The notes under the pieces are model-generated. The model was not told the origin of the DNA, ran no database searches, and worked only from the letters and a program-made list of their open reading frames with translations. Below, in pieces: positions 1-64,000 of a DNA stretch of 64,000 nucleotides. Each line of letters starts with the position of its first letter. The stretch's first letter is position 1. The stretch comes from an uncultured Actinomycetota bacterium (GTDB lineage: Bacteria; Actinomycetota; Actinomycetes; Propionibacteriales; Nocardioidaceae), in the NCBI GenBank assembly GCA_963830145.1, contig CAWHLI010000014.1:8400-72399 (forward strand). The letters are read 5' to 3'. The position numbers and the translations under genes are program-made.

Positions 1-1
1 T

Positions 2-166
2 GATCCAGACGTCCTCCCACGCCGGTGGGATCACCAGATCGCGGGCGCGCTGGGCCTCGTCCGCGGGCAGCTTCCGACCTCGCTCGTCGAGGTAGGTGAA
101 GCCCTTGCCGGCGCGGCGACGGGTCCAGCCCGGCTGGTCCGGCGACGTACGACGCAGTCGGGGCAC
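2..166 (-). CDS. DNA topoisomerase IB, bacterial type (N-terminus only, runs off the window)
   Basis: Own translation from GTG 166: MPRLRRTSPDQPGWTRRRAGKGFTYLDERGRKLPADEAQRARDLVIPPAWEDVWI; the GxGF.Y...IPPAW.DVWI pattern is typical of bacterial TopIB. Not in the ORF track. Confidence 0.8.
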   Translation of the reverse strand, partial: MPRLRRTSPDQPGWTRRRAGKGFTYLDERGRKLPADEAQRARDLVIPPAWEDVWI

Positions 167-190
167 GTGGGCAAAGTACCCATTTCGGCC

Positions 191-1156
191 TCAACGACGC
201 CGCAGCGACCGGGCGAGCACCACGAGGCAGCCGAGACCGACGAGACCGCCGAGGAACCACGGCCAGACGGGCCGCTGCGTCTCGCTGGTCCCCGGGAGCT
301 CGGAGTCCTCGCGCGACTCGGAGTGGGTGGAGGGATGCGCGCTCGGGCTGCCGGGCGCCGTCGACGCGGACGCCGACGGCAGCGCCACGCGGAGCACCTT
401 CGAGTGCAGCCCCTCGGAGCTGAGCAGGAGAGTGCCGTCGGTGTCGGCGGCCAGCCCCTCGCCCTGCGGCTGGGACGGCAGCTGGAGCTGCTCGACCCGC
501 TCCAGGGAGGGGAACGCGTAGACCACGGCGACGGCGTAGTTGCGGATCACGAGGTGCTTCCCGTCGGGGAGGAAGGCGCCGTCGGTGGCGATCGGGAGCA
601 CGTCGCCGAGGGGCTCGAGCTCGTTGACGTGGTCCCGGCTGAGGTCGGCCGGCGCGGCGTAGAGCGTGCCGCCGAGCGTCCCCTTCGTGGCGACGTACAG
701 CCGCCCGGTCGTCGGGTCGCTCATCAGCGTCTCGGCGTTGTGCGGGCCGTCGGGGTAGGCGAGGTCGTAGACCGGCCCGTCGAGCTCCTTGGCTCCACCG
801 CCGACCGGCACCGGCGCGACCTGGATGGTGTCGCGGGTCTCGGAGTTGTCACCGATGTCGCCGACCCAGACCTCGTGGTCGTCGAGCGGCGCCAGCGCCT
901 CGACGTCCTCGGGGTCGTCGGCCCAGGAGGTCGTGCCGACGGTCTTGCCGGTGGCCGGGTCGACCGTGAAGACCCGGCCCGTGTCGCCCGAGTCGTTGGT
1001 CGTGACCACGAGCCCGTCGACGACCACGAGCCCGCTCGACTCGATGATGTCGTTGTCGCGGAAGGAGAACACCACCTGCGACTCGTCGGACGGCGCCACG
1101 GCCGCGCCGAGCAGGAACGGTACGACGAGCAGGCCGGCCAGGACGCGCTCAACCAT
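191..1156 (-). CDS. Secreted, C-terminally membrane-anchored protein, probable beta-propeller
   Basis: Signal-like start MVERVLAGLLVVPFLLGAAVA (ATG 1156); repeated short beta-strand motifs (ESSGL, DVEALA, NAETL, GEGLA); C-terminal TM plus RRR. Confidence 0.6.
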   Translation of the reverse strand: MVERVLAGLLVVPFLLGAAVAPSDESQVVFSFRDNDIIESSGLVVVDGLVVTTNDSGDTGRVFTVDPATGKTVGTTSWADDPEDVEALAPLDDHEVWVGDIGDNSETRDTIQVAPVPVGGGAKELDGPVYDLAYPDGPHNAETLMSDPTTGRLYVATKGTLGGTLYAAPADLSRDHVNELEPLGDVLPIATDGAFLPDGKHLVIRNYAVAVVYAFPSLERVEQLQLPSQPQGEGLAADTDGTLLLSSEGLHSKVLRVALPSASASTAPGSPSAHPSTHSESREDSELPGTSETQRPVWPWFLGGLVGLGCLVVLARSLRRR

Positions 1157-2363
1157 CGCCGTGGCGGAGCAGCTCGGCCAGCTTCGGGTGGATCCCCCAG
1201 GCCGCGACGAGGTCGTCGTACTCCCGCCGGAGCGAGCCACCCTTGACCGGCCCGCCGGTGCGGGTCGCGCGGAGCAGGGTGTTGCGCGGGGTGTGCTTGC
1301 TCTCGACGAACTGCACGACGTCGACGCGGTAGCCCTGCAGCCTCATCATGGTGGCCCGCAGCGCGTCGGTCAGGGTGTCGGCCAGCCGCTCGCGGAGGAT
1401 GCCGTGCCGCGTGAGCATGGCGTACGGCGCGGGCGTGGCCGCCTTGCGCAGCTGGGCGGCCACGTCGTGGTGGCAGCAGGGCGCGGCCAGCACCAGCGCC
1501 GCCTCCCACCCGACCGCGCGGGCCAGCGCCTCGTCGGTCGCGGTGTCACAGGCGTGCAGCGCCAGCACCACCTCGGGCGGCTGGGCCAGCTCGACGTCGG
1601 TGATCGTGCCGGCCACGAAGTCCGCGTCCACCCCGAGCTCCCCCGCCACCTCGGCGTTGTGCGCGCGCGACTGCTCGCGGACGTCGATACCGGTGAGCCG
1701 CACCGGCAGCCCGCGGACCGAGGTGAGGAACCGCTCGGCGCAGAAGGTGAGGTAGGCGTTGCCGCAGCCGAGATCGACGACCCGCAACGGATCCTCGGCG
1801 GTCGGGCGGCGGAGGTGACCCTTGTCGATGGCGTCGCCGATCCCGGTGTCGAGCAGCCGCAGGAACTCCTCGACCTGCCGGTACTTCGCCTGCCGGCTGG
1901 GCTTCATCCTGCCCTCGGCATCGGCGAGGCCGAGCACTCGGAACACCGGGTCGTCCTCCGGCAGCAGCCGGTCCTTGTCGCGGTCGTGGCCGCGGTCGAC
2001 CTCGGCCGGCCCCGTGCGTGGCTTCGCGTGCACCAGCGCCTCGCCCTTGCGGGTCACCCGCAGCTGCACGCTCTCCGTGCTCGTGTCGAGGTGCCAGTTG
2101 CCGAACGGCTCGTCGAGCAGGTCGTCGACCGCGTCGCGGGCGGCGTCGCCCTCGGCGTGGTTGCTCGTGTGCGCCTGCGTCTCGTCGTAGGCCGTGACCT
2201 GGAGGTGCCGGCCGGCCTTGAGGTCGACGTACCTCAGCTCGACGCGGCGCCACCGCGGGGGACCGGCCTTCTGCCGACCCGACGCGACCGCTCGGACCAG
2301 GGCGTCCGGGTCCAGCAGCGTGGCGCGGACCTGGGACAGCGCGCGGAGGAGGTTCTCGGCCAT
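1149..2363 (-). CDS. Class I SAM-dependent methyltransferase
   Basis: VVDLGCGNAYL SAM motif, ALHACDTATD and APCCH motifs. Confidence 0.8.
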   Translation of the reverse strand: MAENLLRALSQVRATLLDPDALVRAVASGRQKAGPPRWRRVELRYVDLKAGRHLQVTAYDETQAHTSNHAEGDAARDAVDDLLDEPFGNWHLDTSTESVQLRVTRKGEALVHAKPRTGPAEVDRGHDRDKDRLLPEDDPVFRVLGLADAEGRMKPSRQAKYRQVEEFLRLLDTGIGDAIDKGHLRRPTAEDPLRVVDLGCGNAYLTFCAERFLTSVRGLPVRLTGIDVREQSRAHNAEVAGELGVDADFVAGTITDVELAQPPEVVLALHACDTATDEALARAVGWEAALVLAAPCCHHDVAAQLRKAATPAPYAMLTRHGILRERLADTLTDALRATMMRLQGYRVDVVQFVESKHTPRNTLLRATRTGGPVKGGSLRREYDDLVAAWGIHPKLAELLRHGDG

Positions 2364-2449
2364 CACTTGACCGCGGCGATGATGACGATCAGGAGCAGCC
2401 CGACCAGCGCCAGCGGGATGACCAGGCGGCGGTGGCGGGGGTTCACCAT
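2363..2449 (-). CDS. Small single-TM membrane peptide (27-28 aa)
   Basis: MVNPRHRRLVIPLALVGLLLIVIIAAVK; stop overlaps next ATG (TGATG); TAGACT -10-like hexamer 6 nt before GTG 2446. Confidence 0.6.
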   Translation of the reverse strand: MVNPRHRRLVIPLALVGLLLIVIIAAVK

Positions 2450-2545
2450 CTGAGTCTAGGAGCGGTGGTCACAGCTGGGTCGCGGACCGGTCACGAGTTG
2501 CGCCGACCTCTGGCCCCGCGGTCCTCCGGGGGCCACTGTCGGAGC

Positions 2546-2950
2546 ATGGAGGACCCCTCGCACGCCTTCGACTTCTGGCTCGGTGAGTGGGAGGTGCGCG
2601 ACCCCGAGGGCAAGCACGTCGGTCGCAGCTCGATCACCGCGCCGTTCCAGACCGGCGCACTGTCCGAGCACTGGCACGGCAACGGCGGCGTGGAGGGGCA
2701 CAGCCTCAACTCGTGGGACCCCGAGCGGGGCTGCTGGCACCAGACCTGGATCGACTCGACCGGCGGCATCCTGCTGCTCGACGGCGGCGTCCGCGACGAC
2801 GCGATGGTGCTCGAGGGCATCGACGCCGACGCGCGGCAGCGGATCACCTGGACCCGCGACGGCGAGGGCGTCCGACAGCTCTGGGAGACCTCGAAGGACG
2901 ACGGCGAGACCTGGGAGACGGCCTTCGACGGGCGCTACCGGAGGGCCTGA
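2546..2950 (+). CDS. Hypothetical protein, DUF1579-like
   Basis: FDFWLGEWEV N-terminal motif and W-rich beta strands; ATG 2546. Confidence 0.55.
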   Translation: MEDPSHAFDFWLGEWEVRDPEGKHVGRSSITAPFQTGALSEHWHGNGGVEGHSLNSWDPERGCWHQTWIDSTGGILLLDGGVRDDAMVLEGIDADARQRITWTRDGEGVRQLWETSKDDGETWETAFDGRYRRA

Positions 2951-5679
2951 GCCAACAGCTCCGCGAGGTGCAGGGCCGGCACGCCGGCCAGGTCGTCGAG
3001 CTGGACCCGGCAGGACATGCCGTCGGCCAGGACGACCGCGCCGGGATGGGCGCGCACCGCGGGCAGCAGATGCGTCTCGGCGACCGCGACCGAGACCTCG
3101 TAGTGGCCCTTCTCCATGCCGAAGTTGCCCGCCAGGCCGCAGCAGCCCGCGACCCGGGTCACGGTCGCGCCGGCGCGCTCGAGCAGCGCCTGGTCGGCGG
3201 CCCAGCCGATCACCGCGTGGTGGTGGCAGTGCGGCTGGGCGACCACCTCGACACCGGTGAGGTCCGGCAGTGGGAGCCGCTCGCGCTCGACGAGCTCGGC
3301 GAGGCTGAGCAGGTCGAGGCTCTGGCCGGTCAGCTCGACGGCGTCGCTGCGCAGCGTGGCCAGGCAGCTCGGCTCCAGCCCGATGACGGGCAGGCCCGAC
3401 GCGACGTAGGGCGCCAGGGTGGCGACCGTGCGGGCCATGATCCGCTGCGCCTCGTCGAGCTGGCCGGTGGTGATCCACGTGAGCCCGCAGCAGGCGTCGT
3501 CGGGGATCACCCGCGCGGTCAGCCCTGCCGACTCGAGGTAGCGGATCGCGGCGTGCCCGTTGGCCGGGAAGAAGTGGTCGCTGAAGGAGTCGGCCCAGAT
3601 CCAGACGTCGGGAGTCCCGCTGCTCCTGGCCACCGACCGGCGCAGCGTCTTGGGCGCGAACGCCGGGATCGAGCGGCGCTGGTCGATCCCGGCCGCGGCC
3701 CTGGCGAGCCGCGCGAAGGGCTCGAGCCGCATCATCTGGTTGGTCAGCCGTGCGGCAGGGGCGGCCCGGTCGGCCCACACCGGCAGCCGGCCCAGCAGCC
3801 GGTGGCTGCGCGGGCGGCGCACGCCCTCGACGTCGTGCTTCTGGTGCAGGGCCTCGGCCTTGTAGGTCGCCATGTCCACGCCGGTGGGACAGTCGGACGC
3901 GCAGCCCTTGCAGGCCAGGCAGAGGTCGAGCGCCTCGGCGACGGCGGGGTCGGCGAACCCCTTGACCAGGCTCCCGTCGATCGCCTCCTGCAGCACCCGG
4001 GAGCGGCCGCGGGTGGAGTCCTTCTCGTCGCGGGTGGCCAGGTAGGACGGGCACATCACGCCCGTCGTCGACGGCGCGACGCACTTGCCGACACCGGTGC
4101 AGCGATGCACGGCGTTGCCGAGCTGGCCCCCGTCGTGCGGGAGCCGGACCACCGTCGTCACCGGGAGCCGCGGCCGGGTGGGCCGGAGATCGGCGTCGAG
4201 CGGCGCCGGGTCGACCAGGTTGCCGGGGTTGAGCAGGTTGCCGGGGTCGCAGATCGCCTTGACCCCGGCGAAGAGCCGGAGCGACTCCGCGTCGTACATC
4301 AGCGGCAGCAGCTCGGAGCGAGCCCGCCCGTCGCCGTGCTCGCCCGAGAGGGAGCCGCGGTGGTCGCGCAGCTTGACCGCGCAGGCGGTGAGGAAGTCGC
4401 GGAACACCCGCGCCGAGCCGTCGTCACCGGGACGGAACGGGAAGTCGATCCGGACGTGCACGCAGCCGTCGCCGAAGTGCCCGTAGGGCACCCCGTCGAG
4501 GCCGTGCGCCGCGAGCAGCTCGTCGAAGTCGCGCAGCCAGGCGCCCAGCCGGTCGGGCGGCACCGCGGCGTCCTCCCACCCGGAGTACGCCGGGGTCGCG
4601 AGGCTGCGCGCCGCCAGCCCGGCGCCGTCCTCGCGGATCCGCCACAGCGCGGCAGCCTCACCGGCATCGCTCACGAGCCGGTGGCCGAGCGCGGCACTGA
4701 CACCGACGACCGTCGTGGCCAGGGCCGGCGCCTCCGCGCCCACGAGCTCGACGAACAGCCACCCCGCTCCCTGGGGGAGCTCGGGCACCGCGCTCCCCCG
4801 GGCCCGGACCAGGTCGACGATCCGGGCGTCCAGCCCCTCGCAGGCGATCATCGCGCCGCCGTGACCACCCGTGGCCGCCAGCAGGGCCGGCACGGCGTCC
4901 GCCGCGTCGACCATCGACGGGTAGCCCAGCACGACGAGCAACCGGTCGCCCGTGCCGTCGACCAGCCGCACCGTGGCCTCGCGAACGACCGCGAGGGTGC
5001 CCTCCGAGCCGACCAGGAACCGGTCGACGCTCCGGCGCTCGGGCAGCAGGTGCTCGAGTGAGTAGCCGCTCACCTGCCGGCCGAAGCGACCGAACTCCGT
5101 CCGCACGTGCGCGAGGTGCTGGTCGGCGAGGGCGCCGAGCTGCGTCTCGACGTCGACGGCACCCGGCCCCCAGGCGACGTCCAGGCCGACCACGTTGTCC
5201 GACGTCCGGCCGTAGCCGAGCGCGCGCGAGCCGCAGGCGTTGTTGCCGATCATCCCGCCGATCGTGCAGCGCGTGTGCGTCGACGGGTCGGGGCCGAACC
5301 GCAGCCCGTACGGCGCCGCGGCCCGTTGCAGGTCGGCGTGGACGACACCGGGCTCGACGACCGCGGTCCGCGCCTCCGCGTCGACCGAGACGACCCGGTT
5401 GAGGTGCTTGAGGGTGTCGACGACGATGCCCGGGCCGACCGCGTTCCCGGCGATCGACGTGCCGGCCCCACGCATGGTGACCGGCACGCCGGTGGTGTGC
5501 GCGACGTCGAGGATCGCGTCGAGCTCGTCGGCCGCCCTGGGCCGCACCACGACCCTCGGGACCACGCGGTAGAGCGAGGCGTCCGAGGAGTAGAGCGCCC
5601 GGGTGAGCACCGAGTCGTCGACGTCGCTGACACCTCGTTTCCGCAGCTCTTCCAGGAGATCCTGAGAGCCGGCGGTCAC
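2935..5679 (-). CDS. FAD-binding and 4Fe-4S/CCG-domain oxidoreductase (fused GlcD+GlcF-like 2-hydroxyacid dehydrogenase)
   Basis: FAD_binding_4 (RGAGTSIAG, CTIGGMIGNNA), GEHGDG, CTGVGKC and CLACKGCASDCP clusters, CCG motifs. Confidence 0.85.
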   Translation of the reverse strand: MTAGSQDLLEELRKRGVSDVDDSVLTRALYSSDASLYRVVPRVVVRPRAADELDAILDVAHTTGVPVTMRGAGTSIAGNAVGPGIVVDTLKHLNRVVSVDAEARTAVVEPGVVHADLQRAAAPYGLRFGPDPSTHTRCTIGGMIGNNACGSRALGYGRTSDNVVGLDVAWGPGAVDVETQLGALADQHLAHVRTEFGRFGRQVSGYSLEHLLPERRSVDRFLVGSEGTLAVVREATVRLVDGTGDRLLVVLGYPSMVDAADAVPALLAATGGHGGAMIACEGLDARIVDLVRARGSAVPELPQGAGWLFVELVGAEAPALATTVVGVSAALGHRLVSDAGEAAALWRIREDGAGLAARSLATPAYSGWEDAAVPPDRLGAWLRDFDELLAAHGLDGVPYGHFGDGCVHVRIDFPFRPGDDGSARVFRDFLTACAVKLRDHRGSLSGEHGDGRARSELLPLMYDAESLRLFAGVKAICDPGNLLNPGNLVDPAPLDADLRPTRPRLPVTTVVRLPHDGGQLGNAVHRCTGVGKCVAPSTTGVMCPSYLATRDEKDSTRGRSRVLQEAIDGSLVKGFADPAVAEALDLCLACKGCASDCPTGVDMATYKAEALHQKHDVEGVRRPRSHRLLGRLPVWADRAAPAARLTNQMMRLEPFARLARAAAGIDQRRSIPAFAPKTLRRSVARSSGTPDVWIWADSFSDHFFPANGHAAIRYLESAGLTARVIPDDACCGLTWITTGQLDEAQRIMARTVATLAPYVASGLPVIGLEPSCLATLRSDAVELTGQSLDLLSLAELVERERLPLPDLTGVEVVAQPHCHHHAVIGWAADQALLERAGATVTRVAGCCGLAGNFGMEKGHYEVSVAVAETHLLPAVRAHPGAVVLADGMSCRVQLDDLAGVPALHLAELLAQALR

Positions 5680-5680
5680 C

Positions 5681-6955
5681 TCACCAGTGTTCCATCGACG
5701 CCGCGAACACCTGGGCCAGGTCTTCGTCCGTGGGCGCCTTCGGGGCGGTGGCCAACAGCCGCTGCTGCTGGGTGGCGCCGGCGACGAGGTCGTCGACGTC
5801 GGCGGCGCCGTAGCCGACCTCGGCCAGGCCGTTGGGGATCCCGACGTCTCGCATCAGGGCGGTGAGCACGCCGGGCAGGAGCTCCGGGCCGTCGCCGCTG
5901 GCGCCGGGATCGAGGAGCCGGGCCGCGCGCAGGTGCCGCTCAGGCGCCGCGTCGAAGGTGAAGCCGAACGCCGCCGGCGCGGTGAGCGAGACCGCCATCC
6001 CGTGGGGCACGATCGGCTCGCCCTCGGGGTAGCCGGCCGGCACGTAGCCGCGCACCCGGCCTGCGATCGGGTAGGCGTTGGCGTGCGGGATGTGCACGCC
6101 GGCGTTGCCGAACCCGAGCCCGGCGAAGGTGGCGGCCAACGCCATCTGCTCGCGAGCCTCGGTGTCGTCGCCGTCCTCGACGGCCTTCCGGAAGGCGCCT
6201 GCCAGCAGGCTCAGCGCCTTCTCCGACCACATGTCGGCGATGGGGTTGGCGCCGCAGTAGGGCACCCGCTGCTCGGGCTCCTTGGCGTCGAAGTCGGCGT
6301 ACCACCGTGCGGTGTAGCTCTCGAGGGCGTGACACAGGATGTCCATGCCGGACGCTGCGGTGACCATCGTCGGCTGGGTCACGGTGAGTCGCGGGTCGAC
6401 GATCGCCAGCCGCGGACGCAGCGCGGCGTGGCTGATCCCGGTCTTCACCTTGAGCGCCAGCACGTCGAGGACGCAGATCGTGGTGCTCTCGCTCCCGGTG
6501 CCGGTGGTGGTCGGGATCGCCACCAGCGGCAGGAGCGGCAGCTCCGGCGAGGCTGCCCGACCGACCGGCGCGTTGATGTAGTCCATCAGCTCGCCGGGGT
6601 TGGTGAGCAGCAGGTCGACCGCCTTGGCGGTGTCGATCGAGGAGCCCCCGCCGACCGCGACGACGGCGTCGAACCGGCGACCGGTCGACTCGGCGTCACG
6701 GGCGAAGGCCACGGCCTCGTCCATCGACTCGTCGGTCGGCTCGACCCGGGCCCGGTCGAAGATGACGGTCTCGATGCCGTGCTGCCAGATCTGCTCGGCG
6801 ATGCGCGTCGGGTGTCCGGTCCCCATCACGCCGGCGTCGGTGACGAGCAGCACCCTGCGGGCACCGAAGGCCGCGAGGTCGTGGCCCACCTCGTCCGAGG
6901 CCCCAGGGCCGAACTTGAGGGCGGGCGCGGCGTAGGTGAAGACCGTCTCGCTCAT
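5681..6955 (-). CDS. Hydroxyacid-oxoacid transhydrogenase (iron-containing ADH family, ADHFE1/HOT-like)
   Basis: GGGSSIDTAK, PTTTGTGSE, DILCHALESYT, GVHIPHANAYPIAG, PHGMAV. Confidence 0.85.
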   Translation of the reverse strand: MSETVFTYAAPALKFGPGASDEVGHDLAAFGARRVLLVTDAGVMGTGHPTRIAEQIWQHGIETVIFDRARVEPTDESMDEAVAFARDAESTGRRFDAVVAVGGGSSIDTAKAVDLLLTNPGELMDYINAPVGRAASPELPLLPLVAIPTTTGTGSESTTICVLDVLALKVKTGISHAALRPRLAIVDPRLTVTQPTMVTAASGMDILCHALESYTARWYADFDAKEPEQRVPYCGANPIADMWSEKALSLLAGAFRKAVEDGDDTEAREQMALAATFAGLGFGNAGVHIPHANAYPIAGRVRGYVPAGYPEGEPIVPHGMAVSLTAPAAFGFTFDAAPERHLRAARLLDPGASGDGPELLPGVLTALMRDVGIPNGLAEVGYGAADVDDLVAGATQQQRLLATAPKAPTDEDLAQVFAASMEHW

Positions 6956-7878
6956 GCCCGCAACCTACGCTCGCGGGCGGCCAGCGCCGTCCGGACCACG
7001 TCGCGGATCCGGTACGGCTCCTCGCCCATGGCCGACAGCGGCACCCACTCCGCCGAGTCGGTGGTCCCGTCGACCTCGAGGACGACGGGCTCGCCCGCCG
7101 AGACCGTGGCGTCGAAGACGAGCTGCAGCGAGTGGAAGTCCTCCCGGCGGCCCGAGGGGGCGGTGCCCTCGAACCTGGTCGAGCCGACCTCCAGCACCTC
7201 GCCCGCGGCGCAGTCGAGGCCCGTCTCCTCGTGGACCTCGCGGACCAGCGCCTCCCGCGCCTCCTCGCCGTGGTCGATCCCGCCGCCGGGCAGGGTCCAC
7301 CAGCCGGGGTGGGGGCCCCGGTGGGAGTTGCGCGTGAGCAGCACCTCCGGGCCGGCCGCCCCGTCCCGCACGACCAGGGCGTACGCCGCGACGCGCTGGA
7401 GCTGGACGGGCCGGTGCCGGTCGAGCACCTCGGTGACCAGGCCCACGACCGGGACGGAGCCGTCGAGCACCGCCGCCACCGGGTGCCAGGCGGCATCCAT
7501 GGTGGAGCCGTCGACCTCGACCACGTGCGGGTCGGGGCTGTCGACCGGGACCCAGCCGTCGTAGACGATCCGCAACGCGTGGGCATCCGCGCGCCGCCCC
7601 TGGCGCCAGGTGTTGCGCTGGTGGTGGGAGTAGACGTGTGCGGTCTCGTCGATGACCACGCTCAGCCCGGTCTCCTCGTGCACCTCGCGGACCACGGCGT
7701 CACGCGGGTCCTCGCCGTGCTCGAGCCCCCCGCCCGGGAGGGTCCACAGCTCCTTGCTGGTCAGCCGCTTGGCCAGCCGGCTGAGCAGGATCTCGGGCCC
7801 GGCGCCGCGGAGGTCGCGGAGGATGACGGCGTAGGCCGCCACCCGCTGCACCCTCCGCACCTGTCGTCGCTCAGCCAC
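6952..7878 (-). CDS. Tandem two-domain NUDIX hydrolase
   Basis: Two Nudix boxes: GGGLEHGEDPRDAVVREVHEETG and GGGIDHGEEAREALVREVHEETG. Confidence 0.85.
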   Translation of the reverse strand: MAERRQVRRVQRVAAYAVILRDLRGAGPEILLSRLAKRLTSKELWTLPGGGLEHGEDPRDAVVREVHEETGLSVVIDETAHVYSHHQRNTWRQGRRADAHALRIVYDGWVPVDSPDPHVVEVDGSTMDAAWHPVAAVLDGSVPVVGLVTEVLDRHRPVQLQRVAAYALVVRDGAAGPEVLLTRNSHRGPHPGWWTLPGGGIDHGEEAREALVREVHEETGLDCAAGEVLEVGSTRFEGTAPSGRREDFHSLQLVFDATVSAGEPVVLEVDGTTDSAEWVPLSAMGEEPYRIRDVVRTALAARERRLRA

Positions 7879-8689
7879 GGCTCGACCCTAGATGCTGGTG
7901 TCCCGGGCCCCAGTCCGGGGAGACGGCCGTCCGGGGCATGCCGTCCAGCGCGAACGACGCCGTGCGCTCGACCCCGTCACCGCCGAGGTGGGCGGGGTGC
8001 CAGGGGGCCCACTCCCCCGGCCGGGGCCGGTGCTCGGGCAGCCGCTGGAGCTCCTCGAGCCCGTCCTGGAGCCGGCGTCCCAGCTCCCTGGTGGTCTCGA
8101 TGAGGTCGGCGTCGCCGGCCACGTGCATCGGCTCGCCGAACCGCACGTCGACCAGCCGCCCCCGGGTGAGGTCGGGCCGGGGGAACGGCGCGTCCAGCGA
8201 CCGCTTCTGGCCCCAGAGCCGCTGGCCGCCCCAGACGTGCACCGGGACCAGCGGCGCGCCGGTCTCGCGGGCGAGCGCCACCGCGCCGGGCATCATGGCG
8301 CGGACGACGTAGGCCGCGGAGATGCCGCCCTCGGGGAAGACGCAGACGATCTCGCCCCGGCCGAGCAGCCGCCGGGCACGGAGGTAGGCCGCCGCCGGCG
8401 CCTGCCGGTCGACCGGGATGTGCTGCATCCGGTCCATCGCCCAGCCGGCCCGGCTCTCCCAGATGTCGTGGCGGCACATGAACCGCACCAGTCGACCGCT
8501 GCCGCCGCTGCTCCTCAGCATGCTCTGCTGGACGAAGACGAAGTCGGGGAACGACACGTGGTTGCTGGCCAGCACCACCGGCCCGGTGAGCGGCACGTGC
8601 TCCTGCCCCTCCGACCGGACGCTGAGGCGCAGCGCTCGCAGCAGCCCGCGCCCGCCACCGATCACGGCTCGGTACAGCGGATCGCTCAC
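7871..8689 (-). CDS. Lysophospholipid acyltransferase (PlsC family)
   Basis: SNHVSFPD (HxxxxD) and VFPEGG motifs; GTG start 8689. Confidence 0.85.
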   Translation of the reverse strand: MSDPLYRAVIGGGRGLLRALRLSVRSEGQEHVPLTGPVVLASNHVSFPDFVFVQQSMLRSSGGSGRLVRFMCRHDIWESRAGWAMDRMQHIPVDRQAPAAAYLRARRLLGRGEIVCVFPEGGISAAYVVRAMMPGAVALARETGAPLVPVHVWGGQRLWGQKRSLDAPFPRPDLTRGRLVDVRFGEPMHVAGDADLIETTRELGRRLQDGLEELQRLPEHRPRPGEWAPWHPAHLGGDGVERTASFALDGMPRTAVSPDWGPGHQHLGSSRG

Positions 8690-8708
8690 CTGACTACTTC
8701 GGAGCGGT

Positions 8709-9974
8709 TCAGCTGAACGGCGGGCGCGCGTCGCGGGCGAGCGACCGGCGCCCCGCCCAGCGCCAGACGCGGGCGGCACGGTCGCGGTCCTCGTCGGTGA
8801 CCAGGTTGCCCATCCACCGCAGCGCGAGGGTCATCAGCCAGTCGGACCGCATGCCGGCCGGGCCGAGGGTCTTGAGCAGCCCCGGCACGGTGACCAGGCC
8901 GGCCAGGCGGCGGGCGATGGAGAACGACTCGCCGTAGTGCTCGCTCAGCAGTGCGGGCCAGGCGGTGGCGAGGTCGGCACCGTCTGGCCCCGAGGACAAC
9001 AGCAGGTCGGCGACCAGCCGTCCGGTCTCGAGACCGTAGTCGATGCCCTCGCCGTTGAGCGGGTTCACGCAGGCCGCCGCGTCGCCGATGATGGCCCAGT
9101 TGGGGCCGGCGACGTTGCTCACGGCGCCACCCATCGGCAGCAGTGCGCTCGTCGGCATCCGCAGGTCTCCGGAGAGCTCGAACTCCTCGCGGCGCAGCTC
9201 GGCGTACTGCGACATCAGCGGCTTGATCGCCAGCTCGGCGGGGCGCTTGCTGGTGGCGAGGGTGCCGACGCCGATGTTCACCTCGCCGGTGCCGAGCGGG
9301 AAGATCCAGCCGTAGCCGGACAGCACCTTCCCCGCCTCGTCGCGGAGCTCGAGGTGGCTGCTGATCCACGGGTCGTCGCTCTGGCCGCTCGCGATGTAGG
9401 AGCGGCCGGCGACGCCGTAGACGGTGTCGCGGTGCCACTCGCGGCCCAGGACCTTGCCCAGCGGCGAGCGCACGCCGTCGGCCACCACGAGGTGGCGGCA
9501 GCCGATCTCGACCGGGCCGTCGTCGGTCTTGAAGACCACCGCGGCGATCCGGTCGCCGTCACGGCGTACGTCGACGGCCCGGAACCCGTCGACCGCGCTA
9601 GCACCGGCCTTGATCGCGGTGGTCCGCAGGTGGTCGTCGAGCTCGGTGCGCGCCACCGCCGAGCCCCAGGCGGGCAGCCCTGTGCCGTCGCTTCCCGGGC
9701 CGGGCCAGGGCAGCAGCAGGGTCTGCCCGAAGCCGTGGGCCCGGAGCCCCTGGTTGACCGTGTGCGCACGCAGCCAGTCCTCGAGACCGAGCCGCTGCAG
9801 CTCGCTCACCGCGCGAGGGGTGAGCCCGTCGCCGCAGGTCTTGTCGCGCGGGAAGACCGCCGCGTCGGCCAGCACCACGTCCGCGCCACCGCGGGCCGCC
9901 CACGCCGCCGCGGCAGACCCGGCGGGGCCGGCGCCGACGACGAGAACGTCGGCGCGCACGGGCGGGCTGGTCAC
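8709..9974 (-). CDS. menJ: Geranylgeranyl reductase family, menaquinone reductase MenJ-like
   Basis: VGAGPAG, FPRDKTCGDGLTPRAV, GYGWIFP, GDAAACVNPLNGEGID. Confidence 0.7.
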   Translation of the reverse strand: MTSPPVRADVLVVGAGPAGSAAAAWAARGGADVVLADAAVFPRDKTCGDGLTPRAVSELQRLGLEDWLRAHTVNQGLRAHGFGQTLLLPWPGPGSDGTGLPAWGSAVARTELDDHLRTTAIKAGASAVDGFRAVDVRRDGDRIAAVVFKTDDGPVEIGCRHLVVADGVRSPLGKVLGREWHRDTVYGVAGRSYIASGQSDDPWISSHLELRDEAGKVLSGYGWIFPLGTGEVNIGVGTLATSKRPAELAIKPLMSQYAELRREEFELSGDLRMPTSALLPMGGAVSNVAGPNWAIIGDAAACVNPLNGEGIDYGLETGRLVADLLLSSGPDGADLATAWPALLSEHYGESFSIARRLAGLVTVPGLLKTLGPAGMRSDWLMTLALRWMGNLVTDEDRDRAARVWRWAGRRSLARDARPPFS

Positions 9975-10023
9975 CCCTTCATTGTCTCAGGGGGCCCCTC
10001 AGTCCGTGAATCCAGCCGGAGCA

Positions 10024-10329
10024 CTAGGCCCCCTGCTCACCGATGGCCGGGAACTTCTCCTCGGCCTCGTCATAGCCCTCGGTGTCGGTGAACATCCCCT
10101 TCTCGGGATCGAAGTCGCGGTCGGTGTTGTCGACCTCGACGTGGTCGGGTCGGTTGACGGGGTCGAGGCGCTCCTGGCGCGCCTCCTCGATCTCCGCCTC
10201 GTCCGCCTCCTCGGGCGCACCGTCGGCGGCGTGCTCGCCACCCTCGCCTGCCACCGGCGGGGGGTCGCTGTTCGGGTCGTCGTCGGGCGCTGCGTGCTTG
10301 CCAGGGCTCTCGGGCTGCGACTCACTCAT
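10024..10329 (-). CDS. Small acidic hypothetical protein
   Basis: 101-aa ORF with coding-like codon usage filling the gap; no family recognised. Confidence 0.55.
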   Translation of the reverse strand: MSESQPESPGKHAAPDDDPNSDPPPVAGEGGEHAADGAPEEADEAEIEEARQERLDPVNRPDHVEVDNTDRDFDPEKGMFTDTEGYDEAEEKFPAIGEQGA

Positions 10330-10430
10330 GCGTCAGATGTACCCCAACCGGCCGCGTCGCTCACGCATTTCGGCGTCGCGGGTCGACGGCCGCGCCCTGT
10401 TCGTCCGACCGGCCGGCGGCACCCGATCGC

Positions 10431-10985
10431 TCAGTGATAGGCCTTGTGCTCGAGCAGGTGGACCCTCGGGTTCGCGCAGCCGATGGTCGGGTGGGCGATG
10501 TACTGCCACTGCGTCTCGTCGGGCACGTAGACCCGGAACCCGTCGACCTCGGCGGGCCTGCACCTCTTCCTGGGGTACGGCGCCGACGACGTCTCGGCCA
10601 CGGCGCTGCGCACCTTGTCGCCGGGCGCCAGCGTCACCTTGGGCCGGTTGCTGGGGGTCCGGTCCGCCGCCGCCCCCACCTGCTTGCCGTTGGCTCCTCC
10701 CACGACGTACGACAGCCCGCCGTACCCCCTGACCCAGCAGGTGACGTCGGAGGTGTTGCGCAGGACGATCCGGCCGTAGACGTGGCTCATGGCCGCGTCG
10801 CCGCCCCTGTAGGTCGCGGTCAGGTTGTCGTTGGTGCACTCAGCCGTCGATCGCTGCGGCACGGCCCGCTGGCCGGACGCGGCGCTCCCGCTCGGCGCCA
10901 GCATCATCACGCCCCCCAGGGCCGACCCGGCCACCATGGTGGCCACCCCGCTCCAGAAAGGAACCCGCATCCAGCGCTCCATCAC
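10431..10985 (-). CDS. Secreted DUF4232-like protein
   Basis: Signal-like N-terminus; C...L...G.AM...LRNTS..TC...GY..L...GA.A...VTLAPG pattern. Confidence 0.65.
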   Translation of the reverse strand: MMERWMRVPFWSGVATMVAGSALGGVMMLAPSGSAASGQRAVPQRSTAECTNDNLTATYRGGDAAMSHVYGRIVLRNTSDVTCWVRGYGGLSYVVGGANGKQVGAAADRTPSNRPKVTLAPGDKVRSAVAETSSAPYPRKRCRPAEVDGFRVYVPDETQWQYIAHPTIGCANPRVHLLEHKAYH

Positions 10986-11098
10986 AGTCCTCCTGTGGAC
11001 TCAGCAGTTCGTCCGTCTACGAGTGTGACCCTCCCGAGCGCTCCGCAGTTGTGGGCGGCGCTGAGTTTCGGCTGAGAATCGTCCGCGGCGGCTGCTCC

Positions 11099-11129
11099 TT
11101 GACCTCAGGTCGACCTGAAGTGGCAGGCT
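11099..11129 (+). promoter_or_regulatory. MerR/SoxR-type promoter with operator in a 19-bp spacer
   Basis: TTGACC (11099-11104), 19-nt spacer, CAGGCT (11124-11129); dyad TCAGGTCGACCTGA in the spacer; ATG 6 nt after the -10. Confidence 0.6.
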
Positions 11130-11135
11130 CGCACC

Positions 11136-11771
11136 ATGCACACCGAAGAAGAGGCCGCGGCCCTGTTCGAGCCGCACGGTTGGGAAGAGCGGTACGCCGG
11201 CGCCGGTCAGGTCTGGAGCGGGAACCCCAACGCTCAGCTGGTCGCGGAGGCGTCGAAGCTGACGCCGGGCGCCGCGCTCGACGTCGGCTGCGGCGAGGGC
11301 GGCGACGTGATCTGGCTGGCGCAGCACGGCTGGCAGGTCACTGGCGCCGACTTCTCGGCCAACGGGCTGGCCCGCGCGTCCCGTCACGCCGGGGAGGCCG
11401 GCGTCGCCGACCGCACCGACTGGTGGCAGGTCGACGCGCGCACCTTCGACCCCGGCGGCCGCACCTGGGACCTGGTCACCACACACTTCCTGCATCCTCA
11501 GGAGGGCGAGATGGCCGACATCGTGCGCCGCCTCGCCGGCGCGGTCGCACCGGCTGGCCACCTCCTGGTCGTGGCCCACGCGCCGTCGGAGCACATGTTC
11601 GCCGACCACCCGGAGAAGCAGCGCAAGGCGATGTTCCTGGCCACCGAGCTCGTCCCTGCCCTCCCGGACGGCTTCGAGGCCATCGTCGTCGAGCAGCGGC
11701 CGCGCACGGTCACCCGCGAGGGCCGCACCTTCGACATCGACGACTCCACCCTCCTGGCCCAGCGCTGCTAA
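11136..11771 (+). CDS. Class I SAM-dependent methyltransferase
   Basis: WEERY...WSGNPN and ALDVGCGEGGD motifs. Confidence 0.85.
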   Translation: MHTEEEAAALFEPHGWEERYAGAGQVWSGNPNAQLVAEASKLTPGAALDVGCGEGGDVIWLAQHGWQVTGADFSANGLARASRHAGEAGVADRTDWWQVDARTFDPGGRTWDLVTTHFLHPQEGEMADIVRRLAGAVAPAGHLLVVAHAPSEHMFADHPEKQRKAMFLATELVPALPDGFEAIVVEQRPRTVTREGRTFDIDDSTLLAQRC

Positions 11772-11776
11772 CCCGA

Positions 11777-11864
11777 CGCCGACTCGTCGTTACTGCTGAG
11801 CAGTAACGACGAGTCGGCGCCAATTTCGTGCCGAGCCGTCGTTACTGCTCAGCAGTAACGACGG
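11777..11864. repeat. Pair of long REP-like palindromes
   Basis: 11777-11819 (21-bp perfect arms, 1-nt centre) and 11836-11864 (14-bp arms); shared core GTCGTTACTGCT-N-AGCAGTAACGAC. Confidence 0.85.
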
Positions 11865-11972
11865 GTCGCGGTCGATCTTGCGCTCGAACGACCACTTGCT
11901 GTCCACCAGGTGTGCTGTGGCTCGGTTCGTCCACAGGTGCGGCCGCTGGGTCGGCGCTTGTTGAGCACAGCA

Positions 11973-12013
11973 GAAGGCCCCCTCGCCAGCCTGCGGCTGA
12001 CGAGGGGGCCTTC
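11973..12013 (-). terminator. rpoC terminator hairpin
   Basis: GAAGGCCCCCTCG ... CGAGGGGGCCTTC 13-bp stem just past the rpoC stop. Confidence 0.75.
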
Positions 12014-12022
12014 GTGCCGTGC

Positions 12023-15918
<3,896 letters not shown>

Positions 15919-16011
15919 TTTGGCTTCGCTTCCCTCGTTGTTCTAGGTCGTGCTGAATGGGGGGGTGGTGGTGGGGTCCGGGCCGACCGAGGTCAGGCCC
16001 GGACCCACACG

Positions 16012-19542
<3,531 letters not shown>

Positions 19543-19644
19543 GAGTTGTCCTCATGCGGGCTCGTGAGCGGAGAGGCACCCGACCACCACAACAACACCC
19601 ATCCGGACAGGGCGAGGAGCATTTGAGAGCAGGCGCAAGGACCC

Positions 19645-19673
19645 ACGATAGCGGATGAGCGGGCAGCCTTCAA
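19645..19673 (-). promoter_or_regulatory. Sigma-A-like promoter, proximal, for rpoBC
   Basis: TTGAAG-17 nt-TATCGT on the minus strand. Confidence 0.55.
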
Positions 19674-19708
19674 GACCGCGCCACGGCTGATCCGCATGGC
19701 GTCCACCG

Positions 19709-19737
19709 AGTGTGGTCCGAAGCAGGGCTCAGGTCAA
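19709..19737 (-). promoter_or_regulatory. Sigma-A-like promoter, distal, for rpoBC
   Basis: TTGACC-17 nt-CACACT on the minus strand. Confidence 0.5.
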
Positions 19738-19791
19738 GCACTTCGGGCCCACAACTGGGGACCGGCGGCCGCGGTGGCGGTGGTGTCCGGG

Positions 19792-20547
19792 TCAGCCGGG
19801 GAGGGGCTGGGTGCCCAGCTTGGCCACCAGCCAGTCGGCGCCGTCGCGCTCCATCGTCACCCGCACCTGGTCCTGGTAGTTGGGCTCGGAACCCTGTGCG
19901 TTGGCGACGTTGCGCTCGACCAGGACCAGCACGATGACCCGGTCGGCACTGGCCCGGACGATGCCGGACGCCGTCACCTCGGCGGTCACGACCGGCTTGA
20001 TCCGGTCGGCGTTCTCCTTGATCGCCGCCATGACCTTGTCGTACTCCTTGCGGTAGTCGCCGGTCAGGAGCGGTTGGACGGCCTTCTGGTCCTCGTCGAG
20101 ATGGCGGAAGTCGTAGGCGAGGATCATCGGCGTCGCCCGCTCGGCGGCGCTCTGTGCCTCCCGGGTCGCGGTGGCGATCTCGTCGTCGGACGGCTGGGCC
20201 AGCAGGTAGCCGGCCGCCGCCATGGCCAGGACCGTGAGGACGGCGACGGCGGCGAGCAGCCAGGCGGGGACCGAGCGTCGCGGAGCCGCTGGCTCGGTCG
20301 GGCTCTCCTTCTTCTGCTCCTCGGCCTTGGCGCGCTCCTGCCTCGCCTCGGCTCGTGCCTGGGCCAGCGTCTCGTCGTACGCCGCGCGCCGGTCGGCGTC
20401 GAGGAGCACCTCGGCGGCCTCGTTGAGGGTGCGGAACCTGCGGTCACCGGGGTCGAGCTCCGCGATCGCGGTCTTCCAGGCCGCGCGGATGCCGTCCGCG
20501 GACGCGTCGGGCTCGACGCCGAGCAGGTCGTACCACGTGGGGGTCAC
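19792..20547 (-). CDS. J-like domain fused to an Mce-associated membrane (Mam-like) domain
   Basis: N-terminal WYDLLGVEPDAS...LNEAAEVLLDADRRAAYD (DnaJ-like, no HPD); one TM; Mam-like ILAYDFRHLDED...LTGDYRKEY. Confidence 0.75.
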   Translation of the reverse strand: MTPTWYDLLGVEPDASADGIRAAWKTAIAELDPGDRRFRTLNEAAEVLLDADRRAAYDETLAQARAEARQERAKAEEQKKESPTEPAAPRRSVPAWLLAAVAVLTVLAMAAAGYLLAQPSDDEIATATREAQSAAERATPMILAYDFRHLDEDQKAVQPLLTGDYRKEYDKVMAAIKENADRIKPVVTAEVTASGIVRASADRVIVLVLVERNVANAQGSEPNYQDQVRVTMERDGADWLVAKLGTQPLPG

Positions 20548-21218
20548 GGCGTGGCCCCCTCGGTCGGTGACCCTGACGGGGTCGCGGTCGGGGCCTCGGT
20601 CGGGGGCTGCGAGGACGAGTCCCCGGGCGCCGCGCCGGTTCCGCTGATCGAGCTGAAGTCGTCGACCAGCCAGGTCCCGTGGATCCGCACCATCTGCAGC
20701 CGCAGCTGAAGCGGCTGGCTGAAGGTGACGGGATCCTTGCCGTCCTTGCCGGGAATGGTCGAGGTGGTGGCGCCGGCGACCAGTGCCGTCGCCGAGTCGG
20801 AGTCGATGGAGGAGACACCGGTGCTGAACACCTGGCAGGTCACGGTGTCACCGCGGCCTTGGACGACCTGCTCCACCACGCTCACCGACTGGTCGAAGTC
20901 GGCGGCGAACTTGGGCGTGATCACCTCCTCGACGAGCTGGCGGTACTTCGGCATCGTGCCGTCGTCGTCGAGCATGCTGGGGTCGTAGGTGTTGACGCGC
21001 AACAGGAACTGCTCGGCCTGGGCCCCGACCTGGTCGCGCTGGGCCTGCAGCGCGTCCTGCTCGCCGTCGATGCCCAGAGCGGGCACCGAACGGTTGGTGG
21101 CGAGGTAGGCGGCGCCGGCGAGCGAGGCGACGAGGAGCACGAGCAGCACCACGAGGAGACCGCGTCGGAACTGCGGGGCCTTCGAGTCCCGGACGGGATG
21201 GCTGTCGTCCTCGGTCAC
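20544..21218 (-). CDS. Mce-associated membrane protein
   Basis: One TM then NTYDP...V...ITPKFAADF...WLVDDF; GTGA overlap with mceF. Confidence 0.7.
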   Translation of the reverse strand: MTEDDSHPVRDSKAPQFRRGLLVVLLVLLVASLAGAAYLATNRSVPALGIDGEQDALQAQRDQVGAQAEQFLLRVNTYDPSMLDDDGTMPKYRQLVEEVITPKFAADFDQSVSVVEQVVQGRGDTVTCQVFSTGVSSIDSDSATALVAGATTSTIPGKDGKDPVTFSQPLQLRLQMVRIHGTWLVDDFSSISGTGAAPGDSSSQPPTEAPTATPSGSPTEGATP

Positions 21219-22513
21219 TCCTGACGAGGCGTCAGGGGCTGGAGGAACAGCCACTTCCAGGACTCCTCTCCGTGGGCGGGCAGGGTCACGCTACCGGTCG
21301 GGGGAAGCGCGGCGGGGTCGGTCGCGGTCGGGTCGCCCCAGGCCAGCTCGCCGGTCACCGGGTCGTAGGACGCCACGACCGGCGAGTCGGCGTACGACGT
21401 GGCCGCGCGCGGAGCGTTCTGGGCACCGCGGGCGTTGCTCTCCGCCGCCGACTCCGCGCAGCGGGCATCGACGTTCATCGGCGTGTTGCTGCCGTCCTGG
21501 GGCGTGCGGGTGTCGGTGGACTCATAGCCCTTGTGGCAGACCTTCTGGGTCGTGAGGATCAGGCCGAAGTGCGCGTCGTAGAGGCCGGTGTCCGGCGACT
21601 TGGAGACCACCGTGAAGCCGCCCTCGACGGCGTAGGGGTAGACCACCAGCAGCTGCTTGATGCCGTCGAGGTGCTTGACGACGACCTCGCCGGTGGTGAC
21701 CAGGTTGTTGATCAGGTCGCCGAGCTCGACGCGGTTCTGCTCGAGGAAGGTCCGCAGCTGGGTCGCGGCGACCCCGCCGGTGTCGATCAGGTTGCGCAGG
21801 TCGACGTCGGAGCCGGCCAGCACGCTGCTGAACGCCTGGAGCTGCCTGGAGAAGTTGCGGATCGCCGACTCGCTGTCGATCTGGCCGTGCAGGACGGTGT
21901 TGCCGTCCCTGATCAGCGCCGTGGTGACGTCGAAGTTGTCGTTGGCGGTGTTGATGAACGAGGTGCCGGAGTCGATGATCGTCTGGAGGTCCTCGCCGGT
22001 GCCGGCGAACGCCGCTCCGAGCTCGTCGACGGTGGTCTTCAGGTCGGCCTCGTCCACCGACTCGATGGTCTCGGACAGGTGGGTCAGCAGGGTGTCGGTG
22101 GCGATCGGGAGCCGGGTGTCCTCCTGGTCGATCACCGAGTCGTTGTGCAGGTACGGACCGTCGTCGCGCTGCGGCTGGAGCTCGACGTACTGCTCGCCGA
22201 CGGCGGACCGGTTGCCGACCACCGCGAGGGTGTCGGACGGGATCTCGTCGAAGCTGTTGTCGATGTCGAGGACCACGTTGACGCCCTCGTCGTTGAGCTC
22301 CAGCTTCTTGACCGTGCCGACGCTGACGCCACGGTAGGTGACCTCACCCCCGGCGAAGATGCCGCCGGAGTCGGCGAAGCTCACGTTCACCGTGTAGTTG
22401 TCGTCGTAGAACGCCTTGTCGAGCTGGGCGTAGCGCGCGCCCACGAAGGTCACTCCGAACAGCGTGATGATGACGAAGACGACCAGCTGGATCTTGGTAC
22501 GGCGAGTGATCAC
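21215..22513 (-). CDS. mceF: MCE-family protein MceF
   Basis: FADSGGIFAGGEVTYRGVSVG MCE domain; sixth mce gene. Confidence 0.85.
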   Translation of the reverse strand: MITRRTKIQLVVFVIITLFGVTFVGARYAQLDKAFYDDNYTVNVSFADSGGIFAGGEVTYRGVSVGTVKKLELNDEGVNVVLDIDNSFDEIPSDTLAVVGNRSAVGEQYVELQPQRDDGPYLHNDSVIDQEDTRLPIATDTLLTHLSETIESVDEADLKTTVDELGAAFAGTGEDLQTIIDSGTSFINTANDNFDVTTALIRDGNTVLHGQIDSESAIRNFSRQLQAFSSVLAGSDVDLRNLIDTGGVAATQLRTFLEQNRVELGDLINNLVTTGEVVVKHLDGIKQLLVVYPYAVEGGFTVVSKSPDTGLYDAHFGLILTTQKVCHKGYESTDTRTPQDGSNTPMNVDARCAESAAESNARGAQNAPRAATSYADSPVVASYDPVTGELAWGDPTATDPAALPPTGSVTLPAHGEESWKWLFLQPLTPRQE

Positions 22514-23925
22514 TGGGTTTCGGCTCCGATCACCATCGGCGGGATCAGCAGGCTGACCAGCCCGGGGTCGTAGACCGACTGCAGCTGCTCCATCGTGGGC
22601 CCGCCATGGGCCGCGTCGTTCCACGGACCGGTGGCGCTGCGACCGAGCCCGAGGGTGCCGAGGAGCCCGCCGAGCGGGTCGGAGCCCGCGGCCGCGCCGG
22701 GAAGCCCGGGTACGCCGGGAATGGTGTTGAGCAGCACGCACACGGTCTTGGTCTTGTTGGCCGGCTCCTGGCAGATCTCCTTGAGCTTGAGCAGCGCCTC
22801 GGGGGTCTTGAGCACCTTCTGGCAGATCGGGCTGGCCAGGTTGCCGCTGGCGATGCAGTCGAGGACGTCCTGGACGAGCTGCCCCGGGTCGAGCTGGGTC
22901 GGGAGCACGTCGGTCGGGTTGGTCGGCAGCCCCTGGGTGAGGTCGATCTCGAGGGTGATCGAGAGGTTCGTGTAGTCACCCATGTGCAGGTTGCGCGCGA
23001 CCTGGGGGTCGCGGCCGACCACCTCGTCGACGAACGGGTAGGTCAGGAACACGTTGAACGCCTTGACGAAGTTGTCGCCCGAGGCGGCCAGCTGGTTGAG
23101 CACCGGCTGGAGCTGGCGCAGCGAGTCGATGGTCGCGGTCTTCGACGCCTTGATCACCCGCACACCGACGTTGGAGAGCTGGTCGAGGGCCTGCAGCATC
23201 TTGACGAGGTCCTGGCGCTGGCCGTCGATGCTGGTCAGCGCGCTCGGCAGCTCCTCGAGCGCCTCGTCGATGTTGCCCTCCTGCTGGTGCGCAGACAGGG
23301 AGAGCCGGTTGAGCGCCTCGATCGCCGAGACGATCTGGGCCTTGTTGGTGTCGAGGCTGCCCGTGAAGGTGTCGATCTGGGCGAGGACCGAGCGGACGTT
23401 GTCCTCGCGACCGGTGACTGCCTTGTTGAGCTCCTGGGTGATGGTCTTGAGCTGGGCAACGCCACCGCCGTTGAGGATGAGGCTCAGCGCGCCGAGCACC
23501 TCCTCGACCTCCGGGTTGCGACCGGTGCGGTCGAGGTCGATGACGTCGCCGTCGCCCAGGGGCTCGTCACTCGCGCCGGTCGCCGGTGCCGACAGCGAGA
23601 CGAACTTCTCGCCGAGCAGGCTGGTCTGGCGGATCTCGGCGATCGCGTTGTCCGGCAGCTTGGTGTCGTTTCGGAGCTCGAGCTTCACCACGGCGTGGTA
23701 GCCGTCGAGGTCGATCTCCTTGACCTGGCCGACGCTGACGTCGTTGACCTTGACCGTCGACTTCGGGACCAGGTCGAGGACGTCCTCGAACTCCACGGTC
23801 ACCCGGATGGGGTTGTCGCCGACGTCGGTGCCGCCGGGCAGCGGCAGGGCGTAGACGTCGAAGTCGCAGCCCGAGAGGAGCACGCTGCCGAGCAGCAGGC
23901 CGAGGAGGACGCGCAGCCGCTTCAC
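22510..23925 (-). CDS. mceE: MCE-family lipoprotein MceE
   Basis: Lipobox LLSGC; VKVNDVSVGQV; RQTSLLGEKFV. Confidence 0.88.
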   Translation of the reverse strand: MKRLRVLLGLLLGSVLLSGCDFDVYALPLPGGTDVGDNPIRVTVEFEDVLDLVPKSTVKVNDVSVGQVKEIDLDGYHAVVKLELRNDTKLPDNAIAEIRQTSLLGEKFVSLSAPATGASDEPLGDGDVIDLDRTGRNPEVEEVLGALSLILNGGGVAQLKTITQELNKAVTGREDNVRSVLAQIDTFTGSLDTNKAQIVSAIEALNRLSLSAHQQEGNIDEALEELPSALTSIDGQRQDLVKMLQALDQLSNVGVRVIKASKTATIDSLRQLQPVLNQLAASGDNFVKAFNVFLTYPFVDEVVGRDPQVARNLHMGDYTNLSITLEIDLTQGLPTNPTDVLPTQLDPGQLVQDVLDCIASGNLASPICQKVLKTPEALLKLKEICQEPANKTKTVCVLLNTIPGVPGLPGAAAGSDPLGGLLGTLGLGRSATGPWNDAAHGGPTMEQLQSVYDPGLVSLLIPPMVIGAETQ

Positions 23926-25079
23926 TGGTCGCTCCCGTCGTCCACGGCCACGAGGCCACCCAGGGTCTGGTCATAGGCGGGGCGCTCCGCGGTCGGTGCC
24001 CCGAACGGCGCCGACCGCTTGAGCACCGTCCCGGCGAGGTTGCAGAGCTGCCCGCTCTTGTCCACCTGGCTCAGGAAGCCGCACACCAGCGTCTCCGGGT
24101 CGGACGCGATCTGGTCGACCAGCTCGCCGAGGTTGGCGTTGGTGTCGAGGGTGCCGGCCTGCGGGTTGTAGGTCAGCGCCAGGTTGTTCAGCGCCAGCGG
24201 CGCGTTCGTGAGCGTCTCGTCGAGCGCCGCGCGCTGCTTGACCAGCACCTTGGCGACCCGGTTGATGTGCGTGATGTTCTTGCCGAGGATCTCGCGGTTG
24301 TCCTTCACGAAGGTCGCGACGTCGCCCAGCCCGACCGACAGGTTGTGCAGCGCGGCGGCCAGCTCCTCCTTCTCCCCGGAGAGCAGGTCGGAGACGTCGG
24401 AGAGCGACTGGTTGAACTGCCGCACGGTCTTGTCGTTGGTGGCCAGGGTGCTGATGAAGCCCTCGAGCTCACGCGCGGAGCCGAACAGCGCCTCCTTGTT
24501 GTCGTCGAGGGTCTGGCTCAGGTCGCTGAAGTCCTCGATGGTCTGGTGGAACTGCGCGCCCTGGCCGCCGAAGTTCTCGGCCGTGGTGGCGAGCAGGTCG
24601 GAGAGCGCGCCGTTCTTGTTGGCGCCGTTGGGGCCGAGCGCGACGTTGAGCTGGTCGAGGCTGGAGTAGATCTGGTCGAGCTCCAGCGGTACGCCGGTGT
24701 CCTGGTCCTGGAGGACGGCGCCGTCGGCGAGCCTGGGCCCGTCCTCGTAGACGGGAGTCAGCTGGATGAAGCGGTCGCCGACGATGGACGGCGACACGAT
24801 CACGGCCTGCGCGTCGGCCGGGATCTTGACGTTGGCGTCGTAGTGCATCTCGACGACGACGTCGGTGCCGGTCGGCGTGACCGTGTCGACCGCTCCGACC
24901 TGGACCCCCAGCACCTTGACCGGGCTGCCCTCGTAGAGGGAGATGGTGCGCGGGAAGTGCGCGGTCAGCTTCTTGGTGTCGTCGCCGCCGAGGAACATCG
25001 TCATCCCCGCCGCCACGACCAGCGCGAGGAGGCAGAGCGGGACGATCGCCCGCCTGGCCAGGTTGGCAGAGCCGCTCAT
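23922..25079 (-). CDS. mceD: MCE-family protein MceD
   Basis: LYEGSPVKVLGVQVG; SIVGDRFIQL. Confidence 0.85.
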   Translation of the reverse strand: MSGSANLARRAIVPLCLLALVVAAGMTMFLGGDDTKKLTAHFPRTISLYEGSPVKVLGVQVGAVDTVTPTGTDVVVEMHYDANVKIPADAQAVIVSPSIVGDRFIQLTPVYEDGPRLADGAVLQDQDTGVPLELDQIYSSLDQLNVALGPNGANKNGALSDLLATTAENFGGQGAQFHQTIEDFSDLSQTLDDNKEALFGSARELEGFISTLATNDKTVRQFNQSLSDVSDLLSGEKEELAAALHNLSVGLGDVATFVKDNREILGKNITHINRVAKVLVKQRAALDETLTNAPLALNNLALTYNPQAGTLDTNANLGELVDQIASDPETLVCGFLSQVDKSGQLCNLAGTVLKRSAPFGAPTAERPAYDQTLGGLVAVDDGSDQ

Positions 25080-26056
25080 CCGACCCCACCACCGTTCAGC
25101 AGGTCGGGTGCGGGAGGCATGTTCTGGATGTAGGTGTCGAACCACGGCCCGTTGCCGAGGGTGTTGGCGAAGACCCGGTAGAAGGGAGCCATCAGCCGCA
25201 GGCTGTTGTCGATGTTGTCCTCGTTCTTGTTGAGGATGCCGACGACGTCGTCGAGCTGGGTCAGCGCCGGCTTGAGGTCGTCGCGGCTCTGGCGCACGAG
25301 CGCACTCAGCTCGGAGGAGAGCGTCGAGGTCGACACGAGGATGTTGTGCACCGCCTCCCGGCGGGCCACCAGCGCCTGGAAGAGGGTGTCGGACTGCTTC
25401 ATCAGGTCGACGATGTCCTCGTCGCGGTCGTTGAGCACCGTGGAGACCCGCTCCAGGTTGGTGAGCAGCAGGTTGATCCGGCCGCTCTTGTCCGCGATGT
25501 TGGCCGAGAGCCGTGAGACCCCGGACAGGGCCGCCTGGAACTCCTCGGGCGTGTTGCGGGTCAGGTCGGACAGCGTGGTCAGCGAGCGGGCCAGCTGGTC
25601 GGTGTCGATCTGGTCGGCAGTCTCGGCGAGTCCGGAGAACGCCTTGACCACGTCGTAGGGCGAGCTGGTGCGCTCGACCGGGATCTGGTCGTCGCTCTTG
25701 AGCTGGCCGTCGCCGGCGGGTTCGAGGGCGAGGTACATCGCGCCGAGCAGGGTGTTGACCCGGATCGAGGCGCCGGTCTCGTCGCCGAACTCCGAGTCGG
25801 TCTTGACCCGGAAGGAGACCGTCACGTGGTCTCCGTCGAGCTCGATCTTGTCGACGGCACCCACGCGGACACCGGCGATGCGGACCGGGTCGTTGGTCTT
25901 GAGCCCTCCGGCCTCGGCGAAGGCGGCCGTGTAGGTGTCACCACCGCCGATCACCGGCAGGTCCTGGGCGCGGAACGCGCCGAGGATCAGGACCGCGATG
26001 ACGGCGAGGCTGATCGCCCCGATGATCACGGGGTTGCGCTCGCGAAAGGGCTTCAT
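25076..26056 (-). CDS. mceC: MCE-family protein MceC
   Basis: MKPFRERNP start; FAEAGGLKTNDPVRIAGVRVG; TLLGAMYL. Confidence 0.88.
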   Translation of the reverse strand: MKPFRERNPVIIGAISLAVIAVLILGAFRAQDLPVIGGGDTYTAAFAEAGGLKTNDPVRIAGVRVGAVDKIELDGDHVTVSFRVKTDSEFGDETGASIRVNTLLGAMYLALEPAGDGQLKSDDQIPVERTSSPYDVVKAFSGLAETADQIDTDQLARSLTTLSDLTRNTPEEFQAALSGVSRLSANIADKSGRINLLLTNLERVSTVLNDRDEDIVDLMKQSDTLFQALVARREAVHNILVSTSTLSSELSALVRQSRDDLKPALTQLDDVVGILNKNEDNIDNSLRLMAPFYRVFANTLGNGPWFDTYIQNMPPAPDLLNGGGVG

Positions 26057-26130
26057 GGCGTTTCCGAGGTCCCCGCGGAAGAGTGCCCGCACGTGCGAAG
26101 CACCCCCGCAGTCTTTCGTGGGGTGGTCAT
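26053..26130 (-). CDS. Mini-ORF (25 aa) bridging mceB and mceC
   Basis: MTTPRKTAGVLRTCGHSSAGTSETP; ATGA overlap with the mceB stop and with the mceC start. Confidence 0.55.
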   Translation of the reverse strand: MTTPRKTAGVLRTCGHSSAGTSETP

Positions 26131-27158
26131 CCGAGATCACACCTGGGGGAGCCGGTGTTGTAGGCCACCGGGACCGTGAGCCCGGGCAGCTTGACCTTGC
26201 CCTGGAACTGGCAGAGGTAGAAGTTGAACCACGAGCCGTAGATGGCGGTCCGGCCGACCTTCTCGAGCTTGATCGGCAGCACCTGCAGGGCCCGGTCGAG
26301 CTCGCCCCGGTTGCGCTGGATGTTGGCGGTCAGCTTGCGCAGGTTGGCGATGTCGTCGACCAGGGGCGAGCGGATCCCCTTGACCAGCGACGCGGTCTGC
26401 ACCGAGAGCTCGGAGATCTGGTCGAGCGAGCCCAGGATCGCCTCACGGTCGCTGTTGAGGCCGCCCACGAACTGGCGGAACGTCGTGATCAGCTGGTTGA
26501 GCTGCTGGTCGCGGTCGGCGACGTGGTCGAGCACCTCGCTCAGGTTGTCGATGAGGGCGCTGATCACCTGGTCGCGGTCGGCCAGCGTGTTGGTCACCGA
26601 CGCGGTGTGGGCCAGCAGGCTCTCGAGGGTGCCCCCCTCGCCCTGGAAGACCTGGACGATCTCGTAGGACAGCTGGTTGATGTCGGCGGGGCTGAGCGCC
26701 TGGAAGAGCGGCTTGAACCCGTTGAAGAGCACGGTGAGGTCGAGCGCCGGCGCCGTGCGGGCGATGGGGATCGTCTCGCCGCCGGACATCTTGGTGGACG
26801 AGCCGACCTGCTGGGTCAGGGCGATGTAGCGCTGGCCGACGAGGTTGCGGTACTTGATCGTGGCGTGGGTCGCCTCGGTGACCACGGTCGAGTCGTCGAC
26901 GGAGAACGTGATGAGCGCGCGGGTGCGGTCGGTGATCGCGACGTCCTTGACGGTGCCGACCTTGACGCCCGCGACCCGGATGTCGTCACCCTTGTTGACG
27001 CCGGTGGCGTCACCGAAGACCGCCTTGTAGGTCGAGGAGCCGGCGAAGCTCAGGTTGCCGATCGTGGCCACCAGCACGCCGGTGGCGAGCGTGGTCACCA
27101 CCATGAAGATCACCAGCTTGACGAGGTCGCCGGCAGTCTTCTTGTCCAGGAGCTTCAC
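26127..27158 (-). CDS. mceB: MCE-family protein MceB
   Basis: DATGVNKGDDIRVAGVKVG; YRNLVGQRY; GSWFNFYLC. Confidence 0.88.
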   Translation of the reverse strand: MKLLDKKTAGDLVKLVIFMVVTTLATGVLVATIGNLSFAGSSTYKAVFGDATGVNKGDDIRVAGVKVGTVKDVAITDRTRALITFSVDDSTVVTEATHATIKYRNLVGQRYIALTQQVGSSTKMSGGETIPIARTAPALDLTVLFNGFKPLFQALSPADINQLSYEIVQVFQGEGGTLESLLAHTASVTNTLADRDQVISALIDNLSEVLDHVADRDQQLNQLITTFRQFVGGLNSDREAILGSLDQISELSVQTASLVKGIRSPLVDDIANLRKLTANIQRNRGELDRALQVLPIKLEKVGRTAIYGSWFNFYLCQFQGKVKLPGLTVPVAYNTGSPRCDLG

Positions 27159-28483
27159 GGCGTCTCACCGCCGCCCGGTGAGTCGGCATAGGTGACCGTC
27201 GTGCCGCGGACCATCGGCCCGAGCAGCAGCCCGCCCAGGTCCGAGACCGCCGGGGCGTCCTCCCCCATCGTGGGCGCGAGCAGCGAGGCGATCAGCGCGC
27301 TCTCCTCCGGCGAACCGGCGTAGGAGCTCAACACGTCGACCGACGGGTCCGCGGCGTACGACGTGCCGACCCGGTCGGTGCCCTTGCCGGTCGGGCTGTC
27401 GACCCCGTCGACGAAGTCGGGCTGGCGGCGGACCGGGTTGGACTGGTTCCACGGCGGGTTGGGCAGGTGGAGGCAGGTCGGGCCGCGGTCCTCGCCGTAG
27501 ACCGGCTTGTCGGCGGCGGTGTAGCCGCGCGGCTGGTTGGGGAGCGTCTCGAGGACGATGTGCAGGGTGAAGCCGCGGAACGCCTCGGCCTCCATCTTGC
27601 CGTTGTTGACCAGGCCTCCGAGCAGGCACGGGAACTCCGTCGAGTAGCGCGCCAGGACCCGGAGCTGGGCCCGGCTGACCTCGCCGAGCCGGATCAGGTT
27701 GTCGCCGTTGTCGTCGAGGAAGGTGCGCGCCGTCCCGGAGAACTGGGTGATGTCGCTGAGGAGCTGGTGCAGCTTGGCCTCGCGGGTCTCGAGGGTGCTG
27801 GTGGTCGTGACGGTGTTGTGCAGGACGTCGCCGACCTGGGGCAGCACCTCGGCGTAGGTGTCGGAGACCGATGCGGTCAGACGGAGGTCCTCGACCAGCG
27901 CCGGGATCTGCGGGTTGAGCCGCTTGAGGTAGCTGTCGACGGTCTCGAGGTTCTCGCCGATCTGGTCGCCGCGGCCCTCGAGGGCGGTGGCCAGCGCGTT
28001 GAGCGTCTGGTTGAGCTCGGCCGGCTCGACCGTGCGCAGCAGGGGGTAGAGGTCGGAGAGCACCTTCTCGACCTCGGTCGAGACCGCCGTGCGCTTGATC
28101 GTGTCGCCGGCGCGGATCGGCGACGCCTCCGCGTCGTCGGGGATGATGAGGGAGACGTACTTCTCGCCGAACAGCGTCTTGGGCACGATCGAGGCGGTGA
28201 CGTTGGCGGGGATCGTGTCGATCTGGCTCGGGAAGAGTCCCAGGGTCAGCACGGCGCCGTCGGAGGTCGCGCTCATGTCGAGCACCTCGCCCACGATGAC
28301 GCCCCGGATCTTCACATCGGCGCGGGCGGGGAGCTGCAGGCCGATGTTGGTCGTCTGGACCTTGACCCGGTCGTAGTCGGTGAACTTCTTCGTGAACGTC
28401 GCGTAGACCAGGTAGCCGGCGAGGACGACCATCGCCAGGAAGACGATGCCGAGGATCTTGTGCTGGCGGGTGATGAAGCTCAT
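27155..28483 (-). CDS. mceA: MCE-family protein MceA
   Basis: GLQLPARADVKIRGVIVG; PKTLFGEKYV. Confidence 0.88.
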   Translation of the reverse strand: MSFITRQHKILGIVFLAMVVLAGYLVYATFTKKFTDYDRVKVQTTNIGLQLPARADVKIRGVIVGEVLDMSATSDGAVLTLGLFPSQIDTIPANVTASIVPKTLFGEKYVSLIIPDDAEASPIRAGDTIKRTAVSTEVEKVLSDLYPLLRTVEPAELNQTLNALATALEGRGDQIGENLETVDSYLKRLNPQIPALVEDLRLTASVSDTYAEVLPQVGDVLHNTVTTTSTLETREAKLHQLLSDITQFSGTARTFLDDNGDNLIRLGEVSRAQLRVLARYSTEFPCLLGGLVNNGKMEAEAFRGFTLHIVLETLPNQPRGYTAADKPVYGEDRGPTCLHLPNPPWNQSNPVRRQPDFVDGVDSPTGKGTDRVGTSYAADPSVDVLSSYAGSPEESALIASLLAPTMGEDAPAVSDLGGLLLGPMVRGTTVTYADSPGGGETP

Positions 28484-28536
28484 GGCGTCTCACCGTGGGG
28501 CACAGCCGCGCCCACCGCAGTCCCTGGGTTGGTCAT
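28480..28536 (-). CDS. Mini-ORF (18 aa) bridging yrbEB and mceA
   Basis: MTNPGTAVGAAVPHGETP; ATGA overlap with the yrbEB stop and with the mceA start. Confidence 0.55.
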   Translation of the reverse strand: MTNPGTAVGAAVPHGETP

Positions 28537-29360
28537 CCGGCCAACCTCACCGTGGTGGTGGCGCCCCAGATGGCCATCGACAGGAGCAGGTCGATGACGT
28601 TGATGGCGACGATGCTGGTCCGGACCGCGCGGCCCACGGCGACGCCCACGCCGGCGGGGCCGCCGCCGGCGTTGTAGCCGTAGTAGCAGTGGATCAGGAT
28701 CACGACGACGGCGAAGACCAGCACCTTGCCGAAGGACCAGAGCACGTCGCCGGGAGGCAGGAACTGGTTGAAGTACTGGTCATAGGTGCCGGTGCTCTGG
28801 CCGAAGAACTGGGTGACCACCAGGCGGCTCGCGAAGTAGGACGAGAGCAGGCCCACGACGTAGAGGGGGATGATCGCGATCAGCCCGCCGATGATGCGCG
28901 TGGTGACGAGGAAGGGCAGCGACGGGATCGCCATCACCTCGAGCGCGTCGACCTCCTCGGAGATCCGCATCGCGCCGAGCTGTGCGGTGAAGCCGCAGCC
29001 GACGGTGGCGGCCAGGCCGATCGCCGCCACCAGCGGAGCGATCTCCCGGGTGTTGAAGTAGGCGGAGACGAAGCCGGCGAGCTGGGCGGTGCCGAGCTGG
29101 TCGAGCGCCGCGAACCCCTGGAGCCCCACCTCGGTGCCGGTGAAGAAGCACAGCGCGATGATGACGCCGACCGTGCCGCCGATGACCGCGAGCGCGCCCG
29201 AGCCGAGCGTGGTCTCGGCCAGGATCCGCAGGATCTCCTTCTTGTAGCGGACGATCGTGCGCGGGGTCCACGCGAGCGCGCGGACATAGAAGCTGAGCTG
29301 GTCCCCGAGGTCTTCGAGGAATCCCGCCGGCTTCGTGTAGATCGCCTTGAGACTCGCCAT
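28533..29360 (-). CDS. yrbEB: MlaE-family permease YrbEB
   Basis: REIAPLVA, GFTAQLGAMRISEEVDALEVM, GGGPAGVGVAVG. Confidence 0.9.
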   Translation of the reverse strand: MASLKAIYTKPAGFLEDLGDQLSFYVRALAWTPRTIVRYKKEILRILAETTLGSGALAVIGGTVGVIIALCFFTGTEVGLQGFAALDQLGTAQLAGFVSAYFNTREIAPLVAAIGLAATVGCGFTAQLGAMRISEEVDALEVMAIPSLPFLVTTRIIGGLIAIIPLYVVGLLSSYFASRLVVTQFFGQSTGTYDQYFNQFLPPGDVLWSFGKVLVFAVVVILIHCYYGYNAGGGPAGVGVAVGRAVRTSIVAINVIDLLLSMAIWGATTTVRLAG

Positions 29361-29367
29361 GGCCCGG

Positions 29368-30153
29368 CTAACCCGTCTTCGCTGGGACGAGTTGGAAGTA
29401 GAGGGCGCTCATCACGAAGTTGACGACGAACAGCAGCATGAAGCTGATGACGACCGACTCGTTGACCGCGTCGCCGACGCCCTTCGGACCACCGGCGGCG
29501 TTCATGCCCTTGTAGCAGGCCACGATCGCGGCGATCAGTCCGAAGACGAGCGCCTTGGCCATGCCCTGCCAGAGGTCTGGTAGCTGGGCGAGGGCCGTGA
29601 AGCTCGACAGGTAGGCGCCCGGTGTGCCGTCCTGGAGCACGACGTTGAAGACGTAGCCACCGGCGACTCCGACGACCGAGACCAGGCCGTTGAGGAAGAC
29701 AGCGACGAGCATGCAGGCCAGGACCCGGGGAACCACGAGCCGCTGGATCGGGTCGATGCCGAGGACCATCATCGCGTCGAGCTCTTCACGGATCTTGCGC
29801 GCGCCGAGGTCCGCGGCGATGGCCGAGCCGGCGGCGCCGGCGATCAGCAACGACGTGGCGATCGGGCCGGCCTCGCGGACGACGGCGAGGACGGCGGCCG
29901 ACCCGGTGAAGGACTGGGCGCCGAACTGCTTGATCAGGCCGCCGACCTGGAGCGCGATGACCGCGCCGAACGGGATGGCGACGAGTGCGGTCGGGATGAT
30001 CGTCACCGACGCGATGAACCAGGCCTGCTGAAGGAACTCGCGGGTCTGGAAGGGCCGCCGGAACAGCCCCCGCCCGACATCGAGACCGAAGGCGAAGAGC
30101 TTGCCCGCGGTCCCGACCGGCGCGAGGATGCGCGTTGCGGTCGTGGATGCCAT
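29368..30153 (-). CDS. yrbEA: MlaE-family permease YrbEA
   Basis: ADLGARKIREELDAMMVLGIDP, GGPKGVGDAVN. Confidence 0.9.
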   Translation of the reverse strand: MASTTATRILAPVGTAGKLFAFGLDVGRGLFRRPFQTREFLQQAWFIASVTIIPTALVAIPFGAVIALQVGGLIKQFGAQSFTGSAAVLAVVREAGPIATSLLIAGAAGSAIAADLGARKIREELDAMMVLGIDPIQRLVVPRVLACMLVAVFLNGLVSVVGVAGGYVFNVVLQDGTPGAYLSSFTALAQLPDLWQGMAKALVFGLIAAIVACYKGMNAAGGPKGVGDAVNESVVISFMLLFVVNFVMSALYFQLVPAKTG

Positions 30154-30164
30154 CTCGTCAGGCC

Positions 30165-31121
30165 CTAGCCGGCCCCGGGGGCCATGGACATGTTCTGGTC
30201 GAAGGAGCCGGGCGGCGGCGTGACGTCGTTGTCGCGGCACCAGGCTCCGGGCTCGCGCTGGCTGCGCCGGGCGATGCCGTTGGAGGGCTCGAGCTGCATC
30301 GGGATCGGCGGCAGCGGTGGCATCTCGATGTCCTTCTCGGACTCGAGCTCGTCGGCGTCCTTCTCCTCCGACATCCCGATGGGGCCGACCTTCTGGGCGT
30401 TGAGGAACTGGCGCACCACGGGCTCCTCGGAGGAGAGCAGCATCTCCCGCGGGCCGAACATCGCCAGGTGGCGGTGGTAGAGCAGACCGATGTTGTCGGG
30501 CACGGTCCGTGCGGTGTTGATGTCGTGGGTGACGATGAGGAACGTCGCGTCGATCTGGGCGTTGAGGTCGACGATCAGCTGGTTGAGGAACGCTGTGCGC
30601 ACCGGGTCGAGGCCGGAGTCGGGCTCGTCGAAGAGCACGATCTCGGGGTCGAGCACCAGCGCGCGGGCCAGGCCGGCGCGCTTGCGCATGCCTCCCGAGA
30701 TCTCGCCGGGGAGCTTGTCCTCGGCGCCGAGCAGACCGACGAGGTCCATCTTCTCCATGACGATGTCGCGGACCTCGGACTCCGACTTCTTGGTGTGCTC
30801 ACGCAGCGGGAAGGCGACGTTGTCGTAGAGGTTCATCGACCCGAACATCGCGCCGTCCTGGAACAGCACGCCGAAGAGCTTGCGGATCTCGTAGAGCTCC
30901 TTCTCGGAGCAGCTCGCGATGTCGGTGCCCTCGATCATGACCGAGCCCTTGTCGGGCTTGAGCAGCCCGATGAGGGTCTTGAGGAGCACGGACTTGCCGG
31001 TGCCGGACGGGCCGAGCATGACCGACACCTCGCCGGCGGGGACCGTGAGCGTGACGTCGCCCCAGATCAGCTGCTTGCCGAATGACTTCGACAAGTCCTC
31101 GATCTTGATCTCCACACCCAT
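30165..31121 (-). CDS. mceG: Mce ABC ATPase (MceG/Mkl)
   Basis: Walker A GPSGTGKS, ISGGMRKRAGLARA, FDEPDSGLDP, GPIGMSEEKD. Confidence 0.9.
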   Translation of the reverse strand: MGVEIKIEDLSKSFGKQLIWGDVTLTVPAGEVSVMLGPSGTGKSVLLKTLIGLLKPDKGSVMIEGTDIASCSEKELYEIRKLFGVLFQDGAMFGSMNLYDNVAFPLREHTKKSESEVRDIVMEKMDLVGLLGAEDKLPGEISGGMRKRAGLARALVLDPEIVLFDEPDSGLDPVRTAFLNQLIVDLNAQIDATFLIVTHDINTARTVPDNIGLLYHRHLAMFGPREMLLSSEEPVVRQFLNAQKVGPIGMSEEKDADELESEKDIEMPPLPPIPMQLEPSNGIARRSQREPGAWCRDNDVTPPPGSFDQNMSMAPGAG

Positions 31122-31338
31122 GCCGTGCACTCCCATCGACCGAGTTGGCCGTCGCTCGCTCGGTCCCCTCCGGTGGGCGCCCACGCGAGCCCACACTGAC
31201 CAGTAACAACGGTGCTGTCGCGGCGAGGTTACGCGCTGTTCACGCGGCACGCACCGCTTCCCGACCGTTGGCGCCCCCGAGGGTCCACCCTCCTTACCCG
31301 TCGGTACGGAGGCCGAAACCCGACCGTCCGGACAAACA

Positions 31339-31378
31339 GCTGCGGCGGTCGTCTCCCGGAGGAGACGACCGCCGCAGC
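31339..31378 (-). terminator. Intrinsic terminator after rplL
   Basis: Perfect 18-bp stem, CGGA loop, followed by TGTTTGT on the minus strand. Confidence 0.8.
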
Positions 31379-31481
31379 GGGTCGTGCAGCAGGCGGCGAG
31401 GCCGCCCCAGCCCACCCCACGCAACCGCGGGGAGGGCCCTCCGGGATCAGCCCACGCTTGCGCGGGGACCCCGGAGAAGCG

Positions 31482-31877
31482 TCACTTGACGGTGACGGTG
31501 GCCCCGGCGCCCTCGAGCGCCTCCTTGGCCTTGTCGGCGGCAGCCTTGTCGACGCCCTCGAGGATCGGCTTCGGCGCGGCCTCGACGAGGTCCTTGGCCT
31601 CCTTCAGACCGAGGGAGGTCAGCGCGCGCACCTCCTTGATGACGTTGATCTTCTTCTCGCCGGCGGCCTCGAGGACCACGTCGAACTGGTCCTGCTCGGC
31701 AGCGTCGTCGCCACCAGCGGCGGCAGCGCCGCCCGCGGCGGGAGCGGCGGCCACGGCGACCGGGGCGGCCGCGGTGACGCCGAACGTCTCCTCGAACTGC
31801 TTCACGAACTCGGAGAGCTCGATCAGCGTCATCTCCTTGAACGCGTCGAGCAGCTCGTCGGTGTTGAGCTTCGCCAT
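31482..31877 (-). CDS. rplL: 50S ribosomal protein L7/L12
   Basis: [33 protein letters not shown]. Confidence 0.98.
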
Positions 31878-31956
31878 GATGGCGGTTCCTTCCAGTCGGT
31901 GGCCCGCGGCGTACGCCGCGAGCCGGTGTTCTTCAGGTGGTGGTGGTCAGCCCTGG

Positions 31957-32730
31957 TCAGGCTTCGGTGGCCGCGGTCTCAGCGTCGTCCGACTCGGCAG
32001 CGGGGGTCTCCTCCGCGGCCTCCTCGGTCGACTCGTCGACAGCCTCGGTCGCGTCGGTCGCCTCCGCGGCGGGGGCCTCGTCGGCATCGGCAGCGGACTC
32101 GCTGCTCTCGGCCTCGGGGGTCTCCTCCTGGGTGGTCTCCTCAGCGGCCTCGACAACGGCCTCCTCTGCGGCGGGCTCTGCCGGCGCACCGGCTCCACCT
32201 GCGAGGATCGAGGGGTCCTGCTGCGCCTTCGCCTCCAGCGCACCGACGAGTCGGGCGGCCTGGGCGAGCGGGGCGTTGAGCAGGGAGACGGCGTTCTGGA
32301 GCGAGCCGAGCATGGCGCTCGCGAGCTTGCCCAGCAGCACCTCGCGCGACTCGAGGTCGGCGAGCTTCGCGACCTCCTTCGCGTCGATGGCCTTGCCGTC
32401 GAGGTAGCCGCCCTTGATGATCAGGGCGGGGTGGGCCTTGGCGAAGTCACGCAGCCCCTTGGCGGCCTCGACGACGTCCCCGTTGAGGAACGCGATCGCG
32501 GTGGGACCGACCAGCAGCTCGTCGAAGCCGGTCATGCCCGCCTCCGAGGCGGCCAGCTTGGCCAGCGTGTTCTTGACCACGGCGTAGTCGGCGTGCTCGC
32601 CGAGGGAGCGGCGCAGGTCCTGCAGCTCCTTGACGGTGAGCCCGCGGTAGTCGGTCAGCACTGCGCCCACGGCATCGTTGAACGAGTCGACGATCTCCGC
32701 GACGGCGGCCTGCTTCTCTGCCCGCGCCAT
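31957..32730 (-). CDS. rplJ: 50S ribosomal protein L10 with long acidic C-terminal tail
   Basis: [26 protein letters not shown]; ATG 32730 after AGGAG. Confidence 0.95.
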
Positions 32731-32764
32731 CGGTCTCCTTCTCTCTGTGGTGAGACCGGCGCTC

Positions 32765-32910
32765 AAATGACGAACGCCCCGAGCGCAGGCTCAGGGCGTG
32801 GACGAATCCGACTGGATTCTTGCTCTGCACCTACGCAGGCCGTCCGCATCTCTGCGGAACCTTCGGCCGACTGCTTGCACAGCCGGACGACCGGCGGTCT
32901 CTGGTTACGA
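32765..32910 (-). promoter_or_regulatory. L10 leader with attenuator-like hairpin
   Basis: GAGACCGCCGGTC...GAAGG...CCTGCGTAGG then hairpin CGCCCTGAGC-CTGC-GCTCGGGGCG followed by TTCGTCATTT upstream of rplJ. Confidence 0.7.
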
Positions 32911-33050
32911 GGAGAAAGACTACGGGCGCTGCGTGTGTGTCTCCAAATCGTCCCCACGGACCCTCGCGATGGACGAGGCGCAGCGACCCGGCTTGCGCGC
33001 GCGGAGCGCGTGCGCCCCGCGATCGGACTGGGGGCCGAAGCTCGCGGGGG

Positions 33051-34001
33051 TCATGAAATCACCCTCATCGGCTCACCGGCCATCCAGGCGTCGATGTCCT
33101 GGACGGCCTCGGTGAAGTAGGTGCGGTAGTTGGCGGCGGTCACGTAACCCAGGTGCGGGAGGGCGAGGACGTTGGGGAGGGTGCGGAGGGGGTGGTCGGC
33201 GGGGAGGGGCTCCTCGTCGAAGACGTCCAGGCCGGCGCCGGCCAGGCGGCTCTGCCGCAGGGCGGCGACGAGGGCGTCGTTGTCGACCAGGGCAGCGCGG
33301 GCGGTGTTGACGAAGTAGGCGTTGCGGCGCATGGCGGCGATGTCGCCGGCGTCGATGATCCGGCGGGTCGACCACGACAGCTGGAGGTGCAGCGAGACGA
33401 CGTCGGAGTTGAACAGCAGGTCGCGCTTCGAGGCGGCCAGTCGGACGCCGGCGGCGTCGGCCCGCTCCTCGGTGAGGTGGGGGCTCCAGGCCACGACGTC
33501 CATGTCGAAGGCCTGGGCGACCCTGGCCACCCGGGTGCCGATCTTGCCGAGGCCGATGACCCCGAACGTCGAGCCGGCCAGGTCTCGGCCGACGGTGGAC
33601 TGCCACGGGCCGCCCGCGCGCATCGCCGTCGTCTCCTGCGCCACGCCGCGGAGCAGGCCGAGCACCAGGGCCCAGGTCAGCTCTGCGGGCGGCGCCGAGC
33701 GCGAGGCGGTGCCGCAGACGGTGATGCCGCGGCCGCGGCAGGCGGCCAGGTCGATGGCGGCGTTGCGCGAGCCGGTCGTCACCACCAGCTCCAGATCGGG
33801 GAGCCTGGCGAGGATCGACTCGGTGAGCGGCGTGCGCTCTCGCATGACGACCACGATCGCGGCGCCCCTGAGCGTGCGGACGACCTCGTCGGGGTCGGAG
33901 AGGTGCCGGCGCACCGAGACGACGTCGACCCCGTGCAGGACCGACCAGTCGGCGAACTGCATCGCCACGTCCTGGTAGTCGTCGAGGACCACGCACTTCA
34001 C
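33051..34001 (-). CDS. D-2-hydroxyacid dehydrogenase family protein
   Basis: VMRERT, GVIGLGKIG, VNTARAALV, LDVFDEEPL, PHLGY. Confidence 0.9.
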   Translation of the reverse strand: MKCVVLDDYQDVAMQFADWSVLHGVDVVSVRRHLSDPDEVVRTLRGAAIVVVMRERTPLTESILARLPDLELVVTTGSRNAAIDLAACRGRGITVCGTASRSAPPAELTWALVLGLLRGVAQETTAMRAGGPWQSTVGRDLAGSTFGVIGLGKIGTRVARVAQAFDMDVVAWSPHLTEERADAAGVRLAASKRDLLFNSDVVSLHLQLSWSTRRIIDAGDIAAMRRNAYFVNTARAALVDNDALVAALRQSRLAGAGLDVFDEEPLPADHPLRTLPNVLALPHLGYVTAANYRTYFTEAVQDIDAWMAGEPMRVIS

Positions 34002-34064
34002 GTCTGCGCCACCGCCTGCTCCCCCCAGAGCAACCCCGAGCCGCCTCCGGGCCAGAAAGGGGTC

Positions 34065-34094
34065 GGCCCGCCCGTAGCAAGGTACGGGCGGGCC
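34065..34094. terminator. Hairpin after rplA
   Basis: GGCCCGCCCGTA / TACGGGCGGGCC perfect 12-bp stem. Confidence 0.65.
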
Positions 34095-34148
34095 GCCACA
34101 AAATCTGCGGAAACCGGAGAAAACTGGCTCACCCCGGTCATCCGCGGG

Positions 34149-34874
34149 TCAGTCCTCGGAGGAGCCTGCGTCCTCGGACGTGACGTTCTTGGTGCGGTTG
34201 GGGTCGACCTGGACACCCGGCCCCATGGTGGTCGAGACCGTCACCTTGCGGATGTAGCGGCCCTTGGAGCTGGCCGGCTTGAGCCGGAGCACCTCCTCGA
34301 GCGCCGCCGCGTAGTTCTCGGCCAGCTGCAGCTCGGCGAAGGAAGCCTTGCCGATGATGAAGTGCAGGTTGGAGTGCCGGTCGGTGCGGAACTCGATCTT
34401 GCCGCCCTTGATGTCCGTCACGGCCTTGGCCGGGTCGGGGGTGACCGTGCCGGTCTTGGGGTTCGGCATCAGGCCGCGGGGACCGAGCACGCGGCCGAGG
34501 CGGCCGACCTTGCCCATCATGTCGGGCGTCGCGACGACGGCGTCGAAGTCGAGCCAGCCGCCGTTCACCTTCTCGATGAGCTCATCGCCACCGACGAAGT
34601 CGGCGCCGGCCTCACGGGCGGCGTCGGCCTTCTCGGCGTTCGCGAACACGAGGACGCGAGCCGTCTTGCCGGTGCCGTGGGGCAGGTTGACGGTGCCGCG
34701 CACCATCTGGTCCGCCTTGCGGGGGTCGACCCCGAGGCGCATCACGACGTCGACGGTCTCGTCGAACTTCTTCTTGCTGGAGGTCTTGGCGATCTTGATC
34801 GCCGTCATCGGGGCGTAGAGCTCGTCCTTGTCGAACGTGTCCGCCGCCGCGCGGTAGGTCTTGCTGCGCTGCAT
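34149..34874 (-). CDS. rplA: 50S ribosomal protein L1
   Basis: [35 protein letters not shown]. Confidence 0.98.
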
Positions 34875-34900
34875 GTCAGTCTCTTCTCTCAGAAAAGTGT

Positions 34901-34932
34901 GTGGTCTAGGTGAGCCAGCGCGGCTCTGCCAC
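34901..34932 (-). promoter_or_regulatory. Putative L1-binding mRNA site before rplA
   Basis: GTGG-CA-GAGCC/GGCTC hairpin-ACCTAGA-CCAC, same geometry as the site before rplK. Confidence 0.6.
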
Positions 34933-34938
34933 TGGGTG

Positions 34939-35367
34939 TTACGGGGTGTTGACGCCCATCGAGCGGGCGGTGCCCTCCACGATCTTCATCGCGGCCTCGA
35001 TGTCGTTGGCGTTGAGGTCGGGCATCTTGGTCTGGGCGATCTCGCGCACCTGGTCCTTGGTCAGCTTGCCGACCTTCTCCTTGTGCGGGACGCCCGAGCC
35101 CTTGCTCAGACCGGCGGCCTTCTTGATCAGCTCAGCGGCCGGCGGGGTCTTGGTGATGAACGTGAACGAGCGGTCCTCGTAGATGGTGATCTCGACGGGG
35201 ATGACGTTCCCGCGCATGGACTCGGTCTGGGCGTTGTAGGCCTTGCAGAAGTCCATGATGTTGACGCCGTGGGGACCGAGGGCGGTACCGACGGGCGGCG
35301 CCGGGGTCGCGGCCCCGGCCTGGAGCTGCACCTTGACCAGCGCAGCGATCTTCTTCTTGGGAGGCAT
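34939..35367 (-). CDS. rplK: 50S ribosomal protein L11
   Basis: [30 protein letters not shown]. Confidence 0.98.
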
Positions 35368-35388
35368 TGCTCTTATCTCTTCCTTCTC

Positions 35389-35420
35389 GTGGTCATAGCG
35401 GGGCGTTGCGTCCCTGCCAC
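35389..35420 (-). promoter_or_regulatory. Putative L1-binding mRNA site before rplK
   Basis: GTGG-CA-15-nt hairpin-GCTATGA-CCAC. Confidence 0.55.
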
Positions 35421-35471
35421 TTCTTCGGTTCTGCCCGGCCTACGCCGGGGTCTTGCGTTCAGGCCACGGGT

Positions 35472-36605
35472 TCAGACGCGCTGAATCTGGCTGAAGCTCA
35501 GCTCGACCGGGGTCTCCCGGCCGAAGATCTCGACCAGAGCCTTGACGCGCTGGGACTCGGGGTTGATCTCGGTGATGGTCGCGTGCAGCGTCGCGAACGG
35601 ACCGTCGACGACCATGACGGAGTCCTGGACGTCGAAGTCGGCCACCTCGACCGGCTTCTTGCTCGCGGCGGTGCTGCCGGGCGCGGCGGTGCCGGCGGCG
35701 ACCGCCTCGGCCTCGGCGCGGGCCACCACTGCGGGGGCCAGCATGTTCTCCACCTCGGTCATGCTCAGCGGCACCGGCTGGTGGCTGTGCCCGACGAAGC
35801 CGGTCACCGACGGGGTGTGGCGCACCGCGGCCCACGACTCGTCGGTGAGGTCCATCCGGACCAGGACGTAGCCGGGCAGGACGGTCCGCTTGACCATCTT
35901 GCGCTGGCCGTTCTTGATCTCGGCGACCTCTTCGGTGGGGACCACGATCTCGTGGATGTAGTCCTCCATGTTCAAGGAGATGATGCGGTTCTCGAGGTTC
36001 GACTTCACCCTGTTCTCCATGCCGGAGTAGGTGTGCACCACGAACCAGTCGCCGGGCTTGGCCCAGAGCTCGCGACGGAACTCCTCGAGCGGGTCGGACG
36101 CGGCGGGCTCGTCGCCTGCCTCGTCCTCGACCTCGTCCTCAGCACCGTCCTCGGCCTCGTCGTCGGTCGAGCCCTGGTCGGCGTCGGCCTCGAGCTCGTC
36201 GTCGACCTCGACCTCGGCCACCTCGGCGCTCACCGGCTCGTCGTCGGTGTCCTCGGCCGGCTCGTCGGCGAGCTCCGCCGCGACCTCCTCGGAGAGCTCC
36301 TCGTCACCGTCGGCCTCGGACAGGCCGCGCGAGGTCGCGCCGCCGTCGTCGGTGTCGTCGAGCCCCATCTCGAGGTCCGTGGTCTCGTCGGTGACCTCGG
36401 TGTCGAGCCGCGGGTCGTCCTCGATCTCGGGGCCGTCGTTGGCCTCGCCGTAGACGTCCTCGAGCTCGGCGTCCGGGCTCTCTCCCGGCTCGAGCCCCGA
36501 CCGGGCCGCGGTCTCGTCGGGCTGGTCCGTGGTCTCCTCGACGTCGGCAGCGCCCTCGGTGGTGTCCACCGAGAGCTCGTCCTGCTCGTCGTACTGCTCC
36601 GACAC
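35472..36605 (-). CDS. nusG: Transcription factor NusG with long acidic N-terminal extension
   Basis: [37 protein letters not shown]...[12 protein letters not shown]; start GTG 36605 (or ATG 36617). Confidence 0.95.
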
Positions 36606-36685
36606 GTGTCGCTCCATCACTTGTGCTGCTGGGGGGCCGTCCGGCCCGCTGACTGCTCTGGCTTGGCTGGGTCGTGCGCGGCTGG

Positions 36686-36937
36686 CTACCCGGAGCTCTT
36701 GCCGTCGAAGATCTCGAACGCCAGCTTGCCGAGCCCCAGGTCGAGCAGCGAGACGATCGCCATCATGATCAGCACGAAGACCATCACGACGATGAAGTAG
36801 GTGACCAGCTGGTCGCGGGTCGGCCAGACGACCTTGCGCAGCTCGGCCACGACCTGCCGGTAGAAGACCGTCGGGCTGGTGCGCTTCTCGGACCCCGAAC
36901 GCTCGCGCGGTCCGCGAACCGCCTTGCTGTCCGTCAC
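36686..36937 (-). CDS. secE: Preprotein translocase SecE
   Basis: [16 protein letters not shown] plus a single TM. Confidence 0.95.
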
Positions 36938-36956
36938 GCTGTTCGCCTCGATCCTT

Positions 36957-37003
36957 CGTGTGTGTTGCGTGGTGTGTTGCGGGGTGTGGTGCGGGGTGTG
37001 CTG
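36957..37003. repeat. Degenerate 12-nt tandem repeat, about 4 copies
   Basis: CG(T/G)GGTGTG(T/G/C)TG units between tRNA-Trp and secE. Confidence 0.6.
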
Positions 37004-37027
37004 CTGACTCGCTGGGTGCGGTTCTTG

Positions 37028-37100
37028 CAGGGCACGAGGGACTTGAACCCCCAACCTTCGGTTTTGGAGACCGATGCTCTGCCAGTTGAGCTAGTGCCCT
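37028..37100 (-). tRNA. tRNA-Trp (CCA)
   Basis: AGGGCACTAGCTCAACTGGCAGAGCATCGGTCTCCAAAACCGAAGGTTGGGGGTTCAAGTCCCTCGTGCCCTG cloverleaf; CCA end not encoded. Confidence 0.97.
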
Positions 37101-37222
37101 CCGGGTCGTTCCTCCACAACCCCACGGGGGCATGGCAAAGCCTGTGGGAAACCACCAAACGGTGAGTCTACGGTCTCCCCCCGCGGAGATTCCAACTGGC
37201 GCTGGTCTGCGACCATGGCGCT

Positions 37223-38548
37223 GTGACCTCCGATGGGACCTCCGCTGGGACCTCGCAGCCTCGATCGACTGGACAACGGACGCCGCTGGCCCGACGTTCC
37301 CCCGACGGGCTCGCCGAGTTCCTGCGCGGCGAGCAGGCGGCCTACGACGACCTGGTCGGCCGCGGCCTCAAGCTTGATCTCACCCGTGGCAAGCCCGCAG
37401 CGGCCCAGCTGGACCTCTCCGACGGCCTGCTGAGCCTGCCCGACGGCGTGCTCGACCAGGCCGGCGTCGACACCCGCAACTACGGCGGCCTCGAGGGCAT
37501 CGCCGAGCTCCGCGCGATGTTCGCGGACCTGCTGTGGATCGAGCCCGAGCAGATCGTGGCGGGCGGCAACTCCAGCCTCGTGCTGATGCGCGAGGTCCTC
37601 ACCGACCTGTGGCTCAAGGGCGCGGTGGACGGCGAGCGCCCCTGGGGCGAGGAGGAGAAGGTCCGCTTCATCTGCCCGGTGCCGGGCTACGACCGCCACT
37701 TCACCCTCCTCGACTGGTTCGGCATCGAGATGGTGACCGTGCCGATGAACGACGACGGGCCGGACCCTGACGCGGTCGCCGAGCTGGCGGGCAAGGACCC
37801 GAGCATCAAGGGGATCTGGGTGGTGCCGACCTACGCCAACCCGAGCGGCTCGATCGTGAGCCAGGAGGTCGCCGAGCGGCTGGCCTCGATGACGACCGCC
37901 GCGCCGGACTTCAAGATCCTGTGGGACAACGCCTACGCGTTCCACCACCTCACCGAGGCCGAGGCCAAGAGCGCCGACATCCTCTCGCTGGCGTCGGCCG
38001 CCGGGCACCCGCACCGCCCGGTCATGTTCGCGTCGACCTCGAAGATCACCTTCGCCGGCGCCGGGGTGTCGTTCCTGGGCGGCTCGGTCGAGACCGTGAG
38101 GTGGTACGTCGGGCACCTCGGCAAGGGCGCGATCGGCCCCGACAAGCTCAACCAGCTGCGGCACTCGCAGTTCTTCGGGTCGCCGCAGGGGGTGCGCGAC
38201 CACATGCAGAAGCACCGGCAGATCATCGCGCCGAAGTTCGCGTCCGTCCTCGACGTGCTCGACGAGCAGCTCGGCGGTCTCGGGATCGCCAGCTGGACCG
38301 AGCCCACCGGCGGCTACTTCATCAGCCTCGACGTCATGGACGGCACCGCCGCCCGGGTGATCGAGCTGGCCAAGGCTGCGGGGGTCGCGCTGACGCAGGC
38401 CGGCTCGTCGTTCCCCTACGGCCGCGACCCGCACGACCGCAACATCCGGCTGGCGCCGACCTTCCCCGAGCCCGCAGAGGTGGAGGCGGCCACCCGCGCG
38501 GTGGCGACCTGCGCCCGGCTCGCGGCAGCGGAGCAGCTGGTTGGCTGA
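37223..38548 (+). CDS. PLP-dependent aminotransferase class I/II (Rv3722c-like)
   Basis: [46 protein letters not shown]; exact start uncertain. Confidence 0.85.
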
Positions 38549-39578
38549 GCAGGGCGGACGCCCCCTCCGCGAGCTCCCCAAGGCACACCTGCACCTGCAC
38601 TTCACGGGCTCGATGCGGCACGCCACCCTGCTCGAGCTCGCCGAGCGCGACGGCATCCGGCTGCCCGACCAGCTCGTCTCCCAGTGGCCACCCCAGCTCT
38701 CGGCGGCGGACGAGAAGGGCTGGTTCCGCTTCCAGCGCCTCTACGACGTGGCGCGCTCGGTGCTGCGCACCGAGGGCGACGTGCGCCGCCTGGTGCTGGA
38801 GGCCGCCGAGGACGACGTCGACGACGGCGGCGGGTGGCTCGAGATCCAGGTCGACCCGAGCGGGTACGCCGCCCGGTTCGGGGGGATCACGGCGTTCACC
38901 GACCTGGTCCTCGACGCGGTGCGCTCCGCGTCGGAGCAGACCGGGTTGGCGATGGCGGTCGTCATCGCCGCCAACCGCACCCGGCACCCGCTCGACGCCC
39001 GCACCCTGGCCCGGCTGGCCGGCCAGTACGCCGGCCGGGGCGTGGTCGGCTTCGGCCTCTCCAACGACGAGCGGCGCGGGAGCACCGGTGACTTCGCGGG
39101 CGCGTTCCGGATCGCCGAGCAGGCGGGGCTGAGGCTGGTCCCCCACGGCGGCGAGCTGCGCGGCCCCGAGCACATCGCGACCTGCCTCGACTCCCTGCAT
39201 GCCCAGCGGCTCGGCCACGGCGTGCGCGCCGCCGAGGACCCCTTCCTGCTCGAGCGGATCGTGGCGTCCGGCGTGGCCCTGGAGGTCTGCCCTGTCAGCA
39301 ACGTCGCGCTCGGGGTCTACTCCGACCTGTCCTCCGTGCCGCTTCCGACGCTCCTCGAGGCCGGCGCGACGATCGCCCTCGGCGCGGACGACCCCCTGCT
39401 GTTCGGCTCCCGGCTGCTCGGCCAGTACGCCGCCATGCGGGCGGCCCACCATCTCTCCGACGAGCAGCTCGCCGAGCTGGCCCGGATGTCGGTGCGTGCC
39501 TCCTCGGCGCCGGACGACGTGCGGAAGCGGCTCCTGACCGGGATCGAGGAGTGGCTCCTGCCATCAACTGCTGCGTGA
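38541..39578 (+). CDS. add: Adenosine deaminase
   Basis: AHLHLHFTGS, PHGGE, RLGHGV, EVCPVSN, GADDPLLF. Confidence 0.88.
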   Translation: MAEQGGRPLRELPKAHLHLHFTGSMRHATLLELAERDGIRLPDQLVSQWPPQLSAADEKGWFRFQRLYDVARSVLRTEGDVRRLVLEAAEDDVDDGGGWLEIQVDPSGYAARFGGITAFTDLVLDAVRSASEQTGLAMAVVIAANRTRHPLDARTLARLAGQYAGRGVVGFGLSNDERRGSTGDFAGAFRIAEQAGLRLVPHGGELRGPEHIATCLDSLHAQRLGHGVRAAEDPFLLERIVASGVALEVCPVSNVALGVYSDLSSVPLPTLLEAGATIALGADDPLLFGSRLLGQYAAMRAAHHLSDEQLAELARMSVRASSAPDDVRKRLLTGIEEWLLPSTAA

Positions 39579-39649
39579 GCGACACGTGAGCGACCCCGAG
39601 GAGACCGCGCCGTTCACGCACCAGTGTCGAAGCCTGACACCATGCGCCC

Positions 39650-40069
39650 ATGACCACGGGTCCCGAGAACCCCTACGGCGAGCAGCAGCCGCCTCCGCCG
39701 ACCTACCCCCAGCAGCCGACCTACCAGCAGCAGCCCGGCCACCCGCCGTACGGCGCGCCCGCGGGCTACGCCTTCTCCCCGCCCAACGAGGGGCTCGCCG
39801 TGGCCTCGATGGTGATCGGCATCGTGGCGTTCGTGCTGTCGTGCGGCTACGGGGTCGGGCTGCTCGGATCGCCGGTGGCGCTGGTGATGGGCCGGGTCTC
39901 CATGAAGCGGATCGACCAGTCCGGCGGGCAGCTCGGCGGCCGCGGGATGGCCCAGGCCGGCTTCATCCTGGGAATCATCGGCACCGTCCTGCTCGTGCTC
40001 GTGGTCGTCGTGCTCGCGGTGATCGTCGTCATCGGGCTCAACGGCGGCTTCGACGACAGCGACTTCTGA
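39650..40069 (+). CDS. DUF4190-like membrane protein
   Basis: Pro/Gln/Tyr-rich N-terminus; LAVASMVIGI...GRGMAQAGFILG two-TM pattern. Confidence 0.75.
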   Translation: MTTGPENPYGEQQPPPPTYPQQPTYQQQPGHPPYGAPAGYAFSPPNEGLAVASMVIGIVAFVLSCGYGVGLLGSPVALVMGRVSMKRIDQSGGQLGGRGMAQAGFILGIIGTVLLVLVVVVLAVIVVIGLNGGFDDSDF

Positions 40070-40081
40070 CGCAGCCTCGGA

Positions 40082-41101
40082 TCAGAGCTCGCAGCCGACC
40101 AGCACCGGCTCGTTGACCAGCCGGATGCCGTGGGTGGCCTCCACGCCGTCGCGGACCTCGCGCGCCAGCGCGAGCAGCTGCTCGGTGGTGGCTCCACCGC
40201 GGTTGGTGAGCGCGAGGGTGTGCTTGGTGGAGAGGCCGACCGGTCCGGCGCCGTACCCCTTGTGGAAGCCGGCCCGCTCGATCAGCCAGGCGGCGCTCGT
40301 CTTGACCCGGCCGTCGGGCTGGGGCCAGGCCGGGGCGTCGGTCGGCAGGGCGGCCGGGTCGACGACCGGGTTGGTGAAGAAGGAGCCCGCGCTCCAGGTG
40401 TCGTGGTCGGCCGGGTCGAGCACCATGCCCTTGCTCCGGCGCAGCCCCAGCACCGCCTCGCGCACGTCGCCGAGCGGTGCGCGCTCACCGGGCTCGACGC
40501 CGAGGGCTCGGGCCAGCTCGGCGTACTCCACCGGCGCGCCGAGGCTGCCCTGGCGCAGCTGGAAGGTGACGTCGAGAACGACGTGCCGGTCGGGGTCGGC
40601 CTTGAACCGCGAGGTGCGGTAGCCGAACCGGCACTCGGCGCTGGTGAAGGTGCGCTGACCCTTGAGCACCCGGTCCCAGACCCGCACCTGGGCGATGGTC
40701 TGGGAGACCTCCTGGCCGTAGGCGCCGACGTTCTGGATCGGGGTCGCACCGACCAGGCCGGGGATGCCGGCGAGGGCCTCGACACCGACCCACCCCCGCT
40801 CGACGGCCCGCGCCACGAGGTCGTCCCAGCCCTCCCCCGCCGCCACCGTGACCAGGGCGCCCCCACACGTCGGGTCCTCGCCCTCCACGTCGGCTCGGAC
40901 GCCGGACGTCGCGACCTCGACCACGGTGCCGTCGAAACCGTCGTCGGCGACCACGAGGTTGCTGCCCCCGCCGAGGACCAGGATCGGTCCTTCGACGGCT
41001 CCCAGCGCCTCGACCAGCTCCTGCTCCGTGGTCGCCCGGACCCAGGCCGTGGCGGAGCCACCGAGCCGCAGGGTCGTGTGGTCGGCGAGGAGCTCAGCCA
41101 T
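40082..41101 (-). CDS. murB: UDP-N-acetylenolpyruvoylglucosamine reductase
   Basis: LGGGSNLVV, GATPIQNVGAYG, FGYRTSRFK, SAGSFFTNP, KHTLALTN, LVNEP. Confidence 0.95.
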   Translation of the reverse strand: MAELLADHTTLRLGGSATAWVRATTEQELVEALGAVEGPILVLGGGSNLVVADDGFDGTVVEVATSGVRADVEGEDPTCGGALVTVAAGEGWDDLVARAVERGWVGVEALAGIPGLVGATPIQNVGAYGQEVSQTIAQVRVWDRVLKGQRTFTSAECRFGYRTSRFKADPDRHVVLDVTFQLRQGSLGAPVEYAELARALGVEPGERAPLGDVREAVLGLRRSKGMVLDPADHDTWSAGSFFTNPVVDPAALPTDAPAWPQPDGRVKTSAAWLIERAGFHKGYGAGPVGLSTKHTLALTNRGGATTEQLLALAREVRDGVEATHGIRLVNEPVLVGCEL

Positions 41102-41495
41102 CGGAGGTGGCGCGCACGACGGCCTTGGGCATGCCGAGCACCTTCTGGCCCCCCGAGGTGACCGTCAGCGCGATCGTGGTCTGGCCGTCCACCGGCTCCT
41201 TCGCTTCACCCACGACCTCGATGTCGACCCCGCCCTCGGCCGGGACCACGACCGGAGAGGTGAACTTGCAGCCGAGCGAGACCACGTCGGCGCCGGGGAA
41301 CCACTCCGCCACGGCGCGCGCCGCGAGCGCCATGGTGTACATGCCGTGGGCGATCACGCCGGGCAGCCCGACGCTGCGGGCCACCTCCTCGTCCTGGTGG
41401 ATCGGGTTGTGGTCGCCGCTCGCCTCGGCGTAGGCGACCAGGTCGGCACGGGTGACCGTGAAGGTCTTCGTCTCCAACACCCTGGCGTCGCTCAT
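41094..41495 (-). CDS. MaoC-family dehydratase (HadB-like)
   Basis: YAEASGDHNPIH and IAHGM hydratase motifs. Confidence 0.88.
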   Translation of the reverse strand: MSDARVLETKTFTVTRADLVAYAEASGDHNPIHQDEEVARSVGLPGVIAHGMYTMALAARAVAEWFPGADVVSLGCKFTSPVVVPAEGGVDIEVVGEAKEPVDGQTTIALTVTSGGQKVLGMPKAVVRATSDG

Positions 41496-41893
41496 GAGCC
41501 GGCCCCGCGGTGCACGAGGGTGGCGCTCGTGGAGCAGACCAGGCCGCCGTCGGCGTCGGTGACCTCGCTGGTCGTGCCGAGGATGTCGTTGCCGGCGATC
41601 TGGCGGAGCGTCGCGACGGTGAGGGTCGCGGTGAGCACGTCACCGGGCACGACCGGCCGCTCGTAGGCGAACCGCTGCTCGCCGTGGACGATGCGGAACA
41701 GGTCGACCTGCTCGGCCTCGAGGAAGGCGTTCATCGCCTCGAAGGCCAGCACGATGGGGTACGTCGCCGGTGCCGGTCCCCCGTCGTACGCCGACCCGGT
41801 GGCCTCCGCGAAGGCCCGCACGGATGCGTCGGTCACGGTGTACGGCGCGGTCGGGGGAAAGCGGCGGCCGACGAGCGACTGGTCGATCGGCAT
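41492..41893 (-). CDS. MaoC/FAS1-like dehydratase partner (HadA-like)
   Basis: VRAFAEA, APATYP, IVHGEQRFAYERPVVPGD. Confidence 0.85.
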   Translation of the reverse strand: MPIDQSLVGRRFPPTAPYTVTDASVRAFAEATGSAYDGGPAPATYPIVLAFEAMNAFLEAEQVDLFRIVHGEQRFAYERPVVPGDVLTATLTVATLRQIAGNDILGTTSEVTDADGGLVCSTSATLVHRGAGS

Positions 41894-41902
41894 GGCCCCA
41901 AC

Positions 41903-43126
41903 CTAGTGGTGCTTCGGTTTGTGGTGCTTGGGCGGCTTGTGGTGCTTGGGCTTGTGGGGCTTCGGCTTGTGGTGCTTGGGCTTGGGCGGCTTGTGGGGGC
42001 GCGGCTTGGCCTGGGCGTTCCCCGGTGGGCTGGTGACCGCTGCCGGAACGGCATCCTCGTGGGCTGCGACGGCCGGCGCCTCGGTCGGGGGGTCGGCCGC
42101 CCCCGAGGTGGGCTGCGCGGTCCTGAGTGCCTGGGGCTCGGCCGGAGCGTCTCCGTCGGGAAGGCCGAGGGACAGTGCGAGCGCGAGGGCGGCGGCGATG
42201 CCCACCAGTGCCGCGGCGCGCACTCCCCGGTGGCTCCACCACTCAGGTGGCGGAGTGGCGACCGGCGAGGCTTCGGTCGCGATGTCGGCCTGGGCGGCCC
42301 GGGCGCCCGCCAGGGTGCGACTCGCGAGGGCGAGCTCGCCCGCGACCTCGGCCGCAGCCGGCCGGGCAGCGGGCTCGCGCGACGTCATGGCGGCGAGCAG
42401 CCTCCCGAGCGGAGGGTGCAGACCCGGGGGCACCTCCGGGTCGTGCGTGAGCCGGGCCAGGGCCGCCTCGGTCGGGGTGCCGGAGAAGGCGCGCGCTCCC
42501 GTGATCAGCTCCAGGAGGACCAGGCCCAGGGCATAGATGTCGGTGGCGGTGCCGACCTCGCCACCGCAAGCCTGCTCGGGCGCCAGGTAGGTGGCCGTCC
42601 CGATGGTGGTGCCGGTCGTGGTGACCCTGATCGTGTCCCCGACCAGACGGGCGATGCCGAAGTCGGCCAGCCGGGCTCGTCCCTCCCCGTCGAGGAGGAG
42701 GTTGCCGGGCTTGATGTCTCGATGGACGACCCCGGCCTGGTGCACCCGCACCAGCGCCGAGGCGACCTGTGCGCCGATCTCGGCCACCCGGTCCAGACGC
42801 TGGCTGCCTCGGTCCACCAGGTCGGCGACCGTGCCACCGGGGAGCAGCTCCATGACCAGGTAGGGGTGGTCGCCGCTGATCCCGGCGTCCAGCACCGTGA
42901 CCAGCCCGGGGTCGGACATCCCGGCCAGGATGCGGGCCTCGGAGACGAAACGGGTACGCCCGATGTCGGAGTCGGGCGTCTCTCGCAGGATCTTCACCGC
43001 GACCTGGCGGTCAAGGACCGTGTCGTGGGCCGCGTAGACGTCCGCCATGCCGCCGCGACCGAGCCGGGACTCGATCCGGTAGCGACCCGCCACCAGCAGG
43101 TCCGACGGCCGGAGCTCGTGTCCCAT
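41903..43126 (-). CDS. Membrane Ser/Thr protein kinase with His/Lys/Pro-rich tail
   Basis: GRGGMADVY, VAVK, HRDIKPGN, DFGIA, GTATYLAPE; one TM; C-terminal KPKHH repeats. Confidence 0.92.
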   Translation of the reverse strand: MGHELRPSDLLVAGRYRIESRLGRGGMADVYAAHDTVLDRQVAVKILRETPDSDIGRTRFVSEARILAGMSDPGLVTVLDAGISGDHPYLVMELLPGGTVADLVDRGSQRLDRVAEIGAQVASALVRVHQAGVVHRDIKPGNLLLDGEGRARLADFGIARLVGDTIRVTTTGTTIGTATYLAPEQACGGEVGTATDIYALGLVLLELITGARAFSGTPTEAALARLTHDPEVPPGLHPPLGRLLAAMTSREPAARPAAAEVAGELALASRTLAGARAAQADIATEASPVATPPPEWWSHRGVRAAALVGIAAALALALSLGLPDGDAPAEPQALRTAQPTSGAADPPTEAPAVAAHEDAVPAAVTSPPGNAQAKPRPHKPPKPKHHKPKPHKPKHHKPPKHHKPKHH

Positions 43127-43262
43127 CCGTGGGTTCTCCGTCCGCGCGTAGATGACTCAGCGGTGGTGAAGTACCCCTCCGGCGCGGCAGCCAAGCCTCC
43201 GGAAGTGGCCTCGTAGCCTCGATCGGGTGGGGACAGCCAGCCGACGAGCACGCGGGAGAGAG

Positions 43263-44240
43263 GTGCGGCGCCTGGGAGCCTTCCTGGCGCTGGCCCTCGT
43301 GACCGCCTGCTCGGGGTCACCCACGCGGCCCGCGGCCTCCCCTGCCGACGAGCTGGAGGGCTGCGGCCCGGTGTCCTACGCCGACGTGCGGGGCCGCGCG
43401 CCGACGTACGGACCCGACGAGCTGGCACGGTTCGCCAACGACCACGCGCTCTGCGCGGGCGTCTGGCTGCCAGGAGCGGACCGTTGGCTGGTGCCCCAGG
43501 GGATGGCAGTGGCCGACGGGACGTCGTACGTCGCGGGCTTCGACGGCACGAGGACCGGCAGCCACCGGCTCTGCACGGTCGAGTCGGTCGACCTGAGCAC
43601 CGGGCGACTGGTGGCCCGGCGCCACCCGGTGCGCGGCCAGATCGGGCCGCGTGACCCGACCGAGTGCCGCCACGGTGGTGGCGTGCTGGTCGACGAGCAC
43701 GGGCTGTGGCTGGCCGAGACCCAGCGGCTGTGGCTGCTCGATCCGGTCACCCTCGAGGTGCAGCGGGGCTGGGCGGTGGAGGAGCCGGTGCGCGGCTCGT
43801 TCGCCGTCTGGGGACGGCACGGCGAGCTCGGTCTCGGGCGGTTCCGGGCCGACCGCCCGGCCCGGCTGTGGTGGTTCGGCGTCGACTCCCTGCTCGGCTC
43901 GCCGGCCTACGAGATCGGCGCAGGCGACGCGTTGCGTGCGGTGCCGGTGCCGGCCGGCACCCAGGGCGCCGTCTGGGGCGAGCTCGGAGGAGTCGGGCCG
44001 GGGCTGTGGTTCGCCACCTCGACAGCCTCGTGCGGCGTGCTGGTCGGCCCGGACGGGCGCAGCCGGGGGTTCGTGCCGGGCGCCGAGAGCATGAGCCTGG
44101 TCGGGCCCGACGAGCTGTGGGTGGTCAGCGAGGCAGGGTCGCGGCTCTACCAGCGCAAGGGCCGGCCGATGACACCGGCGCTGTCGAGGTTCGACACCTC
44201 GGACCTGGCCTCTTGGCGCGAGCCGGACTGCTCGGTCTAG
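43263..44240 (+). CDS. Putative lipoprotein, probable beta-propeller
   Basis: MRRLGAFLALALVTAC lipobox; VPQGMAV, HGGGVLV, GTQGAVW, GAESMSL repeats. Confidence 0.6.
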   Translation: MRRLGAFLALALVTACSGSPTRPAASPADELEGCGPVSYADVRGRAPTYGPDELARFANDHALCAGVWLPGADRWLVPQGMAVADGTSYVAGFDGTRTGSHRLCTVESVDLSTGRLVARRHPVRGQIGPRDPTECRHGGGVLVDEHGLWLAETQRLWLLDPVTLEVQRGWAVEEPVRGSFAVWGRHGELGLGRFRADRPARLWWFGVDSLLGSPAYEIGAGDALRAVPVPAGTQGAVWGELGGVGPGLWFATSTASCGVLVGPDGRSRGFVPGAESMSLVGPDELWVVSEAGSRLYQRKGRPMTPALSRFDTSDLASWREPDCSV

Positions 44241-44250
44241 TGGGCCAGAA

Positions 44251-44298
44251 CCGTCGAACCCGACAGAGCCTAGGTCGGAGTCTCTGCCGGGTCGACGG
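44251..44298. terminator. Hairpin between convergent lipoprotein gene and rpmG
   Basis: CCGTCGAACCCGACAGAG ... CTCTGCCGGGTCGACGG imperfect stem. Confidence 0.5.
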
Positions 44299-44310
44299 GA
44301 ACAGCCGGGG

Positions 44311-44481
44311 TCAGCGGGTCTCGCGGTGCAGCGTGTGCTTGCGCTCGCGAGGGCAGTACTTGTTCATCTCGAGCCGGTCGGGGTCGTTGCGCCGGTTCTT
44401 CTTGGTGACGTAGTTGCGCTCCTTGCACTCGGTGCAGGCGAGCGTGATCTTGGGGCGAACGTCGGAGCTCTTGCTGGCCAC
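44311..44481 (-). CDS. rpmG: 50S ribosomal protein L33
   Basis: Own translation [56 protein letters not shown]; absent from the ORF track. Confidence 0.97.
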
Positions 44482-44519
44482 GGGAAGTCCTCTAGTAGTT
44501 GTGCGTTGCTGCTGCGCAG

Positions 44520-44593
44520 TAGCGGGGGCGGGATTCGAACCCGCGACACCACGATTATGAGCCGTGTGCTCTAACCACCTGAGCTACCCCGCC
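44520..44593 (-). tRNA. tRNA-Met (CAT), elongator type
   Basis: GGCGGGGTAGCTCAGGTGGTTAGAGCACACGGCTCATAATCGTGGTGTCGCGGGTTCGAATCCCGCCCCCGCTA; paired first base pair, G2-C71 and C3-G70. Confidence 0.9.
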
Positions 44594-44645
44594 ACGGGGG
44601 ACACGGCCTCACTGTCGAGGGTGCTGACAGGTCTGACTGTGCCAG

Positions 44646-44718
44646 AGCCCCTCTACGGAATCGAACCGTAGACCTTCTCCTTACCATGGAGACGCTCTGC
44701 CGACTGAGCTAGAGGGGC
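44646..44718 (-). tRNA. tRNA-Thr (GGT)
   Basis: GCCCCTCTAGCTCAGTCGGCAGAGCGTCTCCATGGTAAGGAGAAGGTCTACGGTTCGATTCCGTAGAGGGGCT. Confidence 0.96.
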
Positions 44719-44793
44719 CGGTGGTGGGTGACACCGACGGAGAACTTTACACAGGCTCAGCGGTCTGGCCGAATCGCCTGCGACGGTGGACCG

Positions 44794-46197
44794 TCAGCCC
44801 TGGATCCGGGCAAATGGAACGGCCTCCTCGAGCTCGTAGGCGAGCTCGATCAGCGTGGCCTCGCGGCCGGCTGCGGCCCCGAACATCATCCCCTGCGGCA
44901 GCCCGCTGGCGGTGGTCGCGAGGGGCAGGGAGATGGCCGGGTCGCCGGTGGCGTTCTGGAGCGGCGTGAACGCGACCCAGTCGAGGATGCGGTCCATCAC
45001 GAGCTCGTAGTCGCGGGTCGGGTCGAGCCAGCCGACCTCGGGCGTCTCGGTCGCCAGCGTCGGCGTGAGCACCACGTCGTAGCCCTTGAAGAACTCGGCA
45101 GAGGCCCGGCTGCTGCGGCGGAGCCGGCGGATCGCGCCAGGCATCCGGTGCAGGCCGCGGCGCGCGTGCGCGGCCAGCCCGTGGCTCAGGCTGTCGAGGT
45201 TGCCGGGCTCCCACGACCGCCCGTGCATCCGTCGCCCGCTGCGCAGCAGGAAGAGCGCCAGGCTCGACCAGTAGAGGAGGAAGTCGTCGGGGAAGGTCGG
45301 CTCCACCGGCGCGTCCACCTGCTCGACGCGGTGGCCGAGCTCCTCGAGCACGGCGGCGACCTCGAGGGTCAGCTCGGTGACCTCCGGCGACGCACGGCGT
45401 CCGACGCCCTCGGTGGCGACGCCGATGCGCAGCCGGCCGCGGCCGGGACGGGTCAGGTCACCGATCGGCGGCAGGTGCAGGGCGCGGTAGACCTTCTCGG
45501 CCTCCCGGAAGAACGCCGCGGTGTCGCGGACGCTGCGGGTGACCACCCCGTCGCTGATGATCCGGACCGGCATCTGACGCATCACCGCGTCCTGGGCGAG
45601 CCGGTCGCGCGTCGGTTTGAGCCCGACCAGTCCGTTGACGGCCGCGGGGATCCGGATCGAGCCGCCCCCGTCGTTCGCGTGGGCGATCGGCACCACGCCC
45701 GCCGCCACCATCGCCGCGGAGCCGGCCGAGCTCGCACCGGCGGTGTGGTGGGTGTTCCACGGGCTGCGGACCGGCCCGATCCGCGGGTGCTCGGCACTCG
45801 GCGAGAAGCCGTACTCGCTCAGCTGGGTCTTGCCCAGCGGCACCAGCCCGGTGGCGAGGTACATGCGAGCGAAGTCGCCGTCGTGCTTCGCGGGCACCGG
45901 CGCCCATGCGTCGGCGCCGTTCATCGTCGCCAGCCCGGCCAGGTCGACGTTGTCCTTGACCCACGTCGGCACGCCGGCGAAGAACCCCGGCCGCGGCTCC
46001 CGCGCCTCGGCCCTCGCCTTGTCGAAGGTCTCCTGGGCGATCGCGTTCAGCTCGGGCTGCACGCCCTCGGCTCGCGCGATCGCGGCCTCGACCACCTCCG
46101 GGATCGACACCTCCCCCGCGTGCAGGGCCTCGACCAGCCCGACCGCGTCGTGGCTCCCGAGGGCGTCGTCGGTGAAGGCGTGGACTCTCTTCGTCAC
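44794..46197 (-). CDS. Amidase signature family protein
   Basis: GVPTWVKDN, GASSAGSA, DGGGSIRIPA. Confidence 0.9.
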   Translation of the reverse strand: MTKRVHAFTDDALGSHDAVGLVEALHAGEVSIPEVVEAAIARAEGVQPELNAIAQETFDKARAEAREPRPGFFAGVPTWVKDNVDLAGLATMNGADAWAPVPAKHDGDFARMYLATGLVPLGKTQLSEYGFSPSAEHPRIGPVRSPWNTHHTAGASSAGSAAMVAAGVVPIAHANDGGGSIRIPAAVNGLVGLKPTRDRLAQDAVMRQMPVRIISDGVVTRSVRDTAAFFREAEKVYRALHLPPIGDLTRPGRGRLRIGVATEGVGRRASPEVTELTLEVAAVLEELGHRVEQVDAPVEPTFPDDFLLYWSSLALFLLRSGRRMHGRSWEPGNLDSLSHGLAAHARRGLHRMPGAIRRLRRSSRASAEFFKGYDVVLTPTLATETPEVGWLDPTRDYELVMDRILDWVAFTPLQNATGDPAISLPLATTASGLPQGMMFGAAAGREATLIELAYELEEAVPFARIQG

Positions 46198-46281
46198 AGG
46201 TCCGAGTGTGCCGTGCGCGTTCACGGACACCGCGGAGGTCCGGCTGCTCCCGGCAGACGAGCTGCTCAACGACCTCTGTTT

Positions 46282-47667
<1,386 letters not shown>

Positions 47668-47720
47668 GTAGGAAAGACTTACCCGCAATTGGCAACGATG
47701 CCACCCAGGAGGAGTCTGCG

Positions 47721-49886
47721 ATGTCCGATCGAGTGACCGTCGGAGGGCTCCAGGTGGCCCCCGTGCTGCACGCGTTCGTGCGTGACGAGGCGCTGCCGGG
47801 CTCGGGTGTCGACGAGGCCGCCTTCTGGTCCGGCGTCGAGGCGATCCTCACCGACTTCGTCCCGCGCAACCGCGACCTGCTGGCCCGTCGCGAGGACCTC
47901 CAGAGGCAGCTCGACGAGTGGCACAGCGCGAACCCCGGACCGATCGCCGACCAGGACACCTACGTGGCCCTGCTGCGCGGGTTCGGCTATCTGGTCGACG
48001 AGCCCTCGGACTTCTCGATCACCACCGAGGGCGTGGACGACGAGGTCGCCGTCCAGGCCGGCCCGCAGCTCGTCGTACCGGTGCTCAACGCGCGGTTCGC
48101 CGCCAACGCCGCCAACGCGCGGTGGGGTTCGCTGTACGACGCGCTCTACGGCACTGACGTGATCTCCGAGGACGACGGGCGCGAGAAGGGCTCCTCGTAC
48201 AACCCGACCCGCGGGGCAGCGGTCGTCGCCTACGCGCGGGCCTTCCTGGACGAACACTTCCCGCTCGCGTCCGGCTCGCACGCCGACGCGACGGCGTACA
48301 CGATCGAGGACGGTGCGCTGACGCCGGCGCTGGCCGATCCGGCGCAGCTGGTCGGCTGGCGAGGCGAGCCGGAGGCCCCCGAGGGCGTGCTGCTGGTCCA
48401 CCACGGCCTGCACGTCGAGATCCAGGTCGACCGTGACCACCAGATCGGCAAGGACGACGCTGCCGGCGTCAAGGACCTGCTCATGGAGTCCGCGGTCTCG
48501 ACGATCATGGACCTCGAGGACTCGGTCGCCGCGGTCGACGCGGACGACAAGGTGGCGGGCTACCGCAACTGGCTGCTGCTCAACCAGGGCACGCTCACGG
48601 CCGAGGTCGCCAAGGGCGGGTCGACGTTCACCCGAGGACTCGAGGAGGACCGGCTCTACGACGGGCCGGGCGGTCAGAACGTGCTGCCGGGGCGGTCGCT
48701 CCTCTTCGTGCGCCAGGTCGGTCACCTGATGACCACCGACGCGGTCCTCTTCGACTCTGGTGAAGGCGCCGAGGAGATTCCCGAGGGGGTCCTCGACGCG
48801 GTCATGACCGCGGTCTGCAGCCTGGTCGACATCCAGGGCCGCAGCGAGCTGTCGAACTCGCGCACCGGATCGATGTACGCCGTGAAGCCCAAGATGCACG
48901 GTCCCGACGAGGTGAGGTTCACCGACGACCTGTTCGCGGCGGTCGAGGACCTGCTCGGGCTGGGCAGGGGCACGATCAAGCTCGGGATCATGGACGAGGA
49001 GCGGCGCACCTCGGCCAACCTCAAGGCCTGCATCCACGCCGCACGCGGCCGGGTCGCGTTCATCAACACCGGCTTCCTGGATCGCACCGGCGACGAGCTG
49101 CACACCTCGATGCTCGGCGGCGCGATGATCCGCAAGGGCGACATGAGGTCGACGGAGTGGATCAAGGCCTACGAGGACCAGAACGTCGACATCGGGCTCG
49201 CCTGCGGGCTCAAGGGCAAGGCGCAGATCGGCAAGGGCATGTGGGCGATGCCCGACGAGATGGCCGCCATGCTCGAGCAGAAGATCGGCCACCCGCAGGC
49301 CGGCGCCTCGTGCGCCTGGGTGCCGTCGCCGACGGCGGCGACGCTGCACGCGCTTCACTACCACCAGGTCGACGTCGCGGCCCGCCAGGACGAGATCGCG
49401 GCCGGTGGCCGGCGTACGACGGTCGAGGAGCTGCTCACCGTCCCGCTCGCTGCCGACACCGACTGGAGCGACGAGGACCGGACCGCCGAGATCGAGAACA
49501 ACCTGCAGGGCATCCTCGGCTACGTGAAGCGCTGGATCGACGACGGCGTCGGCTGCTCCAAGGTCCCCGACATCACCGGCACCGCGCTGATGGAGGACCG
49601 CGCCACCTGCCGGATCTCCTCCCAGCACGTCGCCAACTGGCTGCACCACGGCGTCGTGACGGCCGACGAGGTGGAGGCGGCGTTCCGCCGGATGGCCGAC
49701 GTGGTCGACGAGCAGCAGGGCTCCGAGGCGGGCTACCGGCCGATGGGTCCGTCCTACGACGGCGAGGCGTTCGCCGCCGCACACGACCTGGTCTTCGAGG
49801 GGCTCACCCAACCCTCGGGCTACACCGAGCCGATCCTGCACAGGCGCCGCCGAGCTTTGAAGGCGGCCCAGAAAGGCGAGTCATGA
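47721..49886 (+). CDS. glcB: Malate synthase G
   Basis: [49 protein letters not shown]. Confidence 0.97.
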
Positions 49887-50308
49887 CCCTGTCCCTCTCC
49901 CAGGCCCGCGCGATCATCGCCGGCACCCTGGCCGCCGGCAGCAACGCGTCGTTCAAGCCGCTGACCGTCGTCGTCCTCGACGCGGGCGGGCACGTGCTCG
50001 CCGCGGAGCGTGAGGACGGCTCGTCCAACAAGAGGTTCGAGGTCGCCTACGGCAAGGCCCACGGCGCGGTGTCGATGGGGATGGGCTCGCGGTCGCTGAT
50101 GGACCGCGCCGAGCAGCAGCCCTACTTCGTCGCCGCGGTCACCCACTCCGTCGGCGCGCTGGTGCCGGTGCCGGGCGGCGTGCTGGTCCGCGCGGCTGAC
50201 GGCACCCTGCTGGGCGCGGTCGGTGTCTCGGGCGACACCTCCGACCACGACGAAGAAGCCGCGCTCGCCGGGATCGACTCGGCCGGGCTGGTCGCTCAGG
50301 CCGACTGA
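49883..50308 (+). CDS. glcG: GlcG/HbpS-family heme-binding protein
   Basis: VVVLDAGGH...REDG...AYGKA...PGGV...GAVGVSG...DE; ATGA overlap with glcB. Confidence 0.85.
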
Positions 50309-50874
50309 CCCCTGCGGAAGCAGCCCACCAGGTGGGGGTCGAAGACGCCGATCGCCTCCATCAGCGCGAACATCGTGGTCGGGCCGACGAAGGCGAAGCC
50401 GCGCTTCTTGAGCGCCTTGGACAGCGCCAGCGACTCGGGCGAGGTCGTCTGCATCTCCTCGGTCGTCTTCGGCGCCGGAGGCTTCTCGGGGGCGAACGAC
50501 AACACGAACGCCTCCAGGCCCTCGGCGTCCCGGAGGGCGACGGTGGCGCGGGCGTTGACCACCGCGGCCGAGATCTTGGCGCGGTTGCGGACGATCCGTG
50601 CGTCCTGCATGAGCCGCGCCTCGTCGTCCTCGCCGAACGCGGCGATCGCCTCGGCGTCGAAGCCGTCGAACACCTCGCGGAACGCATCGCGCTTGTTGAG
50701 GATCGTCGACCACGACAGCCCCGACTGGAACGCCTCGAGGGTGAGCCGCTCGAGGTAGGCGGACTCGCCGCGCACGCGGTTGCCCCACTCGGTGTCGTGG
50801 TAGTCGCGCATCACACCCGCACCGCTGCCCCACGGGCAGCGCGCGACACCGTCCTCACCCACCACCGGACCCAT
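50296..50874 (-). CDS. tag: DNA-3-methyladenine glycosylase I
   Basis: RCPW, YHDTEWG, LEAFQSGLSW, IVRNRAKI, FVGPTT, HL..C. Confidence 0.93.
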   Translation of the reverse strand: MGPVVGEDGVARCPWGSGAGVMRDYHDTEWGNRVRGESAYLERLTLEAFQSGLSWSTILNKRDAFREVFDGFDAEAIAAFGEDDEARLMQDARIVRNRAKISAAVVNARATVALRDAEGLEAFVLSFAPEKPPAPKTTEEMQTTSPESLALSKALKKRGFAFVGPTTMFALMEAIGVFDPHLVGCFRRGQSA

Positions 50875-50907
50875 GCAAGACATCCTGACGCACGGCACCG
50901 ACAGAGA

Positions 50908-51873
50908 TCAGCGGCGCTCTCTCAGCCGGGCGTTGGGCAGCTCGGGTGCGGGGATCGGCGGCAGCTCGTCGCCCACGGGGATGCCGAACCGACCGTCGGC
51001 GTACCCACCCTCGGCGAGCTGCGCCATCCAGTCGTCGCGAAAGCCGACGACCTCCTCGTGGGTGCGGCCGACGAAGTTCCACCACATCACGATCGCCTCG
51101 CCGAAGGGCGGGCCACCGAGGAGCAGCACCCGCGCGTCGGCCACGGCCTCGATCGTCAGCCGCTGGGAGCCGGGCGGCAGGTAGGCCAGCTCGTGCTGCT
51201 TGGTCTCGACGCCGCCGAGGGCGACGACACCGGTGTCGACCAGCACACCGTGCTCGAACGCCGCGTCCACGTCGAGGTGCAGCTCGGTGCCCGCGCCCAG
51301 CAACAGCTCGACGCCGAGCAGCGGCGTGGCGGTCGCGACCGGCGAGGTGTCGCCGAGCAGCGAGCCGAGGAAGACACGCGCCTCCCAGCCCTCACCGGTC
51401 AGCGCTGCGGGCGCGTAGTGCTCGAACGCCGGGGCGCCGTCGCGGGCCGCCTCCGGAAGGGCCACCCAGAGCTGGGCGCCGTGCAGGACCGTCGTGGAGG
51501 GCGGCGAGACCTCGGAGTGGCTGATGCCGTGGCCGGCGGTCATGAGGTTGAGCTCGCCGGGCCTGACCACGGCGTGGTGGCCGGCGCTGTCGCGATGCTC
51601 GACCTCGCCGGTGAACAGCCACGACACGGTCTGCAGCCCGGTGTGCGGGTGCGGCGGCACGGACATGCCGCCGGAGTCGGCGACCTGATCGGGGCCGTAG
51701 TGGTCGAGGAAGCACCATGCGCCGATCAGCGAGCGCCCGCGCTGCGGCAGGGTGCGTCGTACGGTCATGGCCCGCGGCCCGCCGAGGGGCACGTCACGAG
51801 GCGTCATCACCTCGATACCGCTGCGAGACGCCTCGCACACGAGCTCGTCGGGGTCGTCCTCGAGGTTGCTCAC
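50908..51873 (-). CDS. Pirin family protein
   Basis: CFLDHYGP, PHPHTGLQTVSW, MTAGHGISHSE, WWNFV. Confidence 0.92.
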   Translation of the reverse strand: MSNLEDDPDELVCEASRSGIEVMTPRDVPLGGPRAMTVRRTLPQRGRSLIGAWCFLDHYGPDQVADSGGMSVPPHPHTGLQTVSWLFTGEVEHRDSAGHHAVVRPGELNLMTAGHGISHSEVSPPSTTVLHGAQLWVALPEAARDGAPAFEHYAPAALTGEGWEARVFLGSLLGDTSPVATATPLLGVELLLGAGTELHLDVDAAFEHGVLVDTGVVALGGVETKQHELAYLPPGSQRLTIEAVADARVLLLGGPPFGEAIVMWWNFVGRTHEEVVGFRDDWMAQLAEGGYADGRFGIPVGDELPPIPAPELPNARLRERR

Positions 51874-51888
51874 GACGACCAGTCTGGC

Positions 51889-54249
51889 TCAGCTCTGGTG
51901 GATCGGGTCCGTGGCTCGCTTGTGGCCGACCTCGTGGCCCGCGCCGTGCTTGATCACGCCAGTACGCCGCCCCGCGGGCTCCTCGAGCCGGATGATCACC
52001 GACTTGGAGGTCGGGGTGTTGCTGCCCTCGGCCTTGGAGTCGAGCGGGACCAGCGGGTTGGTCTCCGGGTAGTAGGCGGCCGCGCAGCCGCGCGGCTGGT
52101 CGTAGGCCACGATCCGGAAGTCGGTCGCGGCCCGCTCCGAGCCGTCGTGCCAGACGCTGATGAGGTCGACGTGGTCGCCGTCCTTCCAGCCGAGGTGGCC
52201 GATGTCGTCGGGGTGCACGAAGACCACGCGGCGGCCGTTCTTGATGCCGCGGTAGCGGTCGTCGAGGCCGTAGATCGTGGTGTTGAACTGGTCGTGCGAC
52301 CGGAGCGTCTGCAGCAGCAGGTGCCCTTCCGCCACCTCCAGCACCTCGAGCGGGCTGGCCGAGAAGATGGCCTTCCCCGTCCCGGTCGGGAACTCGCGGC
52401 TGTCGCGGGGCGGGTGCGGGAGCGTGAACCCGCCGGGCTGCTCCACCTTCTCGTCGTACGACGCGCAGCCGGGCACGACCCGCGCGATCCGCTTCCGGAT
52501 GGTCGCGTAGTCGTCGCGGAAGGCGCCCCAGGGGATGTCGTGCTCGCTGCCGAGGGTGGCCAGCGCGAGCGAGCAGACGATGTCGACCTCGGAGCGCAGG
52601 TGCTCGGAGGCCGGGTCGAGCGGGCCCTTCGAGGCGTGCACGGCGGACATCGAGTCCTCGACCGTCACCCGCTGCTCGCGGCCGCCGGTGCGGTCCCTCT
52701 CGCTGCGGCCGAGCGCGGGGAGGATCAGCGCGGTCCGGCCGTGGACGACGTGGGAGCGGTTCAGCTTGGTCGAGACGTGCACGGTCAGCGCGGCCTGGCG
52801 CATCGCCTGCTCGGTGACGTCGGTGTCGGACACCGCCGACACGAAGTTGCCGCCCATCGCGAAGAAGACCCTGGCGCGGCCGTCGGCCAGCGCCTTCACC
52901 GAGTCGACCGTGTCGAGGCCGTGCTCGCGGGGTGGCTCGAAGTGGAACTCGTCGCGCAGGGCGTCGAGGAACTCCGGCTTGGGCCGCTCCCAGATGCCCA
53001 TGGTCCGGTCGCCCTGCACGTTGGAGTGGCCACGGACCGGGCAGAGACCCGCACCCGGCTTGCCGATGCTGCCCTGGAGGAACGCGACGTTGGCGATCTC
53101 CTTGATCGTGGCCACCGAGTTGCGGTGCTGCGTCAGCCCCATCGCCCAGCAGATGACCGTGCGCGAGGAGTCGCGGAACAGCGCCGCGCACTCCTCGATC
53201 TGCTCACGGGTCAGGCCGGTCGCGGCGAGGACCTTGTCCCAGTCGAGCCCCTTCACGTGCGCGGCGTACTCGTCGAAGCCGCTGGTGAACCGCTGCACGA
53301 AGTCGTGGTCGACGGCGTCCCACTCGAGCAGCAGCGCCCCGATGGCCTGGAACAGCGCGAGGTCGCCGTTCACCCGGATCGGCAGGTGCAGGTCGGCCAG
53401 CGCGGTGCCTCGGCCGATGACGCCCTTCGGCGTCTGGGGGTTCTTGAAGCGGACCAGCCCGGCCTCGCGCAGCGGGTTGATCGAGACGATCTTCGCGCCG
53501 TTCTTCTTGGCGATCTCGAGCGCGGAGAGCATCCGGGGATGGTTGGTGCCGGGGTTCTGGCCGGCGATCACGATCAGCTCGGCCTGGTGCACGTCGTCGA
53601 GGGTGACCGAGCCCTTGCCGATGCCGATCACCTCGGCCAGCGCCACCGACGTCGACTCGTGGCACATGTTGGAGCAGTCGGGCATGTTGTTCGTGCCGAA
53701 GGCACGGGCGAACAGCTGGTAGACGAACGCCGCCTCGTTGGACGTCTTCCCTGAGGTGTAGAAGATCGCCTCGTCGGGGCTGGCGAGCTCGCGCAGCTGG
53801 TCGGCGACGAGCGCGAACGCGTCGTCCCAGTCGATCGGCTCGTAGTGGGTGGCCCCGGGGCGCAGCACCATCGGCTCGACGATCCGACCCTGCTGGCCCA
53901 GCCAGTAGTCGGTCTTGTCGTCGAGCTCGGACAGCGGGTGGGCCGCGAAGAACTCCCGGCCGATGTGCCGCCTGGTCGCCTCCTCGGTCACCGCCTTGGC
54001 GCCGTTCTCGCAGAACTCCGCGGTGTGCCGGTGCTCCGGGGAGGGGTCCGGCCAGGCGCAGCCCTGGCAGTCGAAGCCGTCGACCTGGTTGAGCTTGAGG
54101 AGGGTCTTCGTCGCCCGGCGCACACCCATCTGCTCGATCGCGCGCTTCATCGACACCGCCACCGCGGTCGCACCGGCCGCGTGGTCCTTGGCGTGCCTGA
54201 CGGACAGGTCGGTCTCGTCGATGTCCTGGCGCGGCGCCTTCCGGCTCAT
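51889..54249 (-). CDS. FdhF/YdeP-family molybdopterin oxidoreductase
   Basis: GFDCQGCAWPDP, EFCENG, PDCSNMCHES, RGHSNVQG, RSHDQFNTT. Confidence 0.92.
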   Translation of the reverse strand: MSRKAPRQDIDETDLSVRHAKDHAAGATAVAVSMKRAIEQMGVRRATKTLLKLNQVDGFDCQGCAWPDPSPEHRHTAEFCENGAKAVTEEATRRHIGREFFAAHPLSELDDKTDYWLGQQGRIVEPMVLRPGATHYEPIDWDDAFALVADQLRELASPDEAIFYTSGKTSNEAAFVYQLFARAFGTNNMPDCSNMCHESTSVALAEVIGIGKGSVTLDDVHQAELIVIAGQNPGTNHPRMLSALEIAKKNGAKIVSINPLREAGLVRFKNPQTPKGVIGRGTALADLHLPIRVNGDLALFQAIGALLLEWDAVDHDFVQRFTSGFDEYAAHVKGLDWDKVLAATGLTREQIEECAALFRDSSRTVICWAMGLTQHRNSVATIKEIANVAFLQGSIGKPGAGLCPVRGHSNVQGDRTMGIWERPKPEFLDALRDEFHFEPPREHGLDTVDSVKALADGRARVFFAMGGNFVSAVSDTDVTEQAMRQAALTVHVSTKLNRSHVVHGRTALILPALGRSERDRTGGREQRVTVEDSMSAVHASKGPLDPASEHLRSEVDIVCSLALATLGSEHDIPWGAFRDDYATIRKRIARVVPGCASYDEKVEQPGGFTLPHPPRDSREFPTGTGKAIFSASPLEVLEVAEGHLLLQTLRSHDQFNTTIYGLDDRYRGIKNGRRVVFVHPDDIGHLGWKDGDHVDLISVWHDGSERAATDFRIVAYDQPRGCAAAYYPETNPLVPLDSKAEGSNTPTSKSVIIRLEEPAGRRTGVIKHGAGHEVGHKRATDPIHQS

Positions 54250-54458
54250 GCCCACATCCTCACTGTTCCTCCTCGTCGGATCCCGCCCGGGGCCGTCAAG
54301 AGCGCCACGGCACGCTCCGCCCGGTCACGTCAAGGTCCTGCCATGAGCCCCGCGTAGGGGCTATGTTCGGCCCGATCGCAACGTGGCACGGAACCTGTCC
54401 GTCGGACCGGCGTCCAATCCCCGTCGCCTACACCGGTACCCATGAAGGAGCAACCTGC

Positions 54459-55124
54459 ATGAGCAGCACAGAGCCTCCCACCGGGTCGGTCCCGCCTCCT
54501 GGCGAGCCGACTCCTCCCCCGCCCCCCGTCACGCCGGCCAACCCCGCGACGGTGCCGCCGCCGGACCAGTCGATGGCTCCCCCGCCTCCCCCGCCCCCGG
54601 CCAACTACGGCGCGCCCGCTCCAGGAGCGCCCGGCGCCCCTGTGGCCGGCGCCTACGGCCCCGGCGCGCCGGGCAACCTGCTGGACCGCTTCCTGGCCCG
54701 GTTCATCGACGGCATCCTGATCGGCATCGTGGCGGTCATCATCAACGTCGTCCTGGCAGTCGTCTCGGACTCGTTCATCCTGACCGGCGTGATCTCCTCG
54801 ATCGTCACCGCGGTGCTCTACCTCGGGTACTTCGCCTACCTCGAGTCCACCAAGGGTCAGACCCTCGGGAAGCAGATCATGAAGCTCAAGGTGGTGGGTC
54901 CCGACGGAGTCAACGTCCCGACCATGGAGCAGGCCGTCCGTCGCAACATCTGGACCGCCTTCGGCATCGCCGGGGTGATCCCGATCCTCGGCTCCCTCCT
55001 CGGTGGGCTCGCCGGGCTCGCCGCCGTCATCCTGATCGCTGTCGGGATCAACGGCGACACCGTCAACCGGCAGCACTGGTTCGACAAGTTCGCCGGCGGC
55101 ACCAAGGTGCTGAAGGTCGGCTGA
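54459..55124 (+). CDS. RDD family membrane protein
   Basis: Pro-rich N-terminus; RFLARFID, GQTLGK, D..AGTKV. Confidence 0.85.
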   Translation: MSSTEPPTGSVPPPGEPTPPPPPVTPANPATVPPPDQSMAPPPPPPPANYGAPAPGAPGAPVAGAYGPGAPGNLLDRFLARFIDGILIGIVAVIINVVLAVVSDSFILTGVISSIVTAVLYLGYFAYLESTKGQTLGKQIMKLKVVGPDGVNVPTMEQAVRRNIWTAFGIAGVIPILGSLLGGLAGLAAVILIAVGINGDTVNRQHWFDKFAGGTKVLKVG

Positions 55125-55149
55125 CCGTCAGCAACTGACACAGCTCGTC

Positions 55150-55182
55150 GCTGACCCGCCCGTTCTGTACGGGCGGGTCAGC
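55150..55182. terminator. Bidirectional hairpin between convergent RDD gene and hmgA
   Basis: GCTGACCCGCCCGT / ACGGGCGGGTCAGC perfect 14-bp stem. Confidence 0.75.
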
Positions 55183-55183
55183 G

Positions 55184-56394
55184 TCATTTCAGCTGTTGGA
55201 GAAGACCGCGGGGTCGCTCGGGCCCGCGGCCGGCCCACGTCCAGGCGTACGCCGGGTCGTCGACCGCCAGCCCGCCCTCACCGAGGTCGAGGGGGGCGAA
55301 GGTGTCGACCATGACGGCCGACTCCTCGAAGTAGTCGACGCCGAGCGAGGCCTCGATCGACGAGGGCTGCGGCCCGTGGGCGAAGCCGCCGGGATGCAGC
55401 GAGATCGAACCCAGCCCGATGCCCGAGCCCTTGCGCGCCTCGTAGTCGCCGCCGACGTAGAACATGACCTCGTCGCTGTCGACGTTGGAGTGGTAGTAGG
55501 GCACCGGGATCGCGAGCTCGTGGTAGTCGACCTTGCGGGGCAGGAAGTTGCAGACCACGAAGTTGTGGCCCTCGAAGACCTGGTGCACCGGCGGCGGCTG
55601 GTGGATCTTGCCGGTGATCGGCATGTAGTCGTCGATGTTGAACGTGTAGGGGTAGAGGCAGCCGTCCCAGCCGACCACGTCGAACGGGTGGGTCGCATAC
55701 GTCATCCGGGTGCCGACGATCCCCGCGCTGGTCCGGTGCTTGACCAGCACCTCGACGTCCTCGCCTTCCTGGAGGAAGGTCTCGGTCGGGCCGTGCAGGT
55801 CGCGCTCGCAGTACGGCGCGTGCTCGAGCAGCTGGCCGTAGCGAGAGAGGTAGCGCTTCGGCGGCGCGACGTGGCTGTTGGCCTCGATCGCGTAGAGCTG
55901 GCTCGGCTCGGACGGCACCCAGCGGTGGGTGGTCGCGCGAGGGATGACGACGTAGTCGCCCGTGCGGTAGCTCAGCACTCCGAGCACCGTCTCGACGGTG
56001 CCGCTGCCGGACTCGACGTACACGCACTCGTCGCCGATCGCGTTGCGGTAGTACGCCGACGGGTCGGCCCCGCTCACGACGTAGGCGATCCGGACGTCGT
56101 TGTTGCCCAGCACCAGCCGCCGGTCGGTCACCGCGTCGGTGCCGGTGGTCGAGCTCGTGCAGCTTGAGGTGCATCGGCTTGAGCGGGTGGTTGGGCGTGC
56201 GGGTCTGGTCGGGCAGCTCCCAGATCTCGCTGCGCGACGATCGCCGACGGCACGCCCCGGTGGTAGAGCAGCGAGGAGTCGGAGGAGAACCCCTCCTCGC
56301 CCATCAGCTCCTCGCGGTAGAGGTTGCCGTCGGGGTCGCGGTGCTGGGTGTGCCGCTTCGGCGGGATGTCGCCCAGTGCCCGGTAGTGCGCCAT
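55184..56394 (-). CDS. hmgA: Homogentisate 1,2-dioxygenase (2-3 apparent frameshifts)
   Basis: EELMGEEGFSSDSSLLYH, HPFDVVGWDG, PYYHSNVDSDEV, HPGGFAHGP across adjacent frames. Confidence 0.85.
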
Positions 56395-56412
56395 GCCGCC
56401 TAAGTTAGTCCC
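56395..56412. promoter_or_regulatory. Overlapping bidirectional -10 elements in an 18-bp gap
   Basis: TAAGTT (+) 6 nt before GTG 56413 and TAACTT (-) 7 nt before ATG 56394. Confidence 0.6.
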
Positions 56413-57231
56413 GTGCCACTCGACGATGCGTGGGCCGGCCTGGTCGACGATGCAGCGATCTTCCCGCCCGGCGACGCGCCCCTCCACGAGGCCACCGCGG
56501 CGTACGGCGCCCGCACGGCGGGGGAGGGCGCCGAGCTGGTCGGCACCTTCGTCCTCAAGGACACCGACCTGCCGCTCGTCCGCGGCTTCGGCGGCCCGCT
56601 GTCGGTGGTGGTCACCGGCGGCGCGGGTCAGCTGGCCGGGCCGGTCGGGCTGTGCGCCAGGCTGGGGCTCGACCTGGCCGGCCTCGAGATCGCTGTCCGC
56701 GACCTCGACGACCCGGCGGGCAACGTGCGACGGGTGGTGGCCGCGCTGCGGGACGTCGAGACGGACGTCCCGGTGCACGTCGAGCTCCCCCACGTCGCCC
56801 ACAGCGCCTCGTGGTTCGCCGCGGCCGACGAGGTGGCCGCGGCCGAGCTGCGGCTGAAGTTCCGCACCGGCGGCCTCGACGCCTCGGCCTTCCCCGCCGC
56901 CCACGCGCTGGCGCGGTGGATCGACGCGGCGCTCGACCGGGAGACGCCGTTCAAGTGCACCGCCGGGCTGCACAACGCCGTCCGCCACACAGGCGAGGAC
57001 GGCTTCGAGCACCACGGCTTCCTCAACGTGCTGGTCGCGACCCGGATGCTCTTCGACGGCGCCACCGTCGACGATGCCGTCATGGTGCTGGAGCAGCGCG
57101 ACGGGGCGACGCTCGTCGAGGCGGCCCGCGAGCTCGACCTCGCCGGCGCCCGCCGCTGGTTCACGTCGTTCGGCTCCTGCTCGGTCGCCGAGCCGCTGGC
57201 CGACCTCAGGACGCTGGGACTCGTCGCATGA
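56413..57231 (+). CDS. Conserved hypothetical protein upstream of fahA
   Basis: LVDDAAIFPPG, KFRTGG, FKCTAGLHNA, HGFLN, FGSCS; ATGA-coupled to fahA. Confidence 0.75.
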   Translation: MPLDDAWAGLVDDAAIFPPGDAPLHEATAAYGARTAGEGAELVGTFVLKDTDLPLVRGFGGPLSVVVTGGAGQLAGPVGLCARLGLDLAGLEIAVRDLDDPAGNVRRVVAALRDVETDVPVHVELPHVAHSASWFAAADEVAAAELRLKFRTGGLDASAFPAAHALARWIDAALDRETPFKCTAGLHNAVRHTGEDGFEHHGFLNVLVATRMLFDGATVDDAVMVLEQRDGATLVEAARELDLAGARRWFTSFGSCSVAEPLADLRTLGLVA

Positions 57232-58425
57232 ACGGCTTCGGGCTCGACCACCTGCCCTACGGCGTCTTCTCGGTCGCGGGCGGGCCGCGCCGGGTGGGGG
57301 TGCGGTACGACGACGAGGAGGGCTCGTGGGTCGTCGACCTGCACGGGGAGACCGGTCGGCCGGAGTTCGCGACCAGCTCGCTGAACACCTTCATGGCGCT
57401 CGGGCCGGAGGTGTGGCGGCAGACCCGCGACGAGGTGCGCGCCCTGATCGAGGGCGGGTGCGAGCCGCTGCCGCTCGAGGAGGTCACGCTGCACCTGCCG
57501 GTCGAGGTCGCCGACTACGTCGACTTCTACGCCTCGCTCGACCACGCGACCAACGTCGGCAGGATGTTCCGGCCCGACTCCGAGCCGCTCACCCCCAACT
57601 GGCGCCACCTCCCGATCGGCTACCACGGCCGCGCGGGCACGATCGTGGTGTCCGGGACGCCGGTCACCCGGCCCAGCGGCCAGCGCAAGGCGCCCGACGA
57701 GCCGGCCCCGACGTACGGCGCGTCCGGCGGCTCGACATCGAGGCGGAGCTCGGCTTCGTCGTCGGCGCGCCGTCCGAGCTCGGCTGCGCGGTGCCGGTCA
57801 CCGCGCTCGCCGACCACGTCTTCGGCGTCACCGGCCTCAACGACTGGTCCGCGCGCGACCTCCAGGCGTGGGAGTACGTCCCGCTCGGCCCGTTCCTCGG
57901 CAAGTCGTTCGCGACGTCGATCTCGCCGTGGGTCACCCCGCTCGCCGCGCTCGACGCGGCCTGGGTCGACCTGCCCGGCCAGGACCCCGAGCCGCTCCCC
58001 TACCTCGGCCCGGGCGCCGACGCGCGGGCCTCGACATCGACGATCGAGGTCGAGCTGAACGGCGAGGTCGTCAGCCGGCCGCCGTACCGCACGATGTACT
58101 GGTCGCCCGCCCAGATGCTGGCGCACATGACGGTGAACGGCGCCTCGCTGCGCACCGGCGACCTGTTCGCCTCAGGCACGGTCAGCGGCCCCGAGCCCGG
58201 CCAGCGCGGCTCGTTCCTCGAGCTGTCGTGGGGCGGCAAGGAGCCGTTCGAGCACGGCGACGGGCGAGCCACACCTTCCTCGAGGACGGCGACGAGGTCG
58301 TGCTCCGCTACTCCGCCCCCGGCACCGGCGGCGGCCGGCTCACGCTCGGCGAGGTCACCGGACGGGTCGAGCCTCCGTCCCCGCCGCGACGGCCTGAGCG
58401 CGGTCGCCTCACCAGCGTCCACTGA
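57228..58425 (+). CDS. fahA: Fumarylacetoacetase (several apparent frameshifts; 3-prime end uncertain)
   Basis: DYVDFYAS..HA.NVG, LPIGYHGRA, LDIEAELG, NDWSARD.QAWEYVPLGPF.GK, GDLFASGT.SG. Confidence 0.88.
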
Positions 58426-58429
58426 CCAC

Positions 58430-58805
58430 GCTGACCACGCCCGACTTCACCGTCAACGGCTGGGACGAACGCCGCATCGACGGCCGTCGAGGATGGCCTG
58501 CGATGGCGCCACCGCGGCACGATCGACGATGCGCAAGGCACCCGATCCAGGACCGAGGGATCGCGCGAGCCCCTACGGTCCGCCGGCGGAGCGGTCCCGG
58601 CGGCCTGGGGCTACAGGTCACCGCACGGACCTCCACGGGGGGTCTTCCGTCACGCCGAGCTGGCAGGCGCGAGGGTGTACGTCGACGCGAGCCGTGGTTC
58701 GGCCACGTGGTGCCGGGTGGGGCTCCGATGCTTCGCCGTCTGGTCGGGCGAGGCGCGCACCGAGCACGACGTCGGGCGTTCCATTTCGTCTTCGAGCTGG
58801 CCTGA
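58430..58805 (+). pseudogene. Possible degraded or garbled DUF3224-like gene
   Basis: Fragments FTVNGWDE, HVVPG and terminal FHFVFELA in different frames; no intact ORF. Confidence 0.3.
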
Positions 58806-58833
58806 CCGGAGTGCCCGAGCACCGGTCGCAGGA

Positions 58834-58861
58834 TAGAACTTGTTCCAGTTCTGCCTACGCT
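58834..58861 (+). promoter_or_regulatory. KstR-type operator over a leaderless promoter
   Basis: TAGAACTTGTTCCA (58834-58847) matches TnnAACnnGTTnnA; TACGCT -10 (58856-58861) 6 nt before ATG 58868. Confidence 0.55.
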
Positions 58862-58867
58862 CTGCGC

Positions 58868-59340
58868 ATGGGCCTGTTGACTCCCCTGGCGATCCGGATC
58901 GGGGCGATCCCGTGGATGCCGAAGCTGCTCCCGCAGATCGTCTGGTTCGACACGAGGCTGCACAGGGTGACCCGCGGCCGGGTCACCGTGCTCGACATCG
59001 CCGGGCTGCCCGACCTGAACCTGACCGTGACGGGCAAGAAGTCCGGCATCGAGCGGACCACTCCTCTGCTGTGCGTCCCCGACGGCGACACGATCCTGAT
59101 CGCCGGCTCCTACTTCGGCGGGCCCAAGACGCCGCTGTGGGTCGGCAACCTGCGCGCAGCGGACGGCAGGCGAAGGTCGCCTACGGCCGGGAGTCCTTCC
59201 GGGTCCACGCCACCGAGCTCGAGGGTGCCGATCGTGCCGCGGCCTGGCAGACGATGCTCGAGACCTGGCCCAACTACGCGAAGTACGAGGAGCGCACCGA
59301 CCGGCTGATCCCGGTGTTCCGGCTGACGCGGCTTCCCTGA
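58868..59340 (+). CDS. Deazaflavin (F420)-dependent nitroreductase family protein, Ddn-like (one frameshift near 59165)
   Basis: [46 protein letters not shown]. Confidence 0.85.
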
Positions 59341-59369
59341 CCGGACAGGTACGGCGCTAGCGTTCCTGC

Positions 59370-60318
59370 GTGCAGTACGGCCAGTACCCCGCCCCCGGTT
59401 CACCGTCGCCCACCTCAGCGACGTCCACCTGCTCTCCCCGGCATCAAGCAGTACGGCGTCGTCGTGCCCGAGCACGGGCTGCAGCTCGCCCTCGAGCGGC
59501 TGCGCCGGCTCGACCCGGTGCCGCAGGCGCTGGTGTTCACCGGCGACCTCGCCGACAAGGCGCGAGCCCGACGCCTACGCGCGGCTGCGGGAGCTCGTCG
59601 AGCCGGTGGCCGCGGACCTGGGCGCCGAGGTGGTCTGGGTGATCGGCAACCACGACGAGCGGGCGCCGTACGCCAAGGGACTCTTCGACTCCGACGACGA
59701 CGGGCCGCAGGACCGGGTCCACGACGTGGGCGGGCTACGGATCGTGGCGCTCGACACGAGCGTGCCCGGCGTACCACCACGGCGAGCTGCTCGCCCGAGC
59801 AGCTCGACTGGCTCCGCGAGGTCCTGAGCACGCCGGCCGAGCACGGCACCATCCTCGCGATGCACCACGCGCCGATCCCGGTGCCGACCCTCGAGCCGGC
59901 CGCGATCATCGAGCTGCTCGACCAGGACCGGCTGGCCGAGGTGGTCGAGGGCAGCGACGTGCGGCAGATCCTCGGCGGCCACTTCCACTACACGTCGCAC
60001 TCGACGTTCGCCGGCGTGCCGGTCTCGATCGCCTCGGCGTCCTGCTACACCACCGACCCGGCGCCCGTGGACCGGCTGATCTCGGGCGTCGACGGCCACC
60101 AGGCGTTCAACACCGTGCACGTCTACGACGACCGGATCGTGCACACCGTGATCCCGATCCCCGAGGCGCCCGAGGTCAGCGGCCAGCCGGCGGCGTTCAG
60201 GGAGGCCCTGGACGCGCTGTCGTTCGAGGAGCGCCGCGAGATCATCAGCCGCAAGGACTCCGACTTCAACACCCACACGGAGTCCCACGAGCCGCGGGAC
60301 GCGCTGACGGACCTGTAG
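59370..60318 (+). CDS. cpdA: CpdA-like metallophosphoesterase (several frameshifts)
   Basis: HLSDVH, TGDLAD, GNHD, MHH, GHFH motifs across frames. Confidence 0.8.
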
Positions 60319-60358
60319 CTGAACGTCCGTCCGGCGGCGACGTAGTCCCGCTGCCAGC

Positions 60359-60945
60359 TCAGGACGTGCGGTCGCTCGAGTCGCCGACGATGACCACGAA
60401 GAAGCGCTTGCGGTTGTTGTCCGTGGTGAACCCACCGTCGCTCAGCCGCGGGCTGACCACGAAGACGTTGGGGACCGCCGCACCAGGGGGTGCACACGCC
60501 GTGATCGGGGTGCCGCACTGGCTGACCGCGATCTCGCCCGAGAACTCCGGGTTGGCGTCGCTCCCCGGTGCCCGTCCACTGGTGATGGAGTCGCCGTTCT
60601 GGTCCGTGGTGTTCTGCAGCACCACGGTGGCGGTGATGGCGTTGTTGGCCAGTGGCTCGTTCGCGTTGATGTAGACGTTGCCGTTGGCGCGCAGGCTGTT
60701 GTCGGGCGCCGGGTCGACGGCCGTGTTCGGCAGCACCGGGTAGCCGGCGACGACGCTGAAGCCACCCGACTGCGCCTCGATCTGGCCCGCGGCGTTGACC
60801 AGGGCCCAGCGGGCGCCGGTCGGGACGTTCGGGATCACACCTGCCTGCCAGGTCGGCGGCGCCGATCGATCCCGTCCTTGATGTCCTTGCCCTTGAGGCC
60901 GTCGTCCTTGACGTCGGCGCTCCTGACCGAGTTCGAGGGGCTGAT
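60359..60945 (-). CDS. Secreted-type hypothetical protein, 5-prime end missing
   Basis: SNSVRSADVKDDGLKGKDIKD repeat then RWALVNAAGQIEAQSGGF...; no start or signal peptide before the opposite-strand gene begins. Confidence 0.55.
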
Positions 60946-60948
60946 CGC

Positions 60949-61562
60949 ATGACCGACCACGACTGGGACGACGAGCCAGCACTGCTGGAGGAGCTGGGCA
61001 GAGCCTTGGGACACGACCCGGGGGCAGTGCCCCCGCCCGACCGAGTGGCGGCGATCCGGGCCGCCGCGGCTGAACGCATCGGGGCCCGACATCGGGGCCG
61101 ACGCCCCCGTGACCCCGCTGGCGAGCCGTTCGCCGCGGCGGCTGTTCCGTGACCGGAGGCATCGCCGCGGGCGTCGGCGGCGTCGCCGGCTACCTGGGCA
61201 GACGGGCCGGCGAGACGGAGCCCGTGGCCTCGCCGCCGGCGCCGCCGACCGCCCACCGACTGAAGAGATCAGCTTCGCCGGCGACGCCGAGGTCTCGACC
61301 TCGGCGCTGATCAACCACACGTGGGGCACCGAGCTGCTGCTCGACGTCCGAGGGCTGGCCGAGGGCACGGCGTACGACGTCGTCTACGACACCGCCGCGG
61401 GCAGAAGTAACGGCCGGGTCGCTGCTGGCTGTCGGGGACGTGGTGATGAAGTGCCGGTTCAACGCCGCCCCGTTGCGGGCCGACGTGCGCGCGATCGAGG
61501 TGCGCGGCCCCGACGGTGCGGTCGCCCTCCGGGCCGACCTCCCGTCGACACCGGCCACCTGA
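60949..61562 (+). CDS. Putative anti-sigma factor-like membrane protein (frameshifted)
   Basis: PPPDRVAAIRAAA, TM segment, then HTWGTELLLDVRGL...Y...C C-terminal domain. Confidence 0.55.
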
Positions 61563-61579
61563 CAGGTCACGATGGCGGC

Positions 61580-62014
61580 GTGTCAGTCGTCGTACGCCCG
61601 CGTGGCGGAGCCGGACCGGGAGAGGTGGGCCGAGCTCTACCGCGGCTACGCCGCGTTCTACGAGGTGCCCACGCCAGACCTCGACCACCTCTGGCACCGG
61701 ATCACCGAGCGGGCGACCTCGAGTGCTTCGTCGCCGAGCTCGACGGCGAGGTGGTCGGCATGGCGCACGTCCGTGCGTACGCGCGGCCGCTCGAGGGCGA
61801 CTGGGGCGGGTTCCTCGACGACCTGTTCGTCGACCCGACCCGGCGCGGCAGCGGTGCCGGCGAGGCGCTGCTCCAGCACCTGCGCGCGCTGGCCCGGGAG
61901 CGCGGCTGGGGCGTCATCACCTGGATCACCGGCGCCGACAACCACGTCGCCCGCCGGCTCTACGACCGGCTGGCCGAGGCCCAGCCGTGGGTCACCTACG
62001 ACATGGCGCCGTGA
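61580..62014 (+). CDS. GNAT N-acetyltransferase (frameshifted)
   Basis: LYRGYAAFY, FLDDLFVDPTRRGSGAGEAL, WITGADN..ARRLYD. Confidence 0.82.
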   Translation: MSVVVRPRGGAGPGEVGRALPRLRRVLRGAHARPRPPLAPDHRAGDLECFVAELDGEVVGMAHVRAYARPLEGDWGGFLDDLFVDPTRRGSGAGEALLQHLRALARERGWGVITWITGADNHVARRLYDRLAEAQPWVTYDMAP

Positions 62015-62194
62015 CGCCCGTCAGCAGCCGCGCTGCGGACGACGCCAAGGCCTGCCCGTGATCCCGTCCGGAGGCCGAGGCAACCGGCGAGAGAGCCGCT
62101 GCGCACGATGCGCGATCCCGAGACTTGACCACTTGAAGACTTCTTCAAGTAGGGTCATCCGTGCACGGGTGAGGACATCGATTCAGGAGTCACG

Positions 62195-62284
62195 TTGGAC
62201 AGGTTCATCACCATCGCGGGGCTGACGCTCAGCGGGGTGTGGCTGGTCGTGCTGGCACTCGTGACCGGGCTGCAGCGGTTCTGA
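62195..62284 (+). CDS. Small single-TM peptide (29 aa)
   Basis: AGGAG 5 nt before TTG; MDRFITIAGLTLSGVWLVVLALVTGLQRF. Confidence 0.5.
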   Translation: MDRFITIAGLTLSGVWLVVLALVTGLQRF

Positions 62285-62290
62285 CGCTGA

Positions 62291-62325
62291 GCAGCCCCGC
62301 TAGCAGCCCCGCTAGCAGCCCCGCT
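62291..62325. repeat. 12-nt tandem repeat, 3 copies
   Basis: GCAGCCCCGCTA x3, spanning the stop codon of the minus-strand lipoprotein gene. Confidence 0.8.
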
Positions 62326-63198
62326 GGGCCTTCACGTCGGCGTTGGTCATGACCAGGTCGTCGTCCGGCGCCGTCACCTTGGGCGCCTCGACGTTGCCGG
62401 GCTTGTAGTTCAGCGAGATCCGGAGCTGTCCCACCGTGGCCTCCGCGTCGGGCGACACGTCACCGCCGGCCGCGCGCACGGCCTCGACCAGGTCGGCGCC
62501 CTTGAGCTCGACATCGGTGAGTACGCCGGCCGAGAGCCGGACACCCACGGGGACCGACGCGCCGTCGAGCTGGCTGGCGTCGAGCTGCAGGAGGCCGAGC
62601 ACCCCCGTGGTCAGCAGCTGCAGCCCGACCCGGAGCGGCACGTCGGCGCCGACGACGACGGTGTCGCCGTCCTGGCCCACCACGACCTCCGGCTGGAGCG
62701 CACCCAGCAGGGTGACGTAGCCGGGCACTCCCGGCGTCATCGCGAGCTGGCCGCCGGGCACCTGGCCGGGACCGGTGCGCAGCCAGCAGCCGGCCAGCGG
62801 CTTCGCCCACATGGACAGCTGCATGTAGAGGTCGTCGCCGACCGCGCGCACGTCCATCGAGCCCTTGATCTCGTCGCCCTGCGGGGCATCGGGGCTGGTG
62901 AGCTCCTTCGGCGAGGTGGTCGTCGACTCCCAGCCCGCCTGCTGGAACGCCCGCCCCTTGGTCTCGATGGCGAGCGCCTCCCCGGAGTAGACGTCGTGGC
63001 GGAAGTCGATCACCGGCTCGTCCACCAGCGGCTTCAGGGCCGCGCGGAAGATCACCTCCACGTCGTCCGTGCTGATGGCGGACCCGTCGGGCTGGTCGTG
63101 GGCGTCCCGGGCGGCGGCGTACCGGCCGGATCGTCGCTCCCGCTGCAGCCGGCCAGGGCAGAGAGCAGCGCGAGCACCACCAGCCACCTCGTCCGCAC
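62312..63198 (-). CDS. Putative lipoprotein (frameshift near 63070)
   Basis: MRTRWLVVLALLSALAGC lipobox from GTG 63198; continues in the long ORF ending KAQRGC. Confidence 0.65.
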
Positions 63199-63222
63199 GG
63201 CTCGACGGTACGGCGAGCGTGG

Positions 63223-63779
63223 TCAGCGGCGGACCCGGTAGCGGATGTGGGTGGCCTCCGGGGTGTCGATCACGCCCACGAGCTCGAGCTCGACGAGCCC
63301 GGGCAGGACGTCGAACAGGCGGCGCCCTCGCCCAGCAGCACTGGGACGACGTGGAGCTGGACCTCGTCGAGCACGCCCGCCTCCAGCGCGCGCTGGGCGA
63401 CGTACCCGCCGCGAACTGGACGTCCTTGCCGTCGGCTGCGGCCCTGGCCTGCGCCATGGCGCTCTCGATGCCGTCGGCGACGTAGGTGACCAGGGGATAG
63501 CCCCAGCGGGCGGGCGGCGGTGGCGGCCGGTGACTGGGCACGAAGATCGGGATCCCGCCGTGGGACCGCCCCAGTGGTCCATGAGCTCGGCGGTGCGACG
63601 CCCGGCGAGCACCGCGCCGGCAGCCCTCCACTCGTCCTCGAAGTGCTGGACGGGATGGGAGGGTCCTGGGAGGCAGCCCACGCGTGCAGCCGCTCGCCGT
63701 CCTCGCCCCCGAGGTAGTCGTCGGTGTCGGCGATGAAGCCGTCGACCGAGACGGACATGTCGAGCACGGAAGTGGACAC
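63223..63779 (-). CDS. Dihydrofolate reductase/RibD C-terminal family protein (frameshifted)
   Basis: MSVSVDGFIA, GRRTAE, VADGIESA...A.DGKDV, LDEVQLHVVPVLLG.G.RLF. Confidence 0.8.
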
Positions 63780-63809
63780 GGCTGTCCGTTGGGGCGTGGG
63801 TGGGCGGGC

Positions 63810-64000
63810 CAGTGCGGCCCGGAGGACCGGACGGCGTAGGTGACGTGGACGACCGAGCTGGCTGCCCGCGCCGACAACTCGCTCGAGTGCCAGCGGCGGG
63901 ACACCCTCGAACACCCGTGCGCCGGCGCCGATCGTGAGGGGCACGATGTGGAGCCGCAGCTCGTCGATCAGTCCGGCGGCGAGGTACTGGTTGACGGTGT
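63810..64000 (-). CDS. Second RibD C-terminal family protein (3-prime part only)
   Basis: TVNQYLAAGLIDELRLHIVPLTIGAGARVFEG...VVHVTY. Confidence 0.75.

Follow-up and report, generated by a model that had tools for sequence, protein, structure and literature searches.

Among the described systems, the closest counterparts of the locus analyzed here are the mycobacterial MIRUs (Supply et al., 1997, Mol Microbiol 26:991), which PMC12548453 and PMC3184786 summarize as units of 40–100 bp present in about 40–50 copies per genome. According to the same papers, they are located between operon genes in the same orientation and contain small ORFs that overlap the flanking stop and start codons with a −4 spacing. 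Both occupied and empty MIRU sites are known, a tetranucleotide being directly repeated; the units have imperfect terminal inverted repeats and GC-rich internal repeats, and they can form tandem arrays (PMC12548453, PMC3184786). Small bacterial repeats of other kinds, among them MITEs, Correia/CREE, RUP, ERIC, and REP/BIME, are reviewed in PMC3184786. Finally, in ATGA termination-reinitiation coupling and in synthetic bicistronic designs, a short leading ORF overlapping the target start delivers the ribosome (PMC6728339, PMC12548453). Here we describe two mini-ORFs, mini1 and mini2, from an actinobacterial mce operon. It is highly probable that mini2, and very probably mini1 with it, are MIRU-like interspersed repeat copies of Nocardioides-type actinobacteria and not parts of the Mce machine. 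Our literature search returned no published description of this sequence family and nothing relevant on a MIRU-like element of Nocardioides or Knoellia.

The analyzed stretch of DNA (hereafter, the window) comprises 64,000 nucleotides. Its mce operon encodes, by Pfam, two MlaE permeases and six MlaD/Mce4_CUP1 proteins. The features relevant here are:

28533–29360, minus strand: yrbEB, MlaE-type permease (Pfam MlaE, E=1e-63), its TGA lying within the head ATGA of mini1
28480–28536, minus strand: mini1, very probably a shortened, diverged repeat copy (period 53 nt) running from the yrbEB stop to the mceA start, with a putative 18-codon relay ORF and ATGA at both ends
27155–28483, minus strand: mceA (Pfam MlaD and Mce4_CUP1), its ATG lying within the tail ATGA of mini1
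26053–26130, minus strand: mini2, a full repeat copy (period 74 nt) running from the mceB stop to the mceC start, with a putative 25-codon relay ORF and ATGA at both ends
26127–27158, minus strand: mceB (Pfam), its TGA lying within the head ATGA of mini2
25076–26056, minus strand: mceC (Pfam), its ATG lying within the tail ATGA of mini2
31408–31484, plus strand: third repeat copy of the window (covariance model R1, 38.5 bits, E=4e-8), antisense to the genes

The initial annotation stated that all junctions from yrbEB to the last gene are (A/G)TGA overlaps, except for yrbEB-mceA and mceB-mceC, and our reading of the sequence bears this out: GTGA overlaps are present at mceA-B, mceD-E, mceE-F, mceF-next and next-DnaJ-like, and an ATGA overlap at mceC-D. 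The yrbEA-yrbEB junction, which lay outside that claim, contains a 7-nt gap. Each of the two exceptional gaps is, as had also been stated, filled exactly by an ATGA-to-ATGA mini-ORF. The 3′ end of yrbEB reads GCC GGA TGA, with the TGA at 28535–28533 (minus strand), and the mini1 ATG at 28536 overlaps this stop; the frame then reads MTNPGTAVGAAVPHGETP*, and its TGA (28482–28480) overlaps the mceA ATG at 28483. Downstream, mceB ends in CTC GGA TGA (TGA at 26129–26127, minus strand), the mini2 ATG at 26130 overlaps the stop, and the frame MTTPRKTAGVLRTCGHSSAGTSETP* terminates in a TGA (26055–26053) overlapping the mceC ATG at 26056. MceC begins with MKPFRERNP, a start identical to that of its orthologues, and an in-frame TGA situated 9 nt upstream of the mceA ATG excludes a longer MceA N-terminus; thus, the mini-ORFs are not frameshifted N-termini of these two proteins, a possibility raised along with the original proposal. 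More broadly, chance short open frames are common at 71% G+C, which could speak for the linkers being artefacts (frameshifted MceA/MceC N-termini, misassembly, or GC-rich spacers that happen to be open). However, besides the orthologue-like MceC N-terminus and the in-frame stop just before mceA, mini2 fits an independent family model (E=1e-14) and the frame is preserved family-wide, which makes such an origin extremely improbable.

The genome-wide search for more copies at ATGA junctions, recommended in the initial annotation, revealed dozens of them at unrelated junctions. The repeat family counts 50 copies in this genome by iterated nhmmer and 58 by the covariance model. The unit length (period) ranges from 53 to 116 nt, 77 nt being the commonest in this genome; MIRUs are divided into classes of 77 and 53 bp, the same values as two of the periods in this family. 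The family head is (A/G)TGA-nCACCCCACGA and the tail GGGGACCCCG...(A/G)TGA, also given as CGCGGGGACCCCG...RTGA. Copies are bracketed by RTGA, with TGA repeated at both ends; the element is placed precisely at an RTGA, either a start codon or a stop/start overlap, and is oriented as the flanking genes. At gene 5′ ends, 5 of 11 copies carry TANNNT 12–13 nt upstream of the mini-ORF start (background 0.13%); thus, leaderless start codons are also occupied by the element. The third copy of the window lies between the stop codon (31482–31484) and the terminator hairpin of rplL (identified by Pfam), and is devoid of both ATGA ends and a relay ORF. Rfam 15 detected only tRNAs in the window and nothing on mini2. 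There are no tandem arrays in the window, and such arrays were found in relatives: two units at mceB-mceC in G017, three in L065, and two each in L119 and L123.

Mini2 matches covariance model R1, which was built without the mini2 copy, from end to end (62.4 bits, E=1.3e-14), and is matched to the family by nhmmer with E=5e-11; its terminal inverted-repeat stem pairs 26123–26112 with 26082–26071. Mini1 scores 12.4 bits against R1 (E=0.58), which is not significant alone, and is the fourth-best R1 match in the window, aligned end to end and exactly on its coordinates. Its nearest relative is mini2. The resemblance between the two mini-ORFs pointed out at the outset is real: the heads share GGATGACCA(A/C)CCCA, GACTGCGG is found in both, and the tails share GA(G/A)ACGCCATGA. 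The likeness is beyond chance, as the global alignment score after removal of the ATGA ends is 32.5 vs. 7.5 ± 5.7 for dinucleotide shuffles, none of 2000 of which reached it. With the ATGA ends likewise removed, the mini1 interior is closer to the whole family than all shuffles (0/300), and its head, ATGACCAACCCA, agrees with that of the family in 11 of 12 nucleotides.

Mini1 also ends like mceA, as had been observed before: CGGTGAGACGCC(A/G)TGA is common to the mini1 tail (28495–28480) and the mceA end (27170–27155), and the last 16 nt of mceA (CGGTGAGACGCCGTGA) are identical to the mini1 tail at 15 positions, so part of mini1 may be a local duplication of the mceA-mceB junction. The 12-mer common to the mini1 and mceA tails recurs elsewhere in the genome by chance. 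Taken further, mini1 as a whole could be a local product of the operon, in which duplication or gene conversion placed the mceA-mceB junction, with its Shine-Dalgarno-like GGTGAG and start, ahead of mceA, the frame being open by chance. Apart from the common tail, this would fit with the GGTGAG before the mceB start being ancestral in relatives, with the family model giving mini1 only 12.4 bits, and with a blastn-short search yielding no second mini1-like short copy in the genome. Against such an origin stand the family-like head, an interior surpassing both sets of shuffles, the period of 53, which equals 2 mod 3 as in the family, and the existence of short internal-deletion derivatives elsewhere, e.g., a 35-nt unit in G017. 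We therefore regard a local origin of mini1 as unlikely.

The frame of the repeat, measured without ORF calling, is conserved to a large extent. Of 39 own-genome copies, 36 are free of in-frame stops and have a period equal to 2 mod 3, and 14 of the 17 copies that are not 77 nt long differ from this length by a multiple of 3. In other genomes (117 loci), 104 of 121 copies end in NTGA overlapping a start; at 97 copies an ORF of 60 codons or more comes next, and at 86 an upstream ORF of 80 or more codons terminates at the head TGA. The encoded peptides seem not to matter. No coding signature was detected in the mini-ORFs (GC1/2/3 of 0.71/0.71/0.73 vs. 0.65/0.42/0.97 for mce genes), their variability is equal across the three codon positions, the peptides are hydrophilic and lack a membrane helix, and in seven copies the frame through the conserved 3′ box is a different one, giving PRGPRK and not FRGDP. 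These features bear on the first reading of the initial annotation, in which the mini-ORFs are small Mce subunits or mce-specific relay ORFs evolved for subunit stoichiometry. That they lie in an operon which is otherwise coupled throughout and encodes a multi-subunit machine is in line with such a role. However, more than 50 unrelated junctions carry the same element, most congeners have no linker at the orthologous junctions (at mceB-mceC, it is missing from about 20 related mce operons), the conserved box is not read in one fixed frame, and codon positions carry no signature. We consider this reading very improbable; being copies of a genome-wide junction repeat with some 55 members, the mini-ORFs are most probably no special parts of the Mce transporter.

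The presence of the linker in related mce operons, the comparison of which had been suggested with the first description, is indeed variable. At the orthologous mceB-mceC junction, most congeners have a bare ATGA overlap, and the junction is filled by copies of different subfamilies in G017 (two, in tandem), G010, and G002; on the tree, this occupancy needs four changes, of which at least two are forced. Relatives possess an identical mceB 3′ end followed directly by the mceC coding sequence; empty and filled sites read ATGA and ATGA-element-ATGA, respectively. The conserved AGGTGTGATCTCGGATGA end of mceB carries a Shine-Dalgarno-like AGGTG, which served mceC prior to the insertion of mini2. 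The resB-ccsA junction is likewise found empty and filled, 12 congeners having a bare RTGA overlap where this genome has a copy. At yrbEB-mceA, relatives have only a spacer of 2–20 nt without the element. Within the genus, across some 25 congeners, copy numbers range from 0 to 58 per genome, and the family is also present in Knoellia, Flexivirga, and Propionicimonas. The bare orthologous junctions and the RTGA-bracketed family of 50–58 copies support the second reading originally offered, according to which a short element enters at ATGA, duplicates 4 bp and thereby keeps coupling intact.

The element has an imperfect terminal inverted-repeat stem (alignment columns 8–20 with 53–65), which was drawn by hand and is the only structure that passed pair counting: it is 84.6% paired, sliding the partners lowers this to at most 50%, and 15 compensatory cells are seen (0/500 shuffles). 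RNAalifold gave essentially no consensus fold for 29 copies, and single-copy folding energies were no better than those of dinucleotide shuffles (mean z −0.27); hence, we claim no stable RNA structure. The stem covaries between subfamilies (AAAGCGC/GCGCTT vs. CGTTCTTC/GAACAACG), and the 62–71-nt forms carry a GGGGA box 6 nt before the tail ATG, a Shine-Dalgarno-like spacing. Together with the retention of the family across several actinobacterial families, these two traits could indicate that the element is more than tolerated and that copies are kept for tuning operons such as mce, which would be compatible with their being MIRU-like repeats. However, the covariation is explained equally well if the inverted repeat acts at the DNA level in transposition, the thermodynamic signal does not exceed that of shuffles, any one junction is filled only sporadically among congeners, and one copy lies antisense in a 3′ region without an ORF. 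A tuning role is conceivable, although we lean against it.

As for the mobilizing enzyme, no transposase linked to the element was found among Y1 and IS5-type (DUF4096) enzymes. A REP/RAYT or IS200/IS605 origin was rejected, as PF01797 (Y1) is absent from G000 and all copy-rich congeners and occurs only in G018. An IS5-type MITE with TNA duplication was considered by means of a single marker domain, PF13340 (DUF4096), and dismissed since the domain is missing from G000, G006, G017, and G015; IS5-type DUF4096 transposases show no link with copy number.

Set against the MIRU properties given in the papers cited above, the family shares with them a short dispersed unit in tens of copies per genome, a position between co-oriented genes, a mini-ORF overlapping the upstream stop and downstream start at −4 (here, both mini-ORFs of the window), empty and filled sites with a tetranucleotide at both ends (here, mceB-mceC and resB-ccsA), imperfect terminal inverted repeats, and tandem arrays, here in relatives only. 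It differs in its hosts, Nocardioidaceae together with Knoellia, Flexivirga, and Propionicimonas, and in its well-defined termini, nCACCCCACGA ... GGGGACCCCG. We thus regard it as MIRU-like as a kind of element, by design, which does not imply sequence homology. The initial annotation knew of no description of such an arrangement in mce operons; the design itself, however, is that reported for mycobacterial MIRUs (Supply et al., 1997; PMC12548453, PMC3184786).

MITEs and the Correia, RUP, ERIC, and REP repeats resemble the family in their small size, dispersal and lack of autonomy, in their terminal inverted repeats and potential to form hairpins, and in copy numbers varying between relatives; in contrast, they occupy spacers that are not translated, their target duplications are TA or others, and they carry no relay ORF (PMC3184786). 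REP, moreover, needs RAYT (Y1) enzymes, absent here, whereas the present element targets RTGA and keeps a 2 mod 3 frame. Rickettsia palindromic elements (RPE) are palindromic repeats that survive in translated sequence via an open frame and, in this respect, are similarly tolerated because the frame stays open. Yet, RPE are inserted into genes without changing the frame and are translated as a segment of the protein, while the present element forms a separate mini-cistron between genes. Compared with bicistronic designs, the cassette is natural, repeated and apparently mobile.

From this anatomy, we infer a ribosome relay through the mini-ORFs. The first bases of the element complete a start codon overlapping the upstream stop, its body provides a stop-free frame with a length of 2 mod 3, and its last bases form a new ATGA, the ATG of which starts the downstream gene. 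A ribosome terminating on yrbEB or mceB may then restart at the overlapping AUG, read 18–25 codons, melting the element hairpin en route, terminate at the UGA overlapping the mceA or mceC AUG, and restart there. In this way, the insertion would leave translational coupling unbroken, and selection would act on whether the frame is open, on how long it is and on the nucleotide sequence of the element's ends, not on the peptide. A bolder and rather doubtful extension is that the family represents an active class of mobile DNA homing to RTGA starts and overlaps across several actinobacterial families, moved by an enzyme that is neither Y1 nor IS5-type and having common ancestry with mycobacterial MIRUs, whose hairpin and mini-ORF would strictly tie downstream to upstream translation; copies gained or lost would then re-tune subunit ratios in operons such as mce.

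For Mce biology, the outcome is a negative one, as the linkers are most probably not transporter components. With regard to annotation, the family would explain odd 50–120-nt “spacers” and spurious N-terminal extensions in Nocardioides-type genomes. It also allows one to ask, in a natural setting, if a short relay ORF suffices to keep translational coupling. To our knowledge, the MIRU-type phenomenon is hardly documented in print outside mycobacteria, and how MIRUs move and why they are tolerated are questions standing since 1997. With its sharp ends, clean empty and filled sites, repeated hits on the same ATGA, 0–58 copies among congeners and non-pathogenic hosts, the family described here may make the mechanism easier to study.

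The mce operon of the window runs on the minus strand, and direct reading of its junctions bears out the account in the initial annotation, in which two mini-ORFs, each running from one ATGA to the next, complete a chain of stop/start overlaps. The relevant features are as follows.

31408-31484, plus, third window copy of the repeat described below (covariance model, 38.5 bits)
about 31146-30165, minus, Mkl-type ABC ATPase gene (Pfam)
minus, yrbEA (Pfam)
29360-28533, minus, yrbEB (Pfam)
28536-28480, minus, mini-ORF mini1 (yrbEB-mceA junction)
minus, mceA to mceF, six MlaD/Mce4_CUP1 genes (Pfam)
26130-26053, minus, mini-ORF mini2 (mceB-mceC junction)
minus, mce operon gene without Pfam match
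minus, DnaJ-domain gene of the mce operon (Pfam)

The 3' end of yrbEB reads GGA TGA, and the preceding A creates the ATG at 28536, from which the mini1 frame extends for 18 codons up to TGA 28482-28480, overlapping the mceA ATG at 28483. The mceA start cannot be moved upstream, since an in-frame TGA sits 9 nt before its ATG. Likewise, mceB ends in GGA TGA, and the 25-codon mini2 frame opens at ATG 26130 and stops at TGA 26055-26053, overlapping the mceC ATG at 26056. All junctions downstream of mini2 are ATGA or GTGA overlaps. The C-terminal tail of MceA (27155-27190, minus) extends about 9 codons beyond orthologues (...TYADSPGGGETP vs ...EVSLR), and could derive from an additional copy of the repeat, since incorporated into mceA, or from local junction duplication.

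We took mceA neighbourhoods from 28 related genomes and placed the junctions by tblastn, which revealed that linkers are variably present. In most congeners mceB runs directly into mceC through a bare ATGA overlap with the same MKPFRERNP start (e.g., ...AGGTGTGATCTCGGATGAAGCCCTTCCGCGAGCGCAAC); it follows that the window has an insertion of 74 nt, ATGA[CCACCCC...ACGCCATGA]AGCCC. The site is also filled in three other genomes, though with differing sequences: 35- and 71-nt units in tandem (G017), a single 71-nt unit (G010) and a single 108-nt unit (G002). Mapping the four filled sites onto a yrbEB+mceA+mceB tree takes four changes, and well-supported branches make at least two of these unavoidable. 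Two sister genomes possess a short mceC extension at this junction (L006, about 3809-3821; L008, about 3543-3561), which in one of them starts ATGAACCAC, its nine bases equalling the head of the G017/G010-type element; the extension may be left over from an excision or a truncation. No element occurs at yrbEB-mceA in the related genomes, where the two genes either overlap or are separated by 2-20 nt. Two contigs of one relative (G014 C4 and C6; loci L007 and L028) share the same yrbEB-mceA sequence and near-identical match scores across the mceA region, which points either to recent duplication of the region or to a duplicate created in assembly. The resB-ccsA junction provides a second, clean case of empty and filled sites: 12 congeners show only an RTGA overlap, whereas the window's own genome has ATGA-element-ATGA and then the same MTDAAW start.

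The head motif common to both mini-ORFs has many look-alikes in that genome, and further copies were indeed recovered: 50 by iterated nhmmer and 58 by a covariance model built from 26 copies, with mini1 and mini2 left out. The family consensus is (A/G)TGA-nCACCCCACGAAACCGC...GCGC..CGCGCGG...CGCTTCCGCGGGGACCCCGGAAAAGC-(A/G)TGA. Mini2 matches the model end-to-end (62.4 bits, E=1.3e-14). Mini1 scores only 12.4 bits (E=0.58), still the fourth-best match in the window, and aligns end-to-end on exactly 28536-28480. Once mini1 is stripped of its ATGA ends, none of 2000 dinucleotide shuffles comes as near to mini2 as its interior does, and none of 300 as near to the whole family; mini2 is its best match. 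Part of mini1 may be a local duplication of the mceA-mceB junction, because its last 16 nt equal that junction at 15 of 16 positions; taking these sequence comparisons together, we interpret mini1 as a copy related to mini2 that has shortened and diverged. The third window copy lies antisense between the rplL stop (31482-31484) and a perfect terminator hairpin (about 31345-31380); it has neither ATGA ends nor a relay ORF, which shows that the frame is not maintained where coupling plays no part.

In about two thirds of the own-genome copies, the head TGA is the stop of one long ORF and the tail NTG the start of another. With the frame taken from model ends and not from ORF calling, the head-to-tail distance (period) is 2 mod 3 and the frame lacks stops in 36 of 39 copies, with periods of 77 (n=22), 74 (n=7), 71 (n=4), 80 (n=2) and 59 (n=1); the three remaining copies measure 78, 81 and 58. 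Among the 17 copies departing from 77, the offset is a multiple of three in 14. The periods of mini1 and mini2 are 53 and 74, respectively. Scanning one genome per species for a pattern whose sole requirements were the head and the GGGGACCCCG box gave 117 loci (121 copies), with periods of 71, 65, 77, 62, 80, 74 and others, and three tandem arrays. The terminal NTGA overlaps a start in 104 of these 121 copies; downstream, 97 have an ORF of 60 codons or more, and upstream, 86 have an ORF of 80 codons or more whose stop is the head TGA. The arrays (L065 929-1122, L119 and L123; three, two and two units) are perfect or near-perfect repeats of a 65-nt subfamily and look like VNTR loci.

Neither codon-position GC nor variability gave the mini-ORFs a coding signature: GC1/2/3 is 0.71/0.71/0.73 vs 0.65/0.42/0.97 in the mce genes, and the three codon positions vary equally. 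In seven copies the conserved 3' box lies in another frame. Judged from these patterns, what is conserved is an open frame together with the nucleotide sequence, and not a protein. The proposal that the mini-ORFs encode small Mce subunits thus finds no support, mceB-mceC also being bare in most congeners. At five own-genome copies (C10:217398, C9:50232, C8:59965, C28:114232 and C3:493520) the frame stays open into the gene that follows (a solute-binding lipoprotein gene, proB, a holB-like gene, gltX and others), and gene callers probably produce spurious N-terminal extensions of 25-30 residues there. The copies carry an imperfect terminal inverted repeat with compensatory changes (CCCC-A-CG-A-AA... 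with ...TT-C-CG-C-GGGG; 84.6% paired vs at most 50% in slid controls), and its inner part shows complementary differences between subfamilies; RNAalifold and folding energies gave no support for a stable RNA fold.

Within the genus, copy number ranges from 0 to 58. Among the 41 relatives compared, genomes belonging to the order's other families lack the element; the scan of one genome per species detected it in many Nocardioides species, as well as in Marmoricola, Knoellia, Flexivirga and Propionicimonas. A typical copy on a contig attributed to an uncultured Alphaproteobacteria MAG (L097, CAVVYA010000015.1) probably reflects mis-binning or mislabelling. In five of 11 copies without a preceding gene, the mini-ORF start is preceded at 12-13 nt by a TANNNT hexamer (background 0.13%), so the element also occupies start codons of leaderless genes. 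Copies at C1:284097, C3:487250, C3:519370, C18:50435 and C3:603878 lie directly 3' of a -10-like TANNNT, with 6-7 nt spacing to the mini-ORF start, and there the mini-ORF is probably a leaderless first cistron. Leaderless copies still bear TGA at both ends, although an upstream stop codon is not needed, which suggests that (R)TGA is a target or duplication and not merely a feature retained by selection. No mobilising enzyme was found, Y1 and IS5-type markers being absent from copy-rich genomes.

Mycobacterial interspersed repetitive units (MIRUs) are 40-100 bp in size, number 40-50 per genome, occur at both empty and filled sites, and have tetranucleotide direct repeats, imperfect terminal inverted repeats and ORFs overlapping adjacent genes (Delihas, 2011; PMC3184786); they seem mobile and insert at start codons (2025 review, PMC12548453). 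All six of these features from Delihas are found in the present family, whose design is, as a kind of element, that described for MIRUs. Our literature searches found no published description of this repeat family. The family itself, with members bracketed by RTGA, and its empty and filled sites support the view of a mobile element that inserts at ATGA and leaves coupling intact.

With the repeat family, its position, frame preservation and variable occupancy observed directly, a ribosome relay can be proposed. Ribosomes ending yrbEB or mceB would start again on the overlapping AUG, read the mini-ORF through the hairpin, stop on the UGA that shares bases with the following AUG and initiate once more at that AUG, a route equivalent to the termination-reinitiation established for ATGA overlaps (PMC6728339, PMC12548453). 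The AGGTG within the mceB 3' end is conserved in relatives; this Shine-Dalgarno-like motif would once have served mceC and would now serve the mini-ORF, making mceC more dependent on the relay.
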